Shown: one piece after another, positions 1-39,269 of the stretch
How the letters are laid out: every line of letters begins with the position of its first letter
Numbering within the stretch: the first letter of the stretch is position 1
Source of the DNA: a virus
Reading direction: 5' to 3' (one strand)
Length of the DNA: 39,269 nt
UHGV virus genome: UHGV-0135878
The notes under the pieces: generated by a model
Told to the model about the DNA's origin: nothing
What the model saw: only the letters and a program-made list of their open reading frames with translations
Databases searched by the model: none
Made by a program: the position numbers and the translations under genes

Positions 1-537
1 ATGCGTCGCGCTAACGATCCGCAACGGCGAGAAAAAATTATCCAGGCCACGCTGGAGGCGGTGAAACTTTACGGAATACATGCTGTTACGCACCGCAAAA
101 TTGCTACCCTTGCCGGGGTACCGTTGGGATCGATGACCTACTATTTTTCAGGAATTGATGAGTTGTTGCTGGAGGCGTTCAGCAGTTTTACTGAGATTAT
201 GTCCCGGCAATATCAGGCATTTTTTAGCGATGTTAGTGATGCTCAAGGCGCATGCCAGGCTATCACCGATATGATCTACAGCTCACAGGTTGCAACGCCG
301 GATAATATGGAGCTGATGTACCAGCTCTACGCGCTGGCTAGCCGAAAACCGCTATTAAAAACGGTAATGCAAAACTGGATGCAGCGCAGTCAGCAAACGC
401 TCGAACAATGGTTTGAACCCGGAACCGCCCGCGCGCTTGATGCGTTTATTGAGGGGATGACGCTGCATTTTGTCACCGACCGTAAGCCGCTATCGCGCGA
501 GGAGATTTTGAGGATGGTTGAGAGGGTTGCAGGGTAG
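1..537 (+). CDS. rcdA: TetR-family transcriptional regulator RcdA (YbjK)
   Basis: 178-aa ORF from ATG at 1 with N-terminal TetR-type HTH; recognised from memory as E. coli YbjK/RcdA, the K-12 neighbour of ybjL. Confidence 0.85.
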
Positions 538-659
538 TAGATAAATTTTAGATAACAAAAAACCCATTTATGTAAACGGGTTAATGAAAACAATAAGTTA
601 GAGTAAAAACAATAAGTTGGGTTGGTGGTCAGTGGTGGTTATTACGGGGTAATGCCAAC

Positions 660-682
660 CGCTGCCGCCACTTTGTCGCCAT
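660..682. repeat. Candidate attL core (cgctgccgccaCtttgtcgccat)
   Basis: 22/23 identical to 36415-36437; abuts the stop codon of the 682-1437 gene; exact crossover not determinable from sequence alone. Confidence 0.45.
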
Positions 683-1437
683 TAAGAAGGTGATGACTGG
701 TCTTTGATAGCTAGAAGTCCCCATGAGAAAACTTCTTTGGCATCGCTTATTAAACCATCCTCTATAAATTGCTGTGTCTCAGCCCATTCCATATCACTGA
801 CATAGTGTACTAGCGTATTTGTCTGGATTGGGATTTCTTCAAATTGCTCGATTCGACGTTTGAAACTACATTCAGGATCTGAACAACGGCATGTGCGTCT
901 TATATCATCTACCCTACAGAGTAAAAGGGAGTAGGGGGTCTCAAGTGGTGCACAGTAGTCAACCCGATAGTTATGAGATCGTGTTGGCTGGATGTTATGA
1001 AGGGGATCTAAAAGCACAATATTAAAAATTTGGTTCTCATCCCAAAAGCCAACAACTCTACCAAGGGCAGTAGATATCTGAAATTGTAGTAAGGGGTATT
1101 CTTCGTCATTTTCAAGGTAATCAGTGTCAATCCATGTCAACTGGCTACGTTGTACGGGTATATTTCTTTGTTCCCAGTTTATTGAATGATAGCGCCATGC
1201 CTCTCTATCGGCCCCACTGGTAATAAAGCCTTTGACATCTTTTTGAGAAAGCTCAGATAATTTTCCAATTAGTGAAACAAACCAGCCTGAATTGGTACGG
1301 TCTAACCCAAAATTATCAATTTGACGCCAATAACGAAAAGAAAATGCCCACTTTTTTTCGGGTGCAGAGGGCGTTTTTGGGGTCTGTGCCGCTGTTGGTT
1401 GATTTGCCCCTAATGAAGGGCGGTAGGCGTTCACCAT
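682..1437 (-). CDS. Hypothetical 251-aa protein, downstream partner of the Panacea-domain gene (candidate toxin/effector)
   Basis: ATG at 1437 lies 5 nt after the stop of the upstream gene (operon arrangement); AT-rich; no motif recognised; Cys cluster CRCSDPEC; stop codon overlaps attL repeat. Confidence 0.6.
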   Translation of the reverse strand: MVNAYRPSLGANQPTAAQTPKTPSAPEKKWAFSFRYWRQIDNFGLDRTNSGWFVSLIGKLSELSQKDVKGFITSGADREAWRYHSINWEQRNIPVQRSQLTWIDTDYLENDEEYPLLQFQISTALGRVVGFWDENQIFNIVLLDPLHNIQPTRSHNYRVDYCAPLETPYSLLLCRVDDIRRTCRCSDPECSFKRRIEQFEEIPIQTNTLVHYVSDMEWAETQQFIEDGLISDAKEVFSWGLLAIKDQSSPS

Positions 1438-1442
1438 GGCTA

Positions 1443-1910
1443 TTAATTTAATCGGCTACGATAAAAGTCTCTTGTTATGTTGCGATCGATGACTACTTCA
1501 CAACGTGCTGAAGGTCTGTAACCCTCACGAGCCTTAATCCATGGTTCTTCTTTATGAGTCATATCTTCAAGTTGTGCGCCAGAAAAAGCACCGTAGACTT
1601 CAAGAACGCCATCAATATGAGCTGCGGTTGCGGCTGGAATGGATGAAAGATCAAACCCAGGAGTGCGATCTGCAATCGTTATGTCCGAATACAGTGATTT
1701 TGTAGAAGAGAACCGGTTATAAATCGCACGGCTTACTGGGCCATGAATCCAAGCTTGAAACTCCTCATCCACTAACTTTTTATCGAAAAAAGCTAGATAC
1801 CAAGCATCTGCGTAATAAGCTAATTTTTGCAGCTTCAAATTAGACATAGTTTCACCTGAAGCTAAGATTTTTGTGATGATGTAATCACATAATTGGTTAA
1901 TATTTATCAT
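1443..1910 (-). CDS. Panacea (DUF4065) domain protein, SocA/GepA-like putative antitoxin
   Basis: 155 aa; strong RBS GAGGGA before ATG at 1910; KLQKLAYYADAWYL and C-terminal THKEEPW motifs match DUF4065 as remembered. Confidence 0.6.
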   Translation of the reverse strand: MININQLCDYIITKILASGETMSNLKLQKLAYYADAWYLAFFDKKLVDEEFQAWIHGPVSRAIYNRFSSTKSLYSDITIADRTPGFDLSSIPAATAAHIDGVLEVYGAFSGAQLEDMTHKEEPWIKAREGYRPSARCEVVIDRNITRDFYRSRLN

Positions 1911-2075
1911 TATTTATCCCTCTAGGCTTGGTGTCTAAGCAGCCAATCTTATTAAAGATATCGACCGTTAGAAATCTTTGAATACCAAGTTAACTTATAG
2001 TGGCATACATAGCTGAATAAATCGAGATTCAAACGTGCTAAAATGTGATGAATATGGATGAGCAGTGCTTTCATT

Positions 2076-3095
2076 TTACGTAGTTACCATAGTTGCTAAT
2101 GGATTAAAACGTAGCGCTGTTTCTAGGTGGTCAGGAGCCAGATGAGCATAGCGCATGGTCATTTTTATGTCGTGATGCCCAAGGATTTTCTGCAGAGCCA
2201 GGATGTTTCCGCCGGACATCATAAAGTGTGCTGCGAACGTATGACGCAGAACGTGTGTTAGCTGACCGCGTGGAAGCACAATAGAAGTCTTATCCATTAC
2301 AGATAAAAACTGGAAGTAGCAGTCAGTGAAGAAATTGAAACCGTCTAGGGCAATGATTTCCTCATACAGCTCTTTGCTAATCGGAATGCTTCGGTTCTTT
2401 TTGCCTTTGGTCCTGACGAATGTGATCCGGTATTTCGTAACCTGAGAACGGGTTAGGTTCACAGCTTCGCGCCAGCGTGCTCCGGTGCTCAGACAGATTT
2501 TAACGACAAGAGCGAGCAGGGGACTTTGGCGGTTGCAGTCGTACAATAGCTCGGTAATTTGTTCATGCGTCAGCCAGGCCATCTCCTTTTCTGCGATGGT
2601 GAATTTTCGCATGTTCTCCAGTGGGTTCGGATACGACCATTCGCCCAGGCGGGATAGTTCGCTAAAAACACTACTTAGATAGCTTTGCTCCAGGTTAATG
2701 GTGACCGGGCTTGCTCCTTTCTTCCATTTCTCGCTGAAGTAGATCTCGCCTGTCAGGCGTTTATCTCGATAGTGGGCAAACATTTTAGAGGTGAGATCAG
2801 TTGCAAGGGGATTGCCCAGAGCGTCAACCATCAGCAGCAATTTGTCATAGACATGCTGCCCAGCAGTCAGTGATTTACCATGTAGTTTGAACCATAGCTC
2901 AACCACGTCTTTTAGTGTTCGACGATCCACTGATTCACCTAGCCAGGGCTTTGCTTCGGTTTCTTCCATCGTGTGACGCTCAAAAGCCAGTGCTTCGCCT
3001 TTGGTGGCGAATTGTTTACGCACACGACGCCCACTACGTCCGGCGGGGTAACATTCGCAAAGCCATTTTCCTGTGGTGAGTTTTCGTACAGCCAT
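2076..3095 (-). CDS. int: Tyrosine integrase (P2 Int family)
   Basis: ATG at 3095 chosen over track start 3251 (P2-like N-terminus MAVRKLTTGKW); C-terminal LRHTFA...MRYAHL catalytic R-H-R-Y signature. Confidence 0.9.
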   Translation of the reverse strand: MAVRKLTTGKWLCECYPAGRSGRRVRKQFATKGEALAFERHTMEETEAKPWLGESVDRRTLKDVVELWFKLHGKSLTAGQHVYDKLLLMVDALGNPLATDLTSKMFAHYRDKRLTGEIYFSEKWKKGASPVTINLEQSYLSSVFSELSRLGEWSYPNPLENMRKFTIAEKEMAWLTHEQITELLYDCNRQSPLLALVVKICLSTGARWREAVNLTRSQVTKYRITFVRTKGKKNRSIPISKELYEEIIALDGFNFFTDCYFQFLSVMDKTSIVLPRGQLTHVLRHTFAAHFMMSGGNILALQKILGHHDIKMTMRYAHLAPDHLETALRFNPLATMVTT

Positions 3096-3283
3096 AAAAA
3101 ATGCCCTCCAATAGAGAGCATTTTTACTGTATGTATAACCAGTGTCAATATATGAAATCCTGCGACCATACATCTCACTGAAGCCATAATGAAGTAGGCT
3201 ATTCTTTTTGCTATGTGAGCATGTAACTTTTGCGGTTAACCTGTGGCTCATTTTTATTTTAGGCGCAGATATAAAAGCAAAAG

Positions 3284-3475
3284 TTATCGTGAGTTTTTAG
3301 TACAGATTTTTTTGGATTTACTAATAGTTCCATCATTGCAAACGAATTTGCCATCTGAGGTACAGTGAGAAACACCTCCCTTTTTCCCTGAGCAGGGATA
3401 ATTTCTAGCATAGGTAGCTAGTGGGTTTAATAACAAAGAACATGACAAAACCACAAAAAATACCTTACCAAGCAT
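3284..3475 (-). CDS. Small secreted Cys-rich protein (63 aa, signal peptide, 4 Cys in mature part)
   Basis: ATG at 3475 preceded by strong RBS GGGAGGA; starts 15 nt after the cI stop on the same strand; N-terminal hydrophobic signal-like segment. Confidence 0.5.
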
Positions 3476-3490
3476 AATTTCCTCCCGGTA

Positions 3491-4060
3491 CTATTTAACA
3501 TACTTGACTGTTAAACTTATAATTTTACCAATTATTTCAATGTCTTCTATCTTGCATTCGAAGGCTCTGTTTCCACCCTCGACGAAGATTCTTCCACCGG
3601 GTAAACGAGTAATGTCACGGATCGTTATTTCGCCATCAATACTTATTACCCATTTACCATCACGTATATCATCAAATTCCTTATCACAAATAAATTCAGA
3701 ATTATTATCTGTGATTACAAAAAGATTCTTGAATGCCGACGGTAGAAATTCTCTATCGAAAATATAAAAACCGTCTTCACACAAGGCCCCATCAGATAAT
3801 ACATATTTAGCAACTTCCATAGTATTTGTATTACCTGAAGTTTGCTTTGAACCATGCCCGGTTGTGAGCCAATTAAGCGAGGTGCCTGTTTCAAGGGCGC
3901 ACTGGATTACCCATTCTGCTGGGAATGAGTCACGCATGTAGCGTGTGGCGAGTGTACTTTTAGAGATTCCTAAATGATCGCACAACGCCTGTCGAGTCTT
4001 GAATCCATATGCTTCTACCATGCGCTCTATAGCGCCTCGTCCGCCTTTCTCCAAATTCAT
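3491..4060 (-). CDS. cI: Immunity repressor, 186 CI-like HTH protein
   Basis: 189 aa from ATG at 4060 (RBS GGAG); HTH-containing N-terminus; position and orientation between int and the divergent early operon; size matches 186 CI rather than P2 C. Confidence 0.7.
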   Translation of the reverse strand: MNLEKGGRGAIERMVEAYGFKTRQALCDHLGISKSTLATRYMRDSFPAEWVIQCALETGTSLNWLTTGHGSKQTSGNTNTMEVAKYVLSDGALCEDGFYIFDREFLPSAFKNLFVITDNNSEFICDKEFDDIRDGKWVISIDGEITIRDITRLPGGRIFVEGGNRAFECKIEDIEIIGKIISLTVKYVK

Positions 4061-4084
4061 GGTCACTCCAAGTGAACTTTTATC

Positions 4085-4113
4085 TTGACGATTTCACTGT
4101 GCGATCGTATGTT
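4085..4113 (+). promoter_or_regulatory. Candidate early lytic promoter (TTGACG -17- TATGTT)
   Basis: -35 at 4085-4090 and -10 at 4108-4113 with 17-nt spacer, about 70 nt upstream of the first early gene. Confidence 0.3.
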
Positions 4114-4185
4114 TATGGTGTTCACAAAATACAAACGATCCGTATTCGTCCTGATTAATCATCATTAAACGAGGAATGTTGCATC

Positions 4186-4407
4186 ATGAGACCTAACATT
4201 TCAATCACTCTTACTACACCTCATGTGACTATTGAACGCTATAGCGAGCTGACAGGGCTATCCATCGATACCATCAATGACATGTTGGCTGATGGACGCC
4301 TTATCCGTCACCGTCTGCGCAAAGATAAAAAACGCGAAAAAGTGATGATCAACATAGCAGCAATGACCGTTGATGCGCTTTCAGAATGCAATCTAAACCT
4401 TAATTAG
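4186..4407 (+). CDS. Apl/Cox-like excisionase-regulator (small HTH protein)
   Basis: 73-aa first gene of the early operon; RBS GAGGAA; position equivalent to 186 apl / P2 cox. Confidence 0.55.
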
Positions 4408-4439
4408 TTCGATTCTGAAATACATCAGAGGCATTGACC

Positions 4440-4949
4440 ATGTTTGATTACCAAGTTTCCAAACATCCACATTTTGATGAATCCTGTCGTGCATTCGCAT
4501 TGCGCCACAACCTGGTGCAACTGGCAGAACGTGCTGGCATGAATGTGCAGATTCTGCGGAACAAGTTGAACCCAGCTCAACCTCATTTATTAACCGCACC
4601 AGAAATCTGGCTGCTTACCGATCTGACTGAAGATTCAACGCTGGTAGATGGTTTTCTGGCTCAGATTCACTGCCTGCCATGCGTACCGATTAATGAGGTG
4701 GCAAAAGAGAAACTGCCACATTACGTCATGAGTGCAACCGCAGAGATCGGGCGTGTTGCTGCAGGTGCGGTATCTGGCGATGTAAAAACCAGTGCAGGTC
4801 GTCGTGATGCTATCAGCAGCATTAACTCTGTAACACGACTGATGGCGTTGGCTGCTGTTTCATTGCAGGCCCGTTTACAGGCTAACCCTGCGATGGCGAG
4901 TGCAGTTGATACCGTGACTGGCCTCGGTGCTTCATTTGGTTTGCTGTGA
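4440..4949 (+). CDS. cII: CII-like lysogeny establishment regulator (186 CII family)
   Basis: 169 aa from ATG at 4440 (track start 4434 is TTG); N-terminus [10 protein letters not shown] matches remembered 186 CII. Confidence 0.75.
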
Positions 4950-4956
4950 GGTGCTT

Positions 4957-5253
4957 ATGCTGACGAAAGAACCATCATTTGCATCGCTGCTGGTAAAACA
5001 AAGCCCGGCAATGCACTACGGTCACGGCTGGATCACGGGTGAGGATGGAAAACGCTGGCATCCATGTCATTCACAAGATGAATTGCTGTCTGAATTGACC
5101 ACGAGGAAACGGAGAAAGTCCAAATGTATGCGGCAGAAAGTGAAGTGGTTTATCAGTTTCGTTACAGAGGGGAGAGTTATTCAGTACCTGAAGATGATTT
5201 GCTCTGTTGCTATCCGTCATTGTCGGGCGATGGCAGTTACTTTTTCACGTTAA
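4957..5253 (+). CDS. Hypothetical early protein (frame uncertain)
   Basis: ATG at 4957 with RBS GAGGTG; C-terminal half is low-complexity and overlaps the better-supported ORF 5124-5348 in another frame. Confidence 0.3.
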   Translation: MLTKEPSFASLLVKQSPAMHYGHGWITGEDGKRWHPCHSQDELLSELTTRKRRKSKCMRQKVKWFISFVTEGRVIQYLKMICSVAIRHCRAMAVTFSR

Positions 5254-5348
5254 AGGATGGGACGTTTTTACGGGGAGAGCAGGTTAAAGAGACGATACGA
5301 AAAAATGTATCTCCTCTTGAGCGTTACCGTAAGAACAAAGAACGATAG
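5124..5348 (+). CDS. Hypothetical early protein (74 aa)
   Basis: ATG at 5124 with RBS GGAGAAAG; protein-like composition. Confidence 0.4.
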   Translation: MYAAESEVVYQFRYRGESYSVPEDDLLCCYPSLSGDGSYFFTLKDGTFLRGEQVKETIRKNVSPLERYRKNKER

Positions 5349-5370
5349 CTGCGTTTGGGGGATATGAAGT

Positions 5371-5712
5371 ATGGCAATTAATGGCGCTGCAGCGACTGTT
5401 CCATTAAGCCCCGGTGAACGCCTGAATGGACTTAATCACATTGCGGAGTTAAGGGCGAAAGTGTTTGGCCTGAATATTGAGTCAGAGCTTGAGCGGTTTA
5501 TTAAAGATATGCGTGATCCACGGGATATCAATAATGAACAAAATAAACGGGCACTGGCTGCCATATTCTTTATGGCAAAAATTCCAGCTGAACGTCATAG
5601 CATCAGCATTAATGAGCTGACCACTGACGAAAAGCGGGAGTTGATTAAAGCAATGAATCATTTTCGTGCAGTGGTGAGCTTATTTCCCAGACGGCTAACC
5701 ATGCCGAATTAA
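5371..5712 (+). CDS. Hypothetical early protein (113 aa)
   Basis: ATG at 5371 with RBS GGGGGA; in the early operon. Confidence 0.55.
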   Translation: MAINGAAATVPLSPGERLNGLNHIAELRAKVFGLNIESELERFIKDMRDPRDINNEQNKRALAAIFFMAKIPAERHSISINELTTDEKRELIKAMNHFRAVVSLFPRRLTMPN

Positions 5713-5779
5713 CCAACTAATGAAATTAATGGCGTAAACCCGCCGGGCATCCCTTTATCTAAATTCAGGAGAATTGATT

Positions 5780-6013
5780 ATGCGTAATATTGAAACCCTC
5801 ACGACTAAAACCGGACCGGATGACGCAGGGCTTAATATTTTACTGACAGAGGCTCGTCTGGAAGAACGCCGGGCAAGGGCTGAAGCAATGGCTGCCCGCC
5901 TTGATAGTCTTGCGTGTCATATCACATCCCGCCAGCTAAACCACGTCGAAGCGGCAGAACTGCTGCGTGTGACCGCTGAAGCAATCCAGAACGAAGCGCA
6001 GGAGATCCACTAA
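5780..6013 (+). CDS. Hypothetical early protein (77 aa)
   Basis: ATG at 5780 with RBS CAGGAGA (track start 5774 is TTG). Confidence 0.5.
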   Translation: MRNIETLTTKTGPDDAGLNILLTEARLEERRARAEAMAARLDSLACHITSRQLNHVEAAELLRVTAEAIQNEAQEIH

Positions 6014-6240
6014 TGGCTGATGCAATGGATCTCGTACAGCAGCGCGTTGAAGAAGAACGCCAGCGCCATATCCGTGCTGCCCGTGCCAAAACACCGGGCG
6101 TGTCTCGCGTGCTTTGTATTGAATGTGAAGCGCCAATTCCGCCAGCACGCCGCCGCGCCATTCCTGGAGTGCAGCTTTGCATTACCTGCCAGGAAATCGC
6201 AGAGCTGAAAGGCAAACATTACAACGGAGGTGCTGTATGA
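6013..6240 (+). CDS. TraR/DksA-family C4 zinc-finger protein
   Basis: 75 aa; CxxC...CxxC (CIECEAP...CITCQ) typical of phage TraR-like proteins; start overlaps previous stop. Confidence 0.7.
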   Translation: MADAMDLVQQRVEEERQRHIRAARAKTPGVSRVLCIECEAPIPPARRRAIPGVQLCITCQEIAELKGKHYNGGAV

Positions 6241-7094
6241 GCACCATCCTGAAATGGGCGGGTAATAAAACCGCCATTATGTCCGAACTGAAAAAATACC
6301 TTCCTGCTGGCCCGCGACTGGTTGAACCTTTCGCGGGTTCTTGTGCTGTGATGATGGCGACGGATTACCCCAGCTATCTGGTTGCGGATATTAATCCTGA
6401 TTTAATCAACCTCTATAAAAAGATTGCCGCTGATTGCGAAGCGTTTATATCTCGTGCCAGAGTTTTATTTGAGGAAGCAAACAGTGAGCTGGCTTATTAC
6501 AACATAAGACAGGAGTTTAATTACTCAACTGAAATTACTGATTTCATGAAGGCGATATATTTCCTGTATCTCAATCGTCACGGTTACCGTGGTTTATGTC
6601 GCTATAACAAGAGCGGGCATTTCAACATTCCCTACGGTAATTATAAAAATCCGTATTTCCCTGAAAAAGAAATTCGCGCATTTGCAGAGAAAGCCCCGCG
6701 GGCAACGTTTATCTGCGCCAGCTTTGATGAAACGCTGGCGATGTTGAAGGCGGGGGATGTGGTGTATTGCGATCCGCCGTATGACGGTACGTTTTCCGGC
6801 TATCACACTGATGGTTTCACTGAAGATGACCAGTATCACCTGGCATCCGTTCTTGAACATCGGTCGTCAGAAGGTCATCCGGTCATTGTTTCTAACAGTG
6901 ACACATCCCTGATTCGTTCGCTGTATCGCAATTTCACTCACCACTACATCAAGGCAAAACGCAGCATCGGCGTGTCGGCTGGCGAGAGTAAATCTGCAAC
7001 AGAAATCATTGCTGTTTCCGGGGCGCGCTGCTGGGTGGGATTTGATCCTTCGCGTGGCGTGGATAGTTCTGCTGTGTACGAGGTGCGTGTATGA
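6237..7094 (+). CDS. DNA adenine methyltransferase (Dam family)
   Basis: 285 aa from ATG at 6237; DPPY catalytic motif ([10 protein letters not shown]) and N-terminal FAGSCAV AdoMet motif. Confidence 0.85.
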
Positions 7095-9505
7095 GTCATG
7101 CCGATATGAGCGACTCTAGCGGCTTTAACGAGGCCGCTGCAGCATTTTCATGGAACGGCCCGAAAAAGGCCATAAACCCTTATCTGGACCCGGCGGAAGT
7201 TGCGCCGGTTTCTGCGCTTTCAAACCTGATCACTCTGTATGCTGCCGATAACGAGCAGGAACAGCTGCGCCGCGAGGAATTGAGTGAACAGGTCTGGGAG
7301 CGTTATTTCTTTAATGAATCCCGTGATCCTGTCCAGCGCGAAATGGAGCAGGATAAGCTCATTAGTCGGGCAAAGCTGGCGCATGAGCAGCAGCGTTTTA
7401 ACCCGGACATGGTCATTCTGGCGGACGTCAGCGCCCAGCCCACCCACATCAGCAAGCCGCTGATGCAACGTATCGAATACTTCAGCAGCCTGGGCAGGCC
7501 AAAGGCTTATTCCCGCTATTTGCGTGAGACGATTAAGCCATGTCTGGAGCGACTGGATTGTGTACGCGACAGTCAGCTATCTACTTCTTTCCGTTTTATG
7601 GCAAGCCATCAAGGGCTGGAGGGCCTGCTGATCCTGCCTGAAATGAGTCAGGATCAGGTGAAACGCCTGTCCACCCTGGTAGCTGCGCATATGAGCATGT
7701 GTCTTGAGGCCGCTTGTGGTGATTTGTATACCAACGATGACGTAAAGCCAGAAGAAATCCGCAAGACATGGGAAAAGGTGGCAGCGGAAACCCTGCGTCT
7801 GGATGTTATCCCGCCTGCGTTTGAGAAACTTCGTCGGAAAAGAAACCGCCGCAAACCTGTGCCCTATGAACTCATACCGGGTTCGCTGGCACGTATGCTT
7901 TGCGCCGACTGGTGGTATCGAAAATTGTGGAAGATGCGTTGCGAATGGCGGGAAGAGCAGTTGCGTGCTGTCTGTCTGGTCAGCAAAAAAGCATCTCCCT
8001 ATGTCAGCTATGAAGCCGTGATGCATAAACGTGAGCAGCGCCGCAAGTCGCTGGAGTTTTTCCGTTCTCATGAACTGGTGAACGAAGACGGAGACACGCT
8101 GGATATGGAAGATGTGGTAAACGCCAGCAGCAGCAACCCGGCACATCGCCGCAATGAGATGATGGCCTGCGTTAAAGGTCTGGAGCTTATCGCGGAAATG
8201 CGCGGTGACTGCGCCGTTTTCTACACCATCACATGTCCGTCACGTTTCCATTCCACGCTCAATAACGGCAGGCCCAACCCGACCTGGACAAATGCGACGG
8301 TAAGACAAAGCAGCGATTATCTGGTCGGCATGTTTGCTGCATTTCGTAAGGCGATGCACAAAACCGGGTTGCGCTGGTATGGCGTACGGGTGGCTGAGCC
8401 GCACCATGACGGTACTGTGCACTGGCATCTCATGTGTTTCATGCGCAAAAAAGACCGCCGCGCCATTACTGCATTGTTGCGTAAGTTTGCCATCCGTGAA
8501 GACCGCGAGGAGCTGGGCAATAACACGGGCCCACGCTTTAAGTCTGAGCTGATAAACCCACGCAAAGGAACGCCGACAAGCTACATCGCAAAATACATCA
8601 GTAAGAACATTGACGGGCGTGGTCTGGCTGGCGAGATCAGCAAGGAAACGGGTAAATCCCTGCGTGATAACGCCGAATACGTTAATGCCTGGGCGTCTCT
8701 GCATCGTGTTCAGCAGTTCCGCTTCTTTGGTATTCCGGGGCGCCAGGCTTACCGTGAACTGCGATTGCTGGCTGGTCAGGCGGCAAGACAACAGGGTGAC
8801 AAAAAAGCAGGTGCGCCGGTACTGGATGATCCGCGTCTTGATGCCATCCTGGCTGCTGCTGATGCTGGTTGTTTTGCCACCTACATCATGAAGCAGGGCG
8901 GCGTACTGGTTCCCCGCAAATATCACCTTATCAGAACAGCTTATGAAATTAACGAAGAGCCGACTGCCTATGGCGATCACGGTATTCGTATTTATGGCAT
9001 CTGGTCACCCATTTCAGAGGGCAAGATCTGCACTCATGCAGTGAAGTGGAAAATGGTTCGTAAGGCCGTTGACGTTCAGGAGGCGGTAGCCGACCAGGGC
9101 GCTTGCGCCCCTTGGACTCGTGGCAATAACTGTCCCCTTGCTGAAAATTTGTACCAACAAGGGAAAGACAAATCAGCTGATGGGGGCTCCAGAACGGACA
9201 TTACCCGCATGGATGACAAGGAATTGCACGATTACCTGCACAGTATGAGCAAAAAAGATCGCCGGGAGCTGGCAGCAAGGTTGCGCTTGGTGAAACCGAA
9301 ACGGCGTAAAGACTACAAACAGCGAATTACAGATCATCAGCATCAGCAGCTCGTCTATGAACTGAAGTCCAGAGGATTTGATGGCAGCGAGAAAGAAGTC
9401 GATTTGCTCCTTCGCGGTGGCAGTATTCCGTCAGGAGCAGGCTTGCGTATCTTCTATCGGAACCAGCGTTTGCGGGAAGATGATAAGTGGCGGAACCTGT
9501 ATTAA
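7091..9505 (+). CDS. A: Replication initiation endonuclease (P2 gpA family, rolling-circle HUH nuclease)
   Basis: 804 aa; HUH-type motif (TVHWHLMCF) and tyrosine motif (YIAKYISK); position after early genes. Confidence 0.85.
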
Positions 9506-9599
9506 TTACGCGGGTTAACAATTCGTGCTCTTAATAATACCAGGCATATCAGGCTGATGAACGTAAAAAAACGTTTTACATCAGTAAGATTATTATATA

Positions 9600-9615
9600 C
9601 TGTAAATATAAACAG
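9600..9615 (+). promoter_or_regulatory. LexA (SOS) box CTGTAAATATAAACAG
   Basis: With flanks taCTGTAAATATAAACAGtg, 17/20 match to the CTGT-N8-ACAG consensus; overlaps a likely -10 about 45 nt upstream of the 9659 start codon. Confidence 0.6.
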
Positions 9616-9658
9616 TGGTTATGTATACAGCATTTCTTGTGGTGTCATAGGAGGAAAG

Positions 9659-9847
9659 ATGCAGGACTATTTTTTGGAGTCTTTGAAGCTCCAGCGCATT
9701 GATTTTTTTCTTAAGCTTGTAGCGGCTAGTGAGTGTAGTGATGAAGAGAAGGGGCTGGCTTTGCAGTGGGTTTCTGAACTAACAGATGAACTCATGGCAA
9801 AAATCAGAACCCACGAATACAACCGCTCAATGGATGTCATCAGTTGA
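9659..9847 (+). CDS. Small SOS-controlled protein (62 aa), possible N-terminal part of a Tum-like antirepressor
   Basis: ATG at 9659 with strong RBS AGGAGGA just downstream of the LexA box; track start 9557 reads through the operator. Confidence 0.45.
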   Translation: MQDYFLESLKLQRIDFFLKLVAASECSDEEKGLALQWVSELTDELMAKIRTHEYNRSMDVIS

Positions 9848-9857
9848 GGTGACTTTT

Positions 9858-10091
9858 ATGCGCATTGAAATAATGATCGATAAAGAGCAGAAGATTAGCC
9901 AGTCTATCCTGGACGCCCTTGAATCCGAGCTTTACCGCAATCTGCGCCCCCTGTATCCCAAAACGGTAATTCGTATCCGCAAAGGTAGCTCTAACGGTGT
10001 GGAACTGACCGGACTGCAACTGGACGAAGAAAGAAAACAAGTGATGAAAATTATGCAGAAGGTGTGGGAAGACGACAGCTGGCTGCATTAA
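9858..10091 (+). CDS. DinI-family protein
   Basis: 77 aa, MRIEIMIDKE...DALESEL...WEDDSWLH resembles DinI; RBS GAGGTGA; ATG at 9858. Confidence 0.7.
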   Translation: MRIEIMIDKEQKISQSILDALESELYRNLRPLYPKTVIRIRKGSSNGVELTGLQLDEERKQVMKIMQKVWEDDSWLH

Positions 10092-10093
10092 GA

Positions 10094-10136
10094 AACGTTG
10101 CTGGCGTCTGAACTTGCTTCTGACGTCAGCAACGTT
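10094..10136. terminator. Stem-loop between convergent genes (15-bp stem with one G-T pair, 13-nt loop)
   Basis: aacgttgctggcgtc ... gacgtcagcaacgtt immediately after the DinI-like stop; no clean T-run, so terminator function is inferred. Confidence 0.4.
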
Positions 10137-10357
10137 GAACAACTAGTTTAGTGGGGCATTAGTCATGGGGTAAAATACAGTAACCATTATTTTCACTTCC
10201 GCTCAGATTTAACCGAACGTTAGTTTTGCTACGTATGATGGGCTGCAAATTACCTTTTGGGATTTGTGATAGATACGAAAATCCTATTAGATGCTTGTTA
10301 GACCGGAAGCGCCACTTCGAACGAAAAGTAATGGCCACTTATGCCGGTTTAAAAGCC

Positions 10358-10888
10358 TTAACCTTGTATAGTTATTTGAATATTTTCTTCATTGACACCA
10401 AAGTATAGGGCTAGCCCTGCTTTTGCCTCCTGAAGTGTTAACGGCTTAACTACATTTTCTTCTTCTTCTTCGTACTCATCACCCGCTTGATCGACAATCG
10501 AATTAGTCGGGGTTAATTTTGGAAGAGCTTTAAATTCCAACTTGTCAGCCTCAATGCCAATGTCTTTGAGGTTGCGATAAGAAACGGGATTCCGATTGCC
10601 ATCCCATTGTCCTGGGATGTCAATTTCAGCATAAGAATTGATGTTTATGATCCAGCGTTTAGGGTTTTCTGGAGCCCTGCTTACTCCCGAGATTCGACCG
10701 ATCATAAAAGCATGATGATGTTTTGCTTCTTGTGATCCCCAGTCCTTTCTCGAATTTTGTACACAAACTAAATATTCGTGCTTAGCTGCATGGCTGGCGT
10801 CAAGTCTCCATGCTTGGCTTCCCCCTGTGTTCAAAATCTCTGTTAAACCACGAGCAGTAAGTACAGTAATACAGTTGGTAGTAGCCAT
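10358..10888 (-). CDS. Hypothetical 176-aa protein at the P2 old/tin position (accessory gene)
   Basis: ATG at 10888; transcribed opposite to the early operon, just left of the cos-like site; acidic EYEEEEE stretch; no motif recognised. Confidence 0.6.
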   Translation of the reverse strand: MATTNCITVLTARGLTEILNTGGSQAWRLDASHAAKHEYLVCVQNSRKDWGSQEAKHHHAFMIGRISGVSRAPENPKRWIININSYAEIDIPGQWDGNRNPVSYRNLKDIGIEADKLEFKALPKLTPTNSIVDQAGDEYEEEEENVVKPLTLQEAKAGLALYFGVNEENIQITIQG

Positions 10889-11205
10889 TGAATTGTGACT
10901 CCGTCTTTTTTAGAGAAATACTATTGATGAATGTAGTTTACGTATTTTTTTATTGAGTAGTCAAGTTAGTATTCTGCTCGTTATTGGCTGTTTTTTGAGT
11001 GTTGTGAGTTAGTACTTTGTGTAGTACCTCTTGGTTTATGAGGGTTAAATCTAAGTTATGACAAAGGGAGGCAGGGGGAACGCGCAGCGCAAGGTGTACA
11101 GGAGGCCATAAGGACTCACTTGAAGTAAGAAAAGATCGATAAAGCAACAATGCATGTCTATGCCGCATGAATTCGCATGATCGTTTGAGGATCGTTTTAG
11201 CTGAG

Positions 11206-11233
11206 GCCCGCTAGGAATGGCGGGCTTTTGTTT
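11206..11233 (+). terminator. Rho-independent-terminator-like hairpin (gcccgc-8nt-gcgggc then TTTTGTTT)
   Basis: 6-bp GC stem and T-run on the + strand about 45 nt before the cos-like motif; no upstream + strand ORF. Confidence 0.35.
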
Positions 11234-11274
11234 ATGTCATGCAAGTGCATGAAAACCACTACATAAAGCGGGCA

Positions 11275-11293
11275 GGCGTGGCGGGGATACGAG
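11275..11293. other. Candidate cos (cohesive end) site, ggcgtggcggggatacgag
   Basis: First 13 nt match the GGCG(A/T)GGCGGGGA cohesive-end motif I remember for P2/186; lies in a GC-rich island within AT-rich DNA between the old/tin position and Q. Confidence 0.45.
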
Positions 11294-11658
11294 CGCGCGC
11301 ACCTTCTAATAATTACAAAGTCATTGAGATATGCAGGGGATATTCTATATTTCATTTAATCGATATACCCAACCGAGCTACTAGATTGATTGTGCAAAGT
11401 TAATCAACTAACTATTAGGTGAAAATATATTCCCAATAGTTATCATTCAGATTTATTTAATTCCTCGTTCGTATCATTTTTTATTTACCAATAAGCTGTG
11501 TGATTTTTATGTTAAATTAACGGCAATAGCATAATATGTTGTGAAAATGTGATGAGATCTACTTGATATTATTTTTATAATGGTGTTAATTGTTAGTCAG
11601 CTAAACGGTGTTACATTTTATTTTCAACGAAATTAAGTTTTTGTCATGGAGAGGCTTT

Positions 11659-12480
11659 ATGAAGGTTAGTTTTGATGTTGTTATTAAAAGTGGTGCTTAT
11701 GATGTTGATATGGATTACGCGCTTAAAACATTAGCTGGTACATCGAATGTAGTTTGCCTTTTGGCAGAAGCGATACTTCGTGGAAGAATTATTGAACGGC
11801 GTACCCATGCAAATGATATCAGAGCAAAGCTTAAACACAGTTTTCCGGGTTCTTATGGTCAAAAATTTGACATCGAGATAAATGACTCGACACTGATTTC
11901 TCGTTTGAATTCTATGGGACGTAGTGTTTTCTCTGAAGTAATGAGTTACTATATTTGTGAAGCGCTATATGTTGAGCATAATGGTTTGACAGATGCAGCA
12001 CAGAAAATCATTGATAGTTTAGTTGCAATAGAGGATGAGCTTACAAAGCGAATTCGTTCCCCACTAAAAGATATGCATAAAGTCACTACAATGAATGGTT
12101 ATAATGTTGAGTTATCTTATCGAAAACCTGGATCACCAGAAAACATTATAACGTTGACACCAGAAACTGAGATTAATATTTCAGATACTGAAATACTACA
12201 GGTTTCCCATGATATATCTGTAATCATAACTCGTTTTAATTCAATGACAGGAAATGGTCGACTTATACTTGAAGGGTATGAAGAACATGGCACTGTAGCA
12301 TTTGGATTTTATGATAATTTAAGATATGTAACAGAAAACCATAAAAGACAAATCACTCAAAACTTGCATCACAATAATGGCCTTCCATCAGATAGATGGC
12401 AATATATGAATTTAACTGTAAGTGATATGGTTCTTCCTAGTGGGGATGTTATTAAATATCTAATTCGTAATATACCTTGA
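11659..12480 (+). CDS. Hypothetical 273-aa soluble protein, first gene of accessory operon
   Basis: ATG at 11659 with RBS GGAGAGG (track start 11608 is upstream in-frame); strongly AT-rich; no motif recognised. Confidence 0.65.
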   Translation: MKVSFDVVIKSGAYDVDMDYALKTLAGTSNVVCLLAEAILRGRIIERRTHANDIRAKLKHSFPGSYGQKFDIEINDSTLISRLNSMGRSVFSEVMSYYICEALYVEHNGLTDAAQKIIDSLVAIEDELTKRIRSPLKDMHKVTTMNGYNVELSYRKPGSPENIITLTPETEINISDTEILQVSHDISVIITRFNSMTGNGRLILEGYEEHGTVAFGFYDNLRYVTENHKRQITQNLHHNNGLPSDRWQYMNLTVSDMVLPSGDVIKYLIRNIP

Positions 12481-12490
12481 TAGAGTTATT

Positions 12491-13186
12491 ATGAAAATTC
12501 ACTCTATTAAAATCTTTGCTGCATTAGTAATTATAATTACGTGGTTGAGTTATTTTGCAAAGTTTGGTGATTGGTTTAACTTCTCGAGTGATACGGCTGT
12601 TTGGGGGCAGTTTGGGGATTTTTTAGGAGGGGTGATTAATCCACTGCTTACATTTATATCTGTTGTTTACTTGATTAACTCTGTAAATCTTCAGCGAGAG
12701 GCGAACGCTAGCCTGATTGCGCTTGAAGAGTTTAAGAAAACTGAGACCAAATTTTATAACATGCTTGAGTCACAACGAAGTGGCTTCGAAAGCTTTAAAA
12801 TTGTAGATAGTGTGGATGGGAAACCTTTAGTTATCAAGGACGGTGACGCGGTTACATATATTGAGGATGTTGTTGTAGAAATGGTAATCCAAGGAAGTAC
12901 AAAAGGAGAAATCTCAAATAAAATAGGTGGAATGGATAAAGCGGATAATATATTTAGTATAGTGAGGCGCTTTCATAATATTATTAAGTTGATTAAAAGG
13001 GAAATTCCGGAAAACTTAAGAAGTGAATATTATGATAGTTTAGTTAATATGACTGAGTATAAGCAAATATGTCTTATATTAATATCAATGGAGCTTTTTG
13101 ATTGGCCTATTTTAAGTAGCATTGATGAAAGTGGTGTGTTTAATATTGAGGCATTAATGGAATATAGAAAAGCATTTAGACCATAA
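12491..13186 (+). CDS. Hypothetical 231-aa membrane protein (two N-terminal TM helices plus ~170-aa soluble domain)
   Basis: ATG 10 nt after upstream stop; hydrophobic segments at about residues 7-26 and 41-62; AT-rich. Confidence 0.65.
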   Translation: MKIHSIKIFAALVIIITWLSYFAKFGDWFNFSSDTAVWGQFGDFLGGVINPLLTFISVVYLINSVNLQREANASLIALEEFKKTETKFYNMLESQRSGFESFKIVDSVDGKPLVIKDGDAVTYIEDVVVEMVIQGSTKGEISNKIGGMDKADNIFSIVRRFHNIIKLIKREIPENLRSEYYDSLVNMTEYKQICLILISMELFDWPILSSIDESGVFNIEALMEYRKAFRP

Positions 13187-13192
13187 CTGAAT

Positions 13193-13220
13193 AAGAAACA
13201 ATGCTTAGGCATTGTTTCTT
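13193..13220. terminator. Perfect 12-bp stem / 4-nt loop hairpin between the accessory operon and portal gene 3' end
   Basis: aagaaacaatgc ttag gcattgtttctt followed by gtgtttat; sits between convergent stops at 13186 and 13231. Confidence 0.5.
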
Positions 13221-13230
13221 GTGTTTATAA

Positions 13231-14259
13231 TCAATCAAGGTTATATTTTTTGAATTGAATAATTTTATCTTCTAGCCATTCATTAACTTCTTTCATCCTT
13301 TTTTGTAATGGTAAAAGTTCATTTCGAACAAAAACATTCGCTGCCTTCTCCACATCCCCAAATCCCCCAACATTATTCGGCATTATCCCCATCATTTGTG
13401 GCGGCACACGATGCGCCGCCATCATGTCGTCCCGGCTCACGTTCTTGATATTCAGGAACTCATCCTTCGCCGCCACTTCTGACAACGGGATAATCTGAAG
13501 CCCGTCCTTTTTACCGTTAGGCGAGTACATAAACAGGTTACGGAAGTTACCAGGACCTTTGGCGCTTTTCATCGCATTGCGGAGGTTGTTCACATCCTCC
13601 TGGTTCTGCGCAGCATCGGTCATGTACATGATGAAGCCTGCATGACTGCCGTTAATGTAATACTTGCGGCGGAACAGCGTGGCGGACTCGTTGAGCAGAG
13701 CTGACGGAATGGCAGAAAGATAACCGGGCAGGCCGTAGATCTCCTGGTTGATGTCCGGTTCCATCAGATGAAAAATGCTGCCTTTCGTGAACTGATACGG
13801 CTGGGTTGTCATACCGTATTGCACAAACCAGTAGGTATCCAGGTCTAACCCGCGTCGGGTGTATTTTGCCAGCGCAGGCTCAAGGGCGATAACTTCACCG
13901 AATCGGTTCGTGCGTTTCTCCAGGTAGGCGTTACCAAATACCAGATAGTCCTGCACAAAACGCGAAAAAGCCTGCTGGCTGAGCAGCGGATGAGGGATAT
14001 AGGTACTGGTCAGAATGTTGCACTTTACTGCAATCGGGGAACTGTGATGCACGGCAGCGCGGAAGGTGCGCGCCAGTCCGTCAAAGCTGACGGGCGGCTC
14101 ATACCAACGGTCCATCTGTACGCATTCCACATAGTCCAGCAGTTCTCGGCGGTCCAGAACAGGAACGGGATCGCCGAAGCTGAATGCTTCGGCTGTAGTC
14201 TGGTTTTTAAGCTGGATCTGTTTCGTCGCCGCAGCGCGGTTCTTCTTACTCTTTCCCAT
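13231..14259 (-). CDS. Q: Portal protein (P2 gpQ family)
   Basis: 342 aa from ATG at 14259 (track 14262 is TTG); size and position match P2 Q; start overlaps P stop. Confidence 0.9.
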   Translation of the reverse strand: MGKSKKNRAAATKQIQLKNQTTAEAFSFGDPVPVLDRRELLDYVECVQMDRWYEPPVSFDGLARTFRAAVHHSSPIAVKCNILTSTYIPHPLLSQQAFSRFVQDYLVFGNAYLEKRTNRFGEVIALEPALAKYTRRGLDLDTYWFVQYGMTTQPYQFTKGSIFHLMEPDINQEIYGLPGYLSAIPSALLNESATLFRRKYYINGSHAGFIMYMTDAAQNQEDVNNLRNAMKSAKGPGNFRNLFMYSPNGKKDGLQIIPLSEVAAKDEFLNIKNVSRDDMMAAHRVPPQMMGIMPNNVGGFGDVEKAANVFVRNELLPLQKRMKEVNEWLEDKIIQFKKYNLD

Positions 14260-16025
14260 CAAAAAATCTCCACAATATTGCTGGTATTGGCGGATTCGCC
14301 CTGCAGCGGTTCGTTAAACAGTGCGTGCATTGTTGCCCAGGCCAGATCGGCGTGGCTGGCTTCTTCGCTGCGGCTGGCTTCATAGGTCGGGCGGTTGCCG
14401 CTGGCGGTGGTTGCGCGACGGATTGCCATGAATGACTGCGCAATGTCGGTGTGTCCGGCGTCAAACTCCAGACGGCGGTGGCTGATAATGTCGTAGGCCT
14501 TGAGTACCAGGGCGTTTTTAACGTTGGGATTGTAGACAAACTCCCTGACGGCAGGAAAAAACGCTTTCACGTTCTCGTAAACCCCGTGACCGACGCCGGT
14601 CGAGTCGATGCCGATATAGGTCACGTTATACTGTTCGGTCAGTTTTTTGATGGCGTCAGCCTGGGCGCGGAAGTCCATCCCGCGCCACTGGTGACGCTCA
14701 AGAATGCGGAACTTACCGCCCGGCACGGCTGGCGGTGCCACCACCACGCATCCGGCGCTGTCGCCGTTCTGTGTACCTTTTGCCGGGTCATAACCGATCC
14801 AAACCTCGCGCCAGCCAAACGGGCGCAGCGCCAGTGCATGAAAGTCGGTCCAGACTTCCCAACTGTCCACCATGCACGCCTGCAGCTCGCTGAGCGGGAA
14901 CACGGACGCGAGATCGTCCACGAACTCACACATCAGCAGGTTCTGGTATTCGTCCGGGCTGTACTCCATGCGCAACTGGTCGAGATCGAACAGGTTACAG
15001 CCGCCGCGCACCGCATCTTCCACGGTGACTATCTGGCGGTATTGCCCGTCTGCGCACAGCAGGCCGGGGGCCAGATTGTTGTGGGACAGGTCGATGTCCA
15101 CCTTATCGGCTTTGTTGCGCCCACGATTGAACAGCGCACCGGACCAGAACGGATAAGCACTGTGGGTCAGGCTGGATGGCGTGGAAAAATAGGTTTGTCG
15201 CCATTTTTTGTGAATAGCCATACCGGAAGCCACTTTGCGCAGCTCCTGAAATTTCGGTATCCAGAAATATTCATCCAGATACAGGTTGCCGTGATAACTC
15301 TGGGCCGTGCGGGCATTGGTGCCGAGGAAGTAAAGCGTGGCACCGTTAGGAAGCACCATCGGATCACCTTTCAGCTCCACCTCCACTTCTTTGGCGAAGT
15401 CGATGATGTACTGCTTAAAGACGTAGGCCTGTGCCTTGCTGGCGGAAAGGAAAATCTGGTTACGTCCGGTCAGCAGGGCGTCAATCAGGGCTTCACGGGC
15501 AAAATAGAAGGTTGCGCCGATCTGGCGTGACTTCAGCAGGTTGCGGATGCGGTTGGTTTTTCCGGCTTCCCACCAGTGGCGCTGGTAGTTGAACATGGAG
15601 GAATGGAAAATTTCTTCCAGCTTCTCAATCTGTTCATCGGTGAAAACGTTCTTTTCCGGCTGACGGCGTGGGCCTTTGTTGCGGTTGGCGACGTTAGGGT
15701 TTAAGTCGGATTCGTTGCCGCCATTGTTAAACTTGCCGATCCGCGCGTGGCGTTCCGACTGGCGCGCCAGCAGGTCAATCTCTTTGAAATCTTTCCCTTC
15801 TTTGTGCTCCTTCATAATGAGCTGGCAGTAGCGTGCGGCGGTGGTGAGCTGCATCTGATCCAGCGGCCCATAGTCACCCCACTTGTCGCGTTTTTTCCAG
15901 CTGTGAACGGTTGCAACTTTCTCGCCCAGCATTTCAGCAATGCGGGCTACGCGGTATCCCTGAAAGTACAGCAGCATGGCCTGCCGACGGGGATCGAGAT
16001 CTGCGGGTGTCAGTGTGGTGTTCAT
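14259..16025 (-). CDS. P: Terminase large subunit (P2 gpP family)
   Basis: 588 aa, ATG at 16025; divergent from capsid operon as in P2. Confidence 0.9.
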   Translation of the reverse strand: MNTTLTPADLDPRRQAMLLYFQGYRVARIAEMLGEKVATVHSWKKRDKWGDYGPLDQMQLTTAARYCQLIMKEHKEGKDFKEIDLLARQSERHARIGKFNNGGNESDLNPNVANRNKGPRRQPEKNVFTDEQIEKLEEIFHSSMFNYQRHWWEAGKTNRIRNLLKSRQIGATFYFAREALIDALLTGRNQIFLSASKAQAYVFKQYIIDFAKEVEVELKGDPMVLPNGATLYFLGTNARTAQSYHGNLYLDEYFWIPKFQELRKVASGMAIHKKWRQTYFSTPSSLTHSAYPFWSGALFNRGRNKADKVDIDLSHNNLAPGLLCADGQYRQIVTVEDAVRGGCNLFDLDQLRMEYSPDEYQNLLMCEFVDDLASVFPLSELQACMVDSWEVWTDFHALALRPFGWREVWIGYDPAKGTQNGDSAGCVVVAPPAVPGGKFRILERHQWRGMDFRAQADAIKKLTEQYNVTYIGIDSTGVGHGVYENVKAFFPAVREFVYNPNVKNALVLKAYDIISHRRLEFDAGHTDIAQSFMAIRRATTASGNRPTYEASRSEEASHADLAWATMHALFNEPLQGESANTSNIVEIF

Positions 16026-16071
16026 GGCACAAACCTACAGCCTTGAATGAAGGCTTTCCCCGCCTGCGGTT

Positions 16072-16089
16072 TGTGTGGTTGTCGGTACA
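16072..16089. promoter_or_regulatory. TGT-N12-ACA motif, candidate Ogr-type late-activator site in the P/O divergent region
   Basis: tgtgtggttgtcggtaca between the P start (16025) and O start (16168). Confidence 0.35.
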
Positions 16090-16167
16090 AATACCGCGCA
16101 TTGTTTCACTGCCCCCATCACCGCAACCATAAGGCTCCAGTAAGTTTTTTCTAACGGAGCACGGCTC

Positions 16168-17001
16168 ATGACAGTGAAAGCAAAGCGTTTTCGCATCGGG
16201 GTGGAAGGTGCCACTACCGACGGACGCGAAATCCAGCGTGAATGGCTGGAACAGATGGCAGCCAGCTACAATCCGGCGGTGTACACCGCGCTGATTAACC
16301 TTGAGCACATCAAGTCTTATCTTCCGGACAGCACCTTTAACCGCTACGGCAAGGTGACGGCGCTGTTTGCTGAAGAAATCACGGAAGGTCCGCTGGCAGG
16401 CAAGATGGCACTGTATGCCGACGTTGAGCCAACGGAGTCCCTGGTGGAACTGGTGAAAAAAGGCCAGAAATTATTCACCTCTATGGAAGTCAGCCCGAAG
16501 TTTGCTGATACGGGCAAAGCCTACCTGGTCGGCCTGGCTGCCACTGATGATCCCGCCAGTCTGGGTACGGAAATGCTGACATTCAGCGCCAGTGCAGCCC
16601 ATAACCCGCTGGCAAACCGCAAGCAGAATCCCGCCAATCTTTTTACCGCTGCAGAGGAAACGGTGATCGAACTGGAAGAAATCCAGGAGGACAAGCCGTC
16701 CCTGTTTGCCCGCGTCACGGCGCTGTTCACCAAAAAAGAGCAGTCCGATGATGCCCGGTTCTCTGATGTGCATAAGGCCGTGGAACTGGTCGCCACTGAG
16801 CAGCAAAACCTGAGCACGCGCACCGAAAAATCCCTGTCTGAGCAGGAAGAACGCCTGTCTGAGATGGAGACTGCCCTGCAGGCACAACAAGCCGCCTTTA
16901 ACGAACTGGTGGATAAGCTGAGTCATGAAGATAGCCGCCAGGACTACCGCCAGCGTGCAACAGGCGGTAACGCCCCCGCTGACACTCTGACCAATTGCTG
17001 A
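16168..17001 (+). CDS. O: Capsid scaffolding protein (P2 gpO family)
   Basis: 277 aa, ATG at 16168; first gene of rightward capsid operon. Confidence 0.85.
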   Translation: MTVKAKRFRIGVEGATTDGREIQREWLEQMAASYNPAVYTALINLEHIKSYLPDSTFNRYGKVTALFAEEITEGPLAGKMALYADVEPTESLVELVKKGQKLFTSMEVSPKFADTGKAYLVGLAATDDPASLGTEMLTFSASAAHNPLANRKQNPANLFTAAEETVIELEEIQEDKPSLFARVTALFTKKEQSDDARFSDVHKAVELVATEQQNLSTRTEKSLSEQEERLSEMETALQAQQAAFNELVDKLSHEDSRQDYRQRATGGNAPADTLTNC

Positions 17002-17017
17002 TGGAGCACAAAACCCG

Positions 17018-18076
17018 ATGAAGAAGAATACCCGCTTTGCTTTTAACGCTTACCTGCAGCAGCTGGCGCGTCTGAACGGTGTGGCAGTTGAAGAACTGTC
17101 CAGCAAGTTCACCGTCGAACCGTCCGTGCAGCAGACGCTGGAAGACCAGATCCAGCAGTCCGCCGCTTTCCTGACACTGATTAACGTCACGCCAGTGACT
17201 GAGCAGTCCGGTCAGCTGCTGGGGCTGGGTGTTGGCAGCACCATTGCCGGAACCACTGACACCACCGCGAAAGAGCGTGAACCTGTCGATCCGACGCTGA
17301 TGGTCGATGTGGAATATAAATGCGAGCAGACCAACTTTGACACGGTGCTGACCTACGCGAAGCTGGACCTGTGGGCGAAGTTTCAGGATTTCCAGGTGCG
17401 TATCCGTGACGCCATCGTGAAACGTCAGGCACTGGACCGCATCATGATCGGCTTTAACGGCGTGAAGCGCGCGAAAACCTCTAACCGTAGCGAAAACCCG
17501 CTGCTGCAGGATGTGAACAAAGGCTGGTTGCAGAAAATCCGTGAGGATGCACCGGATCACGTCATGGGCAGCACCACCACGGGCGGTGAAACCACACCGG
17601 GTACGGTGAAAGTCGGGAAAGGTGGCGAATATGCCAACCTGGACGCCGTGGTGATGGATGCCGTCAATGAGCTTATCGACGTGGTCTATCAGGACGATGA
17701 CGATCTGGTGGTGATTTGCGGGCGTGAACTGCTGTCTGACAAGTATTTCCCGCTGGTCAACAAAGAGCAGGAGAACAGTGAAAAAATGGCTGCCGATATG
17801 ATCATCAGTCAGAAACGCATGGGGGGCTTGCAGGCCGTGCGTGCGCCATTCTTCCCGCCGAATGCGCTGCTGATCACCCGTCTGGATAACCTGTCCATCT
17901 ACTGGCAGGAAGACACCCGCCGCCGTTCAGTTATCGACAACCCGAAACGTGACCGGATTGAAAATTTTGAATCCGTTAACGAAGCCTATGTGGTTGAAGA
18001 CTACCGCTGCGCTGCACTGGTGGAAAACATCCAGATTGGCGATTTCAGCGCCGCTGCAGCAGAAACCGGAGCGTAA
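17018..18076 (+). CDS. N: Major capsid protein (P2 gpN family)
   Basis: 352 aa, size and order as P2 N. Confidence 0.9.
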   Translation: MKKNTRFAFNAYLQQLARLNGVAVEELSSKFTVEPSVQQTLEDQIQQSAAFLTLINVTPVTEQSGQLLGLGVGSTIAGTTDTTAKEREPVDPTLMVDVEYKCEQTNFDTVLTYAKLDLWAKFQDFQVRIRDAIVKRQALDRIMIGFNGVKRAKTSNRSENPLLQDVNKGWLQKIREDAPDHVMGSTTTGGETTPGTVKVGKGGEYANLDAVVMDAVNELIDVVYQDDDDLVVICGRELLSDKYFPLVNKEQENSEKMAADMIISQKRMGGLQAVRAPFFPPNALLITRLDNLSIYWQEDTRRRSVIDNPKRDRIENFESVNEAYVVEDYRCAALVENIQIGDFSAAAAETGA

Positions 18077-18079
18077 CCC

Positions 18080-18730
18080 ATGAGCCTGAGTCCAGCACGG
18101 CAGCATCGCCTGCGCGTTCAGGCTGAACAGGCCGCCCGCGAGGGCGGCAGTGTTCGCCACGCGTCGGGCTATGACCTGATGCTGCTGCAACTGGCGGAAG
18201 ACCGCCGCCGTCTCAAGGGTGTTCAGTCCACGGTCAAAAAAGCGGAAATCAAGGTGGAGCTGCTGCCGAAGTACGCCGCCTGGGCAGAGGGTGTCCTGGC
18301 TGCCGGAGGCGCACAGCAGGATGACGTGCTGATGTACGTGATGCTGTGGCGCATTGATGCCGGAGATTATGCCGGGGCGCTGGAGATCGGGCGTCACGCC
18401 CTGCGTCATGGCTGGGTGATGCCGTTAGGTAACCGCAACGTGCAGACCGTGCTGGCAGAGGAAATGGCAGATGCAGCCCAGAGCGCAATGCTTGCCGCCA
18501 CCGGCTTTGATGCCGATCTGTTGCTGCAGACGCTGGAGCTGACAGACGGTCTGGATATGCCGGACCAGTCACGGGCGCGTCTGCATAAAGCGATTGGCGC
18601 TGTCCTGAGTGAAAGCAATCCGGCTTCCGCCCTTAATCATCTCAACCATGCGTTACAGCTCGATCCCCGCTGTGGCGTGAAAAAAGACAAACAGCAGCTG
18701 GAGCGCAGACTGCGCAATGACAGCCGCTGA
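18080..18730 (+). CDS. M: Terminase small subunit (P2 gpM family)
   Basis: 216 aa, position after N. Confidence 0.8.
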   Translation: MSLSPARQHRLRVQAEQAAREGGSVRHASGYDLMLLQLAEDRRRLKGVQSTVKKAEIKVELLPKYAAWAEGVLAAGGAQQDDVLMYVMLWRIDAGDYAGALEIGRHALRHGWVMPLGNRNVQTVLAEEMADAAQSAMLAATGFDADLLLQTLELTDGLDMPDQSRARLHKAIGAVLSESNPASALNHLNHALQLDPRCGVKKDKQQLERRLRNDSR

Positions 18731-18825
18731 CAGAACGTGCCCCCGCGCACGGGCGGCACGGGGTGGCGAAAGGCACTGCCACATCAAAACCCCGTCCACC
18801 GCCCTTTATTTCAGGAGAAAGCAGC

Positions 18826-19290
18826 ATGAAGTTTGTTGCGCCAGAACAGGCACCGGAACAGGCGGAAATCATCAGAAATACGCCGTTCTGGCCTGATGTG
18901 GACTTGTCGGAGTTTCGCAGTGTCATGCGCACTGACGGCACGGTGACGCAGCTGCGTTTAAAGCAGGTTGCGCTGTCGGCAATTTCGGAGGTCAACGCAG
19001 AGCTGTATGAGTTTCGCAGACGCCAGCAGATGCTGGGATATGCCTCGCTGGCAGAGGTTCCGGCAGAACATCTGGACGGGAAAAGTGAGCGCATTCAGCA
19101 CTATTTCAACGCGGTTTACTGCTGGGCCCGCGCCATGCTCAACGAACGATACCAGGACTATGACGCCACGGCGTCTGGTGTGAAGCGAGGCGAGGAACTG
19201 GCGGAAGCCAGCGGTGATTTATGGCGTGACGCCCGCTGGGCCATCAGCCGGGTACAGGACGCGCCGCACTGCACAGTGGAGCTTATCTGA
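18826..19290 (+). CDS. L: Head completion/stabilisation protein (P2 gpL family)
   Basis: 154 aa from ATG at 18826 with RBS CAGGAGAAAG (track start 18763 upstream). Confidence 0.8.
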   Translation: MKFVAPEQAPEQAEIIRNTPFWPDVDLSEFRSVMRTDGTVTQLRLKQVALSAISEVNAELYEFRRRQQMLGYASLAEVPAEHLDGKSERIQHYFNAVYCWARAMLNERYQDYDATASGVKRGEELAEASGDLWRDARWAISRVQDAPHCTVELI

Positions 19291-19493
19291 TGAAAGTGCG
19301 TGCGCATCAGTATGACACGGTGGACGCGCTTTGCTGGCGTCATTACGGGCGCACGCAGGGTGTCACGGAGCAGGTACTGAAGGCAAATCCGGGGCTTGCC
19401 GAATACGGCCCCTTTTTACCTCACGGGCTGCAGGTGGAGCTGCCGGACATTCCGACCACCACCACCGTGCAGACCGTCCAGCTATGGGACTGA
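19290..19493 (+). CDS. X: Tail protein X (P2 gpX family)
   Basis: 67 aa, same size as P2 X; ATGA overlap with L. Confidence 0.8.
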   Translation: MKVRAHQYDTVDALCWRHYGRTQGVTEQVLKANPGLAEYGPFLPHGLQVELPDIPTTTTVQTVQLWD

Positions 19494-19496
19494 ATT

Positions 19497-19712
19497 ATGA
19501 CGCTTGAGCGAATCAGCGCCTTTATCACGTATTGCATCGCCGTCGTGCTGGCCTGGCTGGGCGATTTGTCCATCAAGGATGCCTCAACGCTGGGCGGCCT
19601 GATGATCGGTGTGCTGATGCTGGCTATCAACTGGTACTACAAACACAAAGCCTACCAGCTTCTGCGCGACGGGCAGATCACGCGGGAGGACTATGAATCC
19701 ATCAATCGTTAA
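19497..19712 (+). CDS. Holin
   Basis: 71 aa with hydrophobic helices, directly upstream of endolysin. Confidence 0.75.
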   Translation: MTLERISAFITYCIAVVLAWLGDLSIKDASTLGGLMIGVLMLAINWYYKHKAYQLLRDGQITREDYESINR

Positions 19713-20205
19713 ACGCTGCCTTGTCGGGACCGTGCTGGCTATTGCTGCCACGCTGCCGGGTTTTCAGCAGCTTCACACCTCCGTGGAGGGGCTGAAACTG
19801 ATTGCCGATTACGAAGGCTGTCGTCTGCAGCCGTATCAGTGCAGCGCGGGTGTCTGGACCGACGGCATTGGTAATACGTCGGGCGTCATTCCCGGCAAAA
19901 CCATTACGGAGCGACAGGCAGCAGAAGGGCTTATCTCCAACGTGCTGCGTGTGGAGCGGGCGCTGGAAAGGTGTGTGAAGCAACAGCCGCCGCAGAAGGT
20001 GTATGACGCTGCGGTGTCGTTTGCCTTCAACGTGGGAACGGGCAATGCCTGCAGTTCCACGCTGGTGAAATTACTCAATCAGCGGCGCTGGGCGGATGCA
20101 TGCCGACAGTTGCCGCGCTGGGTTTATGTAAAAGGTGTGTTTAATCAGGGGCTGGGTAACCGCCGTGCGCGGGAGATGGCCTGGTGTTTACAGGGAGCAA
20201 ACTGA
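19693..20205 (+). CDS. Endolysin (T4-lysozyme-like muramidase with N-terminal signal-anchor-release segment)
   Basis: 170 aa; LKLIADYEGCRLQPYQCSAGVWTDGIGNT matches the P1 Lyz-type catalytic core as remembered; hydrophobic N-terminus. Confidence 0.85.
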   Translation: MNPSIVKRCLVGTVLAIAATLPGFQQLHTSVEGLKLIADYEGCRLQPYQCSAGVWTDGIGNTSGVIPGKTITERQAAEGLISNVLRVERALERCVKQQPPQKVYDAAVSFAFNVGTGNACSSTLVKLLNQRRWADACRQLPRWVYVKGVFNQGLGNRRAREMAWCLQGAN

Positions 20206-20206
20206 A

Positions 20207-20584
20207 ATGAAGAAGAAATTAATCAGCGGGCTGTTTCTGATGTTATGGATGGCGCTGTTAATCGCAGCAATGGTGTATCCGCAGGGGATTTTTCCGGTAC
20301 TGGCAGCGTCCGGTGTCTGGGTAGCCTGTCTGCTGACATGGGTGGCAATTCCGGTAGCACTGGTTGCGTTAATTAAGAACGGCCCGCTCTGGCAGGAGTT
20401 GAGGGCATCTTTGCTGAAGAGCATTACCCGAAAAGAAAACGTATTTATCAGCTGGGTTATGCGATTGCTGATTGTCGTAAGTCTCGCCTGGACGGGGTGG
20501 GCCATTACCCTGGTCTTTTATCTGCTGACCGTTATTGCCTTCTGGATCACCCGTAACCAGATGGCGCAACAGGTAGCCGCATGA
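20207..20584 (+). CDS. LysA-like lysis timing membrane protein
   Basis: 125 aa from ATG at 20207 (RBS GGGAG), multiple TM segments, position as P2 lysA. Confidence 0.6.
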   Translation: MKKKLISGLFLMLWMALLIAAMVYPQGIFPVLAASGVWVACLLTWVAIPVALVALIKNGPLWQELRASLLKSITRKENVFISWVMRLLIVVSLAWTGWAITLVFYLLTVIAFWITRNQMAQQVAA

Positions 20585-21009
20585 ACCGGTTGCTGCTGGT
20601 TGTGCTGGCGTTATTACTGGTAGCGCTGGGCTGGCAGACATGGCGGCTGGCTGATGCCAGCCAGACCATCAGCACGCAGGCAGACGAACTGCAGAGCAAA
20701 AGCCAGGCGCTGGCAAAGAGCAACAGCCAGCTTATCAGCCTGTCCATTCTGACTGAAACCAATAACCGGGAGCAGGCGCGGCTCTATGCCGAAGCAGAAC
20801 AGACCAGTGCACTGCTGAGACAACGACAACGCCGGATTGAGGAACTGAAACGTGAGAACGAGGATTTACGCCGCTGGGCTGATACTCCTTTGCCTGCTGA
20901 CATTATCCGGCTGCGGAAACGTCCGGCATTCACCGGAGGTACAGCTTACCGTCAGTGGTTGTCCGCGGGTGACGCCGTGTCAGCTGGATCAGGCAGCGCC
21001 GCGCACTAA
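20581..21009 (+). CDS. i-spanin (Rz/LysB-like)
   Basis: 142 aa, N-terminal TM anchor then coiled-coil-like region. Confidence 0.7.
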   Translation: MNRLLLVVLALLLVALGWQTWRLADASQTISTQADELQSKSQALAKSNSQLISLSILTETNNREQARLYAEAEQTSALLRQRQRRIEELKRENEDLRRWADTPLPADIIRLRKRPAFTGGTAYRQWLSAGDAVSAGSGSAAH

Positions 21010-21142
21010 CGGTGATCTGAACGCGTTGCTGGATGAAACGGAGGCCGCCTGGGCGGTCTGTGCAGACAAAGTGGACATGATTATTGCATGTCAGGAGCGA
21101 AACAGTGAACAAACCACAATCCCTGCGCCACGCCCTCAATAA
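20852..21142 (+). CDS. o-spanin lipoprotein (Rz1/LysC-like), embedded in +1 frame of the i-spanin gene
   Basis: 96 aa, GTG start, signal peptide with lipobox LSGC. Confidence 0.6.
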   Translation: MRTRIYAAGLILLCLLTLSGCGNVRHSPEVQLTVSGCPRVTPCQLDQAAPRTNGDLNALLDETEAAWAVCADKVDMIIACQERNSEQTTIPAPRPQ

Positions 21143-21536
21143 AGCAGTGCCTTATGTCCATAATAACCCGGACAAACTGCATCTGTTTGTGGATAACGGT
21201 TCGCTGGTTGCCACGGGGGCCAGCTCCATGTCATGGGAGTACCGTTACACCCTGAACGTGGTGATTGAGGATTTCAGCGGCGACCAGAATCTGCTGATGG
21301 CCCCGGTTTTGCTGTGGCTGCGGGATAACCAGCCCGATGCCATCAATAACCCGGCGTTACGGGAAAAGGTATTTACCTTTGAGGTGGATATTTTACGCAA
21401 CGATGTCTGTGATATCAGCCTTAACCTGCAACTGACGGAGCGTGTGCTGGTCAGCACTGACGGCAGTGTGTCGAGTGTTGAAGCTGTAGCGGAACCCGAT
21501 GAACCTGAAGAAATGTGGACGGTGAAACGTGGCTGA
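21105..21536 (+). CDS. R: Tail completion protein (P2 gpR family)
   Basis: GTG at 21105 preceded by RBS CAGGAGCG (track start 21084 is TTG); position as P2 R. Confidence 0.8.
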   Translation: MNKPQSLRHALNKAVPYVHNNPDKLHLFVDNGSLVATGASSMSWEYRYTLNVVIEDFSGDQNLLMAPVLLWLRDNQPDAINNPALREKVFTFEVDILRNDVCDISLNLQLTERVLVSTDGSVSSVEAVAEPDEPEEMWTVKRG

Positions 21537-21975
21537 ACTGCAGAAGGTGGACGACTGGCTGAGTGCTTTGCTGGCGAATCTGGAACCAGCCGCAAGAAGC
21601 CGCATGATGCGCCAGCTGGCGCAGGAACTGCGCCGGACACAGCAGCAGAATATCAGGATGCAGCGCAACCCTGATGGCAGCAGCTATGAACCTCGACGGG
21701 TAACAGCACGCAGTAAAAAGGGGTGCATCAAACGTCAGATGTTTGCAAAGCTGCGCACCACAAAATACCTGAAAACTGCCGCCAACGCCGACTCTGTCAG
21801 TGTGCAGTTTGAAGATAAGGTGCAGCGCATTGCCCGCGTTCACCATTATGGCCTGCGTGATCGAGTTAGATATAAGGGGCCAGAAATACGTTATACAGAG
21901 CGACGTCTATTAGGCTTCTGCACTGAGAGTAACGATGCTATTAGTATAATTTTACTTCGTTATCTAACTAGTTGA
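21529..21975 (+). CDS. S: Tail completion protein (P2 gpS family)
   Basis: 148 aa from GTG at 21529; last ~100 nt become abruptly AT-rich at the boundary with the SIR2 cargo gene. Confidence 0.8.
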   Translation: MAELQKVDDWLSALLANLEPAARSRMMRQLAQELRRTQQQNIRMQRNPDGSSYEPRRVTARSKKGCIKRQMFAKLRTTKYLKTAANADSVSVQFEDKVQRIARVHHYGLRDRVRYKGPEIRYTERRLLGFCTESNDAISIILLRYLTS

Positions 21976-22047
21976 TATGTCTTGTTTTTTGTGGGTTTTT
22001 ATAACATCATATTGGCTCTGTTATAAATAGTATGGAGAGTTTGATTG

Positions 22048-23253
22048 ATGAAAAAAAATAACGATATCAATAAACAAGTAAAATCAGAAACAGAAAATAA
22101 TTCATCTGCAAATATGAATGGAAGTGGCTCGGATGAAATCCTTTCTAAGAGCACCTCTGGTACGGTGGTATGGGGAGATAACAGTTTTGGAAGTATTTCT
22201 AAATATATTAATGAGGTACTCGGTAAGAATTTATATTTAGATATAATTAAATCTCTTGATGCTAAGTTGAAAGCACCAGTTCAAGCTAATAGAACTACTA
22301 TATTAAAGAACCTGAAGGGTAATTTCAAAGAGGAAAATCTTGTGCTTGTATTAGGCGCTGGAATTTCTTTGGATTATAAAATACCTACATGGGATGAATT
22401 ATTAAGGAGGTTGCTTGCTAGAGCGTTACAAGATACTAATGAAAATCAGCAAGTTGTTGCGACATTATTTAATCAGGTGTTCGGGCCAAATGCTTTGATT
22501 GCGGCTAGATATTTAAAGTTACATTTTGAAAGTGCTAACACTCCTCTTGAGAAAGAAATTCAGAAAGTGTTATATCAATTTTATGATAGCACCGAGAGTC
22601 AAACGCTTAAGGCGATAAAGAAATTATGTATTTCTGCGGGGAAGGCTCCGGGGTTAGATTCTGTCATAACATATAATTATGACGACATACTAGAGCAAAC
22701 ATTACAAAACGCAGATGTTGGTATTAAATTTAAGGTTATATATAAAACTGGGCAGCATGCAAAAAAAGATGAGTTGCCAATATATCATGTTCATGGATAT
22801 CTTCCCTTAAATGGTAAGATTGATAGTGATGACAGCCTAGTTTTATCGGATGAAAGTTATCATCGGCAATATATGGATTTATATCACTGGAGTAATATGG
22901 TTCAGTTGAATAAATTCAAAGACAATAATTGTTTGTTTATAGGACATTCCTTTACTGATCCAAATTTAAGACGTCTGCTTGATGCTGCTAAAAAGTTAAG
23001 GGGTAATGATTCTAAACCTCATTACTTAATAAAATGTCGACACTCAAAAGATGATGTTATAAATAAAATTCTAAAAGGTTCACGTCAAGATTTGAATGAC
23101 GGGCTAGTCGACGATATAGACAATGTTGCCCGTTCTTTATTAGATACTGTACATAAATTTGAAGAAATTGATGCTAACTCTTTTGGTGTTAATGTTATAT
23201 GGATTGATAATTTTACTGAAATAGGCCCCATAGTAACTGATTTAACTCAATAA
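22048..23253 (+). CDS. SIR2-like (ThsA-type) NAD-binding domain protein, standalone, 401 aa
   Basis: ATG at 22048 with RBS GGAGAG; SIR2 motifs VLVLGAGISLDYKIPTWDELL, ITYNYDD, IYHVHGY, CLFIGHSFTDPNL; very AT-rich; inserted between S and V. Confidence 0.75.
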   Translation: MKKNNDINKQVKSETENNSSANMNGSGSDEILSKSTSGTVVWGDNSFGSISKYINEVLGKNLYLDIIKSLDAKLKAPVQANRTTILKNLKGNFKEENLVLVLGAGISLDYKIPTWDELLRRLLARALQDTNENQQVVATLFNQVFGPNALIAARYLKLHFESANTPLEKEIQKVLYQFYDSTESQTLKAIKKLCISAGKAPGLDSVITYNYDDILEQTLQNADVGIKFKVIYKTGQHAKKDELPIYHVHGYLPLNGKIDSDDSLVLSDESYHRQYMDLYHWSNMVQLNKFKDNNCLFIGHSFTDPNLRRLLDAAKKLRGNDSKPHYLIKCRHSKDDVINKILKGSRQDLNDGLVDDIDNVARSLLDTVHKFEEIDANSFGVNVIWIDNFTEIGPIVTDLTQ

Positions 23254-23266
23254 ATCTTGTTTTAGT

Positions 23267-23284
23267 TGTGCCGGCAATGGCACA
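23267..23284. promoter_or_regulatory. TGT-N12-ACA dyad, candidate Ogr-type late-activator site for the V operon
   Basis: tgtgccggcaatggcaca inside an 8-bp inverted repeat (23265-23286), about 56 nt upstream of V ATG. Confidence 0.35.
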
Positions 23285-23331
23285 ACTGTCTTAAGTTATT
23301 TTCCTAATAATATTTTTGTAAGTTGTGTGCC

Positions 23332-23910
23332 ATGAACGCACAACTTACAGAAATCATGCGCCTTATCACCAACCTGATCCGCACTGGTGTAGTCACCGAA
23401 GTGGACCGGGAAAACTGGCTTTGTCGGGTGAAAACGGGCGACCTTGAAACCAACTGGATTAACTGGCTGACGCTGCGCGCGGGTAATGCCCGCACATGGT
23501 GGAAACCATCGGAAGGTGAGCAGGTGGTGCTGCTGAGTCTGGGCGGCAATCTGGAGACCGCCTTTGCGCTGCCCGCTGTCTATTCGAATCAGTTCGCACC
23601 ACCGTCGACGTCGGCGGACGCCTGCGTGACAGAACATCCTGACGGTGGCTGGTTTGAATACGAACCCGCCACCGGGCGCTGGTATGTCAGGGGCATCAAA
23701 TCAATGGTCATTGAGGCCGCTGACAAAATCACCATGAAAACCAGTGAGTTTGTACTGGAGGCTGACCGCACGCGCATTAACAGTGAAGTGGTGATCAATG
23801 GTGGCGTTACCCAGGGCGGCGGTGCAATGAGTTCTAACGGAATTGTGGTTGATGCACATCAGCATACTGGCGTCCTGAAAGGCGGCGACACAACCGGAGG
23901 CCCGGTATGA
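23332..23910 (+). CDS. V: Baseplate spike/assembly protein (P2 gpV family)
   Basis: ATG at 23332 (track start 23323 is TTG); position and size as P2 V. Confidence 0.85.
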   Translation: MNAQLTEIMRLITNLIRTGVVTEVDRENWLCRVKTGDLETNWINWLTLRAGNARTWWKPSEGEQVVLLSLGGNLETAFALPAVYSNQFAPPSTSADACVTEHPDGGWFEYEPATGRWYVRGIKSMVIEAADKITMKTSEFVLEADRTRINSEVVINGGVTQGGGAMSSNGIVVDAHQHTGVLKGGDTTGGPV

Positions 23911-24266
23911 CGCTTTATAGCGGGATGAACAATACCAGCGGTAAAGCCATTACTGATATTGACCATCTGCGCCAGTCGGTGCGGGACATTCTGCTGACAC
24001 CGCAGGGTAGCCGTATTGCCCGTCGTGAATATGGTTCCCTGCTGTCGGCACTGGTAGACCAGCCACAAAATCCGGCATTACGTCTGCAGGTCATGTCGGC
24101 AGTGTATGTGGCGCTGAGTCGCTGGGAGCCACGGCTGACGCTGGATTCCATCACCATCAACAGCAACTTTGACGGTTCTATGGTGGTGGAGCTGACCGGG
24201 CGGCGGAATAACGGTGTGCCTGTGTCCCTTTCCGTATCAACAGGAGCAGAGAATGGCAGTGATTGA
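23907..24266 (+). CDS. W: Baseplate protein (P2 gpW family)
   Basis: 119 aa, ATGA overlap with V. Confidence 0.85.
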   Translation: MTLYSGMNNTSGKAITDIDHLRQSVRDILLTPQGSRIARREYGSLLSALVDQPQNPALRLQVMSAVYVALSRWEPRLTLDSITINSNFDGSMVVELTGRRNNGVPVSLSVSTGAENGSD

Positions 24267-25161
24267 CCTTTCGCAGTTGCCTGCACCGCAGATTGTGGAT
24301 GTGCCGGACTTTGAGATGCTGCTTGCCGAACGCAAGGCAGAATTTGTGGCGCTTCATCCGAAAGATGAGCAGGAAGCAGTGATCCGCACGCTGGAACTGG
24401 AATCTGAACCCGTCACCAAATTGTTGCAGGAGAACGCTTATCGTGAGTTGCTTCTGCGCCAGCGCATTAACGAAGCCGCGCAGGCGGTGATGGCGGCTTA
24501 TGCCATAGGGAGCGATCTGGACCAGCTCGCTGCCAATTACAACGTGAAACGCCTGACGGTGACGCCTGCTGATGATGACGCTGTGCCGCCCGTTGCAGCT
24601 GTGATGGAAAGCGATGAAGCGTTACGCCTGCGTGTGCCTGCAGCCTTTGAGGGGCTTTCAGTTGCGGGGCCAACTGCAGCTTATGAATTTCATGCCCGAA
24701 GCGCCGACGGTCGGGTGGCGGATGCCAGTGCAACCAGTCCGGCACCTGCAGAGGTGGTGCTGACTGTCCTTAGTCGCGAAGGCGATGGAACAGCAGAAAA
24801 AGACTTGCTGGATGTGGTGGAGAAAGCCCTGAACAGTGAGAACGTCCGCCCGGTGGCTGACCGTCTGACGGTTCGCAGCGCAGAAATCATCCCGTACCGC
24901 GTGGAAGCCACCATTTTTCTCTATCCGGGACCGGAAGCCGAGCCGGTAATGGCAGCGGCAAAAGCCAGCCTGCAGAAGTACATCGCCAGTCAGACGCGGC
25001 TTGGTCGGGATATTCGCCGTAGCGCCATTTTTGCCGCCCTGCATGTTGAGGGTGTGCAGCGTGTGGAGCTGGCTTCGCCGTTGGCGGATGTGATCCTGAA
25101 CAAAACGCAGGCGGCATCATGTACGCAGTGGAGCGTAACCAACGGAGGAACGGATGAATAG
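24253..25161 (+). CDS. J: Baseplate protein (P2 gpJ family)
   Basis: 302 aa from ATG at 24253 with RBS CAGGAGCAGAG. Confidence 0.9.
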   Translation: MAVIDLSQLPAPQIVDVPDFEMLLAERKAEFVALHPKDEQEAVIRTLELESEPVTKLLQENAYRELLLRQRINEAAQAVMAAYAIGSDLDQLAANYNVKRLTVTPADDDAVPPVAAVMESDEALRLRVPAAFEGLSVAGPTAAYEFHARSADGRVADASATSPAPAEVVLTVLSREGDGTAEKDLLDVVEKALNSENVRPVADRLTVRSAEIIPYRVEATIFLYPGPEAEPVMAAAKASLQKYIASQTRLGRDIRRSAIFAALHVEGVQRVELASPLADVILNKTQAASCTQWSVTNGGTDE

Positions 25162-25759
25162 TCTGCTGCCACCGGGTTCAACGCCACTGGAGCGCCGACT
25201 GGCGCAAGCGTGTAGCGGGATTTCTGATCTGCAGGTGCCGCTGCGTGACTTGTGGAATCCGGCAACCTGTCCGGTCAGTTTCCTGCCTTATCTCGCCTGG
25301 GCGTTCTCTGTGGATCGCTGGGATGAGGGCTGGACAGAAAGCGTCAAACGCCAGGTGGTGAAGGATGCTTTTTATATTCATCAGCATAAAGGAACCACCA
25401 GTGCCGTGCGGCGGGTGGTGGAGCCGTTCGGCTTTCTGATCCGCATTATTGAGTGGTGGCAGACCGGAGAGACACCGGGCACGTTTCGCCTGGATATCGG
25501 CGTGCAGGACCAGGGCATCACTGAAGATACCTATCTGGAACTTGAGCGACTGATAAGCGATGCCAAACCATGTAGCCGTCACATGATCGGCATGTCCATC
25601 AATCTGCAGACCAGCGGCCCGCATTGGGTGGGAGCCGCCAGCTATCTTGGCGAAGAAATCACGATCTATCCGTATATCAACGAAACAATTATTTCCGGCG
25701 GCACCGCGCATGAAGGCGGGGCGGTCCATGTTATTGACACAATGAGAGTGAATCCATGA
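25154..25759 (+). CDS. I: Baseplate/tail protein (P2 gpI family)
   Basis: 201 aa, between J and tail fibre. Confidence 0.85.
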   Translation: MNSLLPPGSTPLERRLAQACSGISDLQVPLRDLWNPATCPVSFLPYLAWAFSVDRWDEGWTESVKRQVVKDAFYIHQHKGTTSAVRRVVEPFGFLIRIIEWWQTGETPGTFRLDIGVQDQGITEDTYLELERLISDAKPCSRHMIGMSINLQTSGPHWVGAASYLGEEITIYPYINETIISGGTAHEGGAVHVIDTMRVNP

Positions 25760-27390
25760 GCACAAAATTTTATACCCTGCTGACGGATATTGGCGCGGCG
25801 AAACTTGCCAGCGCCACCGCGCTCGGTGTGCCGCTAAAAATTACCCATATGGCGGTGGGCGATGGCGGCGGAACATTGCCAACGCCGGACGCAAAGCAGA
25901 CTGCACTGGTAAATGAGAAACGCCGGGCTGCGTTGAATATGCTCTATATCGACCCGCAGAACAGCAGCCAGATTATTGCTGAACAGGTGATCCCTGAAAA
26001 CGAGGGCGGTTGGTGGATACGTGAAGTGGGCCTGTTTGATGAATCAGGTGCATTGATTGCCGTGGGCAACTGCCCGGAAAGCTACAAGCCGCAACTGGCT
26101 GAAGGCAGCGGGCGTACCCAGACCGTGCGCATGGTGCTGATTACCAGCAGCACGGACAATATCACCCTGAAAATCGACCCTGCTGTAGTGCTGGCAACCC
26201 GCAAGTATGTGGATGACAAGGCACTGGAGCTGAAGGTGTACGTGGATGACCTGATGGCAAAACATCTTGCCGCGCCGGACCCGCATTCACAGTATGCACC
26301 CAAAGAAAGTCCAACGTTTACCGGAACCCCCAAAGCGCCAACGCCAGCGGCGGGGAATAATACCACGCAGCTTGCGACCACCGCATTTGTTCAGGCGGCA
26401 CTGACGGCTCTTATTAATGGTGCGCCAGCCACGCTGGACACGCTGAAAGAAATAGCCGTAGCCATTAACAATGATCCGAAATTCAGTACCACCATTAACA
26501 ATGCGCTGGCACTGAAAGCGCCGCTGTCGAGTCCGGCACTCACTGGAACGCCAACAGCCCCCACTGCGGCGCAGTCGGTCAATAATACACAGATTGCCAC
26601 TACGGCTTTTGTGAAATCAGCGATTGCAGGAATAGTGGGTTCTGCACCTGCGGCACTGGATACACTGAACGAACTGGCGGCGGCACTGGGGAATGACCCG
26701 AACTTTGCCACGACAATGCTTAATGCACTGGCAGGTAAACAACCGCTGGACAATACGCTGACTAATTTGAGTGGAAAGGATGTAGCTGGTCTTCTCACAT
26801 ACCTTGGTTTGGGAGAAGGCTCTGCATTACCTGTTGGTGTCCCTGTTCCGTGGCCTTCAGCCACTCCGCCAACAGGCTGGCTGAAATGCAATGGTGCGGC
26901 TTTTTCTGCTGAAGAATACCCGGAACTGGCAAAGGCTTACCCGACAAATAAATTGCCAGATTTACGTGGTGAGTTTATTCGTGGCTGGGATGACGGGCGA
27001 GGGATTGATGAGGGGCGCATACTTCTCAGTTGTCAGAGTTTTGCTTTCCAGGACCATGCGCACGCTCTGCCAACCGGAGTGGGTAATCCGTCAGACCAGA
27101 TGGAAAGCGATATCTATGCGGTTTTCAACGATGTACCAGAAATACCCAGTGCGGCCCTGAGTCCATCGTCGTCAGGAACATCATGGGACGCAACCAGTAG
27201 GGCAGACAAGGTAATCCTTTATCGCAAGGACCTTTCACCAACAGGTAATAACAACGCAATAGCGACCGGATTACCACCATTCAGGACTTACAGGGCATCG
27301 ACCTCAGACGGTGTTACTCATCCGTCCGTGTACGCATCTGAAACCCGTCCGCGCAACATTGCATTTAACTACATCGTGAGGGCTGCATAA
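25756..27390 (+). CDS. H: Tail fibre protein (P2 gpH family), current orientation of variable C-terminus
   Basis: 544 aa; N-terminal constant part; crossover site inside the gene at codons YLGLGE (26800-26817). Confidence 0.9.
   Translation: MSTKFYTLLTDIGAAKLASATALGVPLKITHMAVGDGGGTLPTPDAKQTALVNEKRRAALNMLYIDPQNSSQIIAEQVIPENEGGWWIREVGLFDESGALIAVGNCPESYKPQLAEGSGRTQTVRMVLITSSTDNITLKIDPAVVLATRKYVDDKALELKVYVDDLMAKHLAAPDPHSQYAPKESPTFTGTPKAPTPAAGNNTTQLATTAFVQAALTALINGAPATLDTLKEIAVAINNDPKFSTTINNALALKAPLSSPALTGTPTAPTAAQSVNNTQIATTAFVKSAIAGIVGSAPAALDTLNELAAALGNDPNFATTMLNALAGKQPLDNTLTNLSGKDVAGLLTYLGLGEGSALPVGVPVPWPSATPPTGWLKCNGAAFSAEEYPELAKAYPTNKLPDLRGEFIRGWDDGRGIDEGRILLSCQSFAFQDHAHALPTGVGNPSDQMESDIYAVFNDVPEIPSAALSPSSSGTSWDATSRADKVILYRKDLSPTGNNNAIATGLPPFRTYRASTSDGVTHPSVYASETRPRNIAFNYIVRAA
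26792..26817. other. Invertase crossover site (gix/hix-like, left): TTCTCACATACC TT GGTTTGGGAGAA
   Basis: Two 12-bp half-sites fitting TTnTCnnAAACC around a 2-bp centre; inverted copy at 28478-28503; lies in-frame inside H. Confidence 0.6.
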
Positions 27391-27995
27391 TGGCGAAAGC
27401 AAAATTAAACAGTGCGTTTATTGCCACCGTGGCAGGAGAAATCACTGTGTACAACTACCGGGGCGACACCCGCGAATACATATCCTCATCGGTTGAGTAT
27501 CTGCCTGTGGGGGTGGGTATTCCTGCCAATTCCTGTACCGATGCGCCCGGCACACATAAGGCTGGTTATGCAATCTGCCGTTCTGCAGATTTTAACTCAT
27601 GGGAATATGTGTCAGACCATCGCGGTGAAATTGTCTATGGCATCGAAACGGGGGAATCAAAAGAAATTACTGTGCCGGGGGATTACCCTGAAAATACGAC
27701 CACTTTTGCCCCATTAACGCCATACGATAAATGGGATGGTGAGAAATGGGTAACAGATACCGAGGCACAGCATAGCGCCGCAGTAGATGCAGCAGAAGTA
27801 CAGCGCCAGTCTCTGATTGATGCTGCTATGGCTTCCATCAGTCTGATTCAGCTGAAATTGCAGGCCGGACGTAAACTGACGCAGGCAGAAACAACCCGCC
27901 TTAACGCTGTGCTGGATTACATTGACGCGGTGACGGCAATAGATACCAGCACCGCGCCTGATATTATTTGGCCTGTATTCCCTGAGACTGATTAA
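27390..27995 (+). CDS. G: Tail fibre assembly chaperone (P2 gpG family)
   Basis: 201 aa, TAATG overlap with H; C-terminal DTSTAPDIIWP motif typical of Tfa proteins. Confidence 0.85.
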   Translation: MAKAKLNSAFIATVAGEITVYNYRGDTREYISSSVEYLPVGVGIPANSCTDAPGTHKAGYAICRSADFNSWEYVSDHRGEIVYGIETGESKEITVPGDYPENTTTFAPLTPYDKWDGEKWVTDTEAQHSAAVDAAEVQRQSLIDAAMASISLIQLKLQAGRKLTQAETTRLNAVLDYIDAVTAIDTSTAPDIIWPVFPETD

Positions 27996-28224
27996 CCTCA
28001 ATCAGTATTGGTTCGCCTTTCTCATTAATTGTTAGCTCCATGCCCTGAGGAATTTCTGTCATAGTAAAAAACCAGTTGTCCTCCGGTAATTCAATAGCCC
28101 CGGTCACGTCATGAAGACCGGGGATTACTTCAGTCAAAGTAACTGGATTAAACAGGCGCACAATAAACCCTCCATGAAAAAGCATTTGATGATGGTCTGC
28201 CGTCGTACATCTGGCAGCGGGCAT
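27964..28224 (-). CDS. Small ORF in reverse cassette, possible alternative fibre chaperone (start uncertain; GTG at 28161 has RBS GGAGGG)
   Basis: Follows the alternative fibre cassette on the minus strand; no Tfa signature recognised; overlaps G tail-to-tail by 32 nt. Confidence 0.3.
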   Translation of the reverse strand: MPAARCTTADHHQMLFHGGFIVRLFNPVTLTEVIPGLHDVTGAIELPEDNWFFTMTEIPQGMELTINEKGEPILIEVNQSQGIQAK

Positions 28225-28492
28225 AAAAGCCGGTATTTGTTACCTGATCATCCACGATCATTGAAACGTGAACATTATTAGGTGTGCTCTCGTAATCCGT
28301 TCTTATTCTTTCTGCGATACTGATAAAACGTGAAAGTTTAGGCAGTGCAATTGGGTAAACGACTTTAGCCAGTCCATTATCATTAGATCCACCGGTTCCA
28401 AATACTTCTATTGCACCATCTGACCAGCGTACCCATGCACCATTGGCATTAGCTCCTCGCTGAATGACATATCTGGCTTCTCCCAAACCAAC
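28148..28492 (-). CDS. Promoterless alternative tail-fibre C-terminal cassette (Hv'), expressed only after inversion
   Basis: Minus-strand frame continues from shared VGLGE codons at the right gix site into ~110 codons ending at the 28148 stop; the track Met start at 28531 is outside the segment. Confidence 0.6.
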   Translation of the reverse strand, partial: VGLGEARYVIQRGANANGAWVRWSDGAIEVFGTGGSNDNGLAKVVYPIALPKLSRFISIAERIRTDYESTPNNVHVSMIVDDQVTNTGFYARCQMYDGRPSSNAFSWRVYCAPV

Positions 28493-28503
28493 GTTTATGA
28501 AAA
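28478..28503. other. Invertase crossover site (gix/hix-like, right): TTCTCCCAAACC AA CGTTTATGAAAA
   Basis: Left half-site is the exact reverse complement of the right half of the 26792-26817 site; 55 nt upstream of the invertase ATG. Confidence 0.6.
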
Positions 28504-28558
28504 TGCAGAGATAATGGCTAACTGGCATCATCCCCGGTTTTTATTCAGGGGGATGCTC

Positions 28559-29125
28559 ATGCTTATTGGCTATGTACGCGTGTCAACAAATGACCAGAAC
28601 ACCGATTTGCAACGTAATGCACTGAACTGCGCGGGATGTGAGCGGATTTTTGAGGATAAAATCAGTGGCACTAAGTCCGACAGACCAGGGTTGAAAAAAC
28701 TGCTCAGGACACTATCGGCAGGAGACACGCTGGTTGTCTGGAAGCTGGACAGGTTGGGGCGCAGTATGCGGCATCTTGTTACGCTGATAGAAGAGTTGCG
28801 TCAGCGAGGCGTGAATTTCCGAAGCCTGACTGACAGTATTGATACCAGCACCCCAATGGGCCGTTTCTTTTTTCATGTCATGGGTGCCCTGGCTGAAATG
28901 GAACGCGAACTGATAGTTGAACGTACCAGGGCAGGGCTGGCTGCAGCTCGTGCCAAAGGCAGAGTAGGTGGACGCCGTCCTAAGTTGACCACCGAACAGT
29001 GGGCACAGATTGGGCGTTTACTCGAGGCCGGAGAATCAAGACAGCGTATTGCACTGATTTTTGATGTGGGCGTTTCTACCATTTATAGAAAATTTCCGGC
29101 GAATGAGAACAATGAATCGCCCTGA
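28559..29125 (+). CDS. Serine DNA invertase (Gin/Hin/Pin/Cin family)
   Basis: 189 aa from ATG at 28559; N-terminus MLIGYVRVSTNDQ with catalytic Ser, C-terminal HTH. Confidence 0.9.
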   Translation: MLIGYVRVSTNDQNTDLQRNALNCAGCERIFEDKISGTKSDRPGLKKLLRTLSAGDTLVVWKLDRLGRSMRHLVTLIEELRQRGVNFRSLTDSIDTSTPMGRFFFHVMGALAEMERELIVERTRAGLAAARAKGRVGGRRPKLTTEQWAQIGRLLEAGESRQRIALIFDVGVSTIYRKFPANENNESP

Positions 29126-29173
29126 GTCAGCATTATTTTGATTTTTCCTGTAAGCGGACAAATACCGTTATTT

Positions 29174-29191
29174 TGTGTGAATAACGACACA
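29174..29191. promoter_or_regulatory. TGT-N12-ACA motif, candidate Ogr-type late-activator site for the FI operon
   Basis: tgtgtgaataacgacaca about 85 nt upstream of FI ATG. Confidence 0.3.
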
Positions 29192-29267
29192 ACTGCGCTT
29201 AGCTGTTTGTCAGGCACAATCACTTCAACATAGGGCGAAGCCTAATCCAATCAGGAGGTTCGCCACT

Positions 29268-30440
29268 ATGGCTCAGGATTACCACCACGGAGTGCGCGTT
29301 GTTGAAGTCAACGAAGGCACCCGAACCATTACCACGGTGAGCACCGCCATCGTGGGTATGGTCTGCACGGGCGATGATGCCGATGCAAAAATGTTTCCTC
29401 TTAATAAACCCGTGCTGATCACTGATGTGCTGACTGCCAGCGGTAAAGCGGGTGAGTCCGGCACGCTGGCCCGTTCGCTGGATGCCATCGCTGACCAGGC
29501 AAAACCCGTGACCGTTGTTGTGCGTGTGCCGCAGGGGGAAACGGAAGAAGAAACCACGACCAATATCATCGGCGCAGTGACTGCTGAAGGTAAAAAAACA
29601 GGCATGAAAGCTCTGTTATCTGCACAGTCACAGCTCGGCGTTAAACCGCGCATTCTCGGCGTGCCAGGCCACGATAACAAAGCCGTTGCGACTGAGTTGC
29701 TGAGCGTGGCGCAAAGCCTGCGTGGGTTTGCTTACCTGTCAGCGTATGGCTGCAAGACAGTGCAGGAGGCGATCACTTACCGCGAAAACTTCAGCCAGCG
29801 CGAAGGGATGCTGATCTGGCCTGACTTTACTGGCTGGGACACGGTGCTGAATGCCGAAGCAACGGCATATGCCACCGCTCGTGCGCTCGGTCTGCGCGCC
29901 AAAATTGATGAGCAGACCGGGTGGCACAAAAGCCTGTCCAACGTGGGCGTGAACGGTGTCACCGGAATTTCTGCTGATGTGTTCTGGGATCTGCAGGACC
30001 CGGCAACCGATGCAGGTCTGCTTAACCAGAACGACGTTACCACGCTTATCCGCAAAGACGGTTTCCGCTTCTGGGGTTCCCGCTGTCTGAGCGATGATCC
30101 GCTCTTTGCCTTCGAAAACTACACCCGAACCGCGCAGGTACTGACGGACACGATGGCAGAAGCGCACATGTGGGCGGTAGACAAACCGCTGAATCCGTCG
30201 CTGGCTCGCGACATTATCGAAGGTATCCGCGCCAAAATGCGCAGCCTGGTCAGTCAGGGGTATCTCATTGGTGGTGATTGCTGGCTGGACGAGTCGGTGA
30301 ACGACAAAGACACTCTGAAAGCCGGGAAACTCACGATCGACTACGACTACACGCCAGTGCCGCCACTTGAAAATCTGATGCTGCGCCAGCGCATCACCGA
30401 TCAGTACCTGGTGAATTTCGCCAGCCAGGTCAGCGCGTAA
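29268..30440 (+). CDS. FI: Tail sheath protein (P2 gpFI family)
   Basis: 390 aa, RBS CAGGAGG, order FI-FII-E-T-U-D. Confidence 0.9.
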
Positions 30441-30449
30441 GGGGATAAC

Positions 30450-30965
30450 ATGGCTTTACCACGCAAATTAAAACATCTGAACCTGTTTAACGACGGGAAC
30501 AACTGGCAGGGGATCGTAGAGTCGCTGACGCTGCCGAAATTCACCCGCAAATATGAGAAGTATCGCGGCGGCGGAATGCCTGGTGCAGTTGATGTGGATC
30601 TGGGGCTTGATGACAGTGCGCTGGACACAGAATTTTCCATTGGTGGTACTGAACTGCTGCTGTTTAAGCAGATGGGCAAAGCCACGGTGGATGGCATCCA
30701 GTTGCGCTTTACCGGCTCTATCCAGCGTGACGATACCGGAGAAGTGCAGGCCGTGGAGCTTGTGGTGCGTGGACGTCACAAAGAAGTGGATTCCGGCGAG
30801 TGGAAGACGGGCGAAAGCAACACCACCAAAGTGACCAGTACCAACAGCTACGCGAAGCTGACCATCAATGGTGAGGTGCTCTATGAAGTGGACCTTATCA
30901 ACATGGTGGAAATTGTGGACGGTATGGACCTGATGGAAGCGCACCGCAACGCCCTCGGCCTCTGA
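30450..30965 (+). CDS. FII: Tail tube protein (P2 gpFII family)
   Basis: 171 aa immediately after sheath. Confidence 0.9.
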   Translation: MALPRKLKHLNLFNDGNNWQGIVESLTLPKFTRKYEKYRGGGMPGAVDVDLGLDDSALDTEFSIGGTELLLFKQMGKATVDGIQLRFTGSIQRDDTGEVQAVELVVRGRHKEVDSGEWKTGESNTTKVTSTNSYAKLTINGEVLYEVDLINMVEIVDGMDLMEAHRNALGL

Positions 30966-31019
30966 TATATCTGAACGGCGCGGGATACCGCGCCAGAACC
31001 CAATCTACAGGACAGCAAA

Positions 31020-31322
31020 ATGAGTGATAAGCAGACTGAAAAGACCATTCAACTGGATACCCCCATCAAGCGCGGTAAAACAGAAATCACCGAAATTGTG
31101 CTGCGTAAACCGCAGTCCGGTGCGCTGCGCGGTACACGCCTGCAGGCCATTATGGATATGGATGTGAACGCGATGATGACCGTGATCCCCCGCATCTCCA
31201 GTCCGGCACTGACTGCACAGGAAATTGCAGAGATGGACCCGGCAGATCTCACTGCCATGTCGGTTGAGGTTGTCACTTTTTTGTTGAAGAAGTCGGTGCT
31301 TGCCGGTTTACCGACAGCCTGA
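31020..31322 (+). CDS. E: Tail assembly chaperone E (P2 gpE family)
   Basis: 100 aa upstream of tape measure; contains slippery T6G near 3' end. Confidence 0.8.
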   Translation: MSDKQTEKTIQLDTPIKRGKTEITEIVLRKPQSGALRGTRLQAIMDMDVNAMMTVIPRISSPALTAQEIAEMDPADLTAMSVEVVTFLLKKSVLAGLPTA

Positions 31323-31456
31323 CGGTTGACGATCTGGTGGCAGATATCGCCACCATTTTTCACTGGCCGCCATCCGTTACTGACGTTATGCCGCTGACCG
31401 AAGTGCTGGAATGGCGGTATAAAGCGATTCAGAGAAGCGGGGCCAATGATGAGTGA
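31020..31456 (+). CDS. E+E' extended chaperone made by -1 programmed frameshift at TTTTTTG (31277-31283)
   Basis: The -1 frame is open from the slip site to TGA at 31454-31456, overlapping the T start; arrangement conserved in P2-like tail chaperones. Confidence 0.6.
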
Positions 31457-34400
31457 TAATAACCTGCGGCTGCAGGTCATTCTTAATGCGGTTGACAAAC
31501 TCACCCGCCCATTCCGTGCTGCACAGGCCAGTTCGAAAGAGCTGGCTGGCGCAATCAGAAACTCCCGTGACGCATTAAAGCAACTCAATCAGGCGGGTAA
31601 CAGCCTGGAAAAATTTCGCAAGCTGCAGGCCGATAACAAGAAGTTAGGCGACAGGCTGAACTATGCCAGACAGAAGGCTAATTTGCTTAGCTCTGAGCTG
31701 GAGTCGATCGAACAACCATCACAACGGCACCTTGTGGCTTTAGGTCGGCAAACGCTGGCAGTCCAACGTCTGGAAGAACAACAAAAATATTTGCAGAAGC
31801 AAACGGCGCTTGTGCGTGCAGAACTGTACCGGGCGGGAATTTCTGCGAAAGATGATGCGGGAGCAACTGCCCGTTTAGCCCGTGAAACATCACGTTATAA
31901 CCAGGAACTGTTGAAACAGGAGGCGCGGCTGAAGCGACTGGGGGAAGCTCAGCGCAGGATGAATGCAGCGCGTGCCAGTTATGCCCGTTCGCTGGAGGTG
32001 CGCGATCGCATCGCAGGAGCCGGAGCCACCACCACGGCTGCAGGGCTGGCAATGGGGACGCCAGTGATGGCGGCAGTAAAAAGCTATACCAGCATGGAAG
32101 ATGCCATGAAAGGTGTGGCAAAGCAGGTCAATGGTCTGCGTGACGATAATGGCAACCGCACTGCACGTTTTTATGAAATGCAGGATGCCATCAAGGCTGC
32201 CAGCGAACAGTTGCCGATGGAAAACGGTGCGGTGGACTTCGCTGCACAGGTTGAAGGTGGTGCGCGCATGAACGTCGCAAACCCTGACGACAGCTGGGAA
32301 GACCAGAAACGTGACCTGCTGGCCTTCGCCAGTACGGCAGCAAAGGCGGCAACAGCCTTTGAGCTGCCAGCGGATGAACTGTCAGAAAGTCTGGGGAAAA
32401 TCGCCCAGCTCTACAAAATACCTACCCGCAATATTGAACAGCTCGGCGATGCGCTGAACTATCTGGATGATAACGCCATGTCGAAAGGGGCGGACATCAT
32501 TGATGTCATGCAACGTCTGGGCGGTGTGGCTGACCGTCTGGATTATCGTAAAGCGGCGGCACTGGGTTCCACCTTTCTGACACTGGGCGCTGCGCCGGAG
32601 GTTGCAGCCAGTGCAGCAAACGCGATGGTGCGTGAATTGTCCATTGCCACCATGCAAAGCAAGAGTTTCTTTGAAGGGATGAATCTGCTGAAACTCAATC
32701 CTGAAGTGATTGAAAAGCAGATGACGAAGGATGCGATGGGAACTATCCAGCGTGTGCTGGAGAAGGTGAACGCACTGCCGCAGGACAAGCGTCTGTCTGC
32801 CATGACCATGTTGTTTGGTAAAGAGTTTGGTGATGACGCGGCGAAACTGGCAAACAACCTTCCGGAACTGCAGCGCCAGCTAAAACTGACAGCGGGCAAT
32901 GATGCGCTCGGTTCCATGCAGAAAGAATCCGACATCAACAAAGACTCACTTTCTGCTCAGTGGTTGCTGGTCAAAACCGGAGCGCAGAACACCTTCAGCA
33001 GCCTGGGCGAAACGCTGCGCCAGCCGCTGATGGATATTCTGTACACGGTGAAAAGCATCACGGGGGCGTTGCGCCGCTGGGTGGAAGCTAACCCGGAACT
33101 GACAGGCACACTGATGAAAGTAGCGGCTGTTGTGGCTGCTGTTACCGTAGGCCTCGGCACCTTAGCGGTGGCGCTGGCTGCAGTGCTGGGGCCGCTGGCA
33201 GTCATCCGTCTGGGATTCTCTGTGCTGGGTATCAAAACGTTACCTTCCGTTACGGCAGCAGTAACACGAACCAGCAGCGCGTTGTCCTGGTTAGCTGGCG
33301 CTCCACTGGCACTGCTGCGACGCGGGCTTGCTTCATCGGGCAACGCAGCGGGTTTACTTACTGCTCCGTTGTCGTCTTTGCGTCGCACGGCATCACTGAC
33401 GGGGAATGTCCTGAAAACTGTAGCAGGTGCGCCGGTTGCACTGTTCCGGTCTGGATTATCCGGTTTACGTGCTGTTGCTGTGATGTTTATGAATCCTTTG
33501 GCGGTACTGCGCGGTGGACTGGCCGCCGCAGGCACGGTGCTGCGAGTACTGGCATCTGGTCCACTGGCGATGCTGCGCGTTGCCCTGTATGCCGTATCTG
33601 GTCTGTCAGGTGCTCTGCTCAGTCCGATAGGTCTTGTGGTTACTGCACTGGCGGGCGTGGCGCTGGTTGTCTGGAAATACTGGCAACCCATCACCGCATT
33701 TCTCGGTGGCGTGGTGGAAGGATTCAAAGCGGCGGCAGGACCCATCAGTGCCGCATTCGAACCACTTAAGCCTGTGTTCCAGTGGATTGGCGACAAAGTG
33801 CAGGCGCTGTGGGGCTGGTTTACTGATTTGCTGACGCCCGTTAAGTCGACTTCTGCCGAACTGCAGAGCGCAGCGGCAATGGGGCGACGATTCGGGGAGG
33901 CACTGGCGGAAGGGCTGAATATGGTCATGCATCCGCTGGACTCCCTGAAATCCGGCGTATCCTGGTTGCTGGAAAAACTCGGCATTGTCAGTAAAGAGGC
34001 CGCAAAGGCGAAACTGCCGGAAAGCGTGACGCGTCAGCAACCTGCGACGGTGAATGCAGACGGTAAAGTGATGATGCCATCGGGTGGTTTTCCGTCATGG
34101 GGATATGGCTTTGCGGGGATGTATGACAGCGGCGGCTATATCCCGCGCGGGCAGTTTGGCATCGTCGGTGAAAACGGGCCGGAAATTGTTAACGGCCCGG
34201 CAAATGTGACCAGCCGGAGAAATACAGCTTTACTGGCTGCCGTTGTTGCCGGAATGATGGGCGTTGCTGCCGCGCCTGCAGAGCTTCCACCGTTGCATCC
34301 TTTGGCACTTCCCTCGAAAGGCGGCGAAGCGATGGTGAGTCGTGCAGCCACTGTGCCGCCCGTTCAACGGATTGAGGCACCGACGCAGATCATCATTCAG

Positions 34401-34526
34401 ACGCAGCCAGGACAAAGTGCGCAGGATATTGCGCGGGAGGTGGCCCGCCAGCTTGATGAACGTGAACGCAGGCTGAAGGCAAAAGCCAGGAGTAACTACA
34501 GCGATCAGGGGGGATACGACGCATGA
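31446..34526 (+). CDS. T: Tail tape measure protein (P2 gpT family)
   Basis: 1026 aa, Ala/Gly-rich central region, position after E/E'. Confidence 0.9.
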   Translation: MMSDNNLRLQVILNAVDKLTRPFRAAQASSKELAGAIRNSRDALKQLNQAGNSLEKFRKLQADNKKLGDRLNYARQKANLLSSELESIEQPSQRHLVALGRQTLAVQRLEEQQKYLQKQTALVRAELYRAGISAKDDAGATARLARETSRYNQELLKQEARLKRLGEAQRRMNAARASYARSLEVRDRIAGAGATTTAAGLAMGTPVMAAVKSYTSMEDAMKGVAKQVNGLRDDNGNRTARFYEMQDAIKAASEQLPMENGAVDFAAQVEGGARMNVANPDDSWEDQKRDLLAFASTAAKAATAFELPADELSESLGKIAQLYKIPTRNIEQLGDALNYLDDNAMSKGADIIDVMQRLGGVADRLDYRKAAALGSTFLTLGAAPEVAASAANAMVRELSIATMQSKSFFEGMNLLKLNPEVIEKQMTKDAMGTIQRVLEKVNALPQDKRLSAMTMLFGKEFGDDAAKLANNLPELQRQLKLTAGNDALGSMQKESDINKDSLSAQWLLVKTGAQNTFSSLGETLRQPLMDILYTVKSITGALRRWVEANPELTGTLMKVAAVVAAVTVGLGTLAVALAAVLGPLAVIRLGFSVLGIKTLPSVTAAVTRTSSALSWLAGAPLALLRRGLASSGNAAGLLTAPLSSLRRTASLTGNVLKTVAGAPVALFRSGLSGLRAVAVMFMNPLAVLRGGLAAAGTVLRVLASGPLAMLRVALYAVSGLSGALLSPIGLVVTALAGVALVVWKYWQPITAFLGGVVEGFKAAAGPISAAFEPLKPVFQWIGDKVQALWGWFTDLLTPVKSTSAELQSAAAMGRRFGEALAEGLNMVMHPLDSLKSGVSWLLEKLGIVSKEAAKAKLPESVTRQQPATVNADGKVMMPSGGFPSWGYGFAGMYDSGGYIPRGQFGIVGENGPEIVNGPANVTSRRNTALLAAVVAGMMGVAAAPAELPPLHPLALPSKGGEAMVSRAATVPPVQRIEAPTQIIIQTQPGQSAQDIAREVARQLDERERRLKAKARSNYSDQGGYDA

Positions 34527-35008
34527 TGATGGTGCTGGGATTGTACGTGTTTATGCTGCGCACTGTGCCGTATCAGGAACTGCAGTATCAACGCAGCTGG
34601 CGACATGCGGCAAACAGCCGGGTCAACCGACGTCCGTCCATGCAGTTTCTGGGACCGGACAACGACATGCTGACGCTTTCTGGTGTTCTTATGCCGGAGA
34701 TAACGGGCGGCAGGCTGTCGTTGCTGGCTCTGGAGCAGATGGCAGAACAGGGAAAAGCATGGCCCCTGATTGAAGGCAGCGGCACGATTTACGGCATGTA
34801 TGTGATTGAGGGACTGAATCAGACTAAAACGGAGTTTTTCCGCGATGGTATGCCGCGCCGGATTGAGTTCACCCTGTCGCTCAAACGGGTGGATGAATCC
34901 CTGTCCGATATGTTCGGTGATCTCAGTGCGCAGCTGAATAATTTGCAGGATACGGCAACGTCTGCCTTAAGCGATATCAGTAAAACGGTGGGAGGGCTGC
35001 TGTCGTGA
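34523..35008 (+). CDS. U: Tail protein (P2 gpU family)
   Basis: 161 aa, ATGA overlap with T. Confidence 0.85.
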   Translation: MMMVLGLYVFMLRTVPYQELQYQRSWRHAANSRVNRRPSMQFLGPDNDMLTLSGVLMPEITGGRLSLLALEQMAEQGKAWPLIEGSGTIYGMYVIEGLNQTKTEFFRDGMPRRIEFTLSLKRVDESLSDMFGDLSAQLNNLQDTATSALSDISKTVGGLLS

Positions 35009-36105
35009 ATTTCAGCTCTGAACTGCTTAACAAAGGCAACAAAACTCCCGCATTCAGCATCAGTATTGAGGGAAAGGATATCACCACTGTGCTGGATAAC
35101 CGCCTGATGAGTCTGACGCTGACGGACAATCGGGGCTTTGAAGCAGACCAGCTTGATCTGGAACTGGACGACGCCGACGGAAAAATCGTGCTGCCGCGCC
35201 GTGGTGCGGTCATCATGCTGGCGCTGGGCTGGAAGGGGCAGCCGCTTTTCCCGAAAGGGGCATTCACGGTGGACGAGATTGAACACACTGGCGCACCGGA
35301 TCGCCTGACTATCCGGGCGCGAAGTGCTGATTTTAGGGAAACGCTGAATACCCGCCGTGAAAAATCGTGGCACAAGACCACTGTCGGGGAAGTGGTGAAG
35401 GAAATAGCCGCGCGTCACAAGTTGAAGATGGCACTGGGTAAAGACCTGTCGGATAAGCCCGTGGAGCATATAGACCAGACTAATGAGAGTGACGGCAGTT
35501 TTCTGATGCGGCTGGCGCGCCAGTACGGTGCCATCGCGTCGCTGAAAAATGGCAATCTGTTATTCATCCGGCAGGGACAGGGCAAAAGCGCCACTGGTAA
35601 ACCACTGCCGGTGATCACTATCACACGCAAGGACGGCGACAGTCACCGCTTTACCCTGGCAGATCGCGGAGCCTACACGGGCGTAATTGCCAGCTGGTTG
35701 CATACCCGCGAACCCGCGAAGAAAGAAAGCACCACGGTGAAGCGTAAGCGCAGAACTAAGAATCAGAAGAAAGAGCCGGAAGCGAAGCAGGGCGATTACC
35801 TGGTGGGTACGGATGAAAACGTGCTGGTACTTAATCGCACTTATGCCAACCGGAGCAACGCTGAACGGGCAGCGAAAATGCAGTGGGAACGCTTGCAACG
35901 TGGCGTTGCGTCATTCTCGCTACAACTGGCGGAAGGGCGGGCAGATCTCTACACGGAAATGCCAGTGAAAGTCAGTGGCTTTAAACAGCCGATAGATGAT
36001 GCGGAATGGACCATTACGACTCTGACGCATACCGTAAGCCCGGATAATGGTTTTACGACCAGTCTGGAGCTTGAAGTGAGGATTGATGATTTCGAAATGG
36101 AATGA
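35005..36105 (+). CDS. D: Tail protein (P2 gpD family)
   Basis: 366 aa, GTG start overlapping U stop. Confidence 0.85.
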   Translation: MNFSSELLNKGNKTPAFSISIEGKDITTVLDNRLMSLTLTDNRGFEADQLDLELDDADGKIVLPRRGAVIMLALGWKGQPLFPKGAFTVDEIEHTGAPDRLTIRARSADFRETLNTRREKSWHKTTVGEVVKEIAARHKLKMALGKDLSDKPVEHIDQTNESDGSFLMRLARQYGAIASLKNGNLLFIRQGQGKSATGKPLPVITITRKDGDSHRFTLADRGAYTGVIASWLHTREPAKKESTTVKRKRRTKNQKKEPEAKQGDYLVGTDENVLVLNRTYANRSNAERAAKMQWERLQRGVASFSLQLAEGRADLYTEMPVKVSGFKQPIDDAEWTITTLTHTVSPDNGFTTSLELEVRIDDFEME

Positions 36106-36195
36106 TTCTTCGCAATGGAGAACTTTTAAGTTTGCAAAATGGAATAATGCGGTATCATTATTGTGAATTTAGCAAAAATGGGGAGAACTCGAAAA

Positions 36196-36414
36196 ATGAT
36201 GATTTGCCCACTGTGTGGAAGTGCCGCCCATACTCGCAGCAGTTTTCAGGTATCTTCATTGACCAAAGAGCGTTACAACCAGTGCCAGAACATTAACTGC
36301 AGCCATACTTTTGTTACCCATGAAACTTTTGTTCGTTCGATTGCAACGCCAAAAGAGTCAAATCCGGTTCAGCCGCATCCAATGAAATCAGGACAGGTAG
36401 CGCTCTCTCTTTGA
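36196..36414 (+). CDS. ogr: Late gene activator Ogr (zinc-finger)
   Basis: 72 aa from ATG at 36196; CPLC...CQNINC matches Ogr/Delta zinc-finger; last prophage gene before attR. Confidence 0.85.
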   Translation: MMICPLCGSAAHTRSSFQVSSLTKERYNQCQNINCSHTFVTHETFVRSIATPKESNPVQPHPMKSGQVALSL

Positions 36415-36437
36415 CGCTGCCGCCATTTTGTCGCCAT
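36415..36437. repeat. Candidate attR core (cgctgccgccaTtttgtcgccat)
   Basis: Direct repeat of 660-682 with one mismatch; begins 1 nt after the ogr stop. Confidence 0.45.
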
Positions 36438-36500
36438 CGTTAAAAAACAGTGCTTCTAACATCATGATCTTAAACACCATAAATTTCAGGCAACAAAAAA

Positions 36501-36537
36501 CCCATCAACCTTGAACCGAAATGGCGGGGTTGATGGG
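36501..36537 (-). terminator. Rho-independent terminator downstream of ybjL (minus strand)
   Basis: Perfect 10-bp stem cccatcaacc/ggttgatggg with 17-nt loop; on the minus strand it is followed by TTTTTT. Confidence 0.5.
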
Positions 36538-36649
36538 CTCCACAAAATGGGGACATCAAAGAAAAGCAGTGGCACTAATTAAGACTGATGCCCTGCGGAA
36601 AAGTTCTGCGGTTGTGCAAAAAAATTTCATTTTCAGGGCAACTTCAGTT

Positions 36650-38335
36650 TTATCCTAATCCTGGCCATACCATGACGATGATTGTCCCTGCCAGCGTCAG
36701 CAGGACGTTGGCGATTGCGTAGGTGCCCGCATAGCCCAGCGCAGGGATGTTACTGCGAGCTGTATCACTGATGATCTCCATTGCCGGCGCGCAGGTGCGT
36801 GCGCCCATCATTGCGCCGAACAACAGTGCGCGGTTCATTCGCAATACATAAGCACCGAACAAGAAACAGATAACCACGGGCACAAGACTGACAATTAATC
36901 CGGCAATCAACATCTGACCGCCAATCGCGCCCAGGCCGTTATTAATACCGCTACCGGCGCTCAGACCAACGCCTGCCATAAACACCATCAAGCCGAACTC
37001 TTTCACCATGCTTAATGCACCTTGCGGAATGTAACCGAAGGTCGGGTGGTTAGCACGCATAAAGCCCAGCATAATTCCGGCGAATAACAACCCGGCAGCG
37101 TTCCCCATGCCGAAACTGAATGTGCTGAACTGGAAGGTGATCATCCCGATCATCAGCCCAATAACAAAGAAGGCGCAAAATGCCAGCAGGTCAGTGACCT
37201 GGCTGTGAATCGAGATAAAGCCGATGCGATCGGCGATGGTTTTTACGCGACGGGCATCACCGCTGACTTGTAAAACGTCACCTTTGTTAAGCACGACGTT
37301 GTCATCTATCGGCATCTCAATCTGGCTACGAATGACGCGGTTAAGGAAGCAACCGTGATCGGTCAACTTCAGTTGTGCGAGACGTTTACCTACAGCGTTA
37401 TGGTTTTTAACGACCACTTCTTCAGTGACGATACGCATGTCGAGAAGGTCACGATCGAAAACTTCTTTACCGTTACGGAAGCTGGGATCGAGTCGGGCAT
37501 GGGCGTCGGGATAGCCTACCAACGCTATTTCATCGCCCATTTGTAGCACGGCATCACCGTCTGGATTTGCCAGAATCCCGTTACGTCGAATACGTTCAAT
37601 GTAGCAGCCGGTTTGTCGATAAATACCCAGTTCACGCAGATTTTTGCCGTCGGTCCAGGCCACCAGCTCCGGGCCGACGCGATAGGCGCGGATCACCGGT
37701 AAATAAACCTTACGGTTGGCATCAGTGTCCAGGCCACGTTCGCGGGCGATTTGCTGGGCGCTGGTCTGTAAGTCCTGATGCTGCAATTTCGGCAAGTAAC
37801 GCGCACCAACAATCAAACTCACCAGACCGATTAAATAGGTTAAGGCATACCCGAGGCTCAGATTATCCAGTGCCAGTGAGAGCTGCCTGCTTTCCATGCC
37901 GAAATGACGCAGTGTATCGCCAGCACCGACCAGAACCGGTGTCGACGTCATAGAGCCTGCTAACATACCGGCCGTCAGGCCAATATCCCAGCCAAACAGC
38001 TTACCTAACCCTAAGGCGATCACCAGCGCACTGCCAACCATCACCAGTGCTAACATTAGGTAATTTTTCCCATCGCGAAAAAAAATGGAAAAAAAGTTCG
38101 GTCCGGCTTCGACCCCGACGCAGAAAATAAACAGCATAAAGCCAAGATTAAGCGCATCGGTGTTAATGCTGAAATGTTGTTGGCCTAATAACAGCGATAC
38201 GACTAAAACGCCAATGGAATTACCCAGTTGGATCGAACCAAGTCGTAACTTTCCGAGACATAGCCCAAGCGCGAGGACCACAAATAATAACAGAATGTAA
38301 TTCCCATTTAACAATTCGGCGACGTTTATATTCAC
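36650..38335 (-). CDS. ybjL: Putative AAE-family transporter YbjL
   Basis: 561-aa polytopic membrane protein with central soluble domains; recognised as E. coli YbjL. Confidence 0.9.
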
Positions 38336-38604
38336 GGAGGCTAACTTCTTGTTTACTAGTAAGCTGTTGAAAGAAATGGTAATTTACGATAATGTTTTTT
38401 ACCAGAATTCAGGGCGCAGATTCATTCAGCGCACCTAAACGATAGTAAAGTAACAATATATTTTACTAGTGTAATCACATTAGGTATCAACGGCTATATG
38501 AATTGCGTTGGCCTATATTAGCATGGAATGCGAAGCGGCTTTATCTTACTGAACGCCACACTGGCGAAAAATGTGTTCGATAGACGCAGTGTCAGGAGGA
38601 ACGA

Positions 38605-38982
38605 GTGAAACATAAACAACGTTGGGCGGGGGCAATCTGCTGTTTTGTCCTCTTCATTGTGGTGTGCCTTTTTCTGGCGACGCACATGAAAGGCGCTTTT
38701 CGGGCTGCCGGGCATCCTGAAATCGGCTTGCTATTTTTCATTCTTCCTGGAGCAGTTGCCAGTTTCTTTTCACAGCGTAGAGAAGTCCTGAAACCTCTAT
38801 TTGGCGCAATGCTGGCGGCACCCTGTTCAATGCTCATTATGCGGCTGTTTTTTTCACCGACGCGCTCATTCTGGCAAGAGCTGGCATGGTTACTAAGCGC
38901 GGTGTTCTGGTGTGCGCTGGGGGCACTGTGTTTCTTATTTATCAGTAGTTTGTTTAAACCACAGCACAGAAAAAATCAGTAA
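38605..38982 (+). CDS. ybjM: Inner membrane protein YbjM
   Basis: 125 aa, GTG start with RBS CAGGAGGA; hydrophobic; conserved between ybjL and grxA. Confidence 0.8.
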   Translation: MKHKQRWAGAICCFVLFIVVCLFLATHMKGAFRAAGHPEIGLLFFILPGAVASFFSQRREVLKPLFGAMLAAPCSMLIMRLFFSPTRSFWQELAWLLSAVFWCALGALCFLFISSLFKPQHRKNQ

Positions 38983-39011
38983 AGCCCTCAACGCGAGGGC
39001 TTGTCAGACGA

Positions 39012-39269
39012 TCAGGCGTCCAGATTTTCTTTCACCCATGCAGCAAAATCGGTATAGCCGCCGATATGTTGCTGATCGACAAAAATCTGCGGCACGGTTT
39101 CTACGGGTTTACCTGCCTTTTGTTGTAGATCTTCTTTAGTGATCCCTTCCGCACGAATATCTACATACTGATACTGAAAATCATCGCGTTCATTGCTCAA
39201 TTTCTCAGCCAGATCTTTTGCACGCACACAGTAAGGGCAACCCGAACGACCAAAAATAACGGTTTGCAT
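39012..39269 (-). CDS. grxA: Glutaredoxin 1
   Basis: 85 aa with CPYC active site, MQTVIFGRSGCPYCVRAK; start codon is the last three bases of the window. Confidence 0.9.
   Translation of the reverse strand: MQTVIFGRSGCPYCVRAKDLAEKLSNERDDFQYQYVDIRAEGITKEDLQQKAGKPVETVPQIFVDQQHIGGYTDFAAWVKENLDA

Follow-up and report, generated by a model that had tools for sequence, protein, structure and literature searches.

Attachment-site organization of a 186-type, P2-like prophage between rcdA and ybjL: a 14-bp core and predicted integrase arm-type sites

Described attachment sites and the prophage at rcdA-ybjL

The attachment sites of phages P2 and 186 and the prophage PhiECO1 provide the closest described systems for the locus analysed here. 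Two arm-site consensus sequences, tgTGGaCa for P2-type and tgccGCCActt for 186-type phages, have been put forward together with three positions in the N-terminal part of the integrase (Int) that are proposed to discriminate the arm type (Nilsson, Cardoso-Palacios and Haggard-Ljungquist, 2011; PMC3448106). The same study published PhiECO1 in Escherichia coli HS at coordinates 916812-948276, and its table gives PhiECO2 (ATCC 8739), PhiECO3 (CFT073) and PhiSEN1 (S. Typhi CT18) the integration site of PhiECO1. In the P2 record, the elements follow each other in the order ogr, P arm (24293-24320), IHF, core (24356-24383), Cox, P' arm (24470-24496) and int, with arms that are tandem pairs of sites 11 bp apart and a P' arm located inside the last int codons. 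The 186 record lists 'predicted' Int arm-type sequences with the consensus YAYCGCCAYTY, three of them to the left and two to the right of attP. A defence hotspot between int and att has already been reported in P2-like phages (PMC13586616).

In this work we analyse the attachment region of UHGV virus genome UHGV-0135878, a stretch of 39,269 nucleotides that we refer to as the window and whose features are collected in Table 1. Our best explanation, which we hold as a whole with high confidence, is that the window contains a P2-like prophage of 186/Fels-2 type, belonging to the PhiECO1 integration group, which its tyrosine integrase has inserted in the ybjL terminator between rcdA and ybjL, that an exact 14-bp repeat is its true att core, and that a 23-bp repeat is predicted by its sequence to form pairs of integrase arm-binding sites inside the phage. 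A sequence-only reading of the window had described both repeats, remarked on their opposite order on the two sides and considered the att core ambiguous, with a preference for the 23-bp repeat. The opposite order stands, with the 14-mer outermost on both sides, and so does the notion that one repeat is the core and the other an arm-type feature; the assignment of the two roles is reversed.

The locus resembles 186 in its arm motif (YAYCGCCAYTY in 186 versus TGYCGCCAYT in the window) and in the tandem arrangement of the sites, 11-12 bp apart in both arms. Phage 186 also carries an accessory gene, orf69, between the P' arm and int, in the position of the window cargo, and the terminator of its lysogenic operon is annotated within attP, on the P-arm side; the window likewise has a terminator in attP. 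The two systems differ in their targets, 186 inserting at the tRNA gene ileY, in its 3' end, through a 36-bp core whereas the window prophage uses the terminator of a protein gene with a 14-bp core, and in their site inventory, which in 186 comprises 3+2 annotated arm sites with footprinted IHF and Apl sites and in the window 2+2 predicted arm sites. The order of elements in P2 and the 11-bp spacing of its tandem pairs are those of the window, and the position of its P' arm within int is that of the cargo-free relatives of the window prophage. P2 departs from the window in its arm motif (TGTGGACA versus TGYCGCCAY), in its 27-bp core at another host site and in its immunity region (C/Cox versus CI/Apl/CII).

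Integration of PhiECO1 at the same rcdA-ybjL site is confirmed in E. coli HS, where rcdA ends at 916795 and the published start of PhiECO1, 17 bp past the stop, corresponds to base 554 of the window, in the 14-mer. The site was identified through these coordinates, the literature found on P2-like attB sites making no mention of ybjL. The rcdA-attL junction (window 1-760) is 100% identical in strain Br_190_kylling, and this strain has its CI and the adjacent small protein in common with HS. The Klebsiella phages KP12 (OM835953) and 4LV2017 (KY271398, Elveevirus) have an attP nearly identical to that of the window (98.2%); the stretch from attP to int in KP12 matches a further cargo-free relative, L002, and 4LV2017 adjoins ybjL-like terminator sequence in Klebsiella. 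Neither phage carries a cargo at the position between P' arm and int, both differ from the window prophage in their hosts and attB left arms, and the Klebsiella attB has 19-20 nt in common with attP, versus 14 nt exactly and 27 nt loosely in the window.

Several sequence records related to this site call for comment in their own right. The KP12 record is filed under Vequintavirinae, and its att region is Peduoviridae-like. The record of Escherichia phage vB_EcoM-813R9 includes host rcdA and ybjJ, which makes it a prophage excerpt overrunning attL. In E. coli strain 3908 (NZ_CM128561.1, 4413000-4430000), a ~9-kb deletion derivative of a related prophage occupies the same att site, retaining int, cI, early genes, a D fragment and ogr. 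Genes for an AAA ATPase and a hypothetical protein separate int from cI in this derivative, and a further small cargo gene is located between attL and int.

Table 1. Features of the window that bear on the attachment sites (positions on the 39,269-nt stretch)
Feature	Position	Strand	Remarks
rcdA	1-537		left host flank
attL copy of the core	554-567	+	AACAAAAAACCCAT; looser 27-nt similarity 541-567; empty-site match ends at 566/567
Phage-side intrinsic terminator, int/cargo operon	561-582	minus	hairpin AACCCGTTTACATAAATGGGTT, then TTTTGTT; 3' half and T-tract are the core
IHF-like motifs	588-619	+	AAACAATAAGTTA 588-600; AAACAATAAGTTG 607-619; each one mismatch to WATCAANNNNTTR
Remnant of ancestral int 3' end	642-681	minus	codons for ...GDKVAAAVGITP and stop; severed from int by cargo insertion
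P'-arm pair of predicted Int arm-type sites	660-682	+	TGCCGCCAC 663-671; TGTCGCCAT 674-682; 11 bp apart
Two-gene cargo, P' arm to int	682-1910	minus	~1.4-kb insertion just beyond the left 23-mer
251-aa protein	682-1437	minus	no Pfam or PADLOC match
155-aa SocA/Panacea-domain antitoxin	1443-1910	minus	Pfam SocA_Panacea, E = 2.1e-19; RefSeq annotation agrees
Tyrosine integrase, 339 aa, 186-type	2076-3095	minus	Pfam Int_N and Phage_integrase
ogr/Delta-type late activator	36163-36414	+	Pfam Ogr_Delta, E = 6.7e-22; final gene ahead of the P arm
P-arm pair of predicted Int arm-type sites	36415-36437	+	TGCCGCCAT 36418-36426; TGTCGCCAT 36429-36437; 11 bp apart
attR copy of the core	36492-36505	+	AACAAAAAACCCAT; 27-nt similarity 36479-36505; empty-site match from 36479
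ybjL intrinsic terminator	36492-36541	minus	stem CCCATCAACC/GGTTGATGGG, then UUUUUUGUU; intact at attR
ybjL	36650-38335	minus	right host flank

The 23-bp repeat and the integrase

The two copies of the 23-bp repeat read CGCTGCCGCCACTTTGTCGCCAT on the left and CGCTGCCGCCATTTTGTCGCCAT on the right and differ by one mismatch. A search of the window with up to three mismatches allowed yields no further copy, and none of 100 shuffles gives any. Their position next to the ogr and cargo-gene stops, part of the earlier description, is borne out: the right copy begins at the base directly following the ogr stop, and the left copy has a single base in common with the stop of the ORF that encodes the 251-aa protein on the minus strand. 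Within each copy, TGYCGCCAY is present twice at a spacing of 11 bp, once as TGCCGCCA(C/T) and once as TGTCGCCAT. This motif occurs six more times elsewhere in the window, and only the paired and positioned copies are informative. The sequence TGCCGCCACTT at 663-673 is an exact match to the 186-type consensus, and by our own count 20 of the 23 positions of the left copy are identical to the P'-arm sequence of 186, CTACCGCCACTTTATCGCCATTC.

Conservation of the paired motif extends to phages with quite distinct integrases. Pairs 11 bp apart, in one orientation on both arms, are present in 186, Eganvirus MHG39 and Felsduovirus SEN8, the int-proximal side of SEN8 having a single arm site only; the integrases of these phages are only 54-56% identical to that of the window, and the 186 core (ileY) is known to differ. 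Among closer relatives, the P-arm pair is conserved in KP12, 4LV2017 and strain 3908. The strain 3908 derivative has kept the 23-mer and the core hairpin, much of the P'-arm sequence between them having diverged, and the one substitution in its P'-arm 23-mer makes this copy identical to the P-arm copy.

Identity of the window Int amounts to 56% with 186 Int and 35% with P2 Int, and alignment with both reveals conservation of the catalytic-region motifs around MRYAHL and of an N-terminal segment. A mechanically called int ORF (2076-3251, minus strand) starts at an upstream ATG and comprises 391 aa; the alignment of relatives and RefSeq support the start at 3095 that yields 339 aa. The N-terminal arm-specificity segment reads GKWLCECYP in the window, GGWICELYP in 186 and GRYEVDIRP in P2, and the three residues proposed to be discriminating are W, E and Y in the window Int and in 186, versus Y, D and R in P2. 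With W, E and Y in its integrase and an exact tgccGCCActt sequence in its arm, the locus displays both features of 186-type arm specificity.

A different ligand for the 23-mers, namely an Apl/Cox directionality factor or IHF in place of the arm-binding domain of Int, would fit the observation that the P' arms of 186 and P2 contain Apl and Cox sites which are likewise arranged as direct repeats. We regard this alternative as very unlikely, since in 186 and P2 those sites are confined to the P' side, in the interval that separates the core from the arm sites, whereas the 23-mer is present on both arms, matches the Int arm consensus and not the Apl region of 186, and tracks the N-terminal type of Int.

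The left 23-mer coincides with the end of int in relatives that have no cargo. In the cargo-free L002, KP12 and 4LV2017, int extends across the P'-arm sites, its stop being at the position that corresponds to 642, and the Int tail reads ...ATLPSGDKVAAAVGITP. The Int of L002 is 96% identical to the window Int over 336 aa and continues with a 14-aa tail that is missing from the latter, which ends in ...ATMVTT after residue 336. In the window, int is 1.4 kb away from the P' arm because the cargo has been inserted between them. The left 23-mer thus codes for the Int tail in relatives, lies exactly at the cargo boundary and overlaps the stop of the cargo ORF, and it might accordingly be seen as a by-product of gene ends or as a scar of cargo insertion, for instance a target duplication, with no role in recombination. 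We assign very low probability to this view of the repeat. The cargo-free L002, KP12 and 4LV2017 already have both 23-mers, and the second 23-mer is found ~36 kb away, beside ogr, instead of flanking the cargo; moreover, the paired motif is present in both arms of 186, MHG39 and SEN8, and the P' arm of P2 likewise lies in the 3' end of int. The presence of both copies in cargo-free relatives and free phages leads us to reject a cargo scar or duplication, and we retain the prediction that the 23-mers are Int arm-type sites.

The empty site, the 14-bp core and the geometry of attP

The position of the core is given by comparison with genomes in which the site is empty. Joining positions 254-553 of the window to positions 36492-36791 rebuilds an attB of 600 nt with one copy of the 14-mer. 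This sequence is contiguous at 100.0% identity over its 600 nt, spanning rcdA and ybjL, and an uninterrupted rcdA-ybjL site is present in 4294 of 5423 E. coli genomes. The sequence-only reading had given rcdA and ybjL as adjacent in K-12 and had proposed aligning both flanks to a prophage-free strain: the two genes are indeed neighbours in prophage-free genomes, the K-12-like empty site having the order ybjJ, rcdA, ybjL, and the junction falls within the 14-bp repeat. The ambiguity is thereby resolved, and the observation itself is not refuted.

The individual flanks, compared with 5426 complete E. coli genomes, delimit the element from either side. The match to the left flank (1-760) extends to 566/567 in most of the genomes listed, and reaches 681 or beyond in 1126 genomes with a related prophage. 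For the right flank (36300-37100), the match starts at 36479 in genomes without ogr at the site and covers the full length in ~1110 occupied genomes. Roughly one fifth of complete E. coli genomes have a relative of this prophage at the rcdA-ybjL site. Bases 568-681 and 36415-36478 are missing from the empty-site genomes, which places both copies of the 23-mer inside the element. In the K-12-like empty site, the 14-mer that is duplicated at the two prophage ends occurs once, and a search for the 23-mer at up to three mismatches returned no matches.

We therefore reject, on the sequence of the empty site, the 23-bp repeat as att core: this option, under which the 14-mer would be host DNA on both sides of attB, owing to convergent terminators or to chance, builds on the longer and statistically stronger of the two repeats, and on one that directly adjoins the outermost phage gene at either end, but it is extremely improbable, because it calls for an empty site composed of 14-mer, 92 nt, 23-mer, 41 nt and 14-mer, and the actual site lacks the 23-mer and contains the 14-mer only once, the intervening bases (568-659 and 36438-36478) being missing from 4294 empty-site genomes and contiguous in phage KP12.

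The 14-mer, AACAAAAAACCCAT, is exact at both ends of the prophage. It is the right-hand part of a longer similarity, absent from the earlier description, that the repeat finder detected over 27 nt with three mismatches (ATAAATTTTAGATAACAAAAAACCCAT on the left, ATAAATTTCAGGCAACAAAAAACCCAT on the right). Host-type bases T, A and T at 549, 552 and 553 and phage-type bases C, G and C at 36487, 36490 and 36491 are each kept to their own side, and the sequences diverge directly to the right of 567; both strand exchanges are thus located within 554-567. Inspection by eye for core-type Int sites with a 7-bp overlap yielded no convincing inverted repeat centred inside the 14 bp, and the only clear palindrome near the core, with its centre at 570-571, belongs to the terminator stem and lies beyond the shared core. 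As a repeat, the 14-mer provides weak and non-discriminating statistics when taken alone, and we do not rely on them: the 39-kb window contains 18 repeated 14-mers, in ~12 separate repeat pairs, against ~3 expected from shuffles. Two junction regions of ~170 bp share a 12-mer or longer in 1 of 2000 shuffles. The argument for the 14-mer as core is one of position and comparison.

With the first base of the 27-nt core as reference, the P-arm 23-mer of the circular attP starts 64 bp ahead of it and the P'-arm 23-mer 119 bp beyond it. Measured from start to start, the spacing of P arm, core and P' arm is 63/114 bp in P2 versus these 64/119 bp in the window. In the KP12 record, D and ogr are followed without interruption by a 23-mer, the core, the second 23-mer and int, at the 98.2% identity given above to the attP rebuilt from the window ends, and the 4LV2017 record annotates attL/attR at the same AACAAAAAACCCAT core. 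The P' arm of the window further contains two IHF-like motifs, which we putatively assign to IHF on the basis of their match to the consensus, the background of such matches being ~1 per kb over both strands. By our own reading, the second of these motifs is AATCAATGAGTTA in strain 3908, a perfect consensus. The P arm (36438-36478) holds no IHF match at up to one mismatch.

Following the precedent of lambda, P2 and 186, Int would bind the arm sites through its N-terminal domain and hold the core through its core-binding and catalytic domains. A bend introduced by IHF at the candidate P'-arm sites would allow one Int to bridge arm and core. An Apl/Cox-type protein would direct excision, and the product of the ORF at 4186-4407, a small protein in the apl position with no Pfam match, may be considered a candidate for this factor.

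Terminators, cargo and prophage boundaries

Both 14-mers had been described as the A-tract side of terminator-like hairpins, and folding confirms this: on the minus strand, each belongs to a hairpin that is followed by UUUUUUGUU. The minus strand of the 14-mer, AUGGGUUUUUUGUU, corresponds to the 3' stem half and U-tract of the ybjL terminator. At attR, this terminator is identical in sequence to that of the empty site, with the stem CCCAUCAACC/GGUUGAUGGG, of which the 14-mer supplies the descending half together with the U-tract, and the minus strand of 36475-36560 (86 nt) folds at -25.8 kcal/mol (z = -2.5). The terminator scan reported nothing at attR, where the loop of the ybjL hairpin is larger than the scanner's 8-nt limit; the hairpin is seen in the fold. 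At attL, the scan found that the P' arm of the phage provides its own ascending stem half, in AACCCGUUUACAUAAAUGGGUU followed by UUUUGUU, and strain 3908 retains this phage-side hairpin as a perfect palindrome, CCCATTTAT/ATAAATGGG. Since each att end has a complete hairpin and T-tract, integration leaves ybjL with its own terminator and provides one to the leftward int/cargo operon.

The two genes inserted between P' arm and int resemble a toxin-antitoxin pair of the PanA type whose toxin is uncharacterised. PADLOC returned no matches for either of its two proteins, and the Panacea cargo is present in only 24 of 5426 E. coli genomes. PhiECO1 of HS also has a gene between attL and int, but this is a 270-bp hypothetical gene as opposed to the Panacea antitoxin and 251-aa partner of the window, and strain 3908 has a different small gene there. 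All three arrangements start no more than 6 bp past the outer arm site. The constancy of this insertion boundary suggests that the arm pair may be needed in cis and may mark the outer limit of attP. A broader proposal would combine three elements: that the boundary outside the outer P'-arm site, in dispensable last int codons, is a preferred point of entry for accessory or defence cargo in phages of the PhiECO1 type, that the arm pair limits every insertion, and that the Panacea pair is a new toxin-antitoxin or defence module. Taken jointly, we consider these rather doubtful, and, if they were true, only the exact junction rule and the uncharacterised 251-aa partner would be new.

Other regions of the prophage contain candidate accessory genes. 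[quoted passage not shown] Four ORFs of 176, 72, 290 and 231 aa with no Pfam or PADLOC match lie between the replication and portal genes (10358-13186), in the position of the classical P2 old/tin defence hotspot. A serine resolvase/invertase (28514-29125, plus strand; Pfam Resolvase and HTH_7) is located beside the tail-fibre genes, which points to a Gin/Cin-type invertible segment in the tail-fibre region.

The attachment site described here is an ordinary one, its core, arm consensus and cargo position between int and att being already known from the literature or from database annotation, and knowledge of P2/186-type recombination is unchanged by this result. What the analysis contributes is the delimitation of the element, the boundaries of the prophage now being fixed at 554 and 36505. 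Taking the 23-mer as core would displace its left boundary by ~100 bp and its right boundary by 55-77 bp, and phage DNA would be mislabelled as host. As a rule, where a prophage has two direct repeats whose order is reversed from one end to the other, the core is the outer pair, and the inner pair is located in the arms of attP. For the host, the intact ybjL terminator at attR implies that transcription of ybjL should terminate normally in the lysogen.

What the first reader, a model, noticed from the sequence alone, without database searches (positions are those of the whole stretch)
3284..3475. Small secreted Cys-rich peptide gene coupled to the repressor gene
A 63-aa ORF with a very strong RBS (GGGAGGA) starts 15 nt after the cI stop on the same strand. 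It is therefore probably co-transcribed with the repressor and made in the lysogen. It has a signal-peptide-like N-terminus and four cysteines in a ~40-aa mature part. This is the pattern expected for a lysogenic-conversion or superinfection-exclusion factor acting in the envelope.
Basis: partly seen in the sequence, partly recalled or inferred. Interest (0 to 1): 0.5.

Follow-up and report, generated by a model that had tools for sequence, protein, structure and literature searches.

The report
Prophage YdcA-family periplasmic mini-protein gene
The small ORF is a real, well-conserved gene for a secreted, disulfide-rich 40-residue protein of the already catalogued but functionally unknown YdcA family, carried as accessory cargo just behind the repressor gene of a 186/P2-like E. 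coli prophage, so it is probably made in lysogens, but what it does there is untested.

Summary
A 63-codon ORF lies at 3284-3475 on the minus strand. Its ATG is 15 nt after the stop of a 186-type cI, behind a GGGAGGA ribosome-binding site. It is a true gene: 11 synonymous against 2 non-synonymous changes versus the BL21 allele. It passes the curated cutoff of NCBIfam NF007463, and RefSeq names it 'YdcA family protein'. The family shows a variable Sec signal ending A-x-A, then a near-invariant basic mature peptide with four invariant cysteines. About 12% of complete E. coli genomes carry this copy, almost always with this cI allele. In phage 186, cI abuts int within the pL/pE lysogenic operon, so this gene sits in a cargo slot of that operon. 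In sister prophages the slot holds PD-Lambda-1/SNIPE or KAP-NTPase defence genes, and in one strain only a 9-codon remnant remains. YdcA-like genes also follow repressors in Haemophilus phage HP2 (unannotated, ATG overlapping the cI stop), in Yersinia prophages, and behind LexA/lambda-type repressors in six other species. The only solved relative is Legionella Dot/Icm subunit Dis2, and that link is a remote one. Expression in the lysogen and export to the envelope are well supported. Superinfection exclusion is only one untested possibility. It is a new member of a known family of unknown function.

The parts
3284..3475 (-). YdcA-family gene: 63-aa precursor. Predicted Sec signal peptide is residues 1-23 (cleavage TYA|RN). 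The mature peptide is 40 aa, basic, with 4 invariant Cys.
3476..3490 (-). 15-nt cI-to-ORF spacer carrying the RBS GGGAGGA. The same spacing occurs in the BL21 and PSJ-29 alleles, and the RBS has decayed in the ZH48 remnant.
3491..4066 (-). 186-type CI repressor gene (Phage_CI_repr + Phage_CI_C), the upstream gene of the lysogenic operon.
3155..3283 (-). Non-coding tail of the cargo insert. It has a long stem-loop directly after the ORF stop with no U-tract, so it is not a canonical terminator. Homology to other int-linked prophages stops near 3155.
3092..3125 (-). int leader hairpin: 13-bp stem, dG -20.2 kcal/mol, z -6.3. It buries the int Shine-Dalgarno GGAGGG and ends in a U-run before the int ATG (3094). 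It may act as an attenuator separating cI-ydcA expression from int.
2076..3095 (-). Phage integrase (true start MAVRKL at 3095), the downstream gene of the lysogenic operon.

Best explanation
The ORF is a functional accessory (moron) gene of a 186/P2-like prophage integrated next to rcdA. It encodes a YdcA-family pre-protein. Shown: membership of the family, purifying selection, tight 15-nt coupling to cI with a strong RBS, and position inside the region that in phage 186 is the pL/pE lysogenic operon (cI-int). Also shown: variable cargo content of this slot, and repeated placement of YdcA-like genes behind phage repressors in unrelated hosts. Inferred: it is co-transcribed and translated with cI in the lysogen. 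The precursor would be exported by Sec and cut by signal peptidase I after Ala23. The 40-residue lysine-rich product would be oxidised to two disulfides and stay in the periplasm near the outer membrane, where it binds a conserved envelope component. This is by analogy with its only solved relative, Dis2, which docks onto the lipoproteins DotC/DotD/DotK under the outer membrane. The net effect would be a constitutive extra dose of a YdcA-like envelope factor, that is, lysogenic conversion of the envelope. I favour a general host-benefit or envelope-robustness role, like that suggested for chromosomal ydcA, slightly over phage exclusion. Neither has been tested.
For: Identity: NF007463 scores 114.6 bits against a cutoff of 93, and phrog_6000 matches. 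RefSeq names it 'YdcA family protein', and precomputed Pfam assigns PF27300. Export: the N-terminus is variable and hydrophobic, ends in a >=90% conserved Ala at -1, and is followed by the near-invariant mature [14 protein letters not shown]..[15 protein letters not shown]. Selection: 11 synonymous vs 2 non-synonymous differences, and both non-synonymous changes lie at the signal-peptide end. Operon: the 186 record annotates pL/pE -> cI-int-orf69 -> terminator, with cI and int abutting; here there is a 15-nt gap and no predicted terminator. Linkage: this cI allele occurs in 657 genomes and the ORF in 628. In HP2 the ATG overlaps the cI stop. Yersinia prophages show cI(38% id)-YdcA-int. Six further species have the gene on the same strand downstream of HTH_3 +/- Peptidase_S24 repressors. 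Cargo slot: PD-Lambda-1, PDC-S20/KAP NTPase and other genes occupy it in sister prophages. The int-primase region is a published minor P2 defence hotspot (PMC13586616). Dis2 link; Dis2 biology: PMC8486379 and PMC12716638. Chromosomal ydcA: its deletion sensitises E. coli W to 3-hydroxypropionate, and it is reported as acid-induced (PMC7642389).
Against: No transcript, peptide or phenotype data were found for this gene. No SignalP-type predictor was available, so export rests on sequence features and family conservation. The Dis2 relationship is weak once the signal peptide is removed (E 0.042; hhalign probability 54%). The gene is dispensable, having been replaced in ZH48. There is no PADLOC hit. 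In Moraxella and Acinetobacter phages the homologue sits among late/structural genes rather than behind the repressor, so repressor coupling is not universal.
Confidence: 0.7

Rival explanations
1. Superinfection-exclusion or anti-phage factor. The periplasmic mini-protein would block adsorption, DNA injection or the lysozyme activity of incoming phages, protecting the lysogen.
For: It is expressed from the repressor operon, as rexAB and sieB-type genes are (established knowledge). The same cI-int slot carries the validated defence gene PD-Lambda-1/SNIPE and the candidate PDC-S20 in sister prophages. The gene recurs behind repressors, next to other envelope-targeted cargo genes, in six beta/gamma-proteobacterial species. 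The int-primase region is a published P2 defence hotspot.
Against: The mature sequence is 60-90% identical across proteobacterial classes, and most copies are chromosomal, for example between cybB and hokB in E. coli. Exclusion proteins are usually lineage-specific and fast-evolving. There is no PADLOC hit. In PSJ-29 a separate defence gene was added downstream while the YdcA-like gene was kept, and in ZH48 it was simply replaced.
Confidence: 0.25
2. Outer-membrane lipoprotein, acylated at Cys12 (VLSC), rather than a soluble periplasmic peptide.
For: A Cys at position 12 follows a hydrophobic run, and several enterobacterial prophage alleles keep a Cys at that column (LSC, LFC, LIC, LVC). One homologue is labelled 'Lipoprotein' in UniRef.
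Against: The motif does not fit the lipobox [LVI][ASTVI][GAS]C in most alleles. Only about 6 hydrophobic residues precede Cys12, and the Cys is absent from most of the family. In contrast, the A-x-A site 11 residues later is >=90% conserved, and conservation of the mature domain begins right after it.
Confidence: 0.05
3. Neutral hitch-hiker: a decaying remnant of a chromosomal ydcA copy picked up by the phage, with no current function.
For: It is dispensable: it is replaced in ZH48, and absent from 186 itself and from many prophages with the same int.
Against: It is under strong purifying selection (pN/pS about 0.05) and intact in 628 genomes, with a preserved strong RBS. It has been placed independently behind repressors in distant phages.
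Confidence: 0.05

Closest known systems
E. coli K-12 YdcA (b1419) and the YdcA family (NCBIfam PRK10040 models NF007462/NF007463, Pfam PF27300, phrog_6000)
   Same: Same architecture: a signal peptide ending in A-x-A followed by the mature PCSG.KGG(V/I)SHC...GKFVCNDG(T/S)IS.SKK.C with four Cys. The window protein passes the curated cutoff of NF007463. The chromosomal YdcA sequence was recovered from L142.
   Different: The window copy is prophage-borne, sits in the cI operon rather than between cybB and hokB, and is only about 70% identical in the mature part. It scores below cutoff for the chromosomal-YdcA model NF007462 (68.5 vs 118). The function of the family is itself unknown; the only data are a 3-HP-sensitive deletion mutant and reported acid induction (PMC7642389).
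Legionella pneumophila Dis2 (Lpg0823), outer-membrane-cap subunit of the Dot/Icm type IVB secretion system (PDB 7MUC/7MUD chain AN)
   Same: It is the only solved structure that matches by sequence profile and is also the Foldseek top hit. It shares the motif C-S-K-x-GG-x-x-C ... VCN(D/N)G-x-x-S and is disulfide-pinned, secreted and outer-membrane-proximal. A Dis2-like protein carries the same Pfam PF27300 annotation. Two-domain YdcA-family proteins bridge the two groups (E 7e-5).
   Different: Dis2 has two diverged lobes, five disulfides and 124 aa, and is a stoichiometric T4SS subunit. The window protein is a single 40-aa domain with no T4SS nearby. Statistical support is modest once the signal peptide is removed (E 0.042; hhalign probability 54%).
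Repressor-operon accessory genes of temperate phages (lambda rexAB; 186 lysogenic-operon orf69; cargo of the P2-like int-primase hotspot)
   Same: The gene is located downstream of, and on the same strand as, the immunity repressor, and is therefore expected to be expressed in the lysogen. The slot is variable between otherwise syntenic prophages (PMC13586616).
   Different: Those genes encode cytoplasmic or membrane defence or unknown proteins that are unrelated in sequence. This one is a tiny Sec-exported peptide that also has chromosomal paralogues.

Membership tests
YdcA family (NCBIfam NF007463 / PRK10040; Pfam PF27300) | Scores above the curated model cutoff | tested here: met
   NF007463 scores 114.6 bits against a cutoff of 93, covering residues 5-63. 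Precomputed PF27300 is assigned to the identical protein P0001. PF27300 is not in the local Pfam copy, so it was not re-scored here.
YdcA family (NCBIfam NF007463 / PRK10040; Pfam PF27300) | N-terminal signal peptide followed by a ~35-aa domain with four conserved Cys and the PCSGKKGG / FVCNDG motifs | tested here: met
   In alignment A1 of 42 members, P27, K32, C38, F44, C46, G49, S52, S54, K55 and C58 are invariant, and C28 and A23 are >=90% conserved.
YdcA family (NCBIfam NF007463 / PRK10040; Pfam PF27300) | Orthology to chromosomal E. coli ydcA (model NF007462; cybB-ydcA-hokB locus) | tested here: not met
   NF007462 scores 68.5 bits against a cutoff of 118. The gene is in a prophage, not next to cybB. 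It is therefore a paralogue, not the ydcA orthologue.
Sec/SPase I-exported periplasmic protein | Positively charged n-region, hydrophobic h-region, small residues at -3/-1, and experimental processing | tested here: inconclusive
   The sequence features are present (K4; [12 protein letters not shown]; T-Y-A|R) and the cleavage column is conserved family-wide. No signal-peptide predictor or experiment was available.
Dis2 (Lpg0823)-type T4SS outer-membrane-cap subunit | Significant sequence or fold similarity to the Dis2 lobes | tested here: inconclusive
   The full-length profile gives E 2.8e-5 but the mature-only profile gives 0.042. Foldseek ranks Dis2 first with probability 0.96 and E 0.08. 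hhalign gives E 1.2e-4 at probability 54%. BLASTP of a two-domain family member against Dis2-like gives 7e-5.
Dis2 (Lpg0823)-type T4SS outer-membrane-cap subunit | Two-lobe architecture and association with a Dot/Icm T4SS | tested here: not met
   The protein has a single domain of 40 aa. Its neighbours are cI and int of a P2-like prophage, with no T4SS genes.
Known anti-phage defence or superinfection-exclusion systems (PADLOC-DB) | Match to a defence-protein model | tested here: not met
   There were 0 PADLOC families for the window protein and for the PSJ-29 allele. The phenotype was not tested.
Bacterial lipoprotein | Lipobox [LVI][ASTVI][GAS]C after an adequate h-region | tested here: not met
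   The V-L-S-C12 motif has Leu at -2 and only about 6 hydrophobic residues before Cys. That Cys is not conserved in the family.

The most novel reading that the evidence does not exclude
YdcA/Dis2-fold mini-proteins are a general class of outer-membrane-proximal periplasmic adaptors. Temperate phages of many proteobacteria would repeatedly wire them to their repressor genes. In the lysogen the phage copy would dock onto a conserved OM lipoprotein or OmpA-like complex and remodel the envelope, giving exclusion of competing phages or conjugative/T4SS traffic, or stress protection. That would make this a widespread, previously unrecognised repressor-coupled lysogenic-conversion module, and would give the orphan E. 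coli gene ydcA and Legionella Dis2 a common function.
Probability: 0.2. Interest if true: 0.65.

Novelty: new member of a known kind. Interest (0 to 1): 0.4.

Why it matters
About one in eight complete E. coli genomes, including the workhorse strain BL21(DE3), carries this gene behind a prophage repressor, and nobody knows what YdcA-family proteins do. Three things here were not found in the literature I could search. The gene is repeatedly coupled to repressors in Escherichia, Yersinia, Haemophilus HP2/S2 and several beta/gamma-proteobacteria. It sits in a slot otherwise used for anti-phage defence genes. It also appears related to the 'Legionella-specific' T4SS subunit Dis2. Together these give a cheap experimental handle on an orphan family: delete or express a 192-bp gene in BL21. 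If nothing comes of that, it remains an ordinary small prophage moron of a catalogued family.

Tried and rejected
1. The local Pfam scan of the ORF gave only a sub-threshold, meaningless hit (GULLO2-like_3rd). I recalled a resemblance to DUF3761, but no Pfam hit supported it, so I dropped it.

2. PADLOC returned no hit.

3. Rfam on 2900-4300 returned only a sub-threshold Phe_leader match (E 0.36). The structured spacer is not a known RNA family.

4. The phage database at DNA level holds no cultured phage with this cI/ydcA block. Protein hits occur only in Moraxella, Acinetobacter, Haemophilus and Pseudomonas phages.

5. The UniRef label 'Conjugal transfer protein' and plasmid hits were followed up. 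The plasmid copies are mostly on small mobilizable Acinetobacter plasmids and rhizobial megaplasmids, not in conjugation operons, so I found no support for a conjugation role. The 'ydcA' of the gonococcal genetic island and of B. subtilis are name coincidences, judged from my own knowledge plus the titles, and were not pursued.

6. Weak PDB hits to Pin-II protease inhibitors and LDL-receptor modules (E 0.07-3) were rejected as Cys-pattern noise.

7. Literature searches for YdcA with periplasm/disulfide, and for protein accessions, found nothing useful.

8. The viral-contig scan returned only near-identical E. coli copies, so it added nothing on diversity.

9. The consensus terminator scan did not flag the int-leader hairpin. 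It was found by folding instead.

Full report
**1. The observation**

The window region 2076-4949 is the lysogeny/immunity module of a 186/P2-like prophage (Peduoviridae type) inserted beside the E. coli gene rcdA. On the minus strand the order is int (2076-3095), a 63-codon ORF (3284-3475) and cI (3491-4066). On the plus strand it continues with a Cox/Apl-like gene, cII, fil and so on.

The minus-strand sequence between cI and the ORF reads TAA-ATAGTACCGGGAGGAAATT-ATG. The only corrections are that the feature is on the minus strand, and that the precursor has five cysteines, one of them inside the signal peptide.

**2. It is a real gene of a catalogued family**

- The protein passes the curated cutoff of NCBIfam equivalog NF007463 (PRK10040.1-2): 114.6 bits against a cutoff of 93.
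- It matches phrog_6000 (function unknown), and the identical protein carries the precomputed Pfam family PF27300.
- RefSeq already names it 'YdcA family protein', WP_001513672.1.
- A profile search of 1.84 billion representative proteins found 431 clusters of relatives, some with two or three tandem copies of the domain.
- A scan of one genome per species found 225 loci spread over alpha-, beta- and gamma-proteobacteria.
- In the alignment of 42 members, the N-terminal ~23 residues are variable but hydrophobic and end in a >=90% conserved Ala. The remaining residues ([14 protein letters not shown]..[18 protein letters not shown]) are almost invariant, including four Cys. This is the signature of a Sec signal peptide cut by signal peptidase I (here TYA|RN) in front of a constrained, disulfide-bonded, lysine-rich mini-domain.
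- The window and BL21(DE3) alleles differ by 11 synonymous and 2 non-synonymous changes (pS 0.257, pN 0.014). Both amino-acid changes lie at the end of the signal peptide.
- A lipoprotein reading (Cys12) is unlikely. The motif does not fit a lipobox, the preceding hydrophobic run is too short, and that Cys is not conserved.

**3. Where it sits**

The annotated phage 186 record shows the lysogenic operon pL/pE -> cI -> int -> orf69 -> terminator, with the cI stop overlapping the int start. Relative to 186, this prophage has about 395 nt inserted between cI and int. The insert consists of the YdcA-like gene plus a structured non-coding tail (whole spacer z -3.9).

No terminator is predicted between cI and the ORF. 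The stem-loop just after the ORF stop lacks a U-tract. A strong hairpin at 3092-3125 (dG -20.2 kcal/mol, z -6.3) buries the int Shine-Dalgarno and ends in a U-run. Homology among int-linked prophages starts at about 3155, so this hairpin belongs to the int module. Co-transcription with cI in the lysogen is therefore a well-founded inference, not a demonstration.

**4. Population picture in E. coli**

- The ORF is present in 648 of 5,426 complete genomes, 628 of them at near full length. This cI allele is present at >=80% coverage in 657 genomes, so the two are almost always together.
- The same int 5' end occurs in 1,109 genomes, of which only 593 carry the whole block.
- Prophages with the same int but other immunity regions carry different genes in the cI-int slot. 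These include a 323-aa membrane-like protein (L005), PD-Lambda-1/SNIPE (L006, L007; PADLOC E 1e-120), and the YdcA-like gene plus a KAP-NTPase (PDC-S20) (L008).
- Strain ZH48 has the same cI clade followed by a 9-codon remnant of the YdcA-like start (MLGKAFVVV*) with a decayed RBS, then a second CI-like gene and a KAP NTPase.
- The gene is therefore ancestral to this cI clade but replaceable, which is the behaviour of accessory cargo.
- A 2026 survey lists int-primase and int-att as minor defence hotspots of P2-like phages (PMC13586616).

**5. The same arrangement elsewhere**

- In Haemophilus phage HP2 (and S2), a 60-aa YdcA-family ORF that the records do not annotate starts with an ATG overlapping the cI stop. 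It is followed by a secreted orf1(S) protein and then int.
- In Yersinia alsatica, Y. aldovae and Y. nurmii the order is cI (38% identical) - YdcA-like - int.
- In six further species (Iodobacter, two Comamonas, Oceanisphaera, a Hydrogenophilales MAG and a Moraxellaceae MAG) the gene lies on the same strand, 0.2-0.9 kb downstream of an HTH_3 regulator. Three of these regulators carry a Peptidase_S24 domain (LexA/lambda-CI type). The neighbouring genes have signal peptides or transmembrane segments.
- In total, at least 12 of 80 species-level loci have a repressor upstream.
- Other contexts exist. The homologue lies among late/structural genes in Moraxella Mcat and Acinetobacter phages, on small mobilizable Acinetobacter plasmids, and at the chromosomal cybB-ydcA-hokB locus of Escherichia.

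**6. Structure and the only solved relative**

The AlphaFold2 model is moderately confident: mean pLDDT 75, rising to 89-91 over residues 31-50. It shows a short helix and a beta-hairpin.

Both the sequence-profile search of the PDB and Foldseek put a single protein on top: chain AN of 7MUC/7MUD. [quoted passage not shown] Dis2 has two similar lobes pinned by five disulfides and lies under the outer membrane. It contacts DotC, DotD and DotK, and it is dispensable for assembly and intracellular growth (PMC8486379, PMC12716638).

The support for this link is modest:

| Test | Result |
|---|---|
| Profile search, full-length alignment | E 2.8e-5 |
| Profile search, mature part only | E 0.042 |
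| Foldseek | probability 0.96, E 0.08 |
| hhalign | E 1.2e-4, probability 54% |
| BLASTP, two-domain YdcA-family protein vs Dis2-like | E 7e-5 |
| Precomputed Pfam on a Dis2-like protein | carries PF27300 |

I regard remote homology as probable (about 0.75). The papers describe Dis2 as Legionella-specific with no structural neighbours.

**7. Function**

Nothing direct is known. For chromosomal ydcA, one study reports that deletion makes E. coli W sensitive to 300 mM 3-hydroxypropionate, and it cites acid induction under YdcI (PMC7642389).

The most defensible mechanism is as follows. The gene is expressed with cI in the lysogen. The product is exported by Sec and processed by SPase I. It forms two disulfides, and the basic 40-residue peptide acts in the periplasm close to the outer membrane by binding a conserved partner.

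Whether the pay-off is envelope robustness for the host or exclusion of other phages cannot be decided from sequence alone.

- For exclusion: the company it keeps, namely a defence slot and a repressor operon.
- Against exclusion: extreme conservation across proteobacterial classes, mostly chromosomal copies, and no PADLOC match.

**8. Verdict**

The interpretation (lysogen-expressed, envelope-directed accessory gene) is largely supported. The specific superinfection-exclusion claim is untested.

The gene is a new, prophage-borne member of a known but functionally orphan family. The repressor coupling across genera, the unannotated HP2/S2 gene and the Dis2 link are the parts worth a follow-up.

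Noticed in passing
window 682-1437 (-) and 1443-1910 (-): A 251-aa protein with no family hit and a SocA/Panacea-domain protein (PF13274, E 2e-19) lie between rcdA and int, in the int-att cargo slot. At the same place 186 has orf69, BL21 has a 110-aa ORF and other strains have nothing. The pair is probably a PanA-type antitoxin with a novel toxin, or a defence pair. Neither has a PADLOC hit.
   Followed up: partly
window 3092-3125 (-): A strong hairpin (dG -20.2 kcal/mol, z -6.3) lies immediately upstream of the int ATG. It sequesters the int Shine-Dalgarno GGAGGG and ends in a U-run. It is conserved with the int module across many E. coli prophages and may attenuate int transcription or translation relative to cI. 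The consensus terminator scan did not call it.
   Followed up: partly
L001 (Haemophilus phage HP2, NC_003315) 2944-3126 in locus coordinates; same in phage S2 (Z71579): An unannotated 60-aa YdcA-family ORF ([60 protein letters not shown]) has an ATG that overlaps the cI stop codon. It is followed by the secreted orf1(S) protein (tRNA_anti-like OB-fold Pfam hit) and then int.
   Followed up: yes
PDB 7MUC/7MUD chain AN; proteins P0228, P0229, P0065, P0067: Legionella Dot/Icm subunit Dis2 (Lpg0823), described in the literature as Legionella-specific and without structural neighbours, looks like a diverged two-domain YdcA-family (PF27300) protein. Two-domain family members from other bacteria bridge the similarity.
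   Followed up: partly
L171 (E. coli ZH48) 2992-3041; L006/L007 3380-5056; L008 1642-2973: The cI-int slot of rcdA-integrated P2-like prophages is a swap site. It holds PD-Lambda-1/SNIPE, KAP-family NTPases (PDC-S20), a second CI-like gene, or a 323-aa membrane-like protein. ZH48 retains a 9-codon fossil of the YdcA-like gene.
   Followed up: yes
window 3495-3523 (+): A near-consensus sigma-70 promoter-like site (TTAACA-17-TATAAT, 11 of 12) lies on the plus strand, pointing antisense into the 3' end of cI. It may be chance in AT-rich DNA, or an antisense promoter.
   Followed up: no
L170 (E. coli BL21(DE3)) 3983-4174 and 8170 onward: BL21(DE3) and E. coli B carry the same cI-YdcA-like-int module (96% identical) in a defective P2-like prophage that also carries a 'retron St85 family effector' gene, so the gene can be studied directly in a standard laboratory strain.
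   Followed up: partly
L169 (Acinetobacter pittii plasmid pApiMCR53a, 3.9 kb) 728-904: YdcA-family genes are one of only about five genes on tiny MOBQ mobilizable Acinetobacter plasmids. This suggests the gene alone confers a selectable benefit.
   Followed up: no

What the first reader, a model, noticed from the sequence alone, without database searches (positions are those of the whole stretch)
9600..10091. LexA box upstream of a split Tum-like / DinI-like module
A near-consensus LexA operator lies just upstream of a 62-aa ORF and a 77-aa DinI-family ORF. The two ORFs are in different frames and the ORF track shows them overlapping by 62 nt (9786-9847). Together they span ~144 codons, close to the size I remember for the 186 Tum antirepressor, whose C-terminus is DinI-like. 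The locus may be a frameshifted tum, a programmed frameshift, or a natural two-gene SOS-induction module for the 186-type CI.
Basis: partly seen in the sequence, partly recalled or inferred. Interest (0 to 1): 0.5.

Follow-up and report, generated by a model that had tools for sequence, protein, structure and literature searches.

The report
Known split tum SOS-induction operon
This is the ordinary, already described DNA-damage switch of a Fels-2/DuoHS-type P2-like prophage: a LexA-repressed promoter driving a small antirepressor gene (tumA) followed by a separate DinI-like gene (tumB). It is not a broken or frameshifting version of the phage 186 tum gene.

Summary
The LexA box (9598-9617) and both ORFs are real, but the reported 62-nt overlap is an artefact of longest-ORF calling. 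The genes are 9659-9847 (62 aa) and 9858-10091 (77 aa, DinI family). Each has its own Shine-Dalgarno sequence, and 10 nt separate them.

The 62-aa protein shows no pairwise BLAST match to 186 Tum. Profile comparison does link it to the Tum N-terminal half (hhalign 96%, E 3e-9; reciprocal PHROG cross-hits).

The two-gene layout is already known. GenBank annotates it as tumA/tumB in PSP3, and the literature describes it for PSP3 and Fels-2. The window prophage is 95-97% identical to E. coli HS prophage DuoHS, with an identical CI. In DuoHS, published deletion of the 62-aa gene ("tum", ECHS_RS04495), or lexA(Ind-), abolishes mitomycin C induction.

A broken gene or a programmed frameshift is excluded:
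- Across 49 other loci the relative frame of the two genes is 0, 1 or 2.
- The A5 run is not conserved.
- ORF1 is under purifying selection (pN/pS 0.12).
- The module occurs in 1125 of 5426 complete E. coli genomes.

Two minor extras: the operator is a colicin-like pair of overlapping LexA boxes, and a second LexA-boxed promoter precedes int.

Verdict: already known, low interest.

The parts
9575..9580 (+). Putative -35 hexamer TTTACA of the p95-equivalent SOS promoter
   Evidence: Inferred by geometry. It lies 17 nt upstream of TACTGT, the same layout as the annotated p95 of phage 186 (TTCACA-18 nt-TACTGT). It is conserved in Fels-2 and DuoHS. The generic promoter scan did not call it because the -10 is weak.
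9598..9603 (+). Putative -10 hexamer TACTGT, forming the first 6 nt of LexA box 1
   Evidence: Identical hexamer and identical overlap with the LexA box as in the annotated 186 p95. Inferred, not mapped.
9598..9617 (+). LexA box 1 (TACTGTAAATATAAACAGTG)
   Evidence: PWM score 23.9 bits, the best in the window. A box at the equivalent position occurs in about 45 of 50 related loci.
9613..9632 (+). LexA box 2 (CAGTGGTTATGTATACAGCA), overlapping box 1 by 5 nt with centres 15 bp apart
   Evidence: PWM score 14.3 bits, the third best site in the window. A second box at exactly +15 occurs in 24 of 30 Fels-2-type promoters (Fels-2, DuoHS, the window and 21 of 27 close survey loci, 11.6-20.9 bits). 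It is absent from 186, PSP3 and the distant groups. The PWM was built from E. coli sites recalled from memory, so scores are approximate.
9650..9655 (+). Shine-Dalgarno GGAGGA of tumA
   Evidence: Read directly from the sequence; conserved in relatives.
9659..9847 (+). tumA-type antirepressor gene (62 aa, predicted two-helix hairpin)
   Evidence: - PHROG hits: phrog_698 at 3.6e-38, with cross-hits to phrog_8554 and phrog_1993, which the 186 Tum N-terminal half and PSP3 TumA also hit.
- hhalign against the Tum-N/TumA family: probability 96%, E 3.3e-9.
- 98% identical to ECHS_RS04495, the 'tum' gene deleted in DuoHS.
- pN/pS 0.12.
- AlphaFold2 mean pLDDT 88, helices 2-23 and 28-61.
9846..9852 (+). 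Shine-Dalgarno GAGGTGA of tumB, overlapping the tumA stop codon
   Evidence: Read directly from the sequence. Relatives have GGGGGA or AGGGAA at the same place.
9858..10091 (+). tumB: DinI-like gene (77 aa)
   Evidence: Pfam DinI PF06183 at E 1.3e-22. 41% identical to 186 Tum residues 71-145. Matches E. coli DinI, PDB 1GHH, at E 3.6e-6. PHROG phrog_189.
10094..10136 (+). Strong hairpin just after tumB (possible operon-end or partial terminator; no T-run)
   Evidence: RNA fold of -29.2 kcal/mol, z = -3.8. It occupies the position of t95a in phage 186. Its function is inferred.
3494..4060 (-). 186-type CI immunity repressor, the presumed target of TumA
   Evidence: Pfam Phage_CI_repr and Phage_CI_C. 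100% identical to DuoHS CI, 33% to 186 CI and 41% to Fels-2 CI.

Best explanation
The locus is the SOS (induction) operon of a Fels-2/DuoHS-type P2-like prophage, equivalent to p95-tum of coliphage 186.

In the lysogen, LexA sits on a double, overlapping operator that covers the -10 region of the promoter and keeps the operon off. DNA damage activates RecA, LexA cleaves itself, and a bicistronic transcript is made.

The first cistron, tumA, encodes a 62-aa two-helix protein homologous to the N-terminal half of 186 Tum. It binds and sequesters the 186-type CI repressor, which derepresses the lytic promoter. The second cistron, tumB, is translated independently from its own ribosome-binding site. 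It encodes a DinI-like protein that probably modulates RecA filaments and SOS timing and is dispensable for the switch itself.

Shown here:
- the sequence anatomy;
- the homology of both products;
- conservation of the operator and of the split layout;
- near identity to a prophage in which deleting the tumA gene, or making LexA uncleavable, blocks induction.

Inferred:
- physical LexA occupancy of both boxes;
- TumA-CI binding in this phage;
- the role of TumB.
For: - **Operator.** Searches show a unique high-scoring LexA box plus a conserved second box at +15 bp. Promoter geometry is identical to the annotated 186 p95.
- **TumA homology.** The 186 Tum N-terminal 70 aa hits ORF1's own PHROG family (phrog_698, E 5.9e-6), and ORF1 hits the TumA family (phrog_1993, E 2.2e-3). 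Both hit phrog_8554. hhalign gives probability 96.1%, E 3.3e-9, aligning residues 2-45 of each.
- **TumB.** DinI Pfam hit and 41% identity to the Tum C-terminal half.
- **Context.** The genes sit immediately after the gpA replicase gene. A 186-type CI, an Apl-like gene and CII are present.
- **Prior knowledge.** PSP3's GenBank record annotates tumA ('similar to 5' end of 186 tum; UV induction of prophage') and tumB. PMC3121763 states that Fels-2 and PSP3 have tum split in two, and that the PSP3 upstream gene encodes the antirepressor.
- **Genetics.** In PMC12055606, deletion of ECHS_RS04495 or lexA(Ind-) abolishes mitomycin C induction of DuoHS. ECHS_RS04495 is the 62-aa gene upstream of the DinI-like gene. 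It is 98% identical to ORF1, and CI is 100% identical. The window prophage is 95-97% identical to DuoHS overall.
- **TumA as the core element.** About half of 49 related loci have LexA box plus tumA with no DinI gene downstream.
Against: - Pairwise BLASTP finds no similarity between ORF1 and 186 Tum or PSP3 TumA. The homology rests on profiles over about 44 residues.
- No LexA binding, transcript mapping or TumA-CI interaction was measured for this sequence.
- As far as I could read, the DuoHS deletion was not reported with complementation. A polar effect on tumB cannot be formally excluded, although the deletion was described as in-frame.
- The generic promoter scan did not call a promoter here.
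- Box 2 has GTG instead of CTG in its left arm and scores only at the level of the weakest genuine E. coli sites.
Confidence: 0.9

Rival explanations
1. The two ORFs are a single tum gene broken by a frameshift mutation or a sequencing indel, for example in the A5 run at 9799-9803. The locus would then be a pseudogene or an assembly error.
For: The two ORFs together are about the size of 186 Tum (139 versus 146 codons). In the window the DinI frame happens to stay open for 75 nt upstream of its ATG.
Against: - The same two-gene arrangement is found in 1125 of 5426 complete E. coli genomes.
- It is also in Fels-2, SopEPhi, RE2010, about 45 Klebsiella phages and many other Enterobacterales genomes.
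- All 23 close copies of ORF1 are intact at exactly 62 codons, with pN/pS 0.12.
- A search of 1.8 billion representative proteins found no fused protein of about 140 aa in the ORF1 family.
- tumB has its own SD and ATG at the point where DinI homology begins.
Confidence: 0.01
2. A programmed ribosomal frameshift or transcriptional slippage in the 9786-9847 region fuses ORF1 to the DinI-like ORF. This would yield a 186-Tum-like fusion of about 144 aa alongside the two separate products.
For: In the window and its closest relatives the DinI frame is open from 9786, and an A5 run lies in that region.
Against: - The relative frame of the two genes is 0, 1 or 2 in different loci. The upstream open extension of the DinI frame ranges from 3 to 75 nt, and is only 3 nt in L008/L009, which share the window's frame relation.
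- Synonymous changes break the A-run in most relatives (GCG AAA, GCG AAG).
- The alternative frames show no coding constraint (pN/pS 1.3 and 2.2).
- The shift required here is +1, and no known +1 signal (an RF2-type CUU UGA site) is present.
- A5 is too short for efficient transcriptional slippage (general knowledge).
Confidence: 0.02
3. The DinI-like protein (ORF2), not ORF1, is the inducer. Several database records label the DinI-like gene as the Tum or 'SOS induction modulator' homologue. ORF1 would then be an unrelated small ORF or leader peptide.
For: Only the DinI-like half shows BLAST-level similarity to 186 Tum. Some phage records name it 'SOS induction modulator'.
Against: - The gene deleted as 'tum' in DuoHS is the 62-aa ORF, not the DinI-like gene.
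- PSP3's upstream gene is reported to carry the antirepressor activity (PMC3121763).
- Many loci have LexA box plus tumA with no DinI gene or a decayed one.
- In 186 the DinI-only product is annotated as merely modulating induction.
- ORF1 is under strong purifying selection.
Confidence: 0.04

Closest known systems
E. coli HS prophage DuoHS tum (ECHS_RS04495) plus DinI-like ECHS_RS04500 (Phollow paper, PMC12055606)
   Same: - Essentially the same phage: 95-97% nucleotide identity and the same rcdA-rybB integration site.
- CI is 100% identical, TumA 98% identical, and the double LexA operator is the same.
- Induction was shown to need this gene and cleavable LexA.
   Different: - One amino-acid difference in TumA (T52S).
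- Box 2 differs at 3 positions (14.3 versus 17.5 bits).
- The moron regions differ.
Salmonella phage Fels-2 STM2728 plus STM2726.1 (also SopEPhi and RE2010)
   Same: The same LexA double box, a 62-aa TumA (98% identical) and a 77-aa DinI-like gene after gpA. The literature describes it as a tum gene split in two.
   Different: Fels-2 CI is only 41% identical to the window CI. Its int directly abuts cI.
Phage PSP3 tumA/tumB
   Same: A LexA box followed by a small antirepressor gene and then a separate DinI-like gene. It is annotated as such in GenBank.
   Different: PSP3 TumA belongs to the 186-like subfamily (phrog_1993) and has no BLAST-level similarity to ORF1. It has a single LexA box. Its two genes are in the same frame, 3 nt apart.
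Coliphage 186 Tum (p95-tum SOS operon)
   Same: - A LexA box overlapping a TACTGT -10 hexamer.
- An N-terminal antirepressor module homologous at profile level.
- A C-terminal DinI-like module 41% identical.
- A 186-type CI target.
- 186 also translates the DinI part separately from an internal GTG with its own SD.
   Different: In 186 the two modules are fused into one 146-aa protein. It has a single LexA box, and orf97 follows in the operon.
Colicin operon operators (two overlapping SOS boxes)
   Same: Two overlapping LexA boxes. In colicin genes these bind two LexA dimers and prevent untimely expression of a lethal function (PMC2994835).
   Different: Different downstream genes. Binding of two dimers at this operator has not been tested.

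Membership tests
Tum / TumA antirepressor (N-terminal module of coliphage 186 Tum) | Sequence homology to the N-terminal ~60 residues of 186 Tum / PSP3 TumA | tested here: met
   Met at profile level only. hhalign gives probability 96.1%, E 3.3e-9, over residues 2-45, and PHROG cross-hits are reciprocal. The shared motif is C-x6-[LI]AL-x-[LW][IV][AS][ED][IL]. Pairwise BLASTP is negative.
Tum / TumA antirepressor (N-terminal module of coliphage 186 Tum) | Expression from a LexA-controlled promoter | tested here: met
   A high-scoring LexA box overlaps the putative -10 hexamer and is conserved in about 45 of 50 related loci. LexA binding itself was not measured. A lexA(Ind-) host blocks induction of the near-identical DuoHS.
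Tum / TumA antirepressor (N-terminal module of coliphage 186 Tum) | Located after replication gene A in a P2/186-like genome that carries a 186-type CI | tested here: met
   gpA at 7091-9505. CI carries PF07022 + PF16452, CII carries PF06892, and an Apl/Cox-like gene is present.
Tum / TumA antirepressor (N-terminal module of coliphage 186 Tum) | Binds CI and prevents operator binding; required for SOS induction | not testable with these tools
   Supported indirectly. Deleting the 98%-identical gene in DuoHS abolishes mitomycin C induction. The PSP3 upstream gene is reported to be the antirepressor.
DinI family (PF06183) | Match to the family profile above Pfam's gathering score | tested here: met
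   80.4 bits against a 24.2-bit cut-off, covering profile positions 1-63 of 63. Aligns end to end with E. coli DinI, PDB 1GHH, at E 3.6e-6.
DinI family (PF06183) | Binds RecA filaments and modulates SOS | not testable with these tools
   Inferred from family membership, and from the 186 annotation of the DinI-only product as a modulator of SOS induction.
Programmed frameshift / broken gene | Conserved slippery site, conserved frame relation, and no independent start for the downstream ORF | tested here: not met
   Frame relations 0, 1 and 2 all occur. The gap of 8-15 nt always contains an SD and an ATG. The A-run is not conserved, and the alternative frames are unconstrained.
Colicin-type double (overlapping) LexA operator | Two LexA boxes overlapping by a few bases upstream of one gene | tested here: met
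   Boxes at 9598-9617 and 9613-9632. The 15-bp offset is conserved in 24 of 30 Fels-2-type promoters. Occupancy by two LexA dimers was not tested.

The most novel reading that the evidence does not exclude
The DuoHS/Fels-2-type prophages may run a small SOS regulon of their own, differing from the 186 paradigm in three ways.
1. The tum operator is a colicin-style double LexA site, giving tight repression and late derepression.
2. In the DuoHS subtype, int has its own near-consensus promoter with a LexA box in the spacer (3120-3151, minus strand). Excision capacity and repressor inactivation would then be wired to LexA in parallel.
3. A virtually identical TumA serves CI repressors that are only 41% identical overall but about 68% identical in the N-terminal DNA-binding domain. 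This suggests TumA targets that domain and could cross-induce heteroimmune prophages.

None of this is excluded by my evidence, and none of it was tested.
Probability: 0.35. Interest if true: 0.3.

Novelty: already known. Interest (0 to 1): 0.1.

Why it matters
It matters mainly for annotation. The 62-aa gene is labelled 'hypothetical protein' (sometimes 'levan regulatory protein') in more than a thousand complete E. coli genomes and in dozens of phage records, and it has no Pfam family. Yet it is the gene that decides whether these very common P2-like prophages induce after DNA damage. Recognising it as tumA, and the DinI-like neighbour as tumB, removes a false suspicion of a pseudogene or recoding event. 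No open question is resolved by the finding as stated.

Tried and rejected
- Pairwise BLASTP of ORF1 against 186 Tum and PSP3 TumA, and of TumA against Tum, gave no hits. Profile methods were needed.
- Pfam has no family for ORF1. No solved structure matches the ORF1 profile.
- phmmer against 1.8 billion representatives found only 66 relatives. Nearly all are stand-alone proteins of about 55-75 aa, and none is a fusion of about 140 aa.
- The search for related loci with the 28-sequence alignment failed because it was too diverse. A 7-sequence alignment worked.
- The first literature search (TumA/TumB/186) returned only noise.
- Bunny, Liu and Roth 2002 (PMC151935), the primary source for the Fels-2 split tum, is not held. 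I cite it only through PMC3121763.
- The generic promoter scan found no sigma-70 promoter at the tum locus. The promoter is assigned by analogy with the annotated 186 p95.
- The downstream ORFs in the loci that lack a DinI gene look like non-coding translations and were not pursued.
- The Rfam scan of the window found only RybB, and nothing in the tum region.

Full report
**Observation**

The sequence shows TACTGTAAATATAAACAGTG at 9598-9617. It is the only site in the window within three mismatches of the 20-nt LexA consensus, and none of 100 shuffles gave such a match. It has a perfect CTGT-N8-ACAG core.

Downstream there are two ORFs.
- ORF1 runs from ATG 9659 to the stop at 9845-9847 and encodes 62 aa. 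It is preceded by GGAGGA.
- ORF2 encodes a 77-aa protein from ATG 9858 to 10091 and is preceded by GAGGTGA.

The ORF list shows the second ORF as 9786-10091 only because the tool starts at the first in-frame ATG. DinI homology begins at the Met encoded at 9858, and that start is the one conserved in relatives. The genes are therefore adjacent, separated by 10 nt and in different frames. The reported 62-nt overlap is an artefact.

**What the products are**

ORF2 is a DinI-family protein. It hits PF06183 at 80 bits against a cut-off of 24. It is 41% identical to residues 71-145 of 186 Tum and aligns end to end with E. coli DinI, PDB 1GHH.

ORF1 has no Pfam family and no BLASTP similarity to 186 Tum or PSP3 TumA. 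A PHROG scan links them nevertheless.
- ORF1 hits phrog_698 (3.6e-38), phrog_8554 (2.4e-8) and phrog_1993 (2.2e-3).
- The first 70 residues of 186 Tum hit phrog_1993 (1.5e-23), phrog_8554 (3.4e-12) and phrog_698 (5.9e-6).
- PSP3 TumA hits phrog_1993 (2.7e-32).

I compared a 28-sequence alignment of diverse ORF1 relatives with an 18-sequence alignment of Tum-N/TumA relatives. The hhalign probability was 96.1%, E 3.3e-9, aligning residues 2-45 of each.

AlphaFold2 predicts a two-helix hairpin for ORF1, with helices 2-23 and 28-61 and mean pLDDT 88. No solved structure matches the family profile. ORF1 is therefore a TumA-type homologue of the N-terminal half of Tum.

**Context**

The upstream gene is the P2 gpA-type replicase. 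The immunity region encodes a 186-type CI (PF07022 + PF16452), an Apl/Cox-like protein and a CII (PF06892).

The window is a complete prophage between rcdA and rybB. It is 95-97% identical to the E. coli HS prophage DuoHS across its shared regions. Its CI is 100% identical to DuoHS CI, and TumA is 98% identical.

**What is already known**

- The annotated 186 record shows p95 with a LexA box overlapping a TACTGT -10 hexamer. It also shows tum with four nested starts, the last a GTG that gives the DinI part alone.
- The PSP3 record annotates two genes. tumA is described as 'similar to 5' end 186 tum; UV induction of prophage', and tumB as 'similar to dinI and 3' end of 186 tum'.
- The Fels-2 record refers its DinI-like gene to PSP3 TumB.
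- Lemire et al. [quoted passage not shown] 2002.
- The Phollow paper (PMC12055606) shows that DuoHS is not induced by mitomycin C in a lexA(Ind-) host or after an in-frame deletion of 'tum'. Its supplement gives the locus tag ECHS_RS04495.
- In RefSeq, ECHS_RS04495 is the 189-nt 'hypothetical protein' immediately upstream of the DinI-like gene ECHS_RS04500.

ORF1 is similar to Tum, and induction depends on this locus.

**Broken gene or programmed frameshift?**

The 541-nt module occurs in 1125 of 5426 complete E. coli genomes. In every row sampled across the ranking that covered the whole query, it is annotated as two genes. It is also present in 67 phage records.

I fetched 49 loci from other Enterobacterales species and examined them together with the window locus (50 in all).
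- Where a DinI gene follows, the gap is 8-15 nt and contains an SD and, in the intact copies, an ATG.
- The relative frame is 0, 1 or 2 in different loci.
- The stretch of DinI frame open upstream of the ATG ranges from 3 to 75 nt.
- The A5 run becomes GCG AAA or GCG AAG in most relatives.
- All 23 close ORF1 copies are intact at 62 codons.
- pN/pS is 0.12 in the ORF1 frame, against 1.3 and 2.2 in the other two frames.
- No fused protein of about 140 aa appears among ORF1 relatives in 1.8 billion representatives.

Both frameshift readings are rejected.

About half of the loci carry LexA box plus tumA with no DinI gene or a decayed one. This fits TumA as the essential element and TumB as an accessory.

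Close relatives of the 186 Tum N-terminal half are also mostly stand-alone proteins of 63-78 aa. The fused 186 protein therefore looks like the exception.

**Operator detail**

I built a PWM from 20 E. coli LexA sites recalled from memory, so its scores are approximate. It scores box 1 at 23.9 bits. A second site at 9613-9632 scores 14.3 bits and is the third best in the window.

A second box exactly 15 bp downstream of the first is present in 24 of 30 Fels-2-type promoters (Fels-2, DuoHS, the window and 21 of 27 close survey loci). 186, PSP3 and the more distant TumA groups have a single box.

[quoted passage not shown] By analogy, the double operator would give tight repression. This is inferred.

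The promoter is assigned by analogy with 186 p95: TTTACA (9575-9580), a 17-nt spacer, then TACTGT (9598-9603). The generic scan did not call it. A stable hairpin at 10094-10136 follows tumB, at the position of t95a in 186.

**Mechanism**

1. RecA activation leads to LexA self-cleavage.
2. The promoter is derepressed and a bicistronic tumA-tumB mRNA is made.
3. TumA sequesters CI. Sequestration is the mechanism described for 186 Tum (PMC7708051; PMC3121763).
4. The lytic promoter fires.
5. TumB probably tunes RecA and SOS.

The steps shown here are the sequence anatomy, the homology and the conservation, together with published genetics in a near-identical phage. LexA occupancy, TumA-CI binding and the TumB role are inferred.

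**Verdict**

The overlap and frameshift ideas are wrong. Interest is low.

Noticed in passing
window 3120-3151 (minus strand); LexA-type box at 3125-3144: A second LexA-type box scores 23.8 bits, as good as the tum box. It sits in the spacer of a near-consensus sigma-70 promoter (TTGACA-17 nt-AAAAAT, or 16 nt-TAAAAT) about 25 nt upstream of the integrase start (ATG at about 3094, SD GGAGGG). Integrase may therefore have its own SOS-controlled promoter, unlike 186, where int follows cI. The identical sequence is in DuoHS (L005 2830-2858). The promoter region is about 94% conserved in Klebsiella phage 4LV2017 and relatives.
   Followed up: partly
window 3284-3475 (minus strand): A 63-aa ORF lies between cI and int. 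It has a signal-peptide-like N-terminus and several cysteines ([23 protein letters not shown]...). It has no Pfam hit, is annotated as hypothetical in DuoHS, and is absent from Fels-2 and 186, where int abuts cI. It is possibly a moron that uncoupled int from the cI transcript.
   Followed up: no
window 1-681 and 36492-36570: The prophage lies between rcdA (99.7% identical to E. coli HS) and the RybB sRNA gene (Rfam, 105 bits). This is the same site as DuoHS. Four regions differ from DuoHS and look like moron or accessory slots: 682-2091, 10090-13318, 21864-23331 and 26220-29141.
   Followed up: partly
loci L010, L020, L022 and about 28 of 50 surveyed loci: Many LexA-box plus tumA units have no DinI-like gene downstream. 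In a few the DinI gene is truncated or has lost its ORF. The DinI module seems to be gained, lost or decayed independently of tumA.
   Followed up: partly
proteins P0184-P0301: Close relatives (67-97% identical) of the N-terminal half of 186 Tum are mostly stand-alone proteins of 63-91 aa, some named 'Tum protein'. The fused 146-aa Tum of 186 may be a derived exception. Its internal SD plus GTG start for the DinI part would then be a vestige of a two-gene state.
   Followed up: no
window CI 3494-4060 versus Fels-2 CI (L002 1174-1803): TumA is 98% identical between the window and Fels-2, but the CI repressors are only 41% identical. They are about 68% identical over the first 60 aligned residues (the HTH domain) and about 30% over the rest. 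This hints that TumA recognises the conserved N-terminal domain and might act across immunity types.
   Followed up: no
window 11152-11403: A conserved DNA stretch translates as ...HENHYIKRAGVAGIRARA.... It recurs downstream of tumA in several unrelated loci (L026, L039, L049) and matches DuoHS at 88.7% (L004 894-1043). It is probably a conserved non-coding element, possibly cos-proximal. Rfam finds nothing there.
   Followed up: no
window 10358-10888 (minus strand): A 176-aa ORF is convergent with the tum operon. It hits phrog_37247 (unknown function, E 6e-94), has no Pfam hit, and is absent from DuoHS at this position. It occupies the slot where 186 carries orf97.
   Followed up: no
database names for ORF1: The 62-aa TumA homologue is named 'levan regulatory protein' or 'levan regulatory domain protein' in UniRef and in some Klebsiella phage records. 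Nothing found here supports this name, so it appears to be a propagated misannotation.
   Followed up: no

Follow-up and report, generated by a model that had tools for sequence, protein, structure and literature searches.

The window, a stretch of 39,269 nucleotides analysed in full (UHGV-0135878), is a 186/P2-type prophage in an Escherichia coli chromosome and encodes an integrase and a CI-type repressor. A Dam-class methylase gene (6177–7094) precedes gene A (7091–9505), which is followed by a small ORF, by a DinI-like gene ending at 10091 and, on the minus strand at 10358–10888, by an ATG-initiated ORF of 176 amino acids. Its product is identical to RefSeq WP_000246368.1, a 'hypothetical protein' of E. 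coli prophages, and belongs to phrog_37247. The cohesive-end sequence cos (GGCGTGGCGGGGATACGAG; 11275–11293, plus strand) was placed by comparison with P2 cosR (GGCGAGGCGGGGAAAGCAC) and the sequence in front of it, and lies 386 bp from the ATG; the portal gene Q starts at 14262 on the far side of cos. In the P2 record, tin and old occupy the A–cos interval and are transcribed leftward on one mRNA that starts ~150 bp from cosR. An earlier sequence-only reading had described a 176-aa gene transcribed against the early operon at the old/tin position; the position, size and orientation are as it stated and, given the P2 arrangement, the analogy with old and tin is correct as well.

Comparison with an E. 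coli prophage in which the slot is empty, retaining only the dinI hairpin, ~24 bp and the cos-proximal block, revealed that the gene, its promoter and a 3' non-coding region are present or absent as a unit, with bounds at ~10147–11150. Base composition follows these bounds, with a GC content of 0.41 for the insert (0.42 for the ORF and 0.38 for 10889–11150) against 0.53–0.54 for the backbone (gene A and Q–P). We also searched 5426 complete E. coli genomes by megablast using positions 10100–11600 as the query. A 150-bp block (11151–11301), which contains cos, was common to 1271 genomes, but only ~8 of these carried the gene-bearing 1.2 kb, at 98.5–99.9% identity. Upstream of the gene, only 10889–11150 therefore moves with it, while 11151–11301 is conserved P2-type backbone. 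The ~380 bp of AT-rich, promoter-like upstream DNA proposed by the sequence-only reading thus holds for the distance to cos, for the low GC of 10889–11150 and for the presence of a promoter, but its cos-proximal part is not specific to the gene. The ~215 nt of downstream non-coding DNA agree with RefSeq, in which 10143–10357 is non-coding. We regard the gene as accessory cargo of the lysogenic-conversion type, with its own promoter, in the old/tin slot.

A hairpin at 10095–10136 (predicted folding energy −23.1 kcal/mol, z = −4.0), followed by UUUCUUAAU on the minus strand, separates the convergent dinI and 176-aa genes and probably terminates transcription of both. It belongs to the backbone, being found also in the prophage with the empty site. 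Two further ORFs in the region were considered spurious: a 59-aa ORF (10159–10338), which is not kept in relatives and is missing where the 3' region is shorter, and a 72-aa ORF (10950–11168), which overlaps the promoter and operator, lacks a RefSeq annotation and, among the loci examined, is seen again only where a prophage has a 176-aa gene of 99–100% identity. No Rfam family was detected in 9500–11700.

Family, carriers and predicted fold

The sequence-only reading had called the gene an orphan, which proved wrong, since the family is large. A word-indexed search recovered 74 clusters, and an exhaustive profile search recovered 1007 representatives at 50% identity (E ≤ 1e-3), including 303 with E ≤ 1e-30. 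Hosts span Gamma-, Beta- and Alphaproteobacteria, Myxococcota, Chloroflexi, Planctomycetes, Nitrospirae, Acidobacteria and Actinobacteria, and one family-bearing contig was binned as the archaeon Nitrosotalea. Because of these 1007 clusters and their conservation across phyla, the ORF is, on comparative grounds, a real gene. A chance ORF or a functionless, decaying remnant, for which the sole support would be the missing annotation, is ruled out with near certainty by full-length conservation across phyla, by a confident structure model and by conserved promoter and Shine–Dalgarno spacing.

Family members were found far more often on plasmids than in phages: annotated record collections yielded 188 plasmids, of which 159 had a mobilizable typing, versus only two deposited phage genomes. 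Most of the family plasmids among those listed are 4.4–9 kb long. Among them are ColRNAI plasmids from Enterobacter, Salmonella, Klebsiella, Citrobacter and E. coli as well as aadB plasmids of the pRAY* type from Acinetobacter, on which the family gene follows mobA; it adjoins mob genes on several plasmids. In strain D36, pRAY*-type plasmids are kept at roughly 11–13 copies per cell. Among phage sequences, P2-like contigs from IMG/VR carry the gene in the same dinI–cos slot (85–100% identity), two IMG/VR contigs carry it just past the tail genes (73–79% identity) and other phage contigs have it next to terminase.

Annotation resources offered little for this protein. The sole profile match was phrog_37247 in PHROGs, to which no function is assigned; no Pfam or NCBIfam model matched the window protein, and no system HMM of PADLOC-DB 2.0 did so at E ≤ 1. 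Our literature search retrieved no paper naming WP_000246368 or phrog_37247, and the accession is absent from the portion of the Rousset et al. supplement that was covered.

ORF calling in 67 related loci, with clustering of every neighbour up to 4 kb away, gave no cluster present in more than 5 of them, the P2 core genes of P2-like loci excepted, and a Pfam scan of 150 immediate neighbours revealed only the background expected of mobile elements (terminase, portal, MobA/MobL, relaxase, TraD, ParA, Rep, integrase and resolvase). No toxin, effector or nuclease partner was found in the window or in the 67 related loci. The family gene is thus a solo traveller without a conserved neighbour, and the sequence comparisons place it in a large family without a name, whose members travel alone on prophages and, more frequently, on small mobilizable plasmids. 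A Sel1-repeat gene lies 3' of the homologue in a single enterobacterial plasmid lineage.

The protein can be divided into three parts. Residues 1–125 (10514–10888, minus strand) form an N-terminal domain predicted to be PUA-like, of the EVE/YTH/ASCH type; residues 126–148 (10445–10513) form a variable, disordered linker with unconserved, gap-rich alignment columns; and residues 149–176 (10361–10444) form a conserved tail, modelled as a helix plus a strand, with the consensus LTIxEAKxGLAxxFGVxPxAIEITIRG. Among 148 diverse members, conservation is 90% or higher at T11, G23, W27, N45, F61, R78, A87, W95, R99, P101 and Y104, reaching at least 96% for W27, F61, W95 and Y104, alongside N45, R78 and R99, and H57 is conserved in 89%. 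Readers of the PUA-like superfamily can hold a flipped, modified base in an aromatic cage, and the four conserved aromatic residues might or might not form one. The conspicuous acidic run singled out by the sequence-only reading is present (DEYEEEEE, residues 137–144), but it sits in the variable linker and has no features of a functional motif.

AlphaFold2, supplied with the family alignment, returned a model with a mean pLDDT of 84 (mostly 86–97 in the N-domain, ~89 in the tail and below 50 for residues 126–144). The N-domain is predicted to adopt a PUA-like fold, with a mixed pseudo-barrel of five or six strands and inserted helices, and the best fold matches of the model include ASCH proteins and the reader domains of VcaM4I, PD-T4-3 and McrB. 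By fold class, the protein would belong with those that read modified or specific nucleic acid. The sequence-only reading had found no motif to assign, a statement superseded by the PUA-like N-domain, and had suggested remote homology and structure prediction as a check. Structure prediction did uncover the fold, while the sequence profiles gave no match beyond phrog_37247. Neither the window protein nor any of 49 aligned members matched an EVE, YTH or ASCH Pfam profile, even at E ≤ 10; no PDB sequence matched the family profile or two long fusion proteins; and a fold search of BFVD returned only unnamed phage proteins at borderline scores.

Domain fusions are rare, with an added known domain in only 3 of the 343 family members examined (median length, 173 aa), and the tail is replaced in each. 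One fusion (P0202), on a single metagenomic contig of 1.9 kb, joins the N-domain to a DUF3427–HNH body drawn from a large 'putative restriction endonuclease' family with varying N-terminal modules. Another (P0208) joins it to AbiTii and adjoins an Abi_2-like gene, and the third (P0221), whose stop codon is overlapped by a PemK/MazF gene, joins it to a MazE/AbrB domain. Each of the three partners is an effector of conflict or regulates one. This pattern matches previous work, in which EVE-type readers were typically embedded in type IV restriction and toxin–antitoxin contexts (Bell et al., PMC7641849) and PUA/DUF3427-nuclease enzymes were described (Lutz et al., PMC6765204). Since the partners that replace the tail all oligomerize, we infer by analogy that the tail may be an oligomerization or interaction module. 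A profile of the last 31 residues found no DNA-binding family, returning only designed repeat proteins and weak Jag_N-like similarities.

A repeat motif upstream of the gene

A consensus scan identified a sigma-70-type promoter at 10935–10964 on the minus strand, with a −35 hexamer TTGACT (10964–10959), an 18-nt spacer and a −10 hexamer TAAACT (10940–10935), and with a Shine–Dalgarno GGAG at 10902–10899. Transcription is predicted to start near 10928. Alignment of diverged upstream regions showed that the −35 TTG, like the A/T positions within the −10, is fixed relative to the ATG. Scanning the whole window for motifs revealed an operator-like cluster of AGTA[C/T] at 10918–11027, with minus-strand copies GTACT (11027–11023), AGTACT (11016–11011), ATACT (10972–10968, abutting the −35) and AGTAT (10922–10918, just after the −10). 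Nowhere else in the 39 kb is the motif so densely clustered (five overlapping hits in 150 bp versus 0.33 expected), and the window has no second cluster that would mark a regulated target.

The motif is enriched upstream of family genes more widely. When all k-mers were compared between 49 dereplicated family upstream regions and 280 other upstream regions drawn as controls from the same loci, AAGTAT/ATACTT was the top-enriched 6-mer (7.9-fold). On either strand, AAGTA[T/C] occurred in 28 of 48 dereplicated family regions but in only 33 of the 280 controls (Mann–Whitney p = 3e-15; p = 3e-7 against AT-matched controls), for a total of 42 copies versus 10.6 ± 3.2 in shuffles, and ~40% of family upstream regions lack it. 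Copies lie mostly 70–105 nt 5' of the start codon, with the consensus cATACTTTT, and in many cases adjoin a TTGACA −35 directly or lie on both sides of it, some of them arranged as dyads such as ATACTTgTTGACAaAGTAT. Adjacent copies are spaced by 10–12, 20–24, 30–33 or 43–44 bp, with peaks at ~11, 22 and 33 bp, and in 32 of 46 adjacent pairs the distance deviates by no more than 2 bp from a multiple of the helical repeat (p = 0.002). Of four complete plasmids examined, three have their densest cluster just upstream of the family gene (six to seven sites versus ~0.6 expected).

The repeats also follow the protein. In the AbiTii fusion, the promoter reads TTGACA-cga-AAGTAT-N11-ATACTT, with the dyad placed right after the −35, within the spacer and at the place expected for a −10, and the motif therefore accompanies the N-domain even though the tail is missing. 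It was not found upstream of the DUF3427–HNH fusion, nor upstream of the MazE fusion, which has instead a different AT-rich repeat that is presumably the MazE operator. A subfamily at ~30% identity, found on small ColE1-type plasmids of E. coli and Enterobacter and on one phage contig, lacks AAGTA[T/C] and carries instead two or three copies of TATCGNATA, 30–33 bp apart, a sequence seen nowhere else in the retrieved portions of two of these plasmids. AAGTA[T/C] itself is found again at Chloroflexi, Acidobacteria, Nitrospirae and Actinobacteria loci, including two gATACTT copies 22 bp apart on a GC-rich Rhodococcus plasmid.

Recurrence in unrelated phyla makes a shared host factor unlikely, and we rejected LexA, IHF and Fur as the cause of the motif, whose sequence we take to be unlike their boxes. 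A motif that follows a partnerless gene and changes with the protein subfamily is the usual signature of self-regulation. Judging from these patterns, we lean towards a protein that binds the repeats in its own promoter and represses its own gene. Part of the signal could come from promoter architecture, for example TATACT-like −10 hexamers or UP-element-like T-tracts.

Candidate functions and their rivals

Our preferred reading, to which we assign a probability of roughly one in three (about 0.35) for the whole chain, is that of a self-regulated nucleic-acid-binding factor used in conflict between elements, with a role in exclusion or defence. The protein would be a small nucleic-acid-binding protein that oligomerizes through its tail, with the N-domain binding the phased repeats and so repressing its own promoter. 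In trans, the same binding would be aimed at the nucleic acid of competing or invading elements, blocking it by occupancy rather than by catalysis, with superinfection exclusion or defence as the outcome, as for old and tin at the P2 slot. Rare relatives would wire the same N-domain to effectors, namely an HNH nuclease, AbiTii and MazE–MazF. Put in terms of the family, the gene might encode a portable PUA-fold binder of duplex DNA, specific for phased AAGTA[T/C], that would supply mobile elements with a module for sensing or targeting, acting as an exclusion or shielding factor without an effector on prophages and on small plasmids common in the clinic (pRAY*-type aadB and ColE1-type plasmids) and occasionally fused to an HNH, AbiTii or MazEF effector, a formulation we offer tentatively.

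Exclusion or defence is favoured because the slot and the wider A–Q region are documented defence hotspots (PMC9122126; PMC13586616), because other slots of this prophage encode a SIR2 protein and a Panacea-domain pair and because the N-domain is reused in nuclease, Abi and toxin–antitoxin fusions. Caution is warranted because the family resides mostly on small plasmids and has no effector domain; a family found mostly on small multicopy plasmids would also fit a maintenance or establishment function. The rarity of the fusions, and the missing motif upstream of the HNH and MazE fusions and of ~40% of family regions, likewise count against the preferred reading. The sequence-only reading had made the gene a candidate exclusion, defence or anti-defence factor from position alone. 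Its accessory cargo status in the slot, conflict-type fold and fusions make such a role plausible, but position cannot choose among the options, and the present evidence does not separate defence, anti-defence and element maintenance. Homology to a conserved P2-like morphogenesis or replication protein, which that reading had named as counterevidence, was not found; the product is no conserved P2 protein of either kind, and few of the genomes with the cos-proximal block have the gene. Kinship with known exclusion or defence proteins was likewise not borne out, as judged against Old, Tin and PADLOC.

An anti-defence role, in which a nuclease-less reader shields sites attacked by host reader-nucleases or soaks up a nucleotide-derived alarm signal, is unlikely on the present evidence. 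It would suit a small, effector-less protein carried alone on elements that must establish themselves (phages and the 159 mobilizable plasmids), adjoining mob genes on several of the latter, and it would fit a fold shared with the readers of VcaM4I, PD-T4-3 and McrB. The phage also encodes its own Dam-class methylase, so its DNA would be modified. A preprint abstract reports a PUA module that senses m6-dAMP as an immune sensor, which makes a matching sponge conceivable. Against this, known anti-defence genes are rare in P2-like elements, a recent survey of 1511 such elements having detected them in 28, all of the Anti_RM or Anti_CRISPR class (PMC13586616). In addition, the promoter looks constitutive and self-repressed rather than entry-specific, the operator evidence points to sequence-specific rather than modification-specific binding, and plasmids of 5–6 kb offer few restriction targets.

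We consider it similarly improbable that the protein serves maintenance or housekeeping without a conflict role, either as a centromere-binding stabilizer acting on its own upstream repeats or by regulating genes of the host or the element. In partition systems that use a single protein, such as pSK1 Par, a solo gene is preceded by phased repeats, and the family may resemble them in this layout and in its predominance on plasmids (188 versus 2 phage records). The motif cluster is also essentially confined to the gene's own upstream region. Par, however, is a helix–turn–helix plus coiled-coil protein, a different fold from the one predicted here. The family is also kept in integrated P2-like prophages across genera (73–100% identity), where partition would be useless, and its host plasmids are multicopy, of the ColE1 or pRAY* type. 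Fusions to nuclease, Abi and toxin–antitoxin modules speak against maintenance too, as does the lack of a second motif cluster marking a regulated target in the window. A replication initiator, considered in view of the repeats and of 'no Rep' plasmids such as pRAY*, was rejected, given that ColRNAI plasmids and P2-type prophages replicate by their own systems. A 2.8-kb pRAY* derivative, which may or may not keep the family ORF, still replicates.

Very unlikely, in our estimate, is an enzyme whose ASCH-like domain hydrolyses or cleaves a modified nucleoside or RNA, as do YqfB and the Zymomonas ASCH protein, even with ASCH proteins among the best fold matches and with conserved polar positions T11, S/T24, H57, N45 and Y104.

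Known systems and significance

The likeness to P2 old and tin extends to the A–cos slot, leftward orientation, a promoter of their own near cos, low GC and accessory status, but not to the proteins. P2 Old, a 586-aa ATPase–nuclease with a known phenotype, combines an ABC-type ATPase with a Toprim nuclease, whereas the 176-aa window protein has no ATPase or Toprim Pfam match and no similarity to Old by BLASTP (E = 0.3 over 22 residues). For P2 Tin, at 253 aa and also of known phenotype, the best BLASTP match (E = 1.6, 11 residues) likewise shows no similarity.

In its predicted mode of action, the protein may work like a nucleic-acid reader of the PUA superfamily. It shares the modelled PUA-like fold with EVE (PH1033 and THYN1), YTH (YTHDC1 and Mmi1) and ASCH (TRIP4 and ZmASCH) proteins, but it lacks their Pfam profiles, has a conserved C-terminal tail of its own and would recognize a short repeat in the double-stranded DNA of a promoter instead of a modified base. 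Type IV enzymes that couple a reader to a nuclease (VcaM4I, EVE–HNH; PD-T4-3, GIY-YIG plus reader; McrB, N-domains; and DUF3427–HNH) have sensing domains among the best structural matches. They differ from the window protein, which has neither a nuclease domain nor a nuclease neighbour, an HNH domain being present only on the P0202 fusion. Other relatives carry the N-domain on AbiTii and on MazE with MazF downstream. Self-repression through promoter repeats, if it occurs, would be antitoxin-like, but the repeats stand without a toxin gene or other effector partner in the window and without a toxin gene in the related loci, unlike the arrangement of a type II antitoxin.

What appears to be new here, from comparative evidence, is a PUA-like family that lacks annotation, possesses a tail of its own and has an apparently sequence-specific operator. 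If the preferred reading is true, it would supply a name and a testable mechanism for a 'hypothetical protein' of ~1000 sequence clusters, including those on pRAY*, a widespread gentamicin/tobramycin-resistance plasmid of Acinetobacter, and on many small enterobacterial plasmids. It would also define a PUA-like branch that reads DNA sequence, beyond base modification alone, and would add another sensor module shuffled among nuclease, Abi and toxin–antitoxin effectors. A reader-fold gene in the P2 hotspot will not surprise a specialist; the size of the family, its clinical plasmids and its conserved operator justify follow-up, and the whole functional unit, including the native promoter, is 1 kb and cheap to test.

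The interval between cos and Q provides a second cargo slot, which in the window holds two more genes without assigned function (11608–13186), encoding a pair of 290 and 231 aa. Cargo at this site varies among prophages that carry the same 176-aa gene and comprises an Old-like ATP-dependent nuclease, a hypothetical protein with a HIRAN-domain protein, or the 290-aa and 231-aa pair. The two sides of cos thus assort independently, so that in P2-type prophages cos divides the A–Q hotspot into two slots, one of which can hold a gene shared with plasmids.

Two cargo slots separated by cos

The published hotspot between genes A and Q is divided by cos and its conserved 150-bp block (window 11151-11301; also compared in L001, L002 and L039-L047, related loci) into two slots that assort independently. 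Across these loci and the window, the Q-side partners of an identical 176-aa gene vary, including an Old-like nuclease, a hypothetical protein together with a HIRAN-domain protein, a pair encoding 290- and 231-aa proteins, or other genes. We found the 290-/231-aa pair in the second slot of the window, which lies between cos and the portal gene Q and holds two uncharacterised genes (11608-13186, + strand; GC content ~0.28-0.40). The first encodes the 290-aa protein (phrog_13337) and the second the 231-aa protein (phrog_8999), which has a hydrophobic N-terminus; searches of Pfam, NCBIfam and PADLOC gave no match for either. Together, the two genes represent a candidate two-gene defence system.

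Defence-like and DNA-modifying genes elsewhere in the window

Further defence-like genes lie outside this hotspot. The stretch separating the chromosome junction from the integrase holds two minus-strand genes (682-1910). One encodes an uncharacterised 251-aa protein and the other a 155-aa protein in which a SocA/Panacea antitoxin domain was detected (PF13274, E = 2e-19). The pair had no PADLOC match and looks like a toxin-antitoxin system of the Panacea type. Within the tail-gene region, a 402-aa SIR2_2-domain protein is encoded at 22045-23253 (+ strand), with LmuA (8e-22) and ThsA (1e-19) as its top PADLOC matches; it is probably a defence gene occupying a known tail-gene hotspot of P2-like phages. 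Also in the tail-gene region is a recombinase of the resolvase/invertase family (28514-29125, + strand; Resolvase and HTH_7 domains), which may be a DNA invertase.

Because the early operon contains a gene for a D12-class (Dam-type) N6-adenine methyltransferase (6177-7094, + strand), the phage DNA is probably adenine-methylated, which bears on the alternative view of the 176-aa protein as an anti-restriction factor shielding phage or plasmid DNA.

Relatives of the 176-aa protein on plasmids and in unusual contexts

Family members also occur on plasmids. On pRAY*, the Acinetobacter aadB plasmid, an unannotated ORF directly 3' of mobA belongs to the family (48% identity); in the pRAY*-type plasmid pABLAC2 (L075) it lies at 1532-2017 (minus strand), and the 110-bp gap 3' of mobA holds four copies of the AAGTA[T/C] motif. 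Both pRAY* and pD36-1 have been reported to lack an identifiable Rep protein. In one enterobacterial ColE1-type plasmid lineage (L074 615-2290; also L004 and L054), the family gene is followed after 4 bp by the start of a Sel1/TPR-repeat gene and then by a gene for a 153-aa uncharacterised protein, and the three may form a lineage-specific operon.

A distant subfamily (~30% identity, 183 aa) is found on many ColE1-type plasmids of 4.4-5.9 kb from E. coli and Salmonella. Upstream of its gene, two to three copies of TATCGNATA take the place of the AAGTAT repeats (L085 1413-1453; L086 1416-1455; L069 ~6900-6975), and no other copies were present in the retrieved parts of the two ColE1-type plasmids L085 and L086.

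One relative, P0110 (224 aa), carries the N-domain twice in tandem without the tail. Two other family genes (L027 and L029), with similar flanking genes, lie ~12 kb apart on a single 20-kb contig binned as an archaeon, Candidatus Nitrosotalea sp. TS; the arrangement may reflect a repeated element, or else a contig of bacterial origin placed in the wrong bin.

Follow-up and report, generated by a model that had tools for sequence, protein, structure and literature searches.

A P2/186-type cos site in an apparently intact Fels-2/SEN8-type prophage, with a conserved hairpin that probably doubles as a terminator

The stretch of DNA analysed here, 39,269 nt long and referred to throughout as the window, carries a complete-looking prophage of the Fels-2/SEN8 type (Felsduovirus) of the P2 family, with its cohesive-end site (cos). 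The window is collinear with Salmonella phage SEN8 from cII to gpD, its + strand has the orientation of the P2 map, and gpA, Q, P, O, N and M are intact full-length open reading frames in P2 order, syntenic with SEN8. The cos region lies between gpA, at the replication end, and the divergent Q-P and O-N-M packaging genes, as expected for the P2 family, and is bordered on both sides by cargo genes. The main features are:

7091-9505: gpA
9600-9615 (within 9598-9617): LexA box (CTGT-N8-ACAG), TACTGTAAATATAAACAGTG, upstream of a small ORF (PHROG 698) and a DinI/tum-like gene
9598-10136, + strand: rightward SOS operon pointing at cos, comprising the LexA box, the small ORF and the DinI/tum-like gene (DinI by Pfam and PHROG)
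10094-10136, + strand: stem-loop of 15 bp, lacking a U-run, immediately past the DinI-like stop (10091)
10145-11150, - strand: right-end cargo module, the 176-aa gene and its upstream region
10358-10888, - strand: the 176-aa gene (PHROG 37247)
11151-11300, + strand: conserved cos block (BLAST homology limits; column conservation)
11275-11293, + strand: predicted 19-nt cohesive end, GGCGTGGCGGGGATACGAG (aligned to the annotated P2 cosL and 186 cos; equal to the putative cos of SEN8)
11301-13230, + strand: left-end cargo module, a two-gene operon
11660 or 11608 to 12480 (273 or 290 aa) and 12491-13186 (231 aa), + strand: the operon genes (PHROGs 13337 and 8999)
13231-14262, - strand: portal gpQ (Pfam, PHROG)
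14259-16025, - strand: large terminase gpP (Pfam, PHROG)
16168-18730: O, N and M
18080-18730, + strand: small terminase gpM (Pfam Phage_term_smal, E = 2e-40; syntenic with gpM of SEN8)

The rightward operon corresponds to p95, tum and t95a of phage 186, in which the same LexA-controlled tum/DinI operon points at cos, and the LexA box upstream of the DinI/tum-like gene suggests SOS-induced antirepression as in 186 (p95-tum). The stem-loop that follows the DinI-like stop is conserved in relatives and is placed like the partial terminator t95a of 186.

A preliminary description of this DNA, made from the letters alone, had taken the 13-mer GGCGTGGCGGGGA at 11275-11287 for the start of the 19-nt cohesive end of P2 and 186. 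This 13-mer occurs on the + strand as the sole exact copy in the window, and it opens the 19-nt element GGCGTGGCGGGGATACGAG at 11275-11293. The GenBank records of P2 and 186 annotate the cohesive ends at bases 1-19, as GGCGAGGCGGGGAAAGCAC and GGCGTGGCGGGGAAAGCAT. For comparison with P2, 186 and SEN8, the right and left ends of each record were joined and the alignments with the window were anchored on the cut, giving these identities:

SEN8: 34/36 at -36 to -1, 19/19 in the 19-mer, 7/7 at +19 to +25, 78/88 at -124 to -37
186: 29/36 at -36 to -1, 15/19 in the 19-mer, 6/7 at +19 to +25, 43/88 at -124 to -37
P2: 26/36 at -36 to -1, 14/19 in the 19-mer, 6/7 at +19 to +25, 33/88 at -124 to -37

The proposed identity is thus borne out: the window is collinear with the annotated ends of both P2 and 186, with the flanks in register, and on this anchored alignment the predicted cohesive end is the whole of GGCGTGGCGGGGATACGAG. 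By homology, the nicks are predicted between 11274 and 11275 on the top strand and between 11293 and 11294 on the bottom strand. The first 13 nt of the end are shared with 186 (Eganvirus), which differs at end positions 14, 16, 17 and 19. SEN8 is closer still, in that its record starts exactly at GGCGTGGCGGGGATACGAG with bases 1-19 labelled 'putative cos site'; the SEN8 genome announcement prints the identical 19-mer, its cos having been assigned by annotation and not by end mapping. The P2-type core flanks are also in place, TGCAT.AAAACC...AAGCGGGC before the end and GCGCGC after it, and these columns are invariant in 43 + 73 aligned sites. Among 122 cos sites sampled by a degenerate pattern scan of IMG/VR (viral contigs), GGCGTGGCGGGGATACGAG is the commonest variant (43 sites, which we call the class). 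BLAST searches with the cos block matched 96-103 phage records from Klebsiella, Yersinia, Salmonella and Escherichia, with E-values down to 7e-63, and the 150-bp block was matched in 1271 of 5426 complete E. coli genomes (1276 E. coli records). By its sequence, then, the region is a P2/186-type cos, already published, very common, and in the expected place.

The limits of the conserved block can be drawn closely. BLAST homology to phages and to E. coli starts at 11151 and stops at 11300-11301, and column conservation among 42 distinct same-class sites, aligned on the cut, goes up at -124 from about 0.4 to 0.85-1.0 and drops sharply past +25; two independent sources therefore agree on the bounds -124 to +25. 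Besides the 19-nt end, the block takes in 124 bp of right-end sequence and 7 bp (CGCGCGC) of left-end sequence. The preliminary description had placed cos in a GC-rich island at 11040-11300. Relative to the flanks this is correct, since GC content is 0.506 over that interval and 0.533 over 11151-11300, against 0.32 and 0.28 in the flanks (range 0.28-0.34). The phage backbone, however, has the same composition as the cos block (0.53-0.54; gpA 0.53, Q-P 0.54), so the apparent enrichment of the block is due solely to its two AT-rich flanks of swapped-in cargo, and 11040-11150 is part of the 176-aa cargo module and lies outside the conserved part. Two short ORFs span cos, of 52 aa (11197-11355, - strand) and 54 aa (11239-11403, + strand); they are probably spurious calls. 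Several public phage records annotate a 'hypothetical protein' over the homologous stretch.

The bulk of the block lies on the right-end side of the cut, and four elements can be recognised in this arm (bracketed positions are relative to the cut):

11153-11182 (-122 to -93), + strand: three direct GCATG boxes (ATGCATG, CCGCATG, TCGCATG), candidate terminase-recognition repeats
11181-11195 (dyad centre about -89), + strand: GATC-N7-GATC pair, conserved in the class
11203-11236 (centre about -59.5), + strand: central dyad and hairpin, from the fold, class conservation and a family-wide dyad
11237-11250 (centre -30.5), + strand: CATGCA-NN-TGCATG palindrome, with the AAAACC...AAGCGGGCA core between it and the cut

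Within the class, these four elements gave the top dyad scores among the 360 centres tested. The GCATG boxes are near-invariant there, with matching GCAT boxes kept in P2, in 186 and in every other cos class. The boxes, the palindrome and the central dyad all persist in those other classes, which provided 68-73 distinct sites according to the length of flank demanded. In all classes the palindrome outscores every other dyad, with 5.8/6 and 4.5/6 pairs over a background of about 1.5; it is located at or just beyond the upstream edge of the 55-bp P2/P4 cos core of Ziermann & Calendar 1990 (as cited in PMC5694545). The central dyad scores 5.5/6 in the class, where the background is 1.5 +/- 0.6 to 0.9, and 3.35/6 in the other classes, where the background is 1.48 +/- 0.59. 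Its consensus in the other classes is CGCCAGnnCTGGCG, which 186 matches exactly. The motif CAGnnCTG stands exactly at -63 in 38 of the 43 class members; of the seven other cos classes, five have it at -63 as well, and wherever it occurs outside the class it is nearly always at that position. Across the family, 62% of cells at the central dyad are paired in register, compared with 27-47% when the partner is slid. This is modest support for the dyad, mainly as a sequence motif. P2 has no recognisable dyad at -59.5 in the cut-anchored comparison, so the dyad is not universally required.

The dyad centres at -30.5, -59.5, -89 and -117.5 are spaced by about 29 bp, a periodicity that hints at an array of binding sites for an oligomeric small terminase; gpM is the presumed reader of the right arm. 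In relatives, the central dinucleotides of both palindromes, at 11237-11250 and 11211-11220, flip to their complements (CATGCA-GG/CC-TGCATG; CCAG-AA/TT-CTGG), the pattern expected of hairpin-templated loop inversion. The two GATC sites are 11 bp apart, and the phage itself encodes a D12 (Dam-type) adenine methylase (6177-7094).

Does the central dyad belong to the packaging signal at all? According to the literature, P4-like satellites have just cos in common with their helpers. One sampled locus (L084) is such a satellite, with an integrase and Psu, and it retains both the boxes and the central dyad, as do seven more hits without Q or gpA. This retention argues that the dyad is part of the packaging signal, and together with the fixed position in the conserved block it fits the earlier suggestion that the hairpin might have such a role. 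Five sampled sites, L084 and four others (L007, L052, L082, L100), share the end variant GGCGTGGCGGGGAGAGCAT, and all are without Q and gpA nearby; among the sampled sites there is no obvious satellite with the ATACGAG variant.

The same dyad forms a hairpin on the + strand. Its core stem spans 11206-11225 and is extended to 11203-11228 by G-U and A-U pairs; the loop is GGAA, and the tail TTTTGTTT ends at 11236, the T-run being at 11226-11236. The hairpin and T-run that had been described at 11206-11233 are confirmed by a terminator scan (11 pairs, 6 of them G-C) and by folding, which gives -22.1 kcal/mol (z = -3.1 against dinucleotide shuffles, 2 of 200 shuffles folding as well). A GC-rich stem-loop with a U-run directly after it has the form of a rho-independent terminator. 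Within the class 91% of cells are paired, and a simple test for TTT 3' of the dyad finds the T-run in 38/43 members, as against 2/72 of the other sites. A strict terminator rule is passed by 33/43 class members and by 4/69 other-class loci, three of these four having a DinI-like gene about 465 bp upstream. About 10 of the 43 fall short of the strict rule, and in one subgroup the T-run is taken up by a longer stem. The covariation among class members is weak, with two cells showing compensatory changes and 19 of 500 shuffles reaching the observed score; with so little variation, RNA structure is inseparable from plain sequence conservation.

What would such a terminator terminate? In the twelve compact relatives, there is no other terminator-like site between the DinI stop (-207) and the cut, and the cos hairpin passes the strict rule in 11 of them; the DinI stop is followed in these relatives by a long stem-loop without a U-run, resembling t95a of 186. 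At least nine relatives within the class have + strand cargo ORFs whose stops fall between -173 and -117; in most cases the terminator-like site encountered first beyond the stop is the cos hairpin (in one, L106, the dyad fails the strict rule). The preliminary description had remarked that no + strand gene lies upstream of the hairpin. None is adjacent in the window, where the nearest is the DinI-like gene with its stop at 10091, about 1.1 kb away, and the - strand 176-aa gene lies between; in relatives, in contrast, a co-oriented gene ends 45-135 nt upstream (135 for DinI, 45-100 for cargo ORFs). A 1-kb module with a convergent gene (about 10145-11150) has replaced the short spacer, and the hairpin thus looks orphaned here. 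With the convergent gene in front of it, a terminator role in the window would be limited to read-through from 1.1 kb upstream.

Judged from its form and its setting in relatives, the hairpin probably acts as an intrinsic terminator on any rightward transcription that enters cos. A more specific proposal is that of a dual use, in which a packaging dyad also serves, in the Felsduovirus class only, as terminator for the right-end hotspot genes, insulating cos, the left-end cargo and Q-P from SOS transcription. We put this forward tentatively, at somewhat less than an even chance. Terminators outside cos, in the zone from -300 to -125, are found in 7/43 class loci and 15/69 others, which is not clean as complementarity, and such a complementarity of inside and outside terminators is seen only among loci with a DinI-like gene upstream.

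The most serious alternative is that the hairpin acts purely as DNA, as a packaging element that binds terminase or a host factor or bends the site, with an incidental T-run that terminates nothing. The distance of the dyad from the cut is fixed in the cos classes and in the P4-like satellite, the dyad sits inside a sharply bounded block, and it takes its place in the 29-bp series of dyads, all of which speak for such an element. In addition, other cos classes have a terminator look-alike at the box dyad near -116, so a hairpin with a T-run can arise in cos for reasons other than transcription. On the other hand, the T-run and the long GC stem are peculiar to one class, the one in which relatives carry no further terminator behind the rightward operon. 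Moreover, the inner dyad CCAGnnCTGG is degraded to CTAGGAATGG in the window, yet the RNA stem is preserved through a U-G pair and the GGAA loop. Considering both sides, we regard a purely DNA-level role as rather unlikely.

It is improbable that this cos is a relic in a defective prophage that is never cut. The integrase differs from that of SEN8, a point in favor of a relic, but the packaging genes are all full-length in a prophage collinear with plaque-forming SEN8 over the interval given above. Another E. coli genome has a cos block with 100% identity to this one, which keeps the class consensus at every invariant position.

A still less probable reading, raised in the preliminary description, is that the hairpin ends an independent small RNA starting between the 176-aa gene and cos. 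The window has no co-oriented gene adjacent and 260 bp of non-coding DNA upstream, but the DNA upstream of 11151 is cargo that varies among relatives, in which protein-coding genes fill the space, whereas the hairpin is conserved. No + strand promoter-like site was found within 10889-11200, and an Rfam scan of 10700-11800 at a permissive threshold returned two meaningless lncRNA matches only; the small-transcript idea was rejected on these grounds. Finally, a chance match of the 13-mer to the P2 cohesive end can be dismissed: with up to two mismatches it is not rare in a GC-balanced 39-kb window (three matches against 0.88 expected, just mildly unusual by itself), but collinear homology over about 150 bp, shared with phages and E. 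coli, the cut-anchored alignments and the expected position between gpA and Q-P refute that reading.

Taken as a whole, the reading that we favor, and hold to be very probable, is that an apparently intact P2-family prophage of the Fels-2/SEN8 type has its cos here and that the hairpin is a cos dyad that most likely also acts as a terminator; the terminator and binding roles are inferred. The cos feature is ordinary and already known; its hairpin is a conserved element that in this class probably has a second function in termination. Given the homology with P2 and 186, terminase (gpM plus gpP) would recognise a signal of about 150 bp at 11151-11300, mostly on the right-end side and made up of the three GCATG boxes, the GATC pair, the central dyad and the palindrome, and would place staggered nicks before 11275 (top) and after 11293 (bottom) to leave 19-nt 5' cohesive ends. 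In this cos class alone the central dyad has been lengthened to a GC-rich stem with a T-run, and the resulting hairpin, most likely a rho-independent terminator, would stop rightward transcription from the LexA-controlled DinI/tum-like operon and from + strand cargo. Termination at this point would keep transcripts from crossing cos into the left-end cargo and from running antisense into Q-P.

The exact predicted cos fixes the virion map of the prophage. From the cos identity and the P2 map convention, the virion right end should carry gpA, the DinI-like gene and the 176-aa cargo gene, and the left end the two-gene cargo operon followed by Q/P, in line with the arrangement of the 176-aa gene and the operon proposed earlier. 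The two-gene operon (11608-13186) is AT-rich, with a GC content of 0.34. A terminator-like 14-bp stem-loop at 13191-13222, between the operon end (13186) and the Q stop (13231), is placed like tQ of P2 and tW of 186.

The cargo on the two sides of cos has moved independently. Homology to compact relatives breaks at about 10145, some 10 bp past the DinI stem-loop, which marks the insertion point of the right-end cargo, and the breakpoints at cos itself are 11150/11151 and 11300/11301; the closest relatives carry different cargo. Eight E. coli genomes share 10901-11300 at 97-100% identity and have different DNA after 11300, in one case with an ATP-dependent nuclease, and E. coli Q5 has the same cos and two-gene operon with other right-end cargo. 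Since the eight genomes share the right side only and Q5 the left side only, the flanks are exchanged independently, with the 150-bp block always kept. In E. coli 1297KP an ATP-dependent nuclease occupies the slot of the left-end operon.

The preliminary description had called cargo between cos and Q atypical, and this does not hold. The cos-to-Q interval has been reported as a hotspot for foreign genes since 1996 (Dodd & Egan 1996, with retrons Ec67 and Ec86, and Nakayama 1999, both as cited in PMC5694545; see also PMC7826664), and Rousset et al. 2022 described the gpA-gpQ interval around cos as a defence hotspot of P2-like phages. Among the 30 same-class loci with detectable Q, 25 have more than 500 bp (0.6-3.4 kb) from cos to Q; most P2-class loci have a compact 203 bp. 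The position is unusual only against P2 and 186 themselves. As in the gpA-gpQ hotspot (Dodd & Egan 1996; Rousset et al. 2022), variable genes abut cos on both sides and the modules are exchanged independently; the cargo of the window differs in matching no known defence model (PADLOC). The 176-, 290- and 231-aa proteins had no Pfam, PADLOC or NCBIfam match, and no anti-phage system was recognisable among them. The location of both modules in a well-known exchange hotspot flanking cos is nonetheless a reason to regard them as defence candidates.

How does this cos compare with other well-known sites? SEN8 and other Felsduovirus members (Fels-2, SopEPhi, RE-2010) share the gene order of the window and likewise have cargo to either side of cos, but with different genes in both places. 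SEN8 and the window differ by three substitutions in the hairpin, within its inner dyad and loop (CCAGAACTGG in SEN8, CTAGGAATGG in the window). In 186 the same boxes, central dyad (CGCCAGAGCTGGCG) and palindrome are found at distances equal to those in the window, but in 186 and 186-type loci the dyad lacks a T-run and the terminator t95b lies outside cos, at -189 to -165. In 186 itself t95b is 161-188 bp before the record end, and its sequence is unrelated to the window hairpin. Homology of the hairpin to t95b was therefore rejected, as both position and sequence differ, and it could be a functional analogue at most. The 186 sequence just upstream of t95b (ttgaacaacgagcc..gcgaggcgttagc) is also present in the compact Fels-2-type relatives, where it runs into the first GCATG box.

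With P2 and P4 the window shares a 19-nt 5' cohesive end, predicted here, the AAAACC...AAGCGGGC core and GCGCGC after the end, at the lower identity already given for P2 (14/19 and 26/36). The right end of P2 carries old and tin, transcribed away from cos, and Q follows 187 bp after cos with no cargo. The lambda cos (cosQ-cosN-cosB, with R sites and the I1 IHF site) offers an analogy of layout only, a nicking site flanked on one side by small-terminase repeats and an intervening element. The two sites have no sequence relation, the predicted overhang is 19 nt against 12 nt in lambda, and the putative recognition arm of the window belongs to the right end, so that the cut lies between it and the terminase genes.

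These findings leave the current understanding of P2-family packaging unchanged. For practical purposes, the 150-bp block is a ready-made minimal packaging signal for the design of cosmids or transducing particles with Fels-2-type helpers. If the dual-use proposal is true, the natural cargo swaps amount to a deletion series that delimits a functional cos of 150 bp (-124 to +25). A terminator embedded in cos, should it be genuine, would account for the exchange of cargo up to the very edge of cos with no terminator of its own.

In one locus (L091), gpA and DinI are 82% and 65% identical to those of the window and Q only 64%, and its cos belongs to a different class (ATAGCAT). This single case suggests that the cos class travels with the packaging genes, though most of cos lies on the gpA side.

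Follow-up and report, generated by a model that had tools for sequence, protein, structure and literature searches.

The gene between tail genes S and V of the P2-like prophage analyzed here encodes a member of the Pfam SIR2_2 or 'SIRim' immune sirtuin clade, and its catalytic residues are intact. The gene is foreign accessory cargo (a 'moron') at the site known in P2 as ORF30, and it is an autonomous single-gene unit. We favor, with moderate confidence, the explanation that its product is a prophage-borne, self-contained, immune-type SIR2 enzyme, which would defend by abortive infection through NAD+ destruction. A literature search found no experimental work on this protein or its close family and no characterized stand-alone SIR2 defense gene.

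The SIR2 gene is cargo at the S-V site

The analyzed window is the whole stretch of 39,269 nucleotides of UHGV virus genome UHGV-0135878. The features around the SIR2 gene are as follows.

21529..21975, plus strand: P2 gene S, a tail completion (virion morphogenesis) gene bordering the cargo site on the left; Pfam Phage_tail_S, 4e-38
21865..21975, plus strand: AT-rich 3' end of S that has been replaced and forms the cargo module's recombination junction on the left, placed by GC content and identity decay
21923..21950, plus strand: sigma-70-like site CTGAGA-16-TATAAT with 10 of 12 matches, the sole one upstream and a weak promoter candidate
22034..22039, plus strand: Shine-Dalgarno sequence GGAGAG, 8 nt 5' of the ATG at 22048, read directly from the sequence
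22048..23253, plus strand: SIR2_2/SIRim-type gene (ORF 22045/22048-23253), 401 aa plus stop codon, from the ATG at 22048
22048..22287, plus strand: N-terminal tail, codons 1-80, hypervariable, of low complexity and predicted to be disordered, from pLDDT and allele comparison
22288..23250, plus strand: SIR2 catalytic core, aa 81-401, from invariant residues and the AF2 model
22354-22362, 22675-22677, 22792-22794 and 22942-22965, plus strand: core landmarks, which are the GAG loop, catalytic Asn210, catalytic His249 and GxSFxDPN, respectively
23266..23285, plus strand: TTGT-N12-ACAA dyad (TTGTGCCGGCAATGGCACAA), a match to the Ogr/delta operator of the V late promoter that bounds the cargo site on the right, read from the sequence
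23332..23910, plus strand: P2 gene V, encoding the baseplate spike and bordering the cargo site on the right; Pfam Phage_base_V, 1.2e-17, with the GpV Apex motif

The initial annotation had described an extremely AT-rich gene with its own ribosome-binding site, inserted between S and V, and had set the start of the composition shift inside the last ~100 nt of S. All of this was borne out. The two flanks were identified by their Pfam matches, and GGAGAG precedes the start codon. The GC content of the SIR2 gene is 32.8%, compared with 54.9% in the remaining late region, and that of the final 110 nt of S is 36%, compared with 56% in the rest of S. Aligned with an empty S-V locus, identity falls from position ~21865 and is gone by ~21913; the divergent S end is common to other SIR2-carrying alleles. 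On the right side, the V ATG at 23332 lines up with the V starts of other S-V loci. The TGT-N12-ACA motif was also found where it had been reported, directly after the gene (23267-23284, 13 nt past the stop codon), and the dyad is kept in place across every S-V variant examined (empty, TIR, DUF2971, DUF6216 and SIR2). As RNA, it is predicted to form an 11-bp hairpin (-18.9 kcal/mol, z = -2.7) with no U-tract behind it. We considered this hairpin as a terminator and rejected it, since its sequence is that of the late-promoter dyad and the U-tract is missing. Rfam gave a sole match in the whole window, RybB at the far end, and no match in or near the SIR2 gene.

The accessory and defense hotspots of P2 are old/tin, between A and Q, and fun/Z. 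ORF30 of P2 sits between S and V, a position that is variable in phage R18C (PMC6823313). Prophage-carried defense cargo and hotspots among tail genes have been described (PMC9122126, PMC9519451, PMC13586616) in surveys centered on the A-Q and fun/Z loci, and we found no report of SIR2 cargo at the S-V site in the literature. The flanks matched 1053 E. coli genomes, and the SIR2 gene was carried by 8 of the 5426 E. coli genomes. The site is vacant in the majority of E. coli P2-like prophages: in an evenly spaced sample of S-V loci, 32 of 50 were empty and the remainder held other genes. The alternative single-gene cargo included TIR, DUF2971 (the PADLOC candidate PDC-S31) and DUF6216 genes, some of it on the opposite strand. 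With the S stop codon on its left and the V operator on its right, the SIR2 gene stands out in composition, and prophages that otherwise share synteny may have or lack it.

The SIR2 core is intact and conserved

All NAD-binding SIR2 signatures named in the initial annotation were present, namely GAG(IS) at aa 103-107, NYDD at 210-213, HVHG at 247-250 and FIGHSFTDPN at 297-306. In an alignment of 31 family members, the key residues, including G103-A104-G105, N210 and H249, were invariant (31/31). N210 aligns with N112 of ThsA, which is an Ala in the mutant of entry 8bto, and the counterpart of H249 is the catalytic His of ThsA. The profile searches upheld this alignment to SIR2. Pfam SIR2_2 (PF13289) matched aa 205-336 with 77.5 bits against a cut-off of 24.5 (E = 1.4e-21), and the top PADLOC matches were the SIR2 parts of LmuA, ThsA, PDC-S25 and Dsr1. 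The PADLOC ThsA (ThsA1) profile covered aa 79-399 (9.7e-20), but solely with its SIR2 half, positions 3-274 of 478. The LmuA profile was likewise matched only at positions 3-236 of 433, its SIR2 part, and NCBIfam Dsr1 reached 32 bits against a cut-off of 1400, with aa 95-327 alone matching. A PDB profile search retrieved ThsA (2e-10) and KomC (7.6e-10), and Foldseek retrieved BcThsA (1.7e-13). The proposed resemblance to the SIR2 half of ThsA was therefore confirmed, as was the lack of a SLOG sensor, and no other sensor domain is present.

The AF2 model is confident over aa 80-401, and the protein ends where the SIR2 domain ends. We looked for a CxxC zinc motif in the protein and found none; the fold has no zinc module and resembles antiphage SIR2 proteins more closely than it does canonical sirtuins. 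The dN/dS of the core is 0.03 (Raoultella vs. Enterobacter alleles), and the core is under strong purifying selection.

Comparison with known SIR2 systems

To our knowledge, the NADase of the characterized SIR2 defense systems is always coupled to a separate sensor domain or partner gene. Membership in Thoeris, DSR, Lamassu, SIR2-HerA or Kongming was considered and rejected, since the match stops at the SIR2 domain and the partners or further domains that define these systems are lacking. First, Thoeris ThsA (BcThsA, 6LHX/8BTO; SeThsA, 7UXT) has a C-terminal SLOG/STALD domain for the cyclic ADP-ribose signal and pairs with an adjacent ThsB (TIR) gene, whereas the P2-borne protein has no SLOG domain, the cargo has no ThsB, and a disordered N-terminal tail is found instead. 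In addition, Kongming KomC (8ZSF, 9XVC) is similar to the P2-borne protein in fold but in fold only. KomC acts with KomA and KomB (the PDB titles refer to dITP-bound KomBC complexes); the P2 cargo has no such genes, and its relatives have no conserved neighbor. Finally, DSR1/DSR2, Avs5, SIR2-HerA (Nezha), SPARSA and Lamassu-SIR2 all deplete NAD+ through this same SIR2_2 effector domain, and these matches are at the domain level. DSR1 and DSR2 are ~1000-1250 aa long with a large C-terminal HEAT-like sensor, compared with 401 aa for the P2-borne protein. SIR2-HerA (Nezha)/PD-T7-2 has an adjacent HerA-type ATPase, which is absent beside the P2-borne gene, and PADLOC was blank on the accessory ORFs of the window. 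Lamassu combines a C-terminal domain of LmuA with LmuB (SMC-like) and LmuC, whereas the P2-borne gene has no SMC-like neighbors. SPARSA has APAZ with pAgo, and Avs5 has a STAND NTPase plus a sensor; Pfam and PADLOC detected neither domain in the P2-borne protein.

Vertebrate FAM118B/FAM118A (SIRanc, 9R0P) are also structural relatives, at ~21% identity to the P2-borne SIR2. They differ in being a vertebrate clade and a paralogue pair that signals in the TLR pathway, and they self-filament, whereas filaments of the E. coli protein are hypothetical.

Proposed mechanism

Filamentation is reported to be the activating step of SIR2 effectors (PMC12700824, PMC11897194, bioRxiv 10.64898/2026.03.01.708072). 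The P2-borne enzyme is probably activated by self-assembly as well. The protein would be made in the lysogen and held inactive. Upon an infection cue, the SIR2 cores would assemble into an active oligomer or filament, as in ThsA, KomC, Avs5 and FAM118B, and Asn210 and His249 would then hydrolyze NAD+. The infected cell would stall before the invading phage finishes its cycle, and the lysogen population and the prophage would be protected.

The N-terminal tail is hypervariable and predicted to be disordered

The initial annotation had assigned ~95 aa of added N-terminal sequence to the protein. An extra region is indeed present, but it is shorter and is not an added domain. Given that the conserved core begins at ~aa 78-85, the part outside SIR2 is ~80 aa long. 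Structure prediction of this part gave no fold (pLDDT <50 across aa 1-77 of the AF2 model), and a folded N-terminal domain was rejected on these grounds. Among the P2-borne alleles, the tail has ~25% identity and an omega of 0.45, compared with ~79% and 0.03 for the core. Where measurable, the omega of the tail is 0.3-0.5, with synonymous sites saturated in most allele pairs; a value below 1 is compatible with relaxed constraint and with diversifying selection alike. A search with the N-terminal 85 aa against 1.84 billion representatives returned no convincing homologue. The 12 matches were mostly several short stretches within longer proteins, and we read them as compositional.

The rapidly evolving tail (aa 1-80) is the likeliest candidate for a regulatory or recognition element. 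A more specific proposal, which we put forward only tentatively, is a minimal sensor and effector in one polypeptide. The tail would be a bait or brake that is bound, modified or cleaved by a phage factor, and the SIR2 core would thereby be freed to polymerize into an active NADase filament. Such a protein would be a bacterial equivalent of the vertebrate FAM118 sirtuins, which form filaments by themselves.

The family has many compact members and no conserved partner

A compact single-gene SIR2 effector without a recognizable sensor had been thought unusual. This holds for the characterized systems but not in nature: among at least 1392 homologues, most are 370-420 aa long and are annotated merely as 'SIR2 family protein'. 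Among the genes near the relatives are type I and II restriction-modification genes, MADS, Mokosh, DRT8, PD-T7-1 and PD-T7-5, and a 12-fold enrichment of nearby defense systems has been reported for SIRim-clade proteins (bioRxiv 10.1101/2024.09.18.613514). These observations are consistent with an immune-type enzyme. Counting against that reading, a tblastn search of 50,697 phage genomes found no relative in phage records, and IS5 splits one of the eight E. coli copies.

We considered whether the SIR2 protein is instead the output arm of a split system, triggered by a small molecule or protein that a host or prophage gene at another locus provides. The structural neighbors ThsA (with ThsB) and KomC (with KomA and KomB) need partners, and TIR proteins occur at the same S-V site of other prophages. 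In more distant relatives, the SIR2 core is fused to TIR, IF2_N or Mrr/nuclease-like domains at the position of the N-terminal tail, and some are encoded beside a TIR gene rather than fused to it. Against this, the P2-borne protein has no SLOG or other ligand-binding domain, and an all-against-all BLAST of ORFs found no recurrent partner within 3 kb on either side at ~85 non-redundant loci. The largest neighbor cluster covered 6 of the ~85 loci, at variable positions, and the genes upstream of the Vibrio and Shewanella relatives were mutually unrelated. At one Vibrio locus (L004), two attC sites of an integron array enclose the SIR2 gene and no other, and this single-gene cassette indicates that it is a self-contained unit.

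The reported absence of a TIR partner nearby also stood. The neighbors are S and V, and an HMM built from the fused relatives found no TIR at E ≤ 10 when run against the window translated in six frames. A partner elsewhere in the window was looked for in the other accessory regions and rejected. Two of the proteins matched there are DinI-like and Panacea antitoxin-like, respectively, the others are an orphan Dam methylase and an invertase, and none is relevant to the SIR2 gene; Pfam and PADLOC gave no TIR, HerA, SMC or pAgo match for these ORFs. Furthermore, the cargo of the A-Q hotspot varies among SIR2-carrying prophages or is wholly deleted. Taken with these results, a partner-dependent effector appears unlikely.

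Expression signals of the SIR2 gene

The self-contained defense enzyme that we favor would have to be expressed in the lysogen. Upstream of the gene there are fewer sigma-70-like sites than in shuffled sequence, and the position of the single candidate is not kept in the E41 or Raoultella alleles. Neither a conserved sigma-70-like site nor an intrinsic terminator was found upstream of the SIR2 gene in three alleles. Given the lack of a convincing conserved promoter and of a terminator after S, the SIR2 gene may be made mainly with the late genes and not in the lysogen.

Such read-through from the late operon that ends in S would give the gene a role in P2 lytic growth or upon late-promoter transactivation, rather than in standing defense of the lysogen. 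The product might then alter the NAD+ metabolism of the host, keep out competitors (P4 satellites or other P2-like phages, for example), or act against host immunity. This arrangement fits with the SIR2 gene being co-oriented with S and directly downstream of it in all P2-borne alleles, and with the Ogr-type operator for V coming right after the gene. We nevertheless judge a late-expressed phage function to be quite unlikely. Other cargo at the same site lies on the opposite strand and must therefore be expressed independently. The SIR2 gene is also intact in decayed prophage remnants of E. coli LR-45 and of Enterobacter, in which the capsid and lysis genes and most tail genes are gone and lytic growth is impossible. 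In addition, homologues occur in integron cassettes and chromosomal defense islands that have no phage context.

Remaining alternatives

A regulatory sirtuin, acting as a protein deacylase or ADP-ribosyltransferase on a host or phage protein rather than by bulk NAD+ hydrolysis, is very unlikely in our view. The RefSeq name of one allele, 'SIR2 family NAD-dependent protein deacylase', points in this direction; such reactions are within SIR2 chemistry, and FAM118 proteins process NAD+ modestly (PMC12700824). It is hardly credible that the gene is a decaying passenger, a remnant that was acquired horizontally and is functionless today, as its rarity in E. coli, the copy broken by an IS element and a low GC content that could bring silencing might suggest, since the core omega is 0.03, the catalytic residues are invariant, and full-length alleles with 67-82% identity are found at the S-V site in E. 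coli, Raoultella, Enterobacter and Citrobacter alike.

Significance

A SIR2 family without a separate sensor domain or partner gene, unlike the characterized systems, is widespread and is found in E. coli prophages. Knowing its trigger would show the minimal size of an abortive-infection NADase and whether SIR2 self-assembly suffices, and would bear on the control of the stand-alone vertebrate FAM118 sirtuins. If the tail does act as a sensor, the TIR, IF2_N and Mrr/nuclease-like modules and the disordered tail would be interchangeable triggers on one SIR2 engine. The gene is 1.2 kb long and simple to clone, and its natural alleles differ chiefly in the tail. The S-V (ORF30) site of P2-like phages is a place to seek further single-gene defense candidates, such as the TIR, DUF2971/PDC-S31 and DUF6216 genes.

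Position and surroundings of the SIR2 gene

We infer that the SIR2 gene product is, on balance, probably a prophage-borne abortive-infection NADase, because a SIR2 fold of the immune type, with its catalytic residues preserved and its core under strong constraint, coincides with carriage as temperate-phage cargo and with defence neighbourhoods. The window holds a complete P2-like prophage.

Features of the prophage and of the S-V site
1-537: rcdA, left boundary of the prophage
682-1437, minus: unknown 251-aa ORF, between rcdA and integrase
1443-1910, minus: Panacea/SocA-like antitoxin-domain protein (Pfam 2e-19), between rcdA and integrase
2076-3251, minus: integrase, accompanied by a CI-type repressor
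6177-7094: orphan Dam-type N6-adenine methyltransferase, early region (PADLOC oMTase 9.5e-110)
7091-9505: replication gene A
about 9520-13200: AT-rich accessory region between A and Q (old/tin hotspot)
9786-10091: DinI-like gene, A-Q region
10358-10888, minus: ORF without Pfam or PADLOC match, A-Q region
11608-12480, plus: ORF without Pfam or PADLOC match, A-Q region
12491-13186, plus: ORF without Pfam or PADLOC match, A-Q region
21529-21975: gene S, left flank (Pfam Phage_tail_S, 4e-38)
22048-23253, plus: SIR2 gene, 401 aa
23266-23285: TTGTGCCGGCAATGGCACAA
23332: ATG of gene V, right flank (Phage_base_V, 1.2e-17)
27964-28224 and 28148-28531, minus: inverted tail-fibre or assembly fragments, adjoining the invertase
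28514-29125: Hin/Cin-type invertase (Resolvase and HTH_7)
36492-36570, minus: RybB sRNA, right end of the prophage (Rfam, 105 bits)
36650-38335, minus: ybjL (named by synteny), adjoining RybB

After the A-Q region the order is Q, P, O, N, M, L, X, holin, lysozyme, LysB/C, R and S; after the SIR2 gene come V, W, J, I, H and G, the tail-fibre invertase, and FI through D. The SIR2 gene is the sole ORF between S and V, and the initial annotation of it and its edges was borne out. Its own ribosome-binding site is the Shine-Dalgarno sequence GGAGAG, 8 nt 5' of the ATG. The extreme AT-richness corresponds to 32.8% GC versus 54.9% for the remaining late region, and the shift, placed in the last ~100 nt of S, does begin within S, whose final 110 nt have 36% GC. 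The expected late-promoter motif, a TGT-N12-ACA dyad, starts 13 nt past the stop codon. Dyads of this type are bound by P2 Ogr at late promoters. The SIR2 gene was more AT-rich than its surroundings in all 19 of 19 loci checked.

Elsewhere in the window, the ORF pair at 682-1437 and 1443-1910 resembles a PanA-type toxin-antitoxin at the int-att edge of the prophage. The orphan methyltransferase could be an anti-restriction factor, the three unassigned A-Q ORFs could form an undescribed defence or accessory system, and the tail-fibre inversion module (27964-29125) suggests a switchable host range. ybjL also adjoins the SIR2-carrying prophages of E. coli E41 and LR-45 and an Enterobacter remnant.

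The SIR2 gene travels alone

At least 1392 homologues were found at E<=0.001 among 8000 candidates scored, mostly of 370-420 aa and named by their sources merely as SIR2 family proteins. The closest relatives (67-78% identity) are in Enterobacter, Citrobacter and Raoultella and, where examined, occupy the S-V position in P2-like prophages or in prophage remnants where most phage genes are gone but the SIR2 gene is intact. Carriers do not share their A-Q cargo: the window has three unknown ORFs there, E. coli E41 has a DUF4145 protein and Enterobacter an FRG protein, and E. coli LR-45 shows a deletion. Vibrio parahaemolyticus has a 51%-identical homologue in a prophage-like region, and at its locus L004 (5823-7363) the homologue is the sole gene between attC repeats 5823-5964 and 7243-7363, within a chromosomal integron array of at least 19 attC sites. 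A Shewanella homologue sits in a small chromosomal islet, and the upstream genes in the Vibrio and Shewanella contexts are mutually unrelated. Scanning 185,579 species genomes added 80 loci, and an all-against-all ORF comparison within 3 kb either side of ~85 non-redundant loci revealed no recurrent neighbour.

An effector that depends on a partner is unlikely given the single-gene integron cassette, the absence of a conserved neighbour and of a ligand-binding domain. The claim that no TIR-domain partner lies nearby held, as a profile built from TIR-fused relatives matched nothing in the window, and a wider look for a partner among its remaining accessory ORFs gave no match to HerA, SMC, pAgo or SLOG. 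Taken together, the varied contexts, the cassette and the lack of a recurrent neighbour or partner match indicate that the SIR2 gene is a self-contained mobile unit.

The S-V site carries variable cargo

S-to-V DNA was matched in 1053 of 5426 complete E. coli genomes, only 8 of which had the SIR2 insert. In an evenly spaced subset of these matches (50 loci with both flanks), S and V were adjacent in 32 and the remainder held one unrelated gene each, so that about one third of the sites were occupied. The cargo comprised TIR-domain, DUF2971 and DUF6216 proteins and several hypothetical proteins.

Examples of other S-V cargo
L018, 892-1692: TIR-domain protein, 266 aa (weak PADLOC matches to PDC-S66 and spbK)
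L019, 785-1654, minus, opposite strand: DUF2971 protein (PADLOC candidate PDC-S31, 2e-24)
L020, 718-1524, minus, opposite strand: DUF6216 protein, also in E. coli B strains and derivatives

On alignment to an empty locus, similarity decayed from ~21865 and was gone by ~21913, indicating that the last 20-35 codons of S travel with the cargo; the divergent S end is common to other SIR2-bearing alleles. At the right edge, the TTGT-N12-ACAA dyad and the V start were kept in all S-V variants. The cargo is therefore bounded exactly by the stop codon of S on one side and the V late promoter on the other. The site itself is not new, since it is the ORF30 position of P2, whose variability was reported in phage R18C (PMC6823313), and accessory or defence hotspots among P2 tail genes have been mentioned (PMC9519451, PMC13586616). 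We found no report of SIR2 cargo there.

Read-through from the late operon is possible, because no intrinsic terminator was found between S and the SIR2 gene, and upstream promoter-like sites were no commoner than in shuffled sequence and not conserved among alleles. A late-expressed phage function is nevertheless distinctly improbable: cargo at the same site can lie on the opposite strand, remnants that can no longer be induced still keep the SIR2 gene, and some homologues have no phage sequence around them.

The protein belongs to the immune SIR2 branch

The SIR2 signatures read from the sequence stood up to a profile search (Pfam SIR2_2, 77.5 bits versus a cut-off of 24.5). G103-A104-G105, N210, D212, D213, H247, H249, G250, G299, S301 and D304-P305-N306 were invariant in an alignment of 31 relatives, as was the C-terminal motif F371-E372...D375. 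In the profile alignment, N210 corresponds to ThsA N112, the residue changed to Ala in PDB 8BTO, and H249 to the His of the ThsA KMHG motif. The best PADLOC matches were the SIR2 portions of LmuA (8e-22, positions 3-236 of 433), ThsA (9.7e-20, positions 3-274 of 478), PDC-S25 and Dsr1; NCBIfam Dsr1 scored 32 bits versus a cut-off of 1400.

The AlphaFold model (mean pLDDT 72, pTM 0.71) is confident for aa 80-401, and in it the SIR2 domain is the sole part predicted to fold. With the ThsA profile match ending at 274, this agrees with the proposed lack of a SLOG sensor. The suggested likeness to the SIR2 half of ThsA was upheld by the fold ranking, led by SeThsA (24.6) and followed by KomC (22.4), Avs5 SIR2 (19.1), FAM118B (18.0), pAgo-associated SIR2 (17.9), HerA-associated SIR2 (about 15), and canonical sirtuins and SirTM (9.7-13.3). 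Foldseek agreed. A CxxC zinc motif is absent, the whole protein containing just three cysteines. The protein is thus a member of the immune SIR2_2 or "SIRim" branch (bioRxiv 10.1101/2024.09.18.613514, PMC12700824). The same ranking and missing zinc module make a deacylase or ADP-ribosyltransferase very unlikely.

It lacks the defining features of Thoeris, DSR1/2, SIR2-HerA, Lamassu, Kongming, SPARSA and Avs5, which rules out membership in any characterised SIR2 system.

A constrained core and a variable N-terminal tail

The extra N-terminal region exists, at about 80 residues rather than the ~95 first given, because the conserved core starts at aa ~78-85. Structure prediction left aa 1-77 below pLDDT 50; this Ser/Asn/Gly/Lys-rich tail is predicted to be disordered. 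Searched against 1.84 billion cluster representatives, aa 1-85 gave only 12 matches, most of them made up of several short segments within longer proteins; we take these to be compositional. Among the P2-borne alleles (the E. coli window, E. coli E41, Raoultella and Enterobacter), the tail is ~25% and the core ~79% identical, dN is 0.82-0.89 versus 0.15, and omega, from the one pair with unsaturated synonymous sites, is 0.45 versus 0.03. By these contrasts, the tail is kept in frame at similar length and evolves about fivefold faster, a pattern equally compatible with an arms-race recognition or regulatory tail and with a linker under weak constraint.

One E. coli copy is broken (EC05, L103:2149-4554): a 99.8%-identical (DNA) allele is split by IS5-like ISKpn26 in a heavily deleted prophage. 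The gene is intact in the equally decayed LR-45 prophage (L102), and the core omega of 0.03 leaves a decaying passenger scarcely credible.

Distant relatives (31-40% core identity), including members of other phyla, share the C-terminal motif and have a folded N-terminal module in place of the tail.

N-terminal modules of distant relatives
TIR_2 (Pfam 8.7e-29): L055, L058, L067, L068, L073, L085, L093; e.g. Pseudomonas, Paenibacillus, Duganella, Vibrio
IF2_N (9e-9): L026, L032, L042
Coiled coil: some distant relatives
PD-(D/E)xK-nuclease-like domain, ~170 aa (judged by eye, D...E/D-x-K motifs): L064, L071, L083, L088, L100
Mrr_N-like, ~285 aa, Firmicutes (start matches a type IV restriction enzyme profile, 2.3e-7): L075, L076, L089, L092

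The IF2_N-SIR2 fusion is an odd pairing with no obvious rationale. In an Oscillospiraceae MAG (L090:1212-2613), a TIR ORF (1212-1679) and a SIR2 ORF (1699-2613) lie 20 nt apart, either a naturally split fusion or an assembly frameshift. Short-tailed members neighbour type I/II restriction-modification, MADS, Mokosh MkoC, DRT8, PD-T7-1, PD-T7-5, PbeA and UzuA, which gives qualitative support to defence-island residence.

Proposed activation and significance

ThsA, KomC, Avs5 and FAM118B, the closest structural relatives, are all activated by filament assembly (PDB titles; PMC12700824, PMC11897194, bioRxiv 10.64898/2026.03.01.708072). By analogy, the most economical explanation is that the SIR2 protein would be switched on by self-assembly, a step that the tail may gate.

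The superfamily, the variable S-V site and the RefSeq label (SIR2 family protein) are already known; searchable literature yielded no study of this stand-alone family. A lone SIR2 effector was called unusual in the initial annotation, which is apt in that no characterised system fits and less so in principle, given the number of homologues. The gene offers a clean and readily testable example of a SIR2 effector without an evident sensor, and its natural tail-swap alleles and domain-fused relatives suggest where control resides.

Follow-up and report, generated by a model that had tools for sequence, protein, structure and literature searches.

What does the DNA between the tail-fibre gene H and the tail-sheath gene FI of a P2-like prophage do, and, if it is a switch, what does the silent side of it encode? 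The locus lies in virus genome UHGV-0135878, of which we analysed a stretch of 39,269 nucleotides (the window), an E. coli prophage of the 186/P2-like type. A first-pass annotation made from the letters of this DNA had proposed a Gin/Hin-type tail-fibre switch, a proposal borne out by an intact invertase, two inverted sites, an in-frame fusion and inversion in natural genomes. The switch of H tips in this prophage is a Gin/Hin-type DNA inversion system of the Mu-G-segment type, real but ordinary; inversion in P2-like prophages has been published before, and the window adds one further example. The explanation as a whole, in which a Gin-family invertase flips positions 26804-28491 and so exchanges the H tips, has in our estimate a probability of about 0.93.

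Layout of the invertible segment

The window has the arrangement known from the Mu G and P1 C segments. The fibre gene begins with a constant 5' part that the segment does not include, and the crossover keeps the reading frame; the segment carries two alternative 3' ends on opposite strands, each followed by a partner gene of its own, and the gene for the invertase adjoins the segment on the outside. The H open reading frame extends from 25756 to 27390. Its constant part, codons 1-349 (25756-26803, forward strand), carries the Pfam Phage_tail_fib N-terminal domain (E=2.7e-65), and the left crossover site falls within the gene. This gix/hix-like site (26792-26817, forward strand), which bounds the observed inversions, reads TTCTCACATACC-TT-GGTTTGGGAGAA and codes in the H frame for L-T-Y-L-G-L-G-E. 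The right site (28478-28503, forward strand) precedes the invertase start at 28559 by 55 nt and reads TTCTCCCAAACC-AA-CGTTTATGAAAA, so that the two stand in inverted orientation. Their asymmetric central dinucleotides TT/AA (26804-5 on the left, 28490-1 on the right) match, and the core common to both sites is 15 bp of perfect identity. When the whole 39-kb window was scanned for the consensus TTNTCNNAAACCNNGGTTTNNGANAA with up to three mismatches, these two sites were the only matches, each with 1 mismatch, against a chance expectation of 0.01 and with 2 matches in none of 100 shuffles. Moreover, 26792-26818 and 28477-28503 form the arms of the longest inverted repeat in 25500-29800 (27 nt, 85% complementary); together, these two results uphold the pair of inverted 26-bp sites reported in the first-pass annotation. 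The sites of more than 50 related loci are always an inverted TT...AA pair, with the inner half GGTTTGGGAGAA conserved.

The segment itself measures 1688 bp from central dinucleotide to central dinucleotide (26804-28491), and its inversion recreates sister genomes base for base. When it is flipped in silico, an open H' of 463 aa results, in which codons 1-354, ending in ...YLGLGE, are followed by 109 new residues; this agrees with the earlier estimate that inversion of about 1.7 kb would join H codons 1-354 to a C-terminus of about 110 aa.

The invertase gene (28559-29125, forward strand) lies outside the segment and encodes a serine DNA invertase of the Gin/Hin family, 188 aa in length, with the Pfam domains Resolvase (residues 3-135) and HTH_7 (residues 138-181). 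With Mu Gin the protein shares 77% identity over 181 aa; it aligns over its full length to the Gin structures 3uj3 and 4m6f (E=1.8e-92 and about 1e-92, respectively) and retains the catalytic Ser9 within its VRVSTNDQ motif. By alignment to Gin, the equivalents of the residues that contact Fis and the enhancer are Q150, R153 and L154 (in QIGRLL) together with K46, K47 and R50; we take the numbering of the window invertase to differ from that of Hin by an offset of +1. In Hin, the residues that have been reported as peculiar to invertases dependent on Fis and the enhancer are Q151, R154 and L155 and the basic residues 47, 48 and 51 (PMC3798978). For Gin, the cis-acting enhancer with its two Fis sites is situated in the 5' part of the invertase gene. 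A candidate recombinational enhancer is located in the 5' coding region of the window's invertase gene (28580-28643, forward strand), where two Fis-like G-N13-C 15-mers, at 28580-28594 and 28629-28643, occupy gene nt 22-36 and 71-85. Mu gin has equivalent 15-mers at identical gene positions. The 15-mers, 49 bp apart from centre to centre, were picked by position and G...C ends only, and the region is 73% identical to Mu gin, a similarity for which coding constraint alone could account. We infer that 28580-28643 may serve as the enhancer and that inversion would be Fis-dependent, invertases of this family requiring Fis and negative supercoiling in vitro.

In the mechanism that we propose, the invertase would bind both inverted 26-bp sites and cut the central TT/AA with a 2-bp stagger, after which half of the synapse would rotate, leaving 26804-28491 inverted. 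Host Fis probably helps this reaction by binding the putative enhancer, which would lie within the gene's first ~90 bp. In the orientation of the window, the late operon would make a 544-aa H with a collar-domain tip along with the Caudo_TAP assembly protein G; in the flipped orientation, a Gp53-like tip of 109 aa would continue the reading frame of the same 354 N-terminal H codons, and a 65-aa partner would follow. If the two orientations are expressed in this way, the virions released by a lysogen population would be of two kinds, distinguished by their receptor-binding tips.

Both orientations in natural genomes

Inversion is seen directly when close relatives are compared. E. coli strains 61 and 64 are identical over 8 kb apart from an exact inversion of the segment, the possible boundaries of which extend from the central TT through the common core TTGGTTTGGGAGAAG. 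Strains DG342-2 and DG341-1 form a second, otherwise identical pair that differs by the same exact inversion. In one IMG/VR locus, L020, the segment is flipped relative to the window, while 12.8 kb of flanking DNA is 99.95% identical, the invertase protein is 100% identical and both 26-bp sites are identical too; the flip must therefore have been a very recent one in this very lineage. Each of these three independent comparisons of near-identical genomes shows the segment exactly inverted, the breakpoints falling within the site core in an interval that starts at the central TT. The order of the window recurs in about 36 complete E. coli genomes and the flipped junction in 35; these are consensus orientations and not switching rates.

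One could imagine a relic whose sites and invertase are recognisable, inversion having ceased through, for example, a defective enhancer or an unexpressed invertase. A simple scan for a sigma-70-like promoter ahead of the invertase gene found none, though such a scan is uninformative, and the enhancer is a putative one. Both points would fit a frozen locus, but the flipped locus with the same invertase, the same sites and nearly the same flanks speaks directly against it, as do the two clonal pairs that differ by the flip alone, and we regard cessation as very improbable. Scarcely credible is a second possibility, that the genomes differ in orientation through the choices of assemblers, or because RecA recombined the short inverted repeat, the invertase playing no part. 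Assemblers do take one path through an invertible repeat, and the 15-bp common core is perfectly identical. A choice between paths, however, requires reads for both, which in itself implies a mixed population, and the start of the breakpoint interval coincides exactly with the central dinucleotide in a canonical site beside an intact invertase. A repeat of 15-27 bp is also far under the usual substrate length of RecA.

The two tips and their partners

The variable tip now expressed (Hv; 26806-27390, forward strand) comprises about 190 aa and carries the Pfam Phage Tail Collar domain (E=1.3e-14); its PHROG matches are tail collar fibre families, and its relatives occur in 716 phage records, HK97 stf and P2 H among them. 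The partner of this collar tip is a gene G-like tail-fibre assembly protein of 201 aa (27390-27995, forward strand), identified by Pfam Caudo_TAP (E=2.1e-30) and by phrog_105, tail fiber assembly (E=7.6e-96). The silent alternative tip (H'v; 28148-28489, reverse strand), GLGE plus 109 aa, matches the family Gp53-like_C (PF21882) weakly, at 18.3-18.8 bits, under the gathering score of 24.9; the same family is matched by 8 of the 14 members of the H'v family, with a best E of 1.1e-6. Neither sequence search nor profile search found a credible PDB relative of H'v, and single-sequence AlphaFold2 models were unusable (pLDDT 42.2 for the alternative tip and 50.8 for the 65-aa protein). The first-pass annotation had suggested comparing the two C-termini with known receptor-binding domains, and on this comparison they are dissimilar, Collar for Hv and a weak Gp53-like_C for H'v. 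By analogy with Mu, P1 and carotovoricin, a difference in host range between the two orientations may reasonably be expected.

The partner of the silent tip is a 65-aa protein, here called mini-Tfa (27964-28161, reverse strand). Its start is the GTG at 28161, with GGAGG 7 nt upstream, the same as in the RefSeq call WP_001440573.1. The resulting MRLFNP start is found in all 56 IMG/VR relatives, which were collected by scanning viral contigs with a degenerate DNA pattern for MRLFNPxTxTEV, and in 19 aligned protein homologues chosen from 123 found. The GTG with its GGAGG and the conserved start rule out the ATG at 28224, which would give 86 aa. A short, atypical chaperone candidate had been described earlier at 27964-28224: short it is, although its coordinates have to be revised to 28161-27964, and its length to 65 aa and not 86. 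The accompanying suggestion that it may be degenerate is contradicted by a conserved family of 58-69 aa, in which median dN/dS is about 0.13, with synonymous sites saturated, and codons 6-54 are under purifying selection. The 3' ends of mini-Tfa and G overlap by 32 bp. That mini-Tfa is a by-product of reading G in antisense is ruled out, since only these last 32 nt are shared and the selected codons lie at 6-54.

Mini-Tfa has no match in Pfam or NCBIfam. It does match phrog_5400, of which it covers only positions 1-66 of the 145-position profile, and it is 34% identical (E=3e-13) to residues 1-56 of gene_1 of Cronobacter phage JK004, the rest of which is a Caudo_TAP C-domain and whose gene sits after a Gp53-like tip. 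The sequence beyond residue ~56 is not conserved, and the protein ends at residue 65 without the conserved C-terminal helical domain of Caudo_TAP (motif ...DTS.AP.I.WP). Profile comparison of the family with G/U-type assembly proteins gave no match (hhalign probability 0.9%). Judged from its sequence, mini-Tfa is a homologue of the N-terminal domain of a two-domain tail-fibre assembly protein, and is not degenerate.

In modular assembly proteins such as TfaMu and Pam3 gp25, a variable N-domain binds the fibre and conserved C-terminal helices trimerise (PMC9608196); according to the summary of North et al. 2019 given there, the C-terminal trimerisation domain is thought to drive fibre assembly (PMC9608196). 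Mini-Tfa resembles these proteins in being homologous to residues 1-56 of a Caudo_TAP protein with two domains and in occupying the position of gene G; unlike the TfaMu and Pam3 gp25 type, it has no C-terminal Caudo_TAP domain. Since it is without the trimerisation domain, the flipped state might give poorer fibres. Taken further, this argument would make the switch real but its flipped state a dead end, in which the fibre folds poorly because the 65-aa partner is a truncated assembly protein, the reverse cassette being a decaying remnant. The partial profile match, the C-domain present in the JK004 homologue and absent here, the unconserved tail and the occurrence of the Gp53-like tip in only 3 cultured-phage records would all fit such decay.

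The genomic record of the family, however, makes decay unlikely. The short length is kept: in 47 of the 48 IMG/VR loci readable to the stop (8 more, whose contigs end before it, are left out of the count), mini-Tfa has 58-69 aa, the exception being the frameshifted L019, and short forms also make up most of the ~120 listed protein clusters. In all 50 loci with a readable upstream gene it directly follows a Gp53-like tip, and in 49 of these 50 the two genes overlap by 14 nt, which suggests translational coupling. Low dN/dS and the retained overlap both argue against a remnant, as does H'v being the expressed 3' end of H in the 35 complete E. coli genomes in the flipped state. Furthermore, in at least 8 diverged P2-like loci, the Gp53-like tip and mini-Tfa are the only fibre module; these loci contain neither an invertase nor a Caudo_TAP ORF within 5-14 kb.

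Rather than a remnant, mini-Tfa could define a widespread class in which the tail-fibre partner has been pared down to its fibre-binding N-domain, a domain that works alone, having lost the conserved C-terminal trimerisation domain, and is enough for Gp53-like tips. We advance this tentatively, rating its chances a little short of even. The data suggest that a Gp53-like tip may need just a helper of ~60 residues, perhaps a chaperone or an adaptor bound to the tip. If such a class exists, it serves invertible cassettes and is the sole fibre partner of some P2-like phages. Mini-Tfa is of modest interest for the engineering of receptor-binding modules of phages or tailocins.

Relation to known inversion systems

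The half-site pattern of the 26-bp inverted sites is the same as in the Mu G segment with Gin, and as in the P1 C segment with Cin and the e14 P segment with Pin. As in Mu, the segment has the invertase gene right beside it, at the end farther from the constant fibre part, and two convergent cassettes each consist of a tip and a partner gene; the left site falls within the fibre gene and is read in the same frame, as Y-L-G-L-G-E in the window and as N-L-G-L-Q-E in Mu. The differences are of scale and detail. The window's segment measures 1.7 kb and that of Mu 3 kb, the constant part runs to 354 codons, compared with about 170 for Mu S (from the annotated G-segment boundary of Mu), and, while the site layout matches, the central dinucleotide is TT/AA and not the TC/GA that we read from the gix sites of the Mu genome. 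An AA centre is also found in hix sites. The phage is P2/186-like, unlike the Mu-like host of the G segment, and one of its partners is a 65-aa protein of an N-domain only, in contrast to the full U/U'-type assembly protein of Mu. Salmonella Hin/hix shares with the window the enzyme family, the 26-bp sites and the Fis/enhancer-contact residues (PMC3798978), but Hin flips a promoter, whereas inversion in the window swaps the 3' end of a coding sequence.

The closest precedent is in the P2-like prophages of E. coli E2348/69 (EPEC), where tail-fibre inversion was shown by sequencing and PCR and both orientations coexist in cultures (Goldberg et al. 2014, PMC4272514). Those loci belong to the same phage group and have the same location, with fibre genes on one side and the sheath gene on the other; they also use the same mechanism, an invertase and inverted repeats yielding alternative fibre C-termini; the tip pair may or may not coincide with that of the window. 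The same work also describes a three-site shufflon (PMC4272514), whereas the window has a simple two-site switch. Invertases have also been noted at the P2 Z/fun hotspot (bioRxiv 10.1101/2024.10.15.618418). The switch in the window largely changes nothing: it is a further Mu-G-like switch, presumably of host range, where such switches have already been demonstrated.

The practical use of the finding is in annotation. RefSeq labels both the silent tip and mini-Tfa "hypothetical protein", and sister genomes annotate both fused forms of H as 'phage tail protein', with CDSs of 1635 nt and 1392 nt; the fibre protein of one prophage carries two accessions according to orientation. Finally, at the position where the annotation of a 99%-similar genome has a "TIR gene", that label is ruled out for the window, whose gene there has a SIR2 domain.

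Natural inversion of a tail-fibre segment

The segment at 26804-28491, in which two cassettes of a tip and a partner gene converge, flips in nature. Over 8 kb, the only difference between the E. coli strains 61 and 64 (Switzerland) is an exact inversion, found at matching coordinates in their 4.770- and 4.771-Mb chromosomes; its admissible breakpoints begin at the central TT and extend through the common core TTGGTTTGGGAGAAG. The identical kind of exact inversion separates the chicken isolates DG342-2 and DG341-1 (chromosomes both 5,067,659 bp). The flanks of an IMG/VR contig, L020, differ from the window by 6 mismatches over 12.8 kb, with the segment flipped, the invertase protein 100% identical and both crossover sites identical as well. 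The window order of the 3.6-kb region is present in 36 complete E. coli genomes, and 35 have the flipped junction between the tail-fibre gene H (25756-27390) and its post-inversion form H', counted when H-H' was found as a single contiguous match. The first-pass annotation had held that the occurrence of one orientation only would refute its proposed switch; since both are seen across genomes, in the strain pairs, in L020 and in the 36 and 35 complete genomes, the proposal stands. Tip exchange would presumably have a consequence for host range, and any switching rate is likewise a matter of inference.

The switch, carried by a P2-like phage, is of the Mu-G/P1-C/e14-P type. Experiments published in 2014 demonstrated inversions in EPEC P2-like prophages (PMC4272514), and systematic surveys recognise fibre-gene inversions as a class (PMC9881135). 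This kind of switch is thus already known, and the only mildly new aspect is a conserved mini-partner gene.

Crossover sites and invertase

The longest inverted repeat within 25500-29800 has its arms at 26792-26818 and 28477-28503. When the 39 kb were scanned with the gix/hix-type consensus TTNTCNNAAACCNNGGTTTNNGANAA, allowing up to 3 mismatches, the only 2 matches were the two crossover sites, with 1 mismatch each (chance expectation 0.01; two matches were reached in no shuffle). The left site (26792-26817, inside H) reads TTCTCACATACC-TT-GGTTTGGGAGAA and the right (28478-28503, 55 nt before the invertase start) reads TTCTCCCAAACC-AA-CGTTTATGAAAA; the sites are therefore inverted, and have in common the inner half-site as well as a central dinucleotide that is asymmetric. 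Across more than 50 related loci the TT...AA inverted pair is found wherever both sites are present, and the inner half-site is conserved. The gix sites of the Mu genome are arranged alike; there too the left one falls within the fibre gene, and it is translated in the same frame, as N-L-G-L-Q-E in Mu and Y-L-G-L-G-E in the window. In-silico inversion of 26804-28491 yields an open H' of 463 aa, composed of codons 1-354 and 109 new residues. Repeat search, consensus scan and in-silico flip together bear out the site positions and fusion originally read from the sequence.

The serine invertase (28559-29125, 188 aa, Resolvase and HTH_7 domains) aligns end to end with the sequences of Gin crystal structures (E=1.8e-92); it shares 77% identity with Mu Gin and retains Ser9. 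It keeps Q150, R153 and L154 as well as K46, K47 and R50, which correspond to the residues reported to be specific to Fis/enhancer-dependent invertases (PMC3798978), and switching may well depend on Fis and an enhancer. The first ~120 nt of its gene are 74% identical to gin, and two G-N13-C 15-mers occupy equal positions in both genes (gene nt 22-36 and 71-85). These features fit a gin-like enhancer, which we treat as a candidate because coding constraint could give equal similarity to gin.

In a complete genome, NZ_CP182374.1 (2131539-2153513), two different P2-like prophage halves meet at their fibre genes across a 1.9-kb segment bounded by H-type invertase sites at 9929 and 11814 of that locus. 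Its order is V W J I H Tfa followed by the opposed Tfa H I J W V, with no invertase between the sites. Such joins suggest invertase-mediated chromosomal inversion between co-resident prophages via the invertase sites. The same layout is seen in two draft IMG/VR contigs (L054 and L065), where repeat-induced misassembly could also have produced it.

Two tip cassettes and a 65-aa partner protein

The tip now expressed (26806-27390) has a Phage Tail Collar domain and relatives in 716 phage records, HK97 stf and P2 H among them; the gene after it encodes a Caudo_TAP assembly protein of 201 aa. On the minus strand, the silent tip (28148-28489) matches Gp53-like_C weakly, at 18.3-18.8 bits for a cut-off of 24.9, and the same domain is matched by 8 of 14 of its relatives (best E=1.1e-6); a search for a relative of solved structure found none for this tip. 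It occurs in only 3 cultured-phage records, yet is common in prophages. The convergent partner genes overlap by 29-32 bp at their 3' ends (27964-27995 in the window), whereas Mu U and U' lie 28 bp apart; this antisense overlap is conserved in L004 (2639-2667) and L005 (2366-2394), loci of phages 500465-1 and Cartapus.

The partner of the silent tip is best read from a GTG at 28161 to 27964, encoding 65 aa; GGAGG lies 7 nt upstream, and the RefSeq start call agrees. The start MRLFNP is present in 56/56 IMG/VR relatives, collected with a degenerate DNA pattern of the partner N-terminus and all true members, and in 19 aligned protein homologues. Homologues form 123 protein clusters from Escherichia, Enterobacter, Salmonella, Citrobacter, Hafnia, Erwinia and Xenorhabdus, mostly about 57-66 aa long; listed lengths of 73, 86 and 90 aa probably reflect earlier start calls. 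In 8 of the 56 loci the contig stops before the gene ends, and 47 of the 48 readable to the stop encode 58-69 aa. The exception, L019 (2861-2953, minus strand), is frameshifted past residue ~31 beside a fragmented sheath gene and, unlike the conserved family, is a decaying copy. Over codons 6-54, the region free of overlap with any other gene, median dN/dS is 0.13, with synonymous sites saturated in most pairs. A Gp53-like tip lies directly upstream in all 50 loci with a readable upstream gene, overlapping by 14 nt in 49.

At least eight diverged P2-like loci (L012, L017, L027, L032, L040, L045, L048 and L059) have, as their only fibre module between I and FI, H with a Gp53-like tip and a ~60-aa partner directly before FI. 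This module is fixed and non-invertible: neither an invertase nor a Caudo_TAP ORF was found within 5-14 kb in these eight, and the site at the H junction is degraded or unrecognisable.

A 128-aa homologue in Cronobacter phage JK004, likewise placed after a Gp53-like tip, matches the small protein over residues 1-56 (34% identity, E=3e-13), the remainder being a Caudo_TAP domain. Assembly proteins are described as combining a variable fibre-binding N-domain with a conserved helical trimerisation C-domain (PMC9608196). Taken with the JK004 match, this layout marks the 65-aa protein, as judged from sequence, as an N-domain-only version of an assembly protein; it may help the tip to fold, remain bound to it or have another role. 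The first-pass annotation had called 27964-28224 a short, atypical and perhaps degenerate chaperone candidate: "atypical" is apt, but the gene is not a wreck, because its many clusters, stable length, low dN/dS and constant tip pairing argue otherwise. JK004 is an unrelated phage of 94 kb. At 2640-3387 of its locus L007, a Gp53-like tip fragment that looks promoterless starts with the crossover motif LGE, with a site-like sequence upstream, at 1888, and precedes the two-domain protein; the fragment could be what is left of an invertible or exchangeable fibre module, or a second cassette belonging to one.

Prophage setting and cargo

The window is a complete-looking 186/P2-like E. coli prophage adjoining ybjL. 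Its gene order, as annotated in RefSeq for a genome with 99% identity across the region of interest, is integrase, CI, CII, replication gene, portal/terminase, capsid, lysis, baseplate V-W-J-I, H, G (the Caudo_TAP assembly gene), recombinase, sheath FI, tube FII, tape measure, D and ogr. The switch sits in the P2 "Z/fun" hotspot, between H and FI; earlier work has already noted invertases there (bioRxiv 10.1101/2024.10.15.618418).

The position of the P2 old/tin cargo hotspot, upstream of the portal gene, is occupied by two adjacent plus-strand ORFs (11608-12480 and 12491-13186; 290 and 231 aa), which gave no Pfam or PADLOC match. A SIR2_2-domain cargo gene (longest ORF 22045-23253, plus strand; Pfam E=1.4e-21; LmuA/ThsA/Dsr1-like matches in PADLOC) separates the S-like virion-morphogenesis gene from baseplate gene V. 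The surrounding interval, 21864-23331, is absent in the relatives L016 and L043 and looks like a defence-type moron island within the late operon. A near-identical prophage in strain Combat2C1 carries a TIR-domain gene at the SIR2 position.
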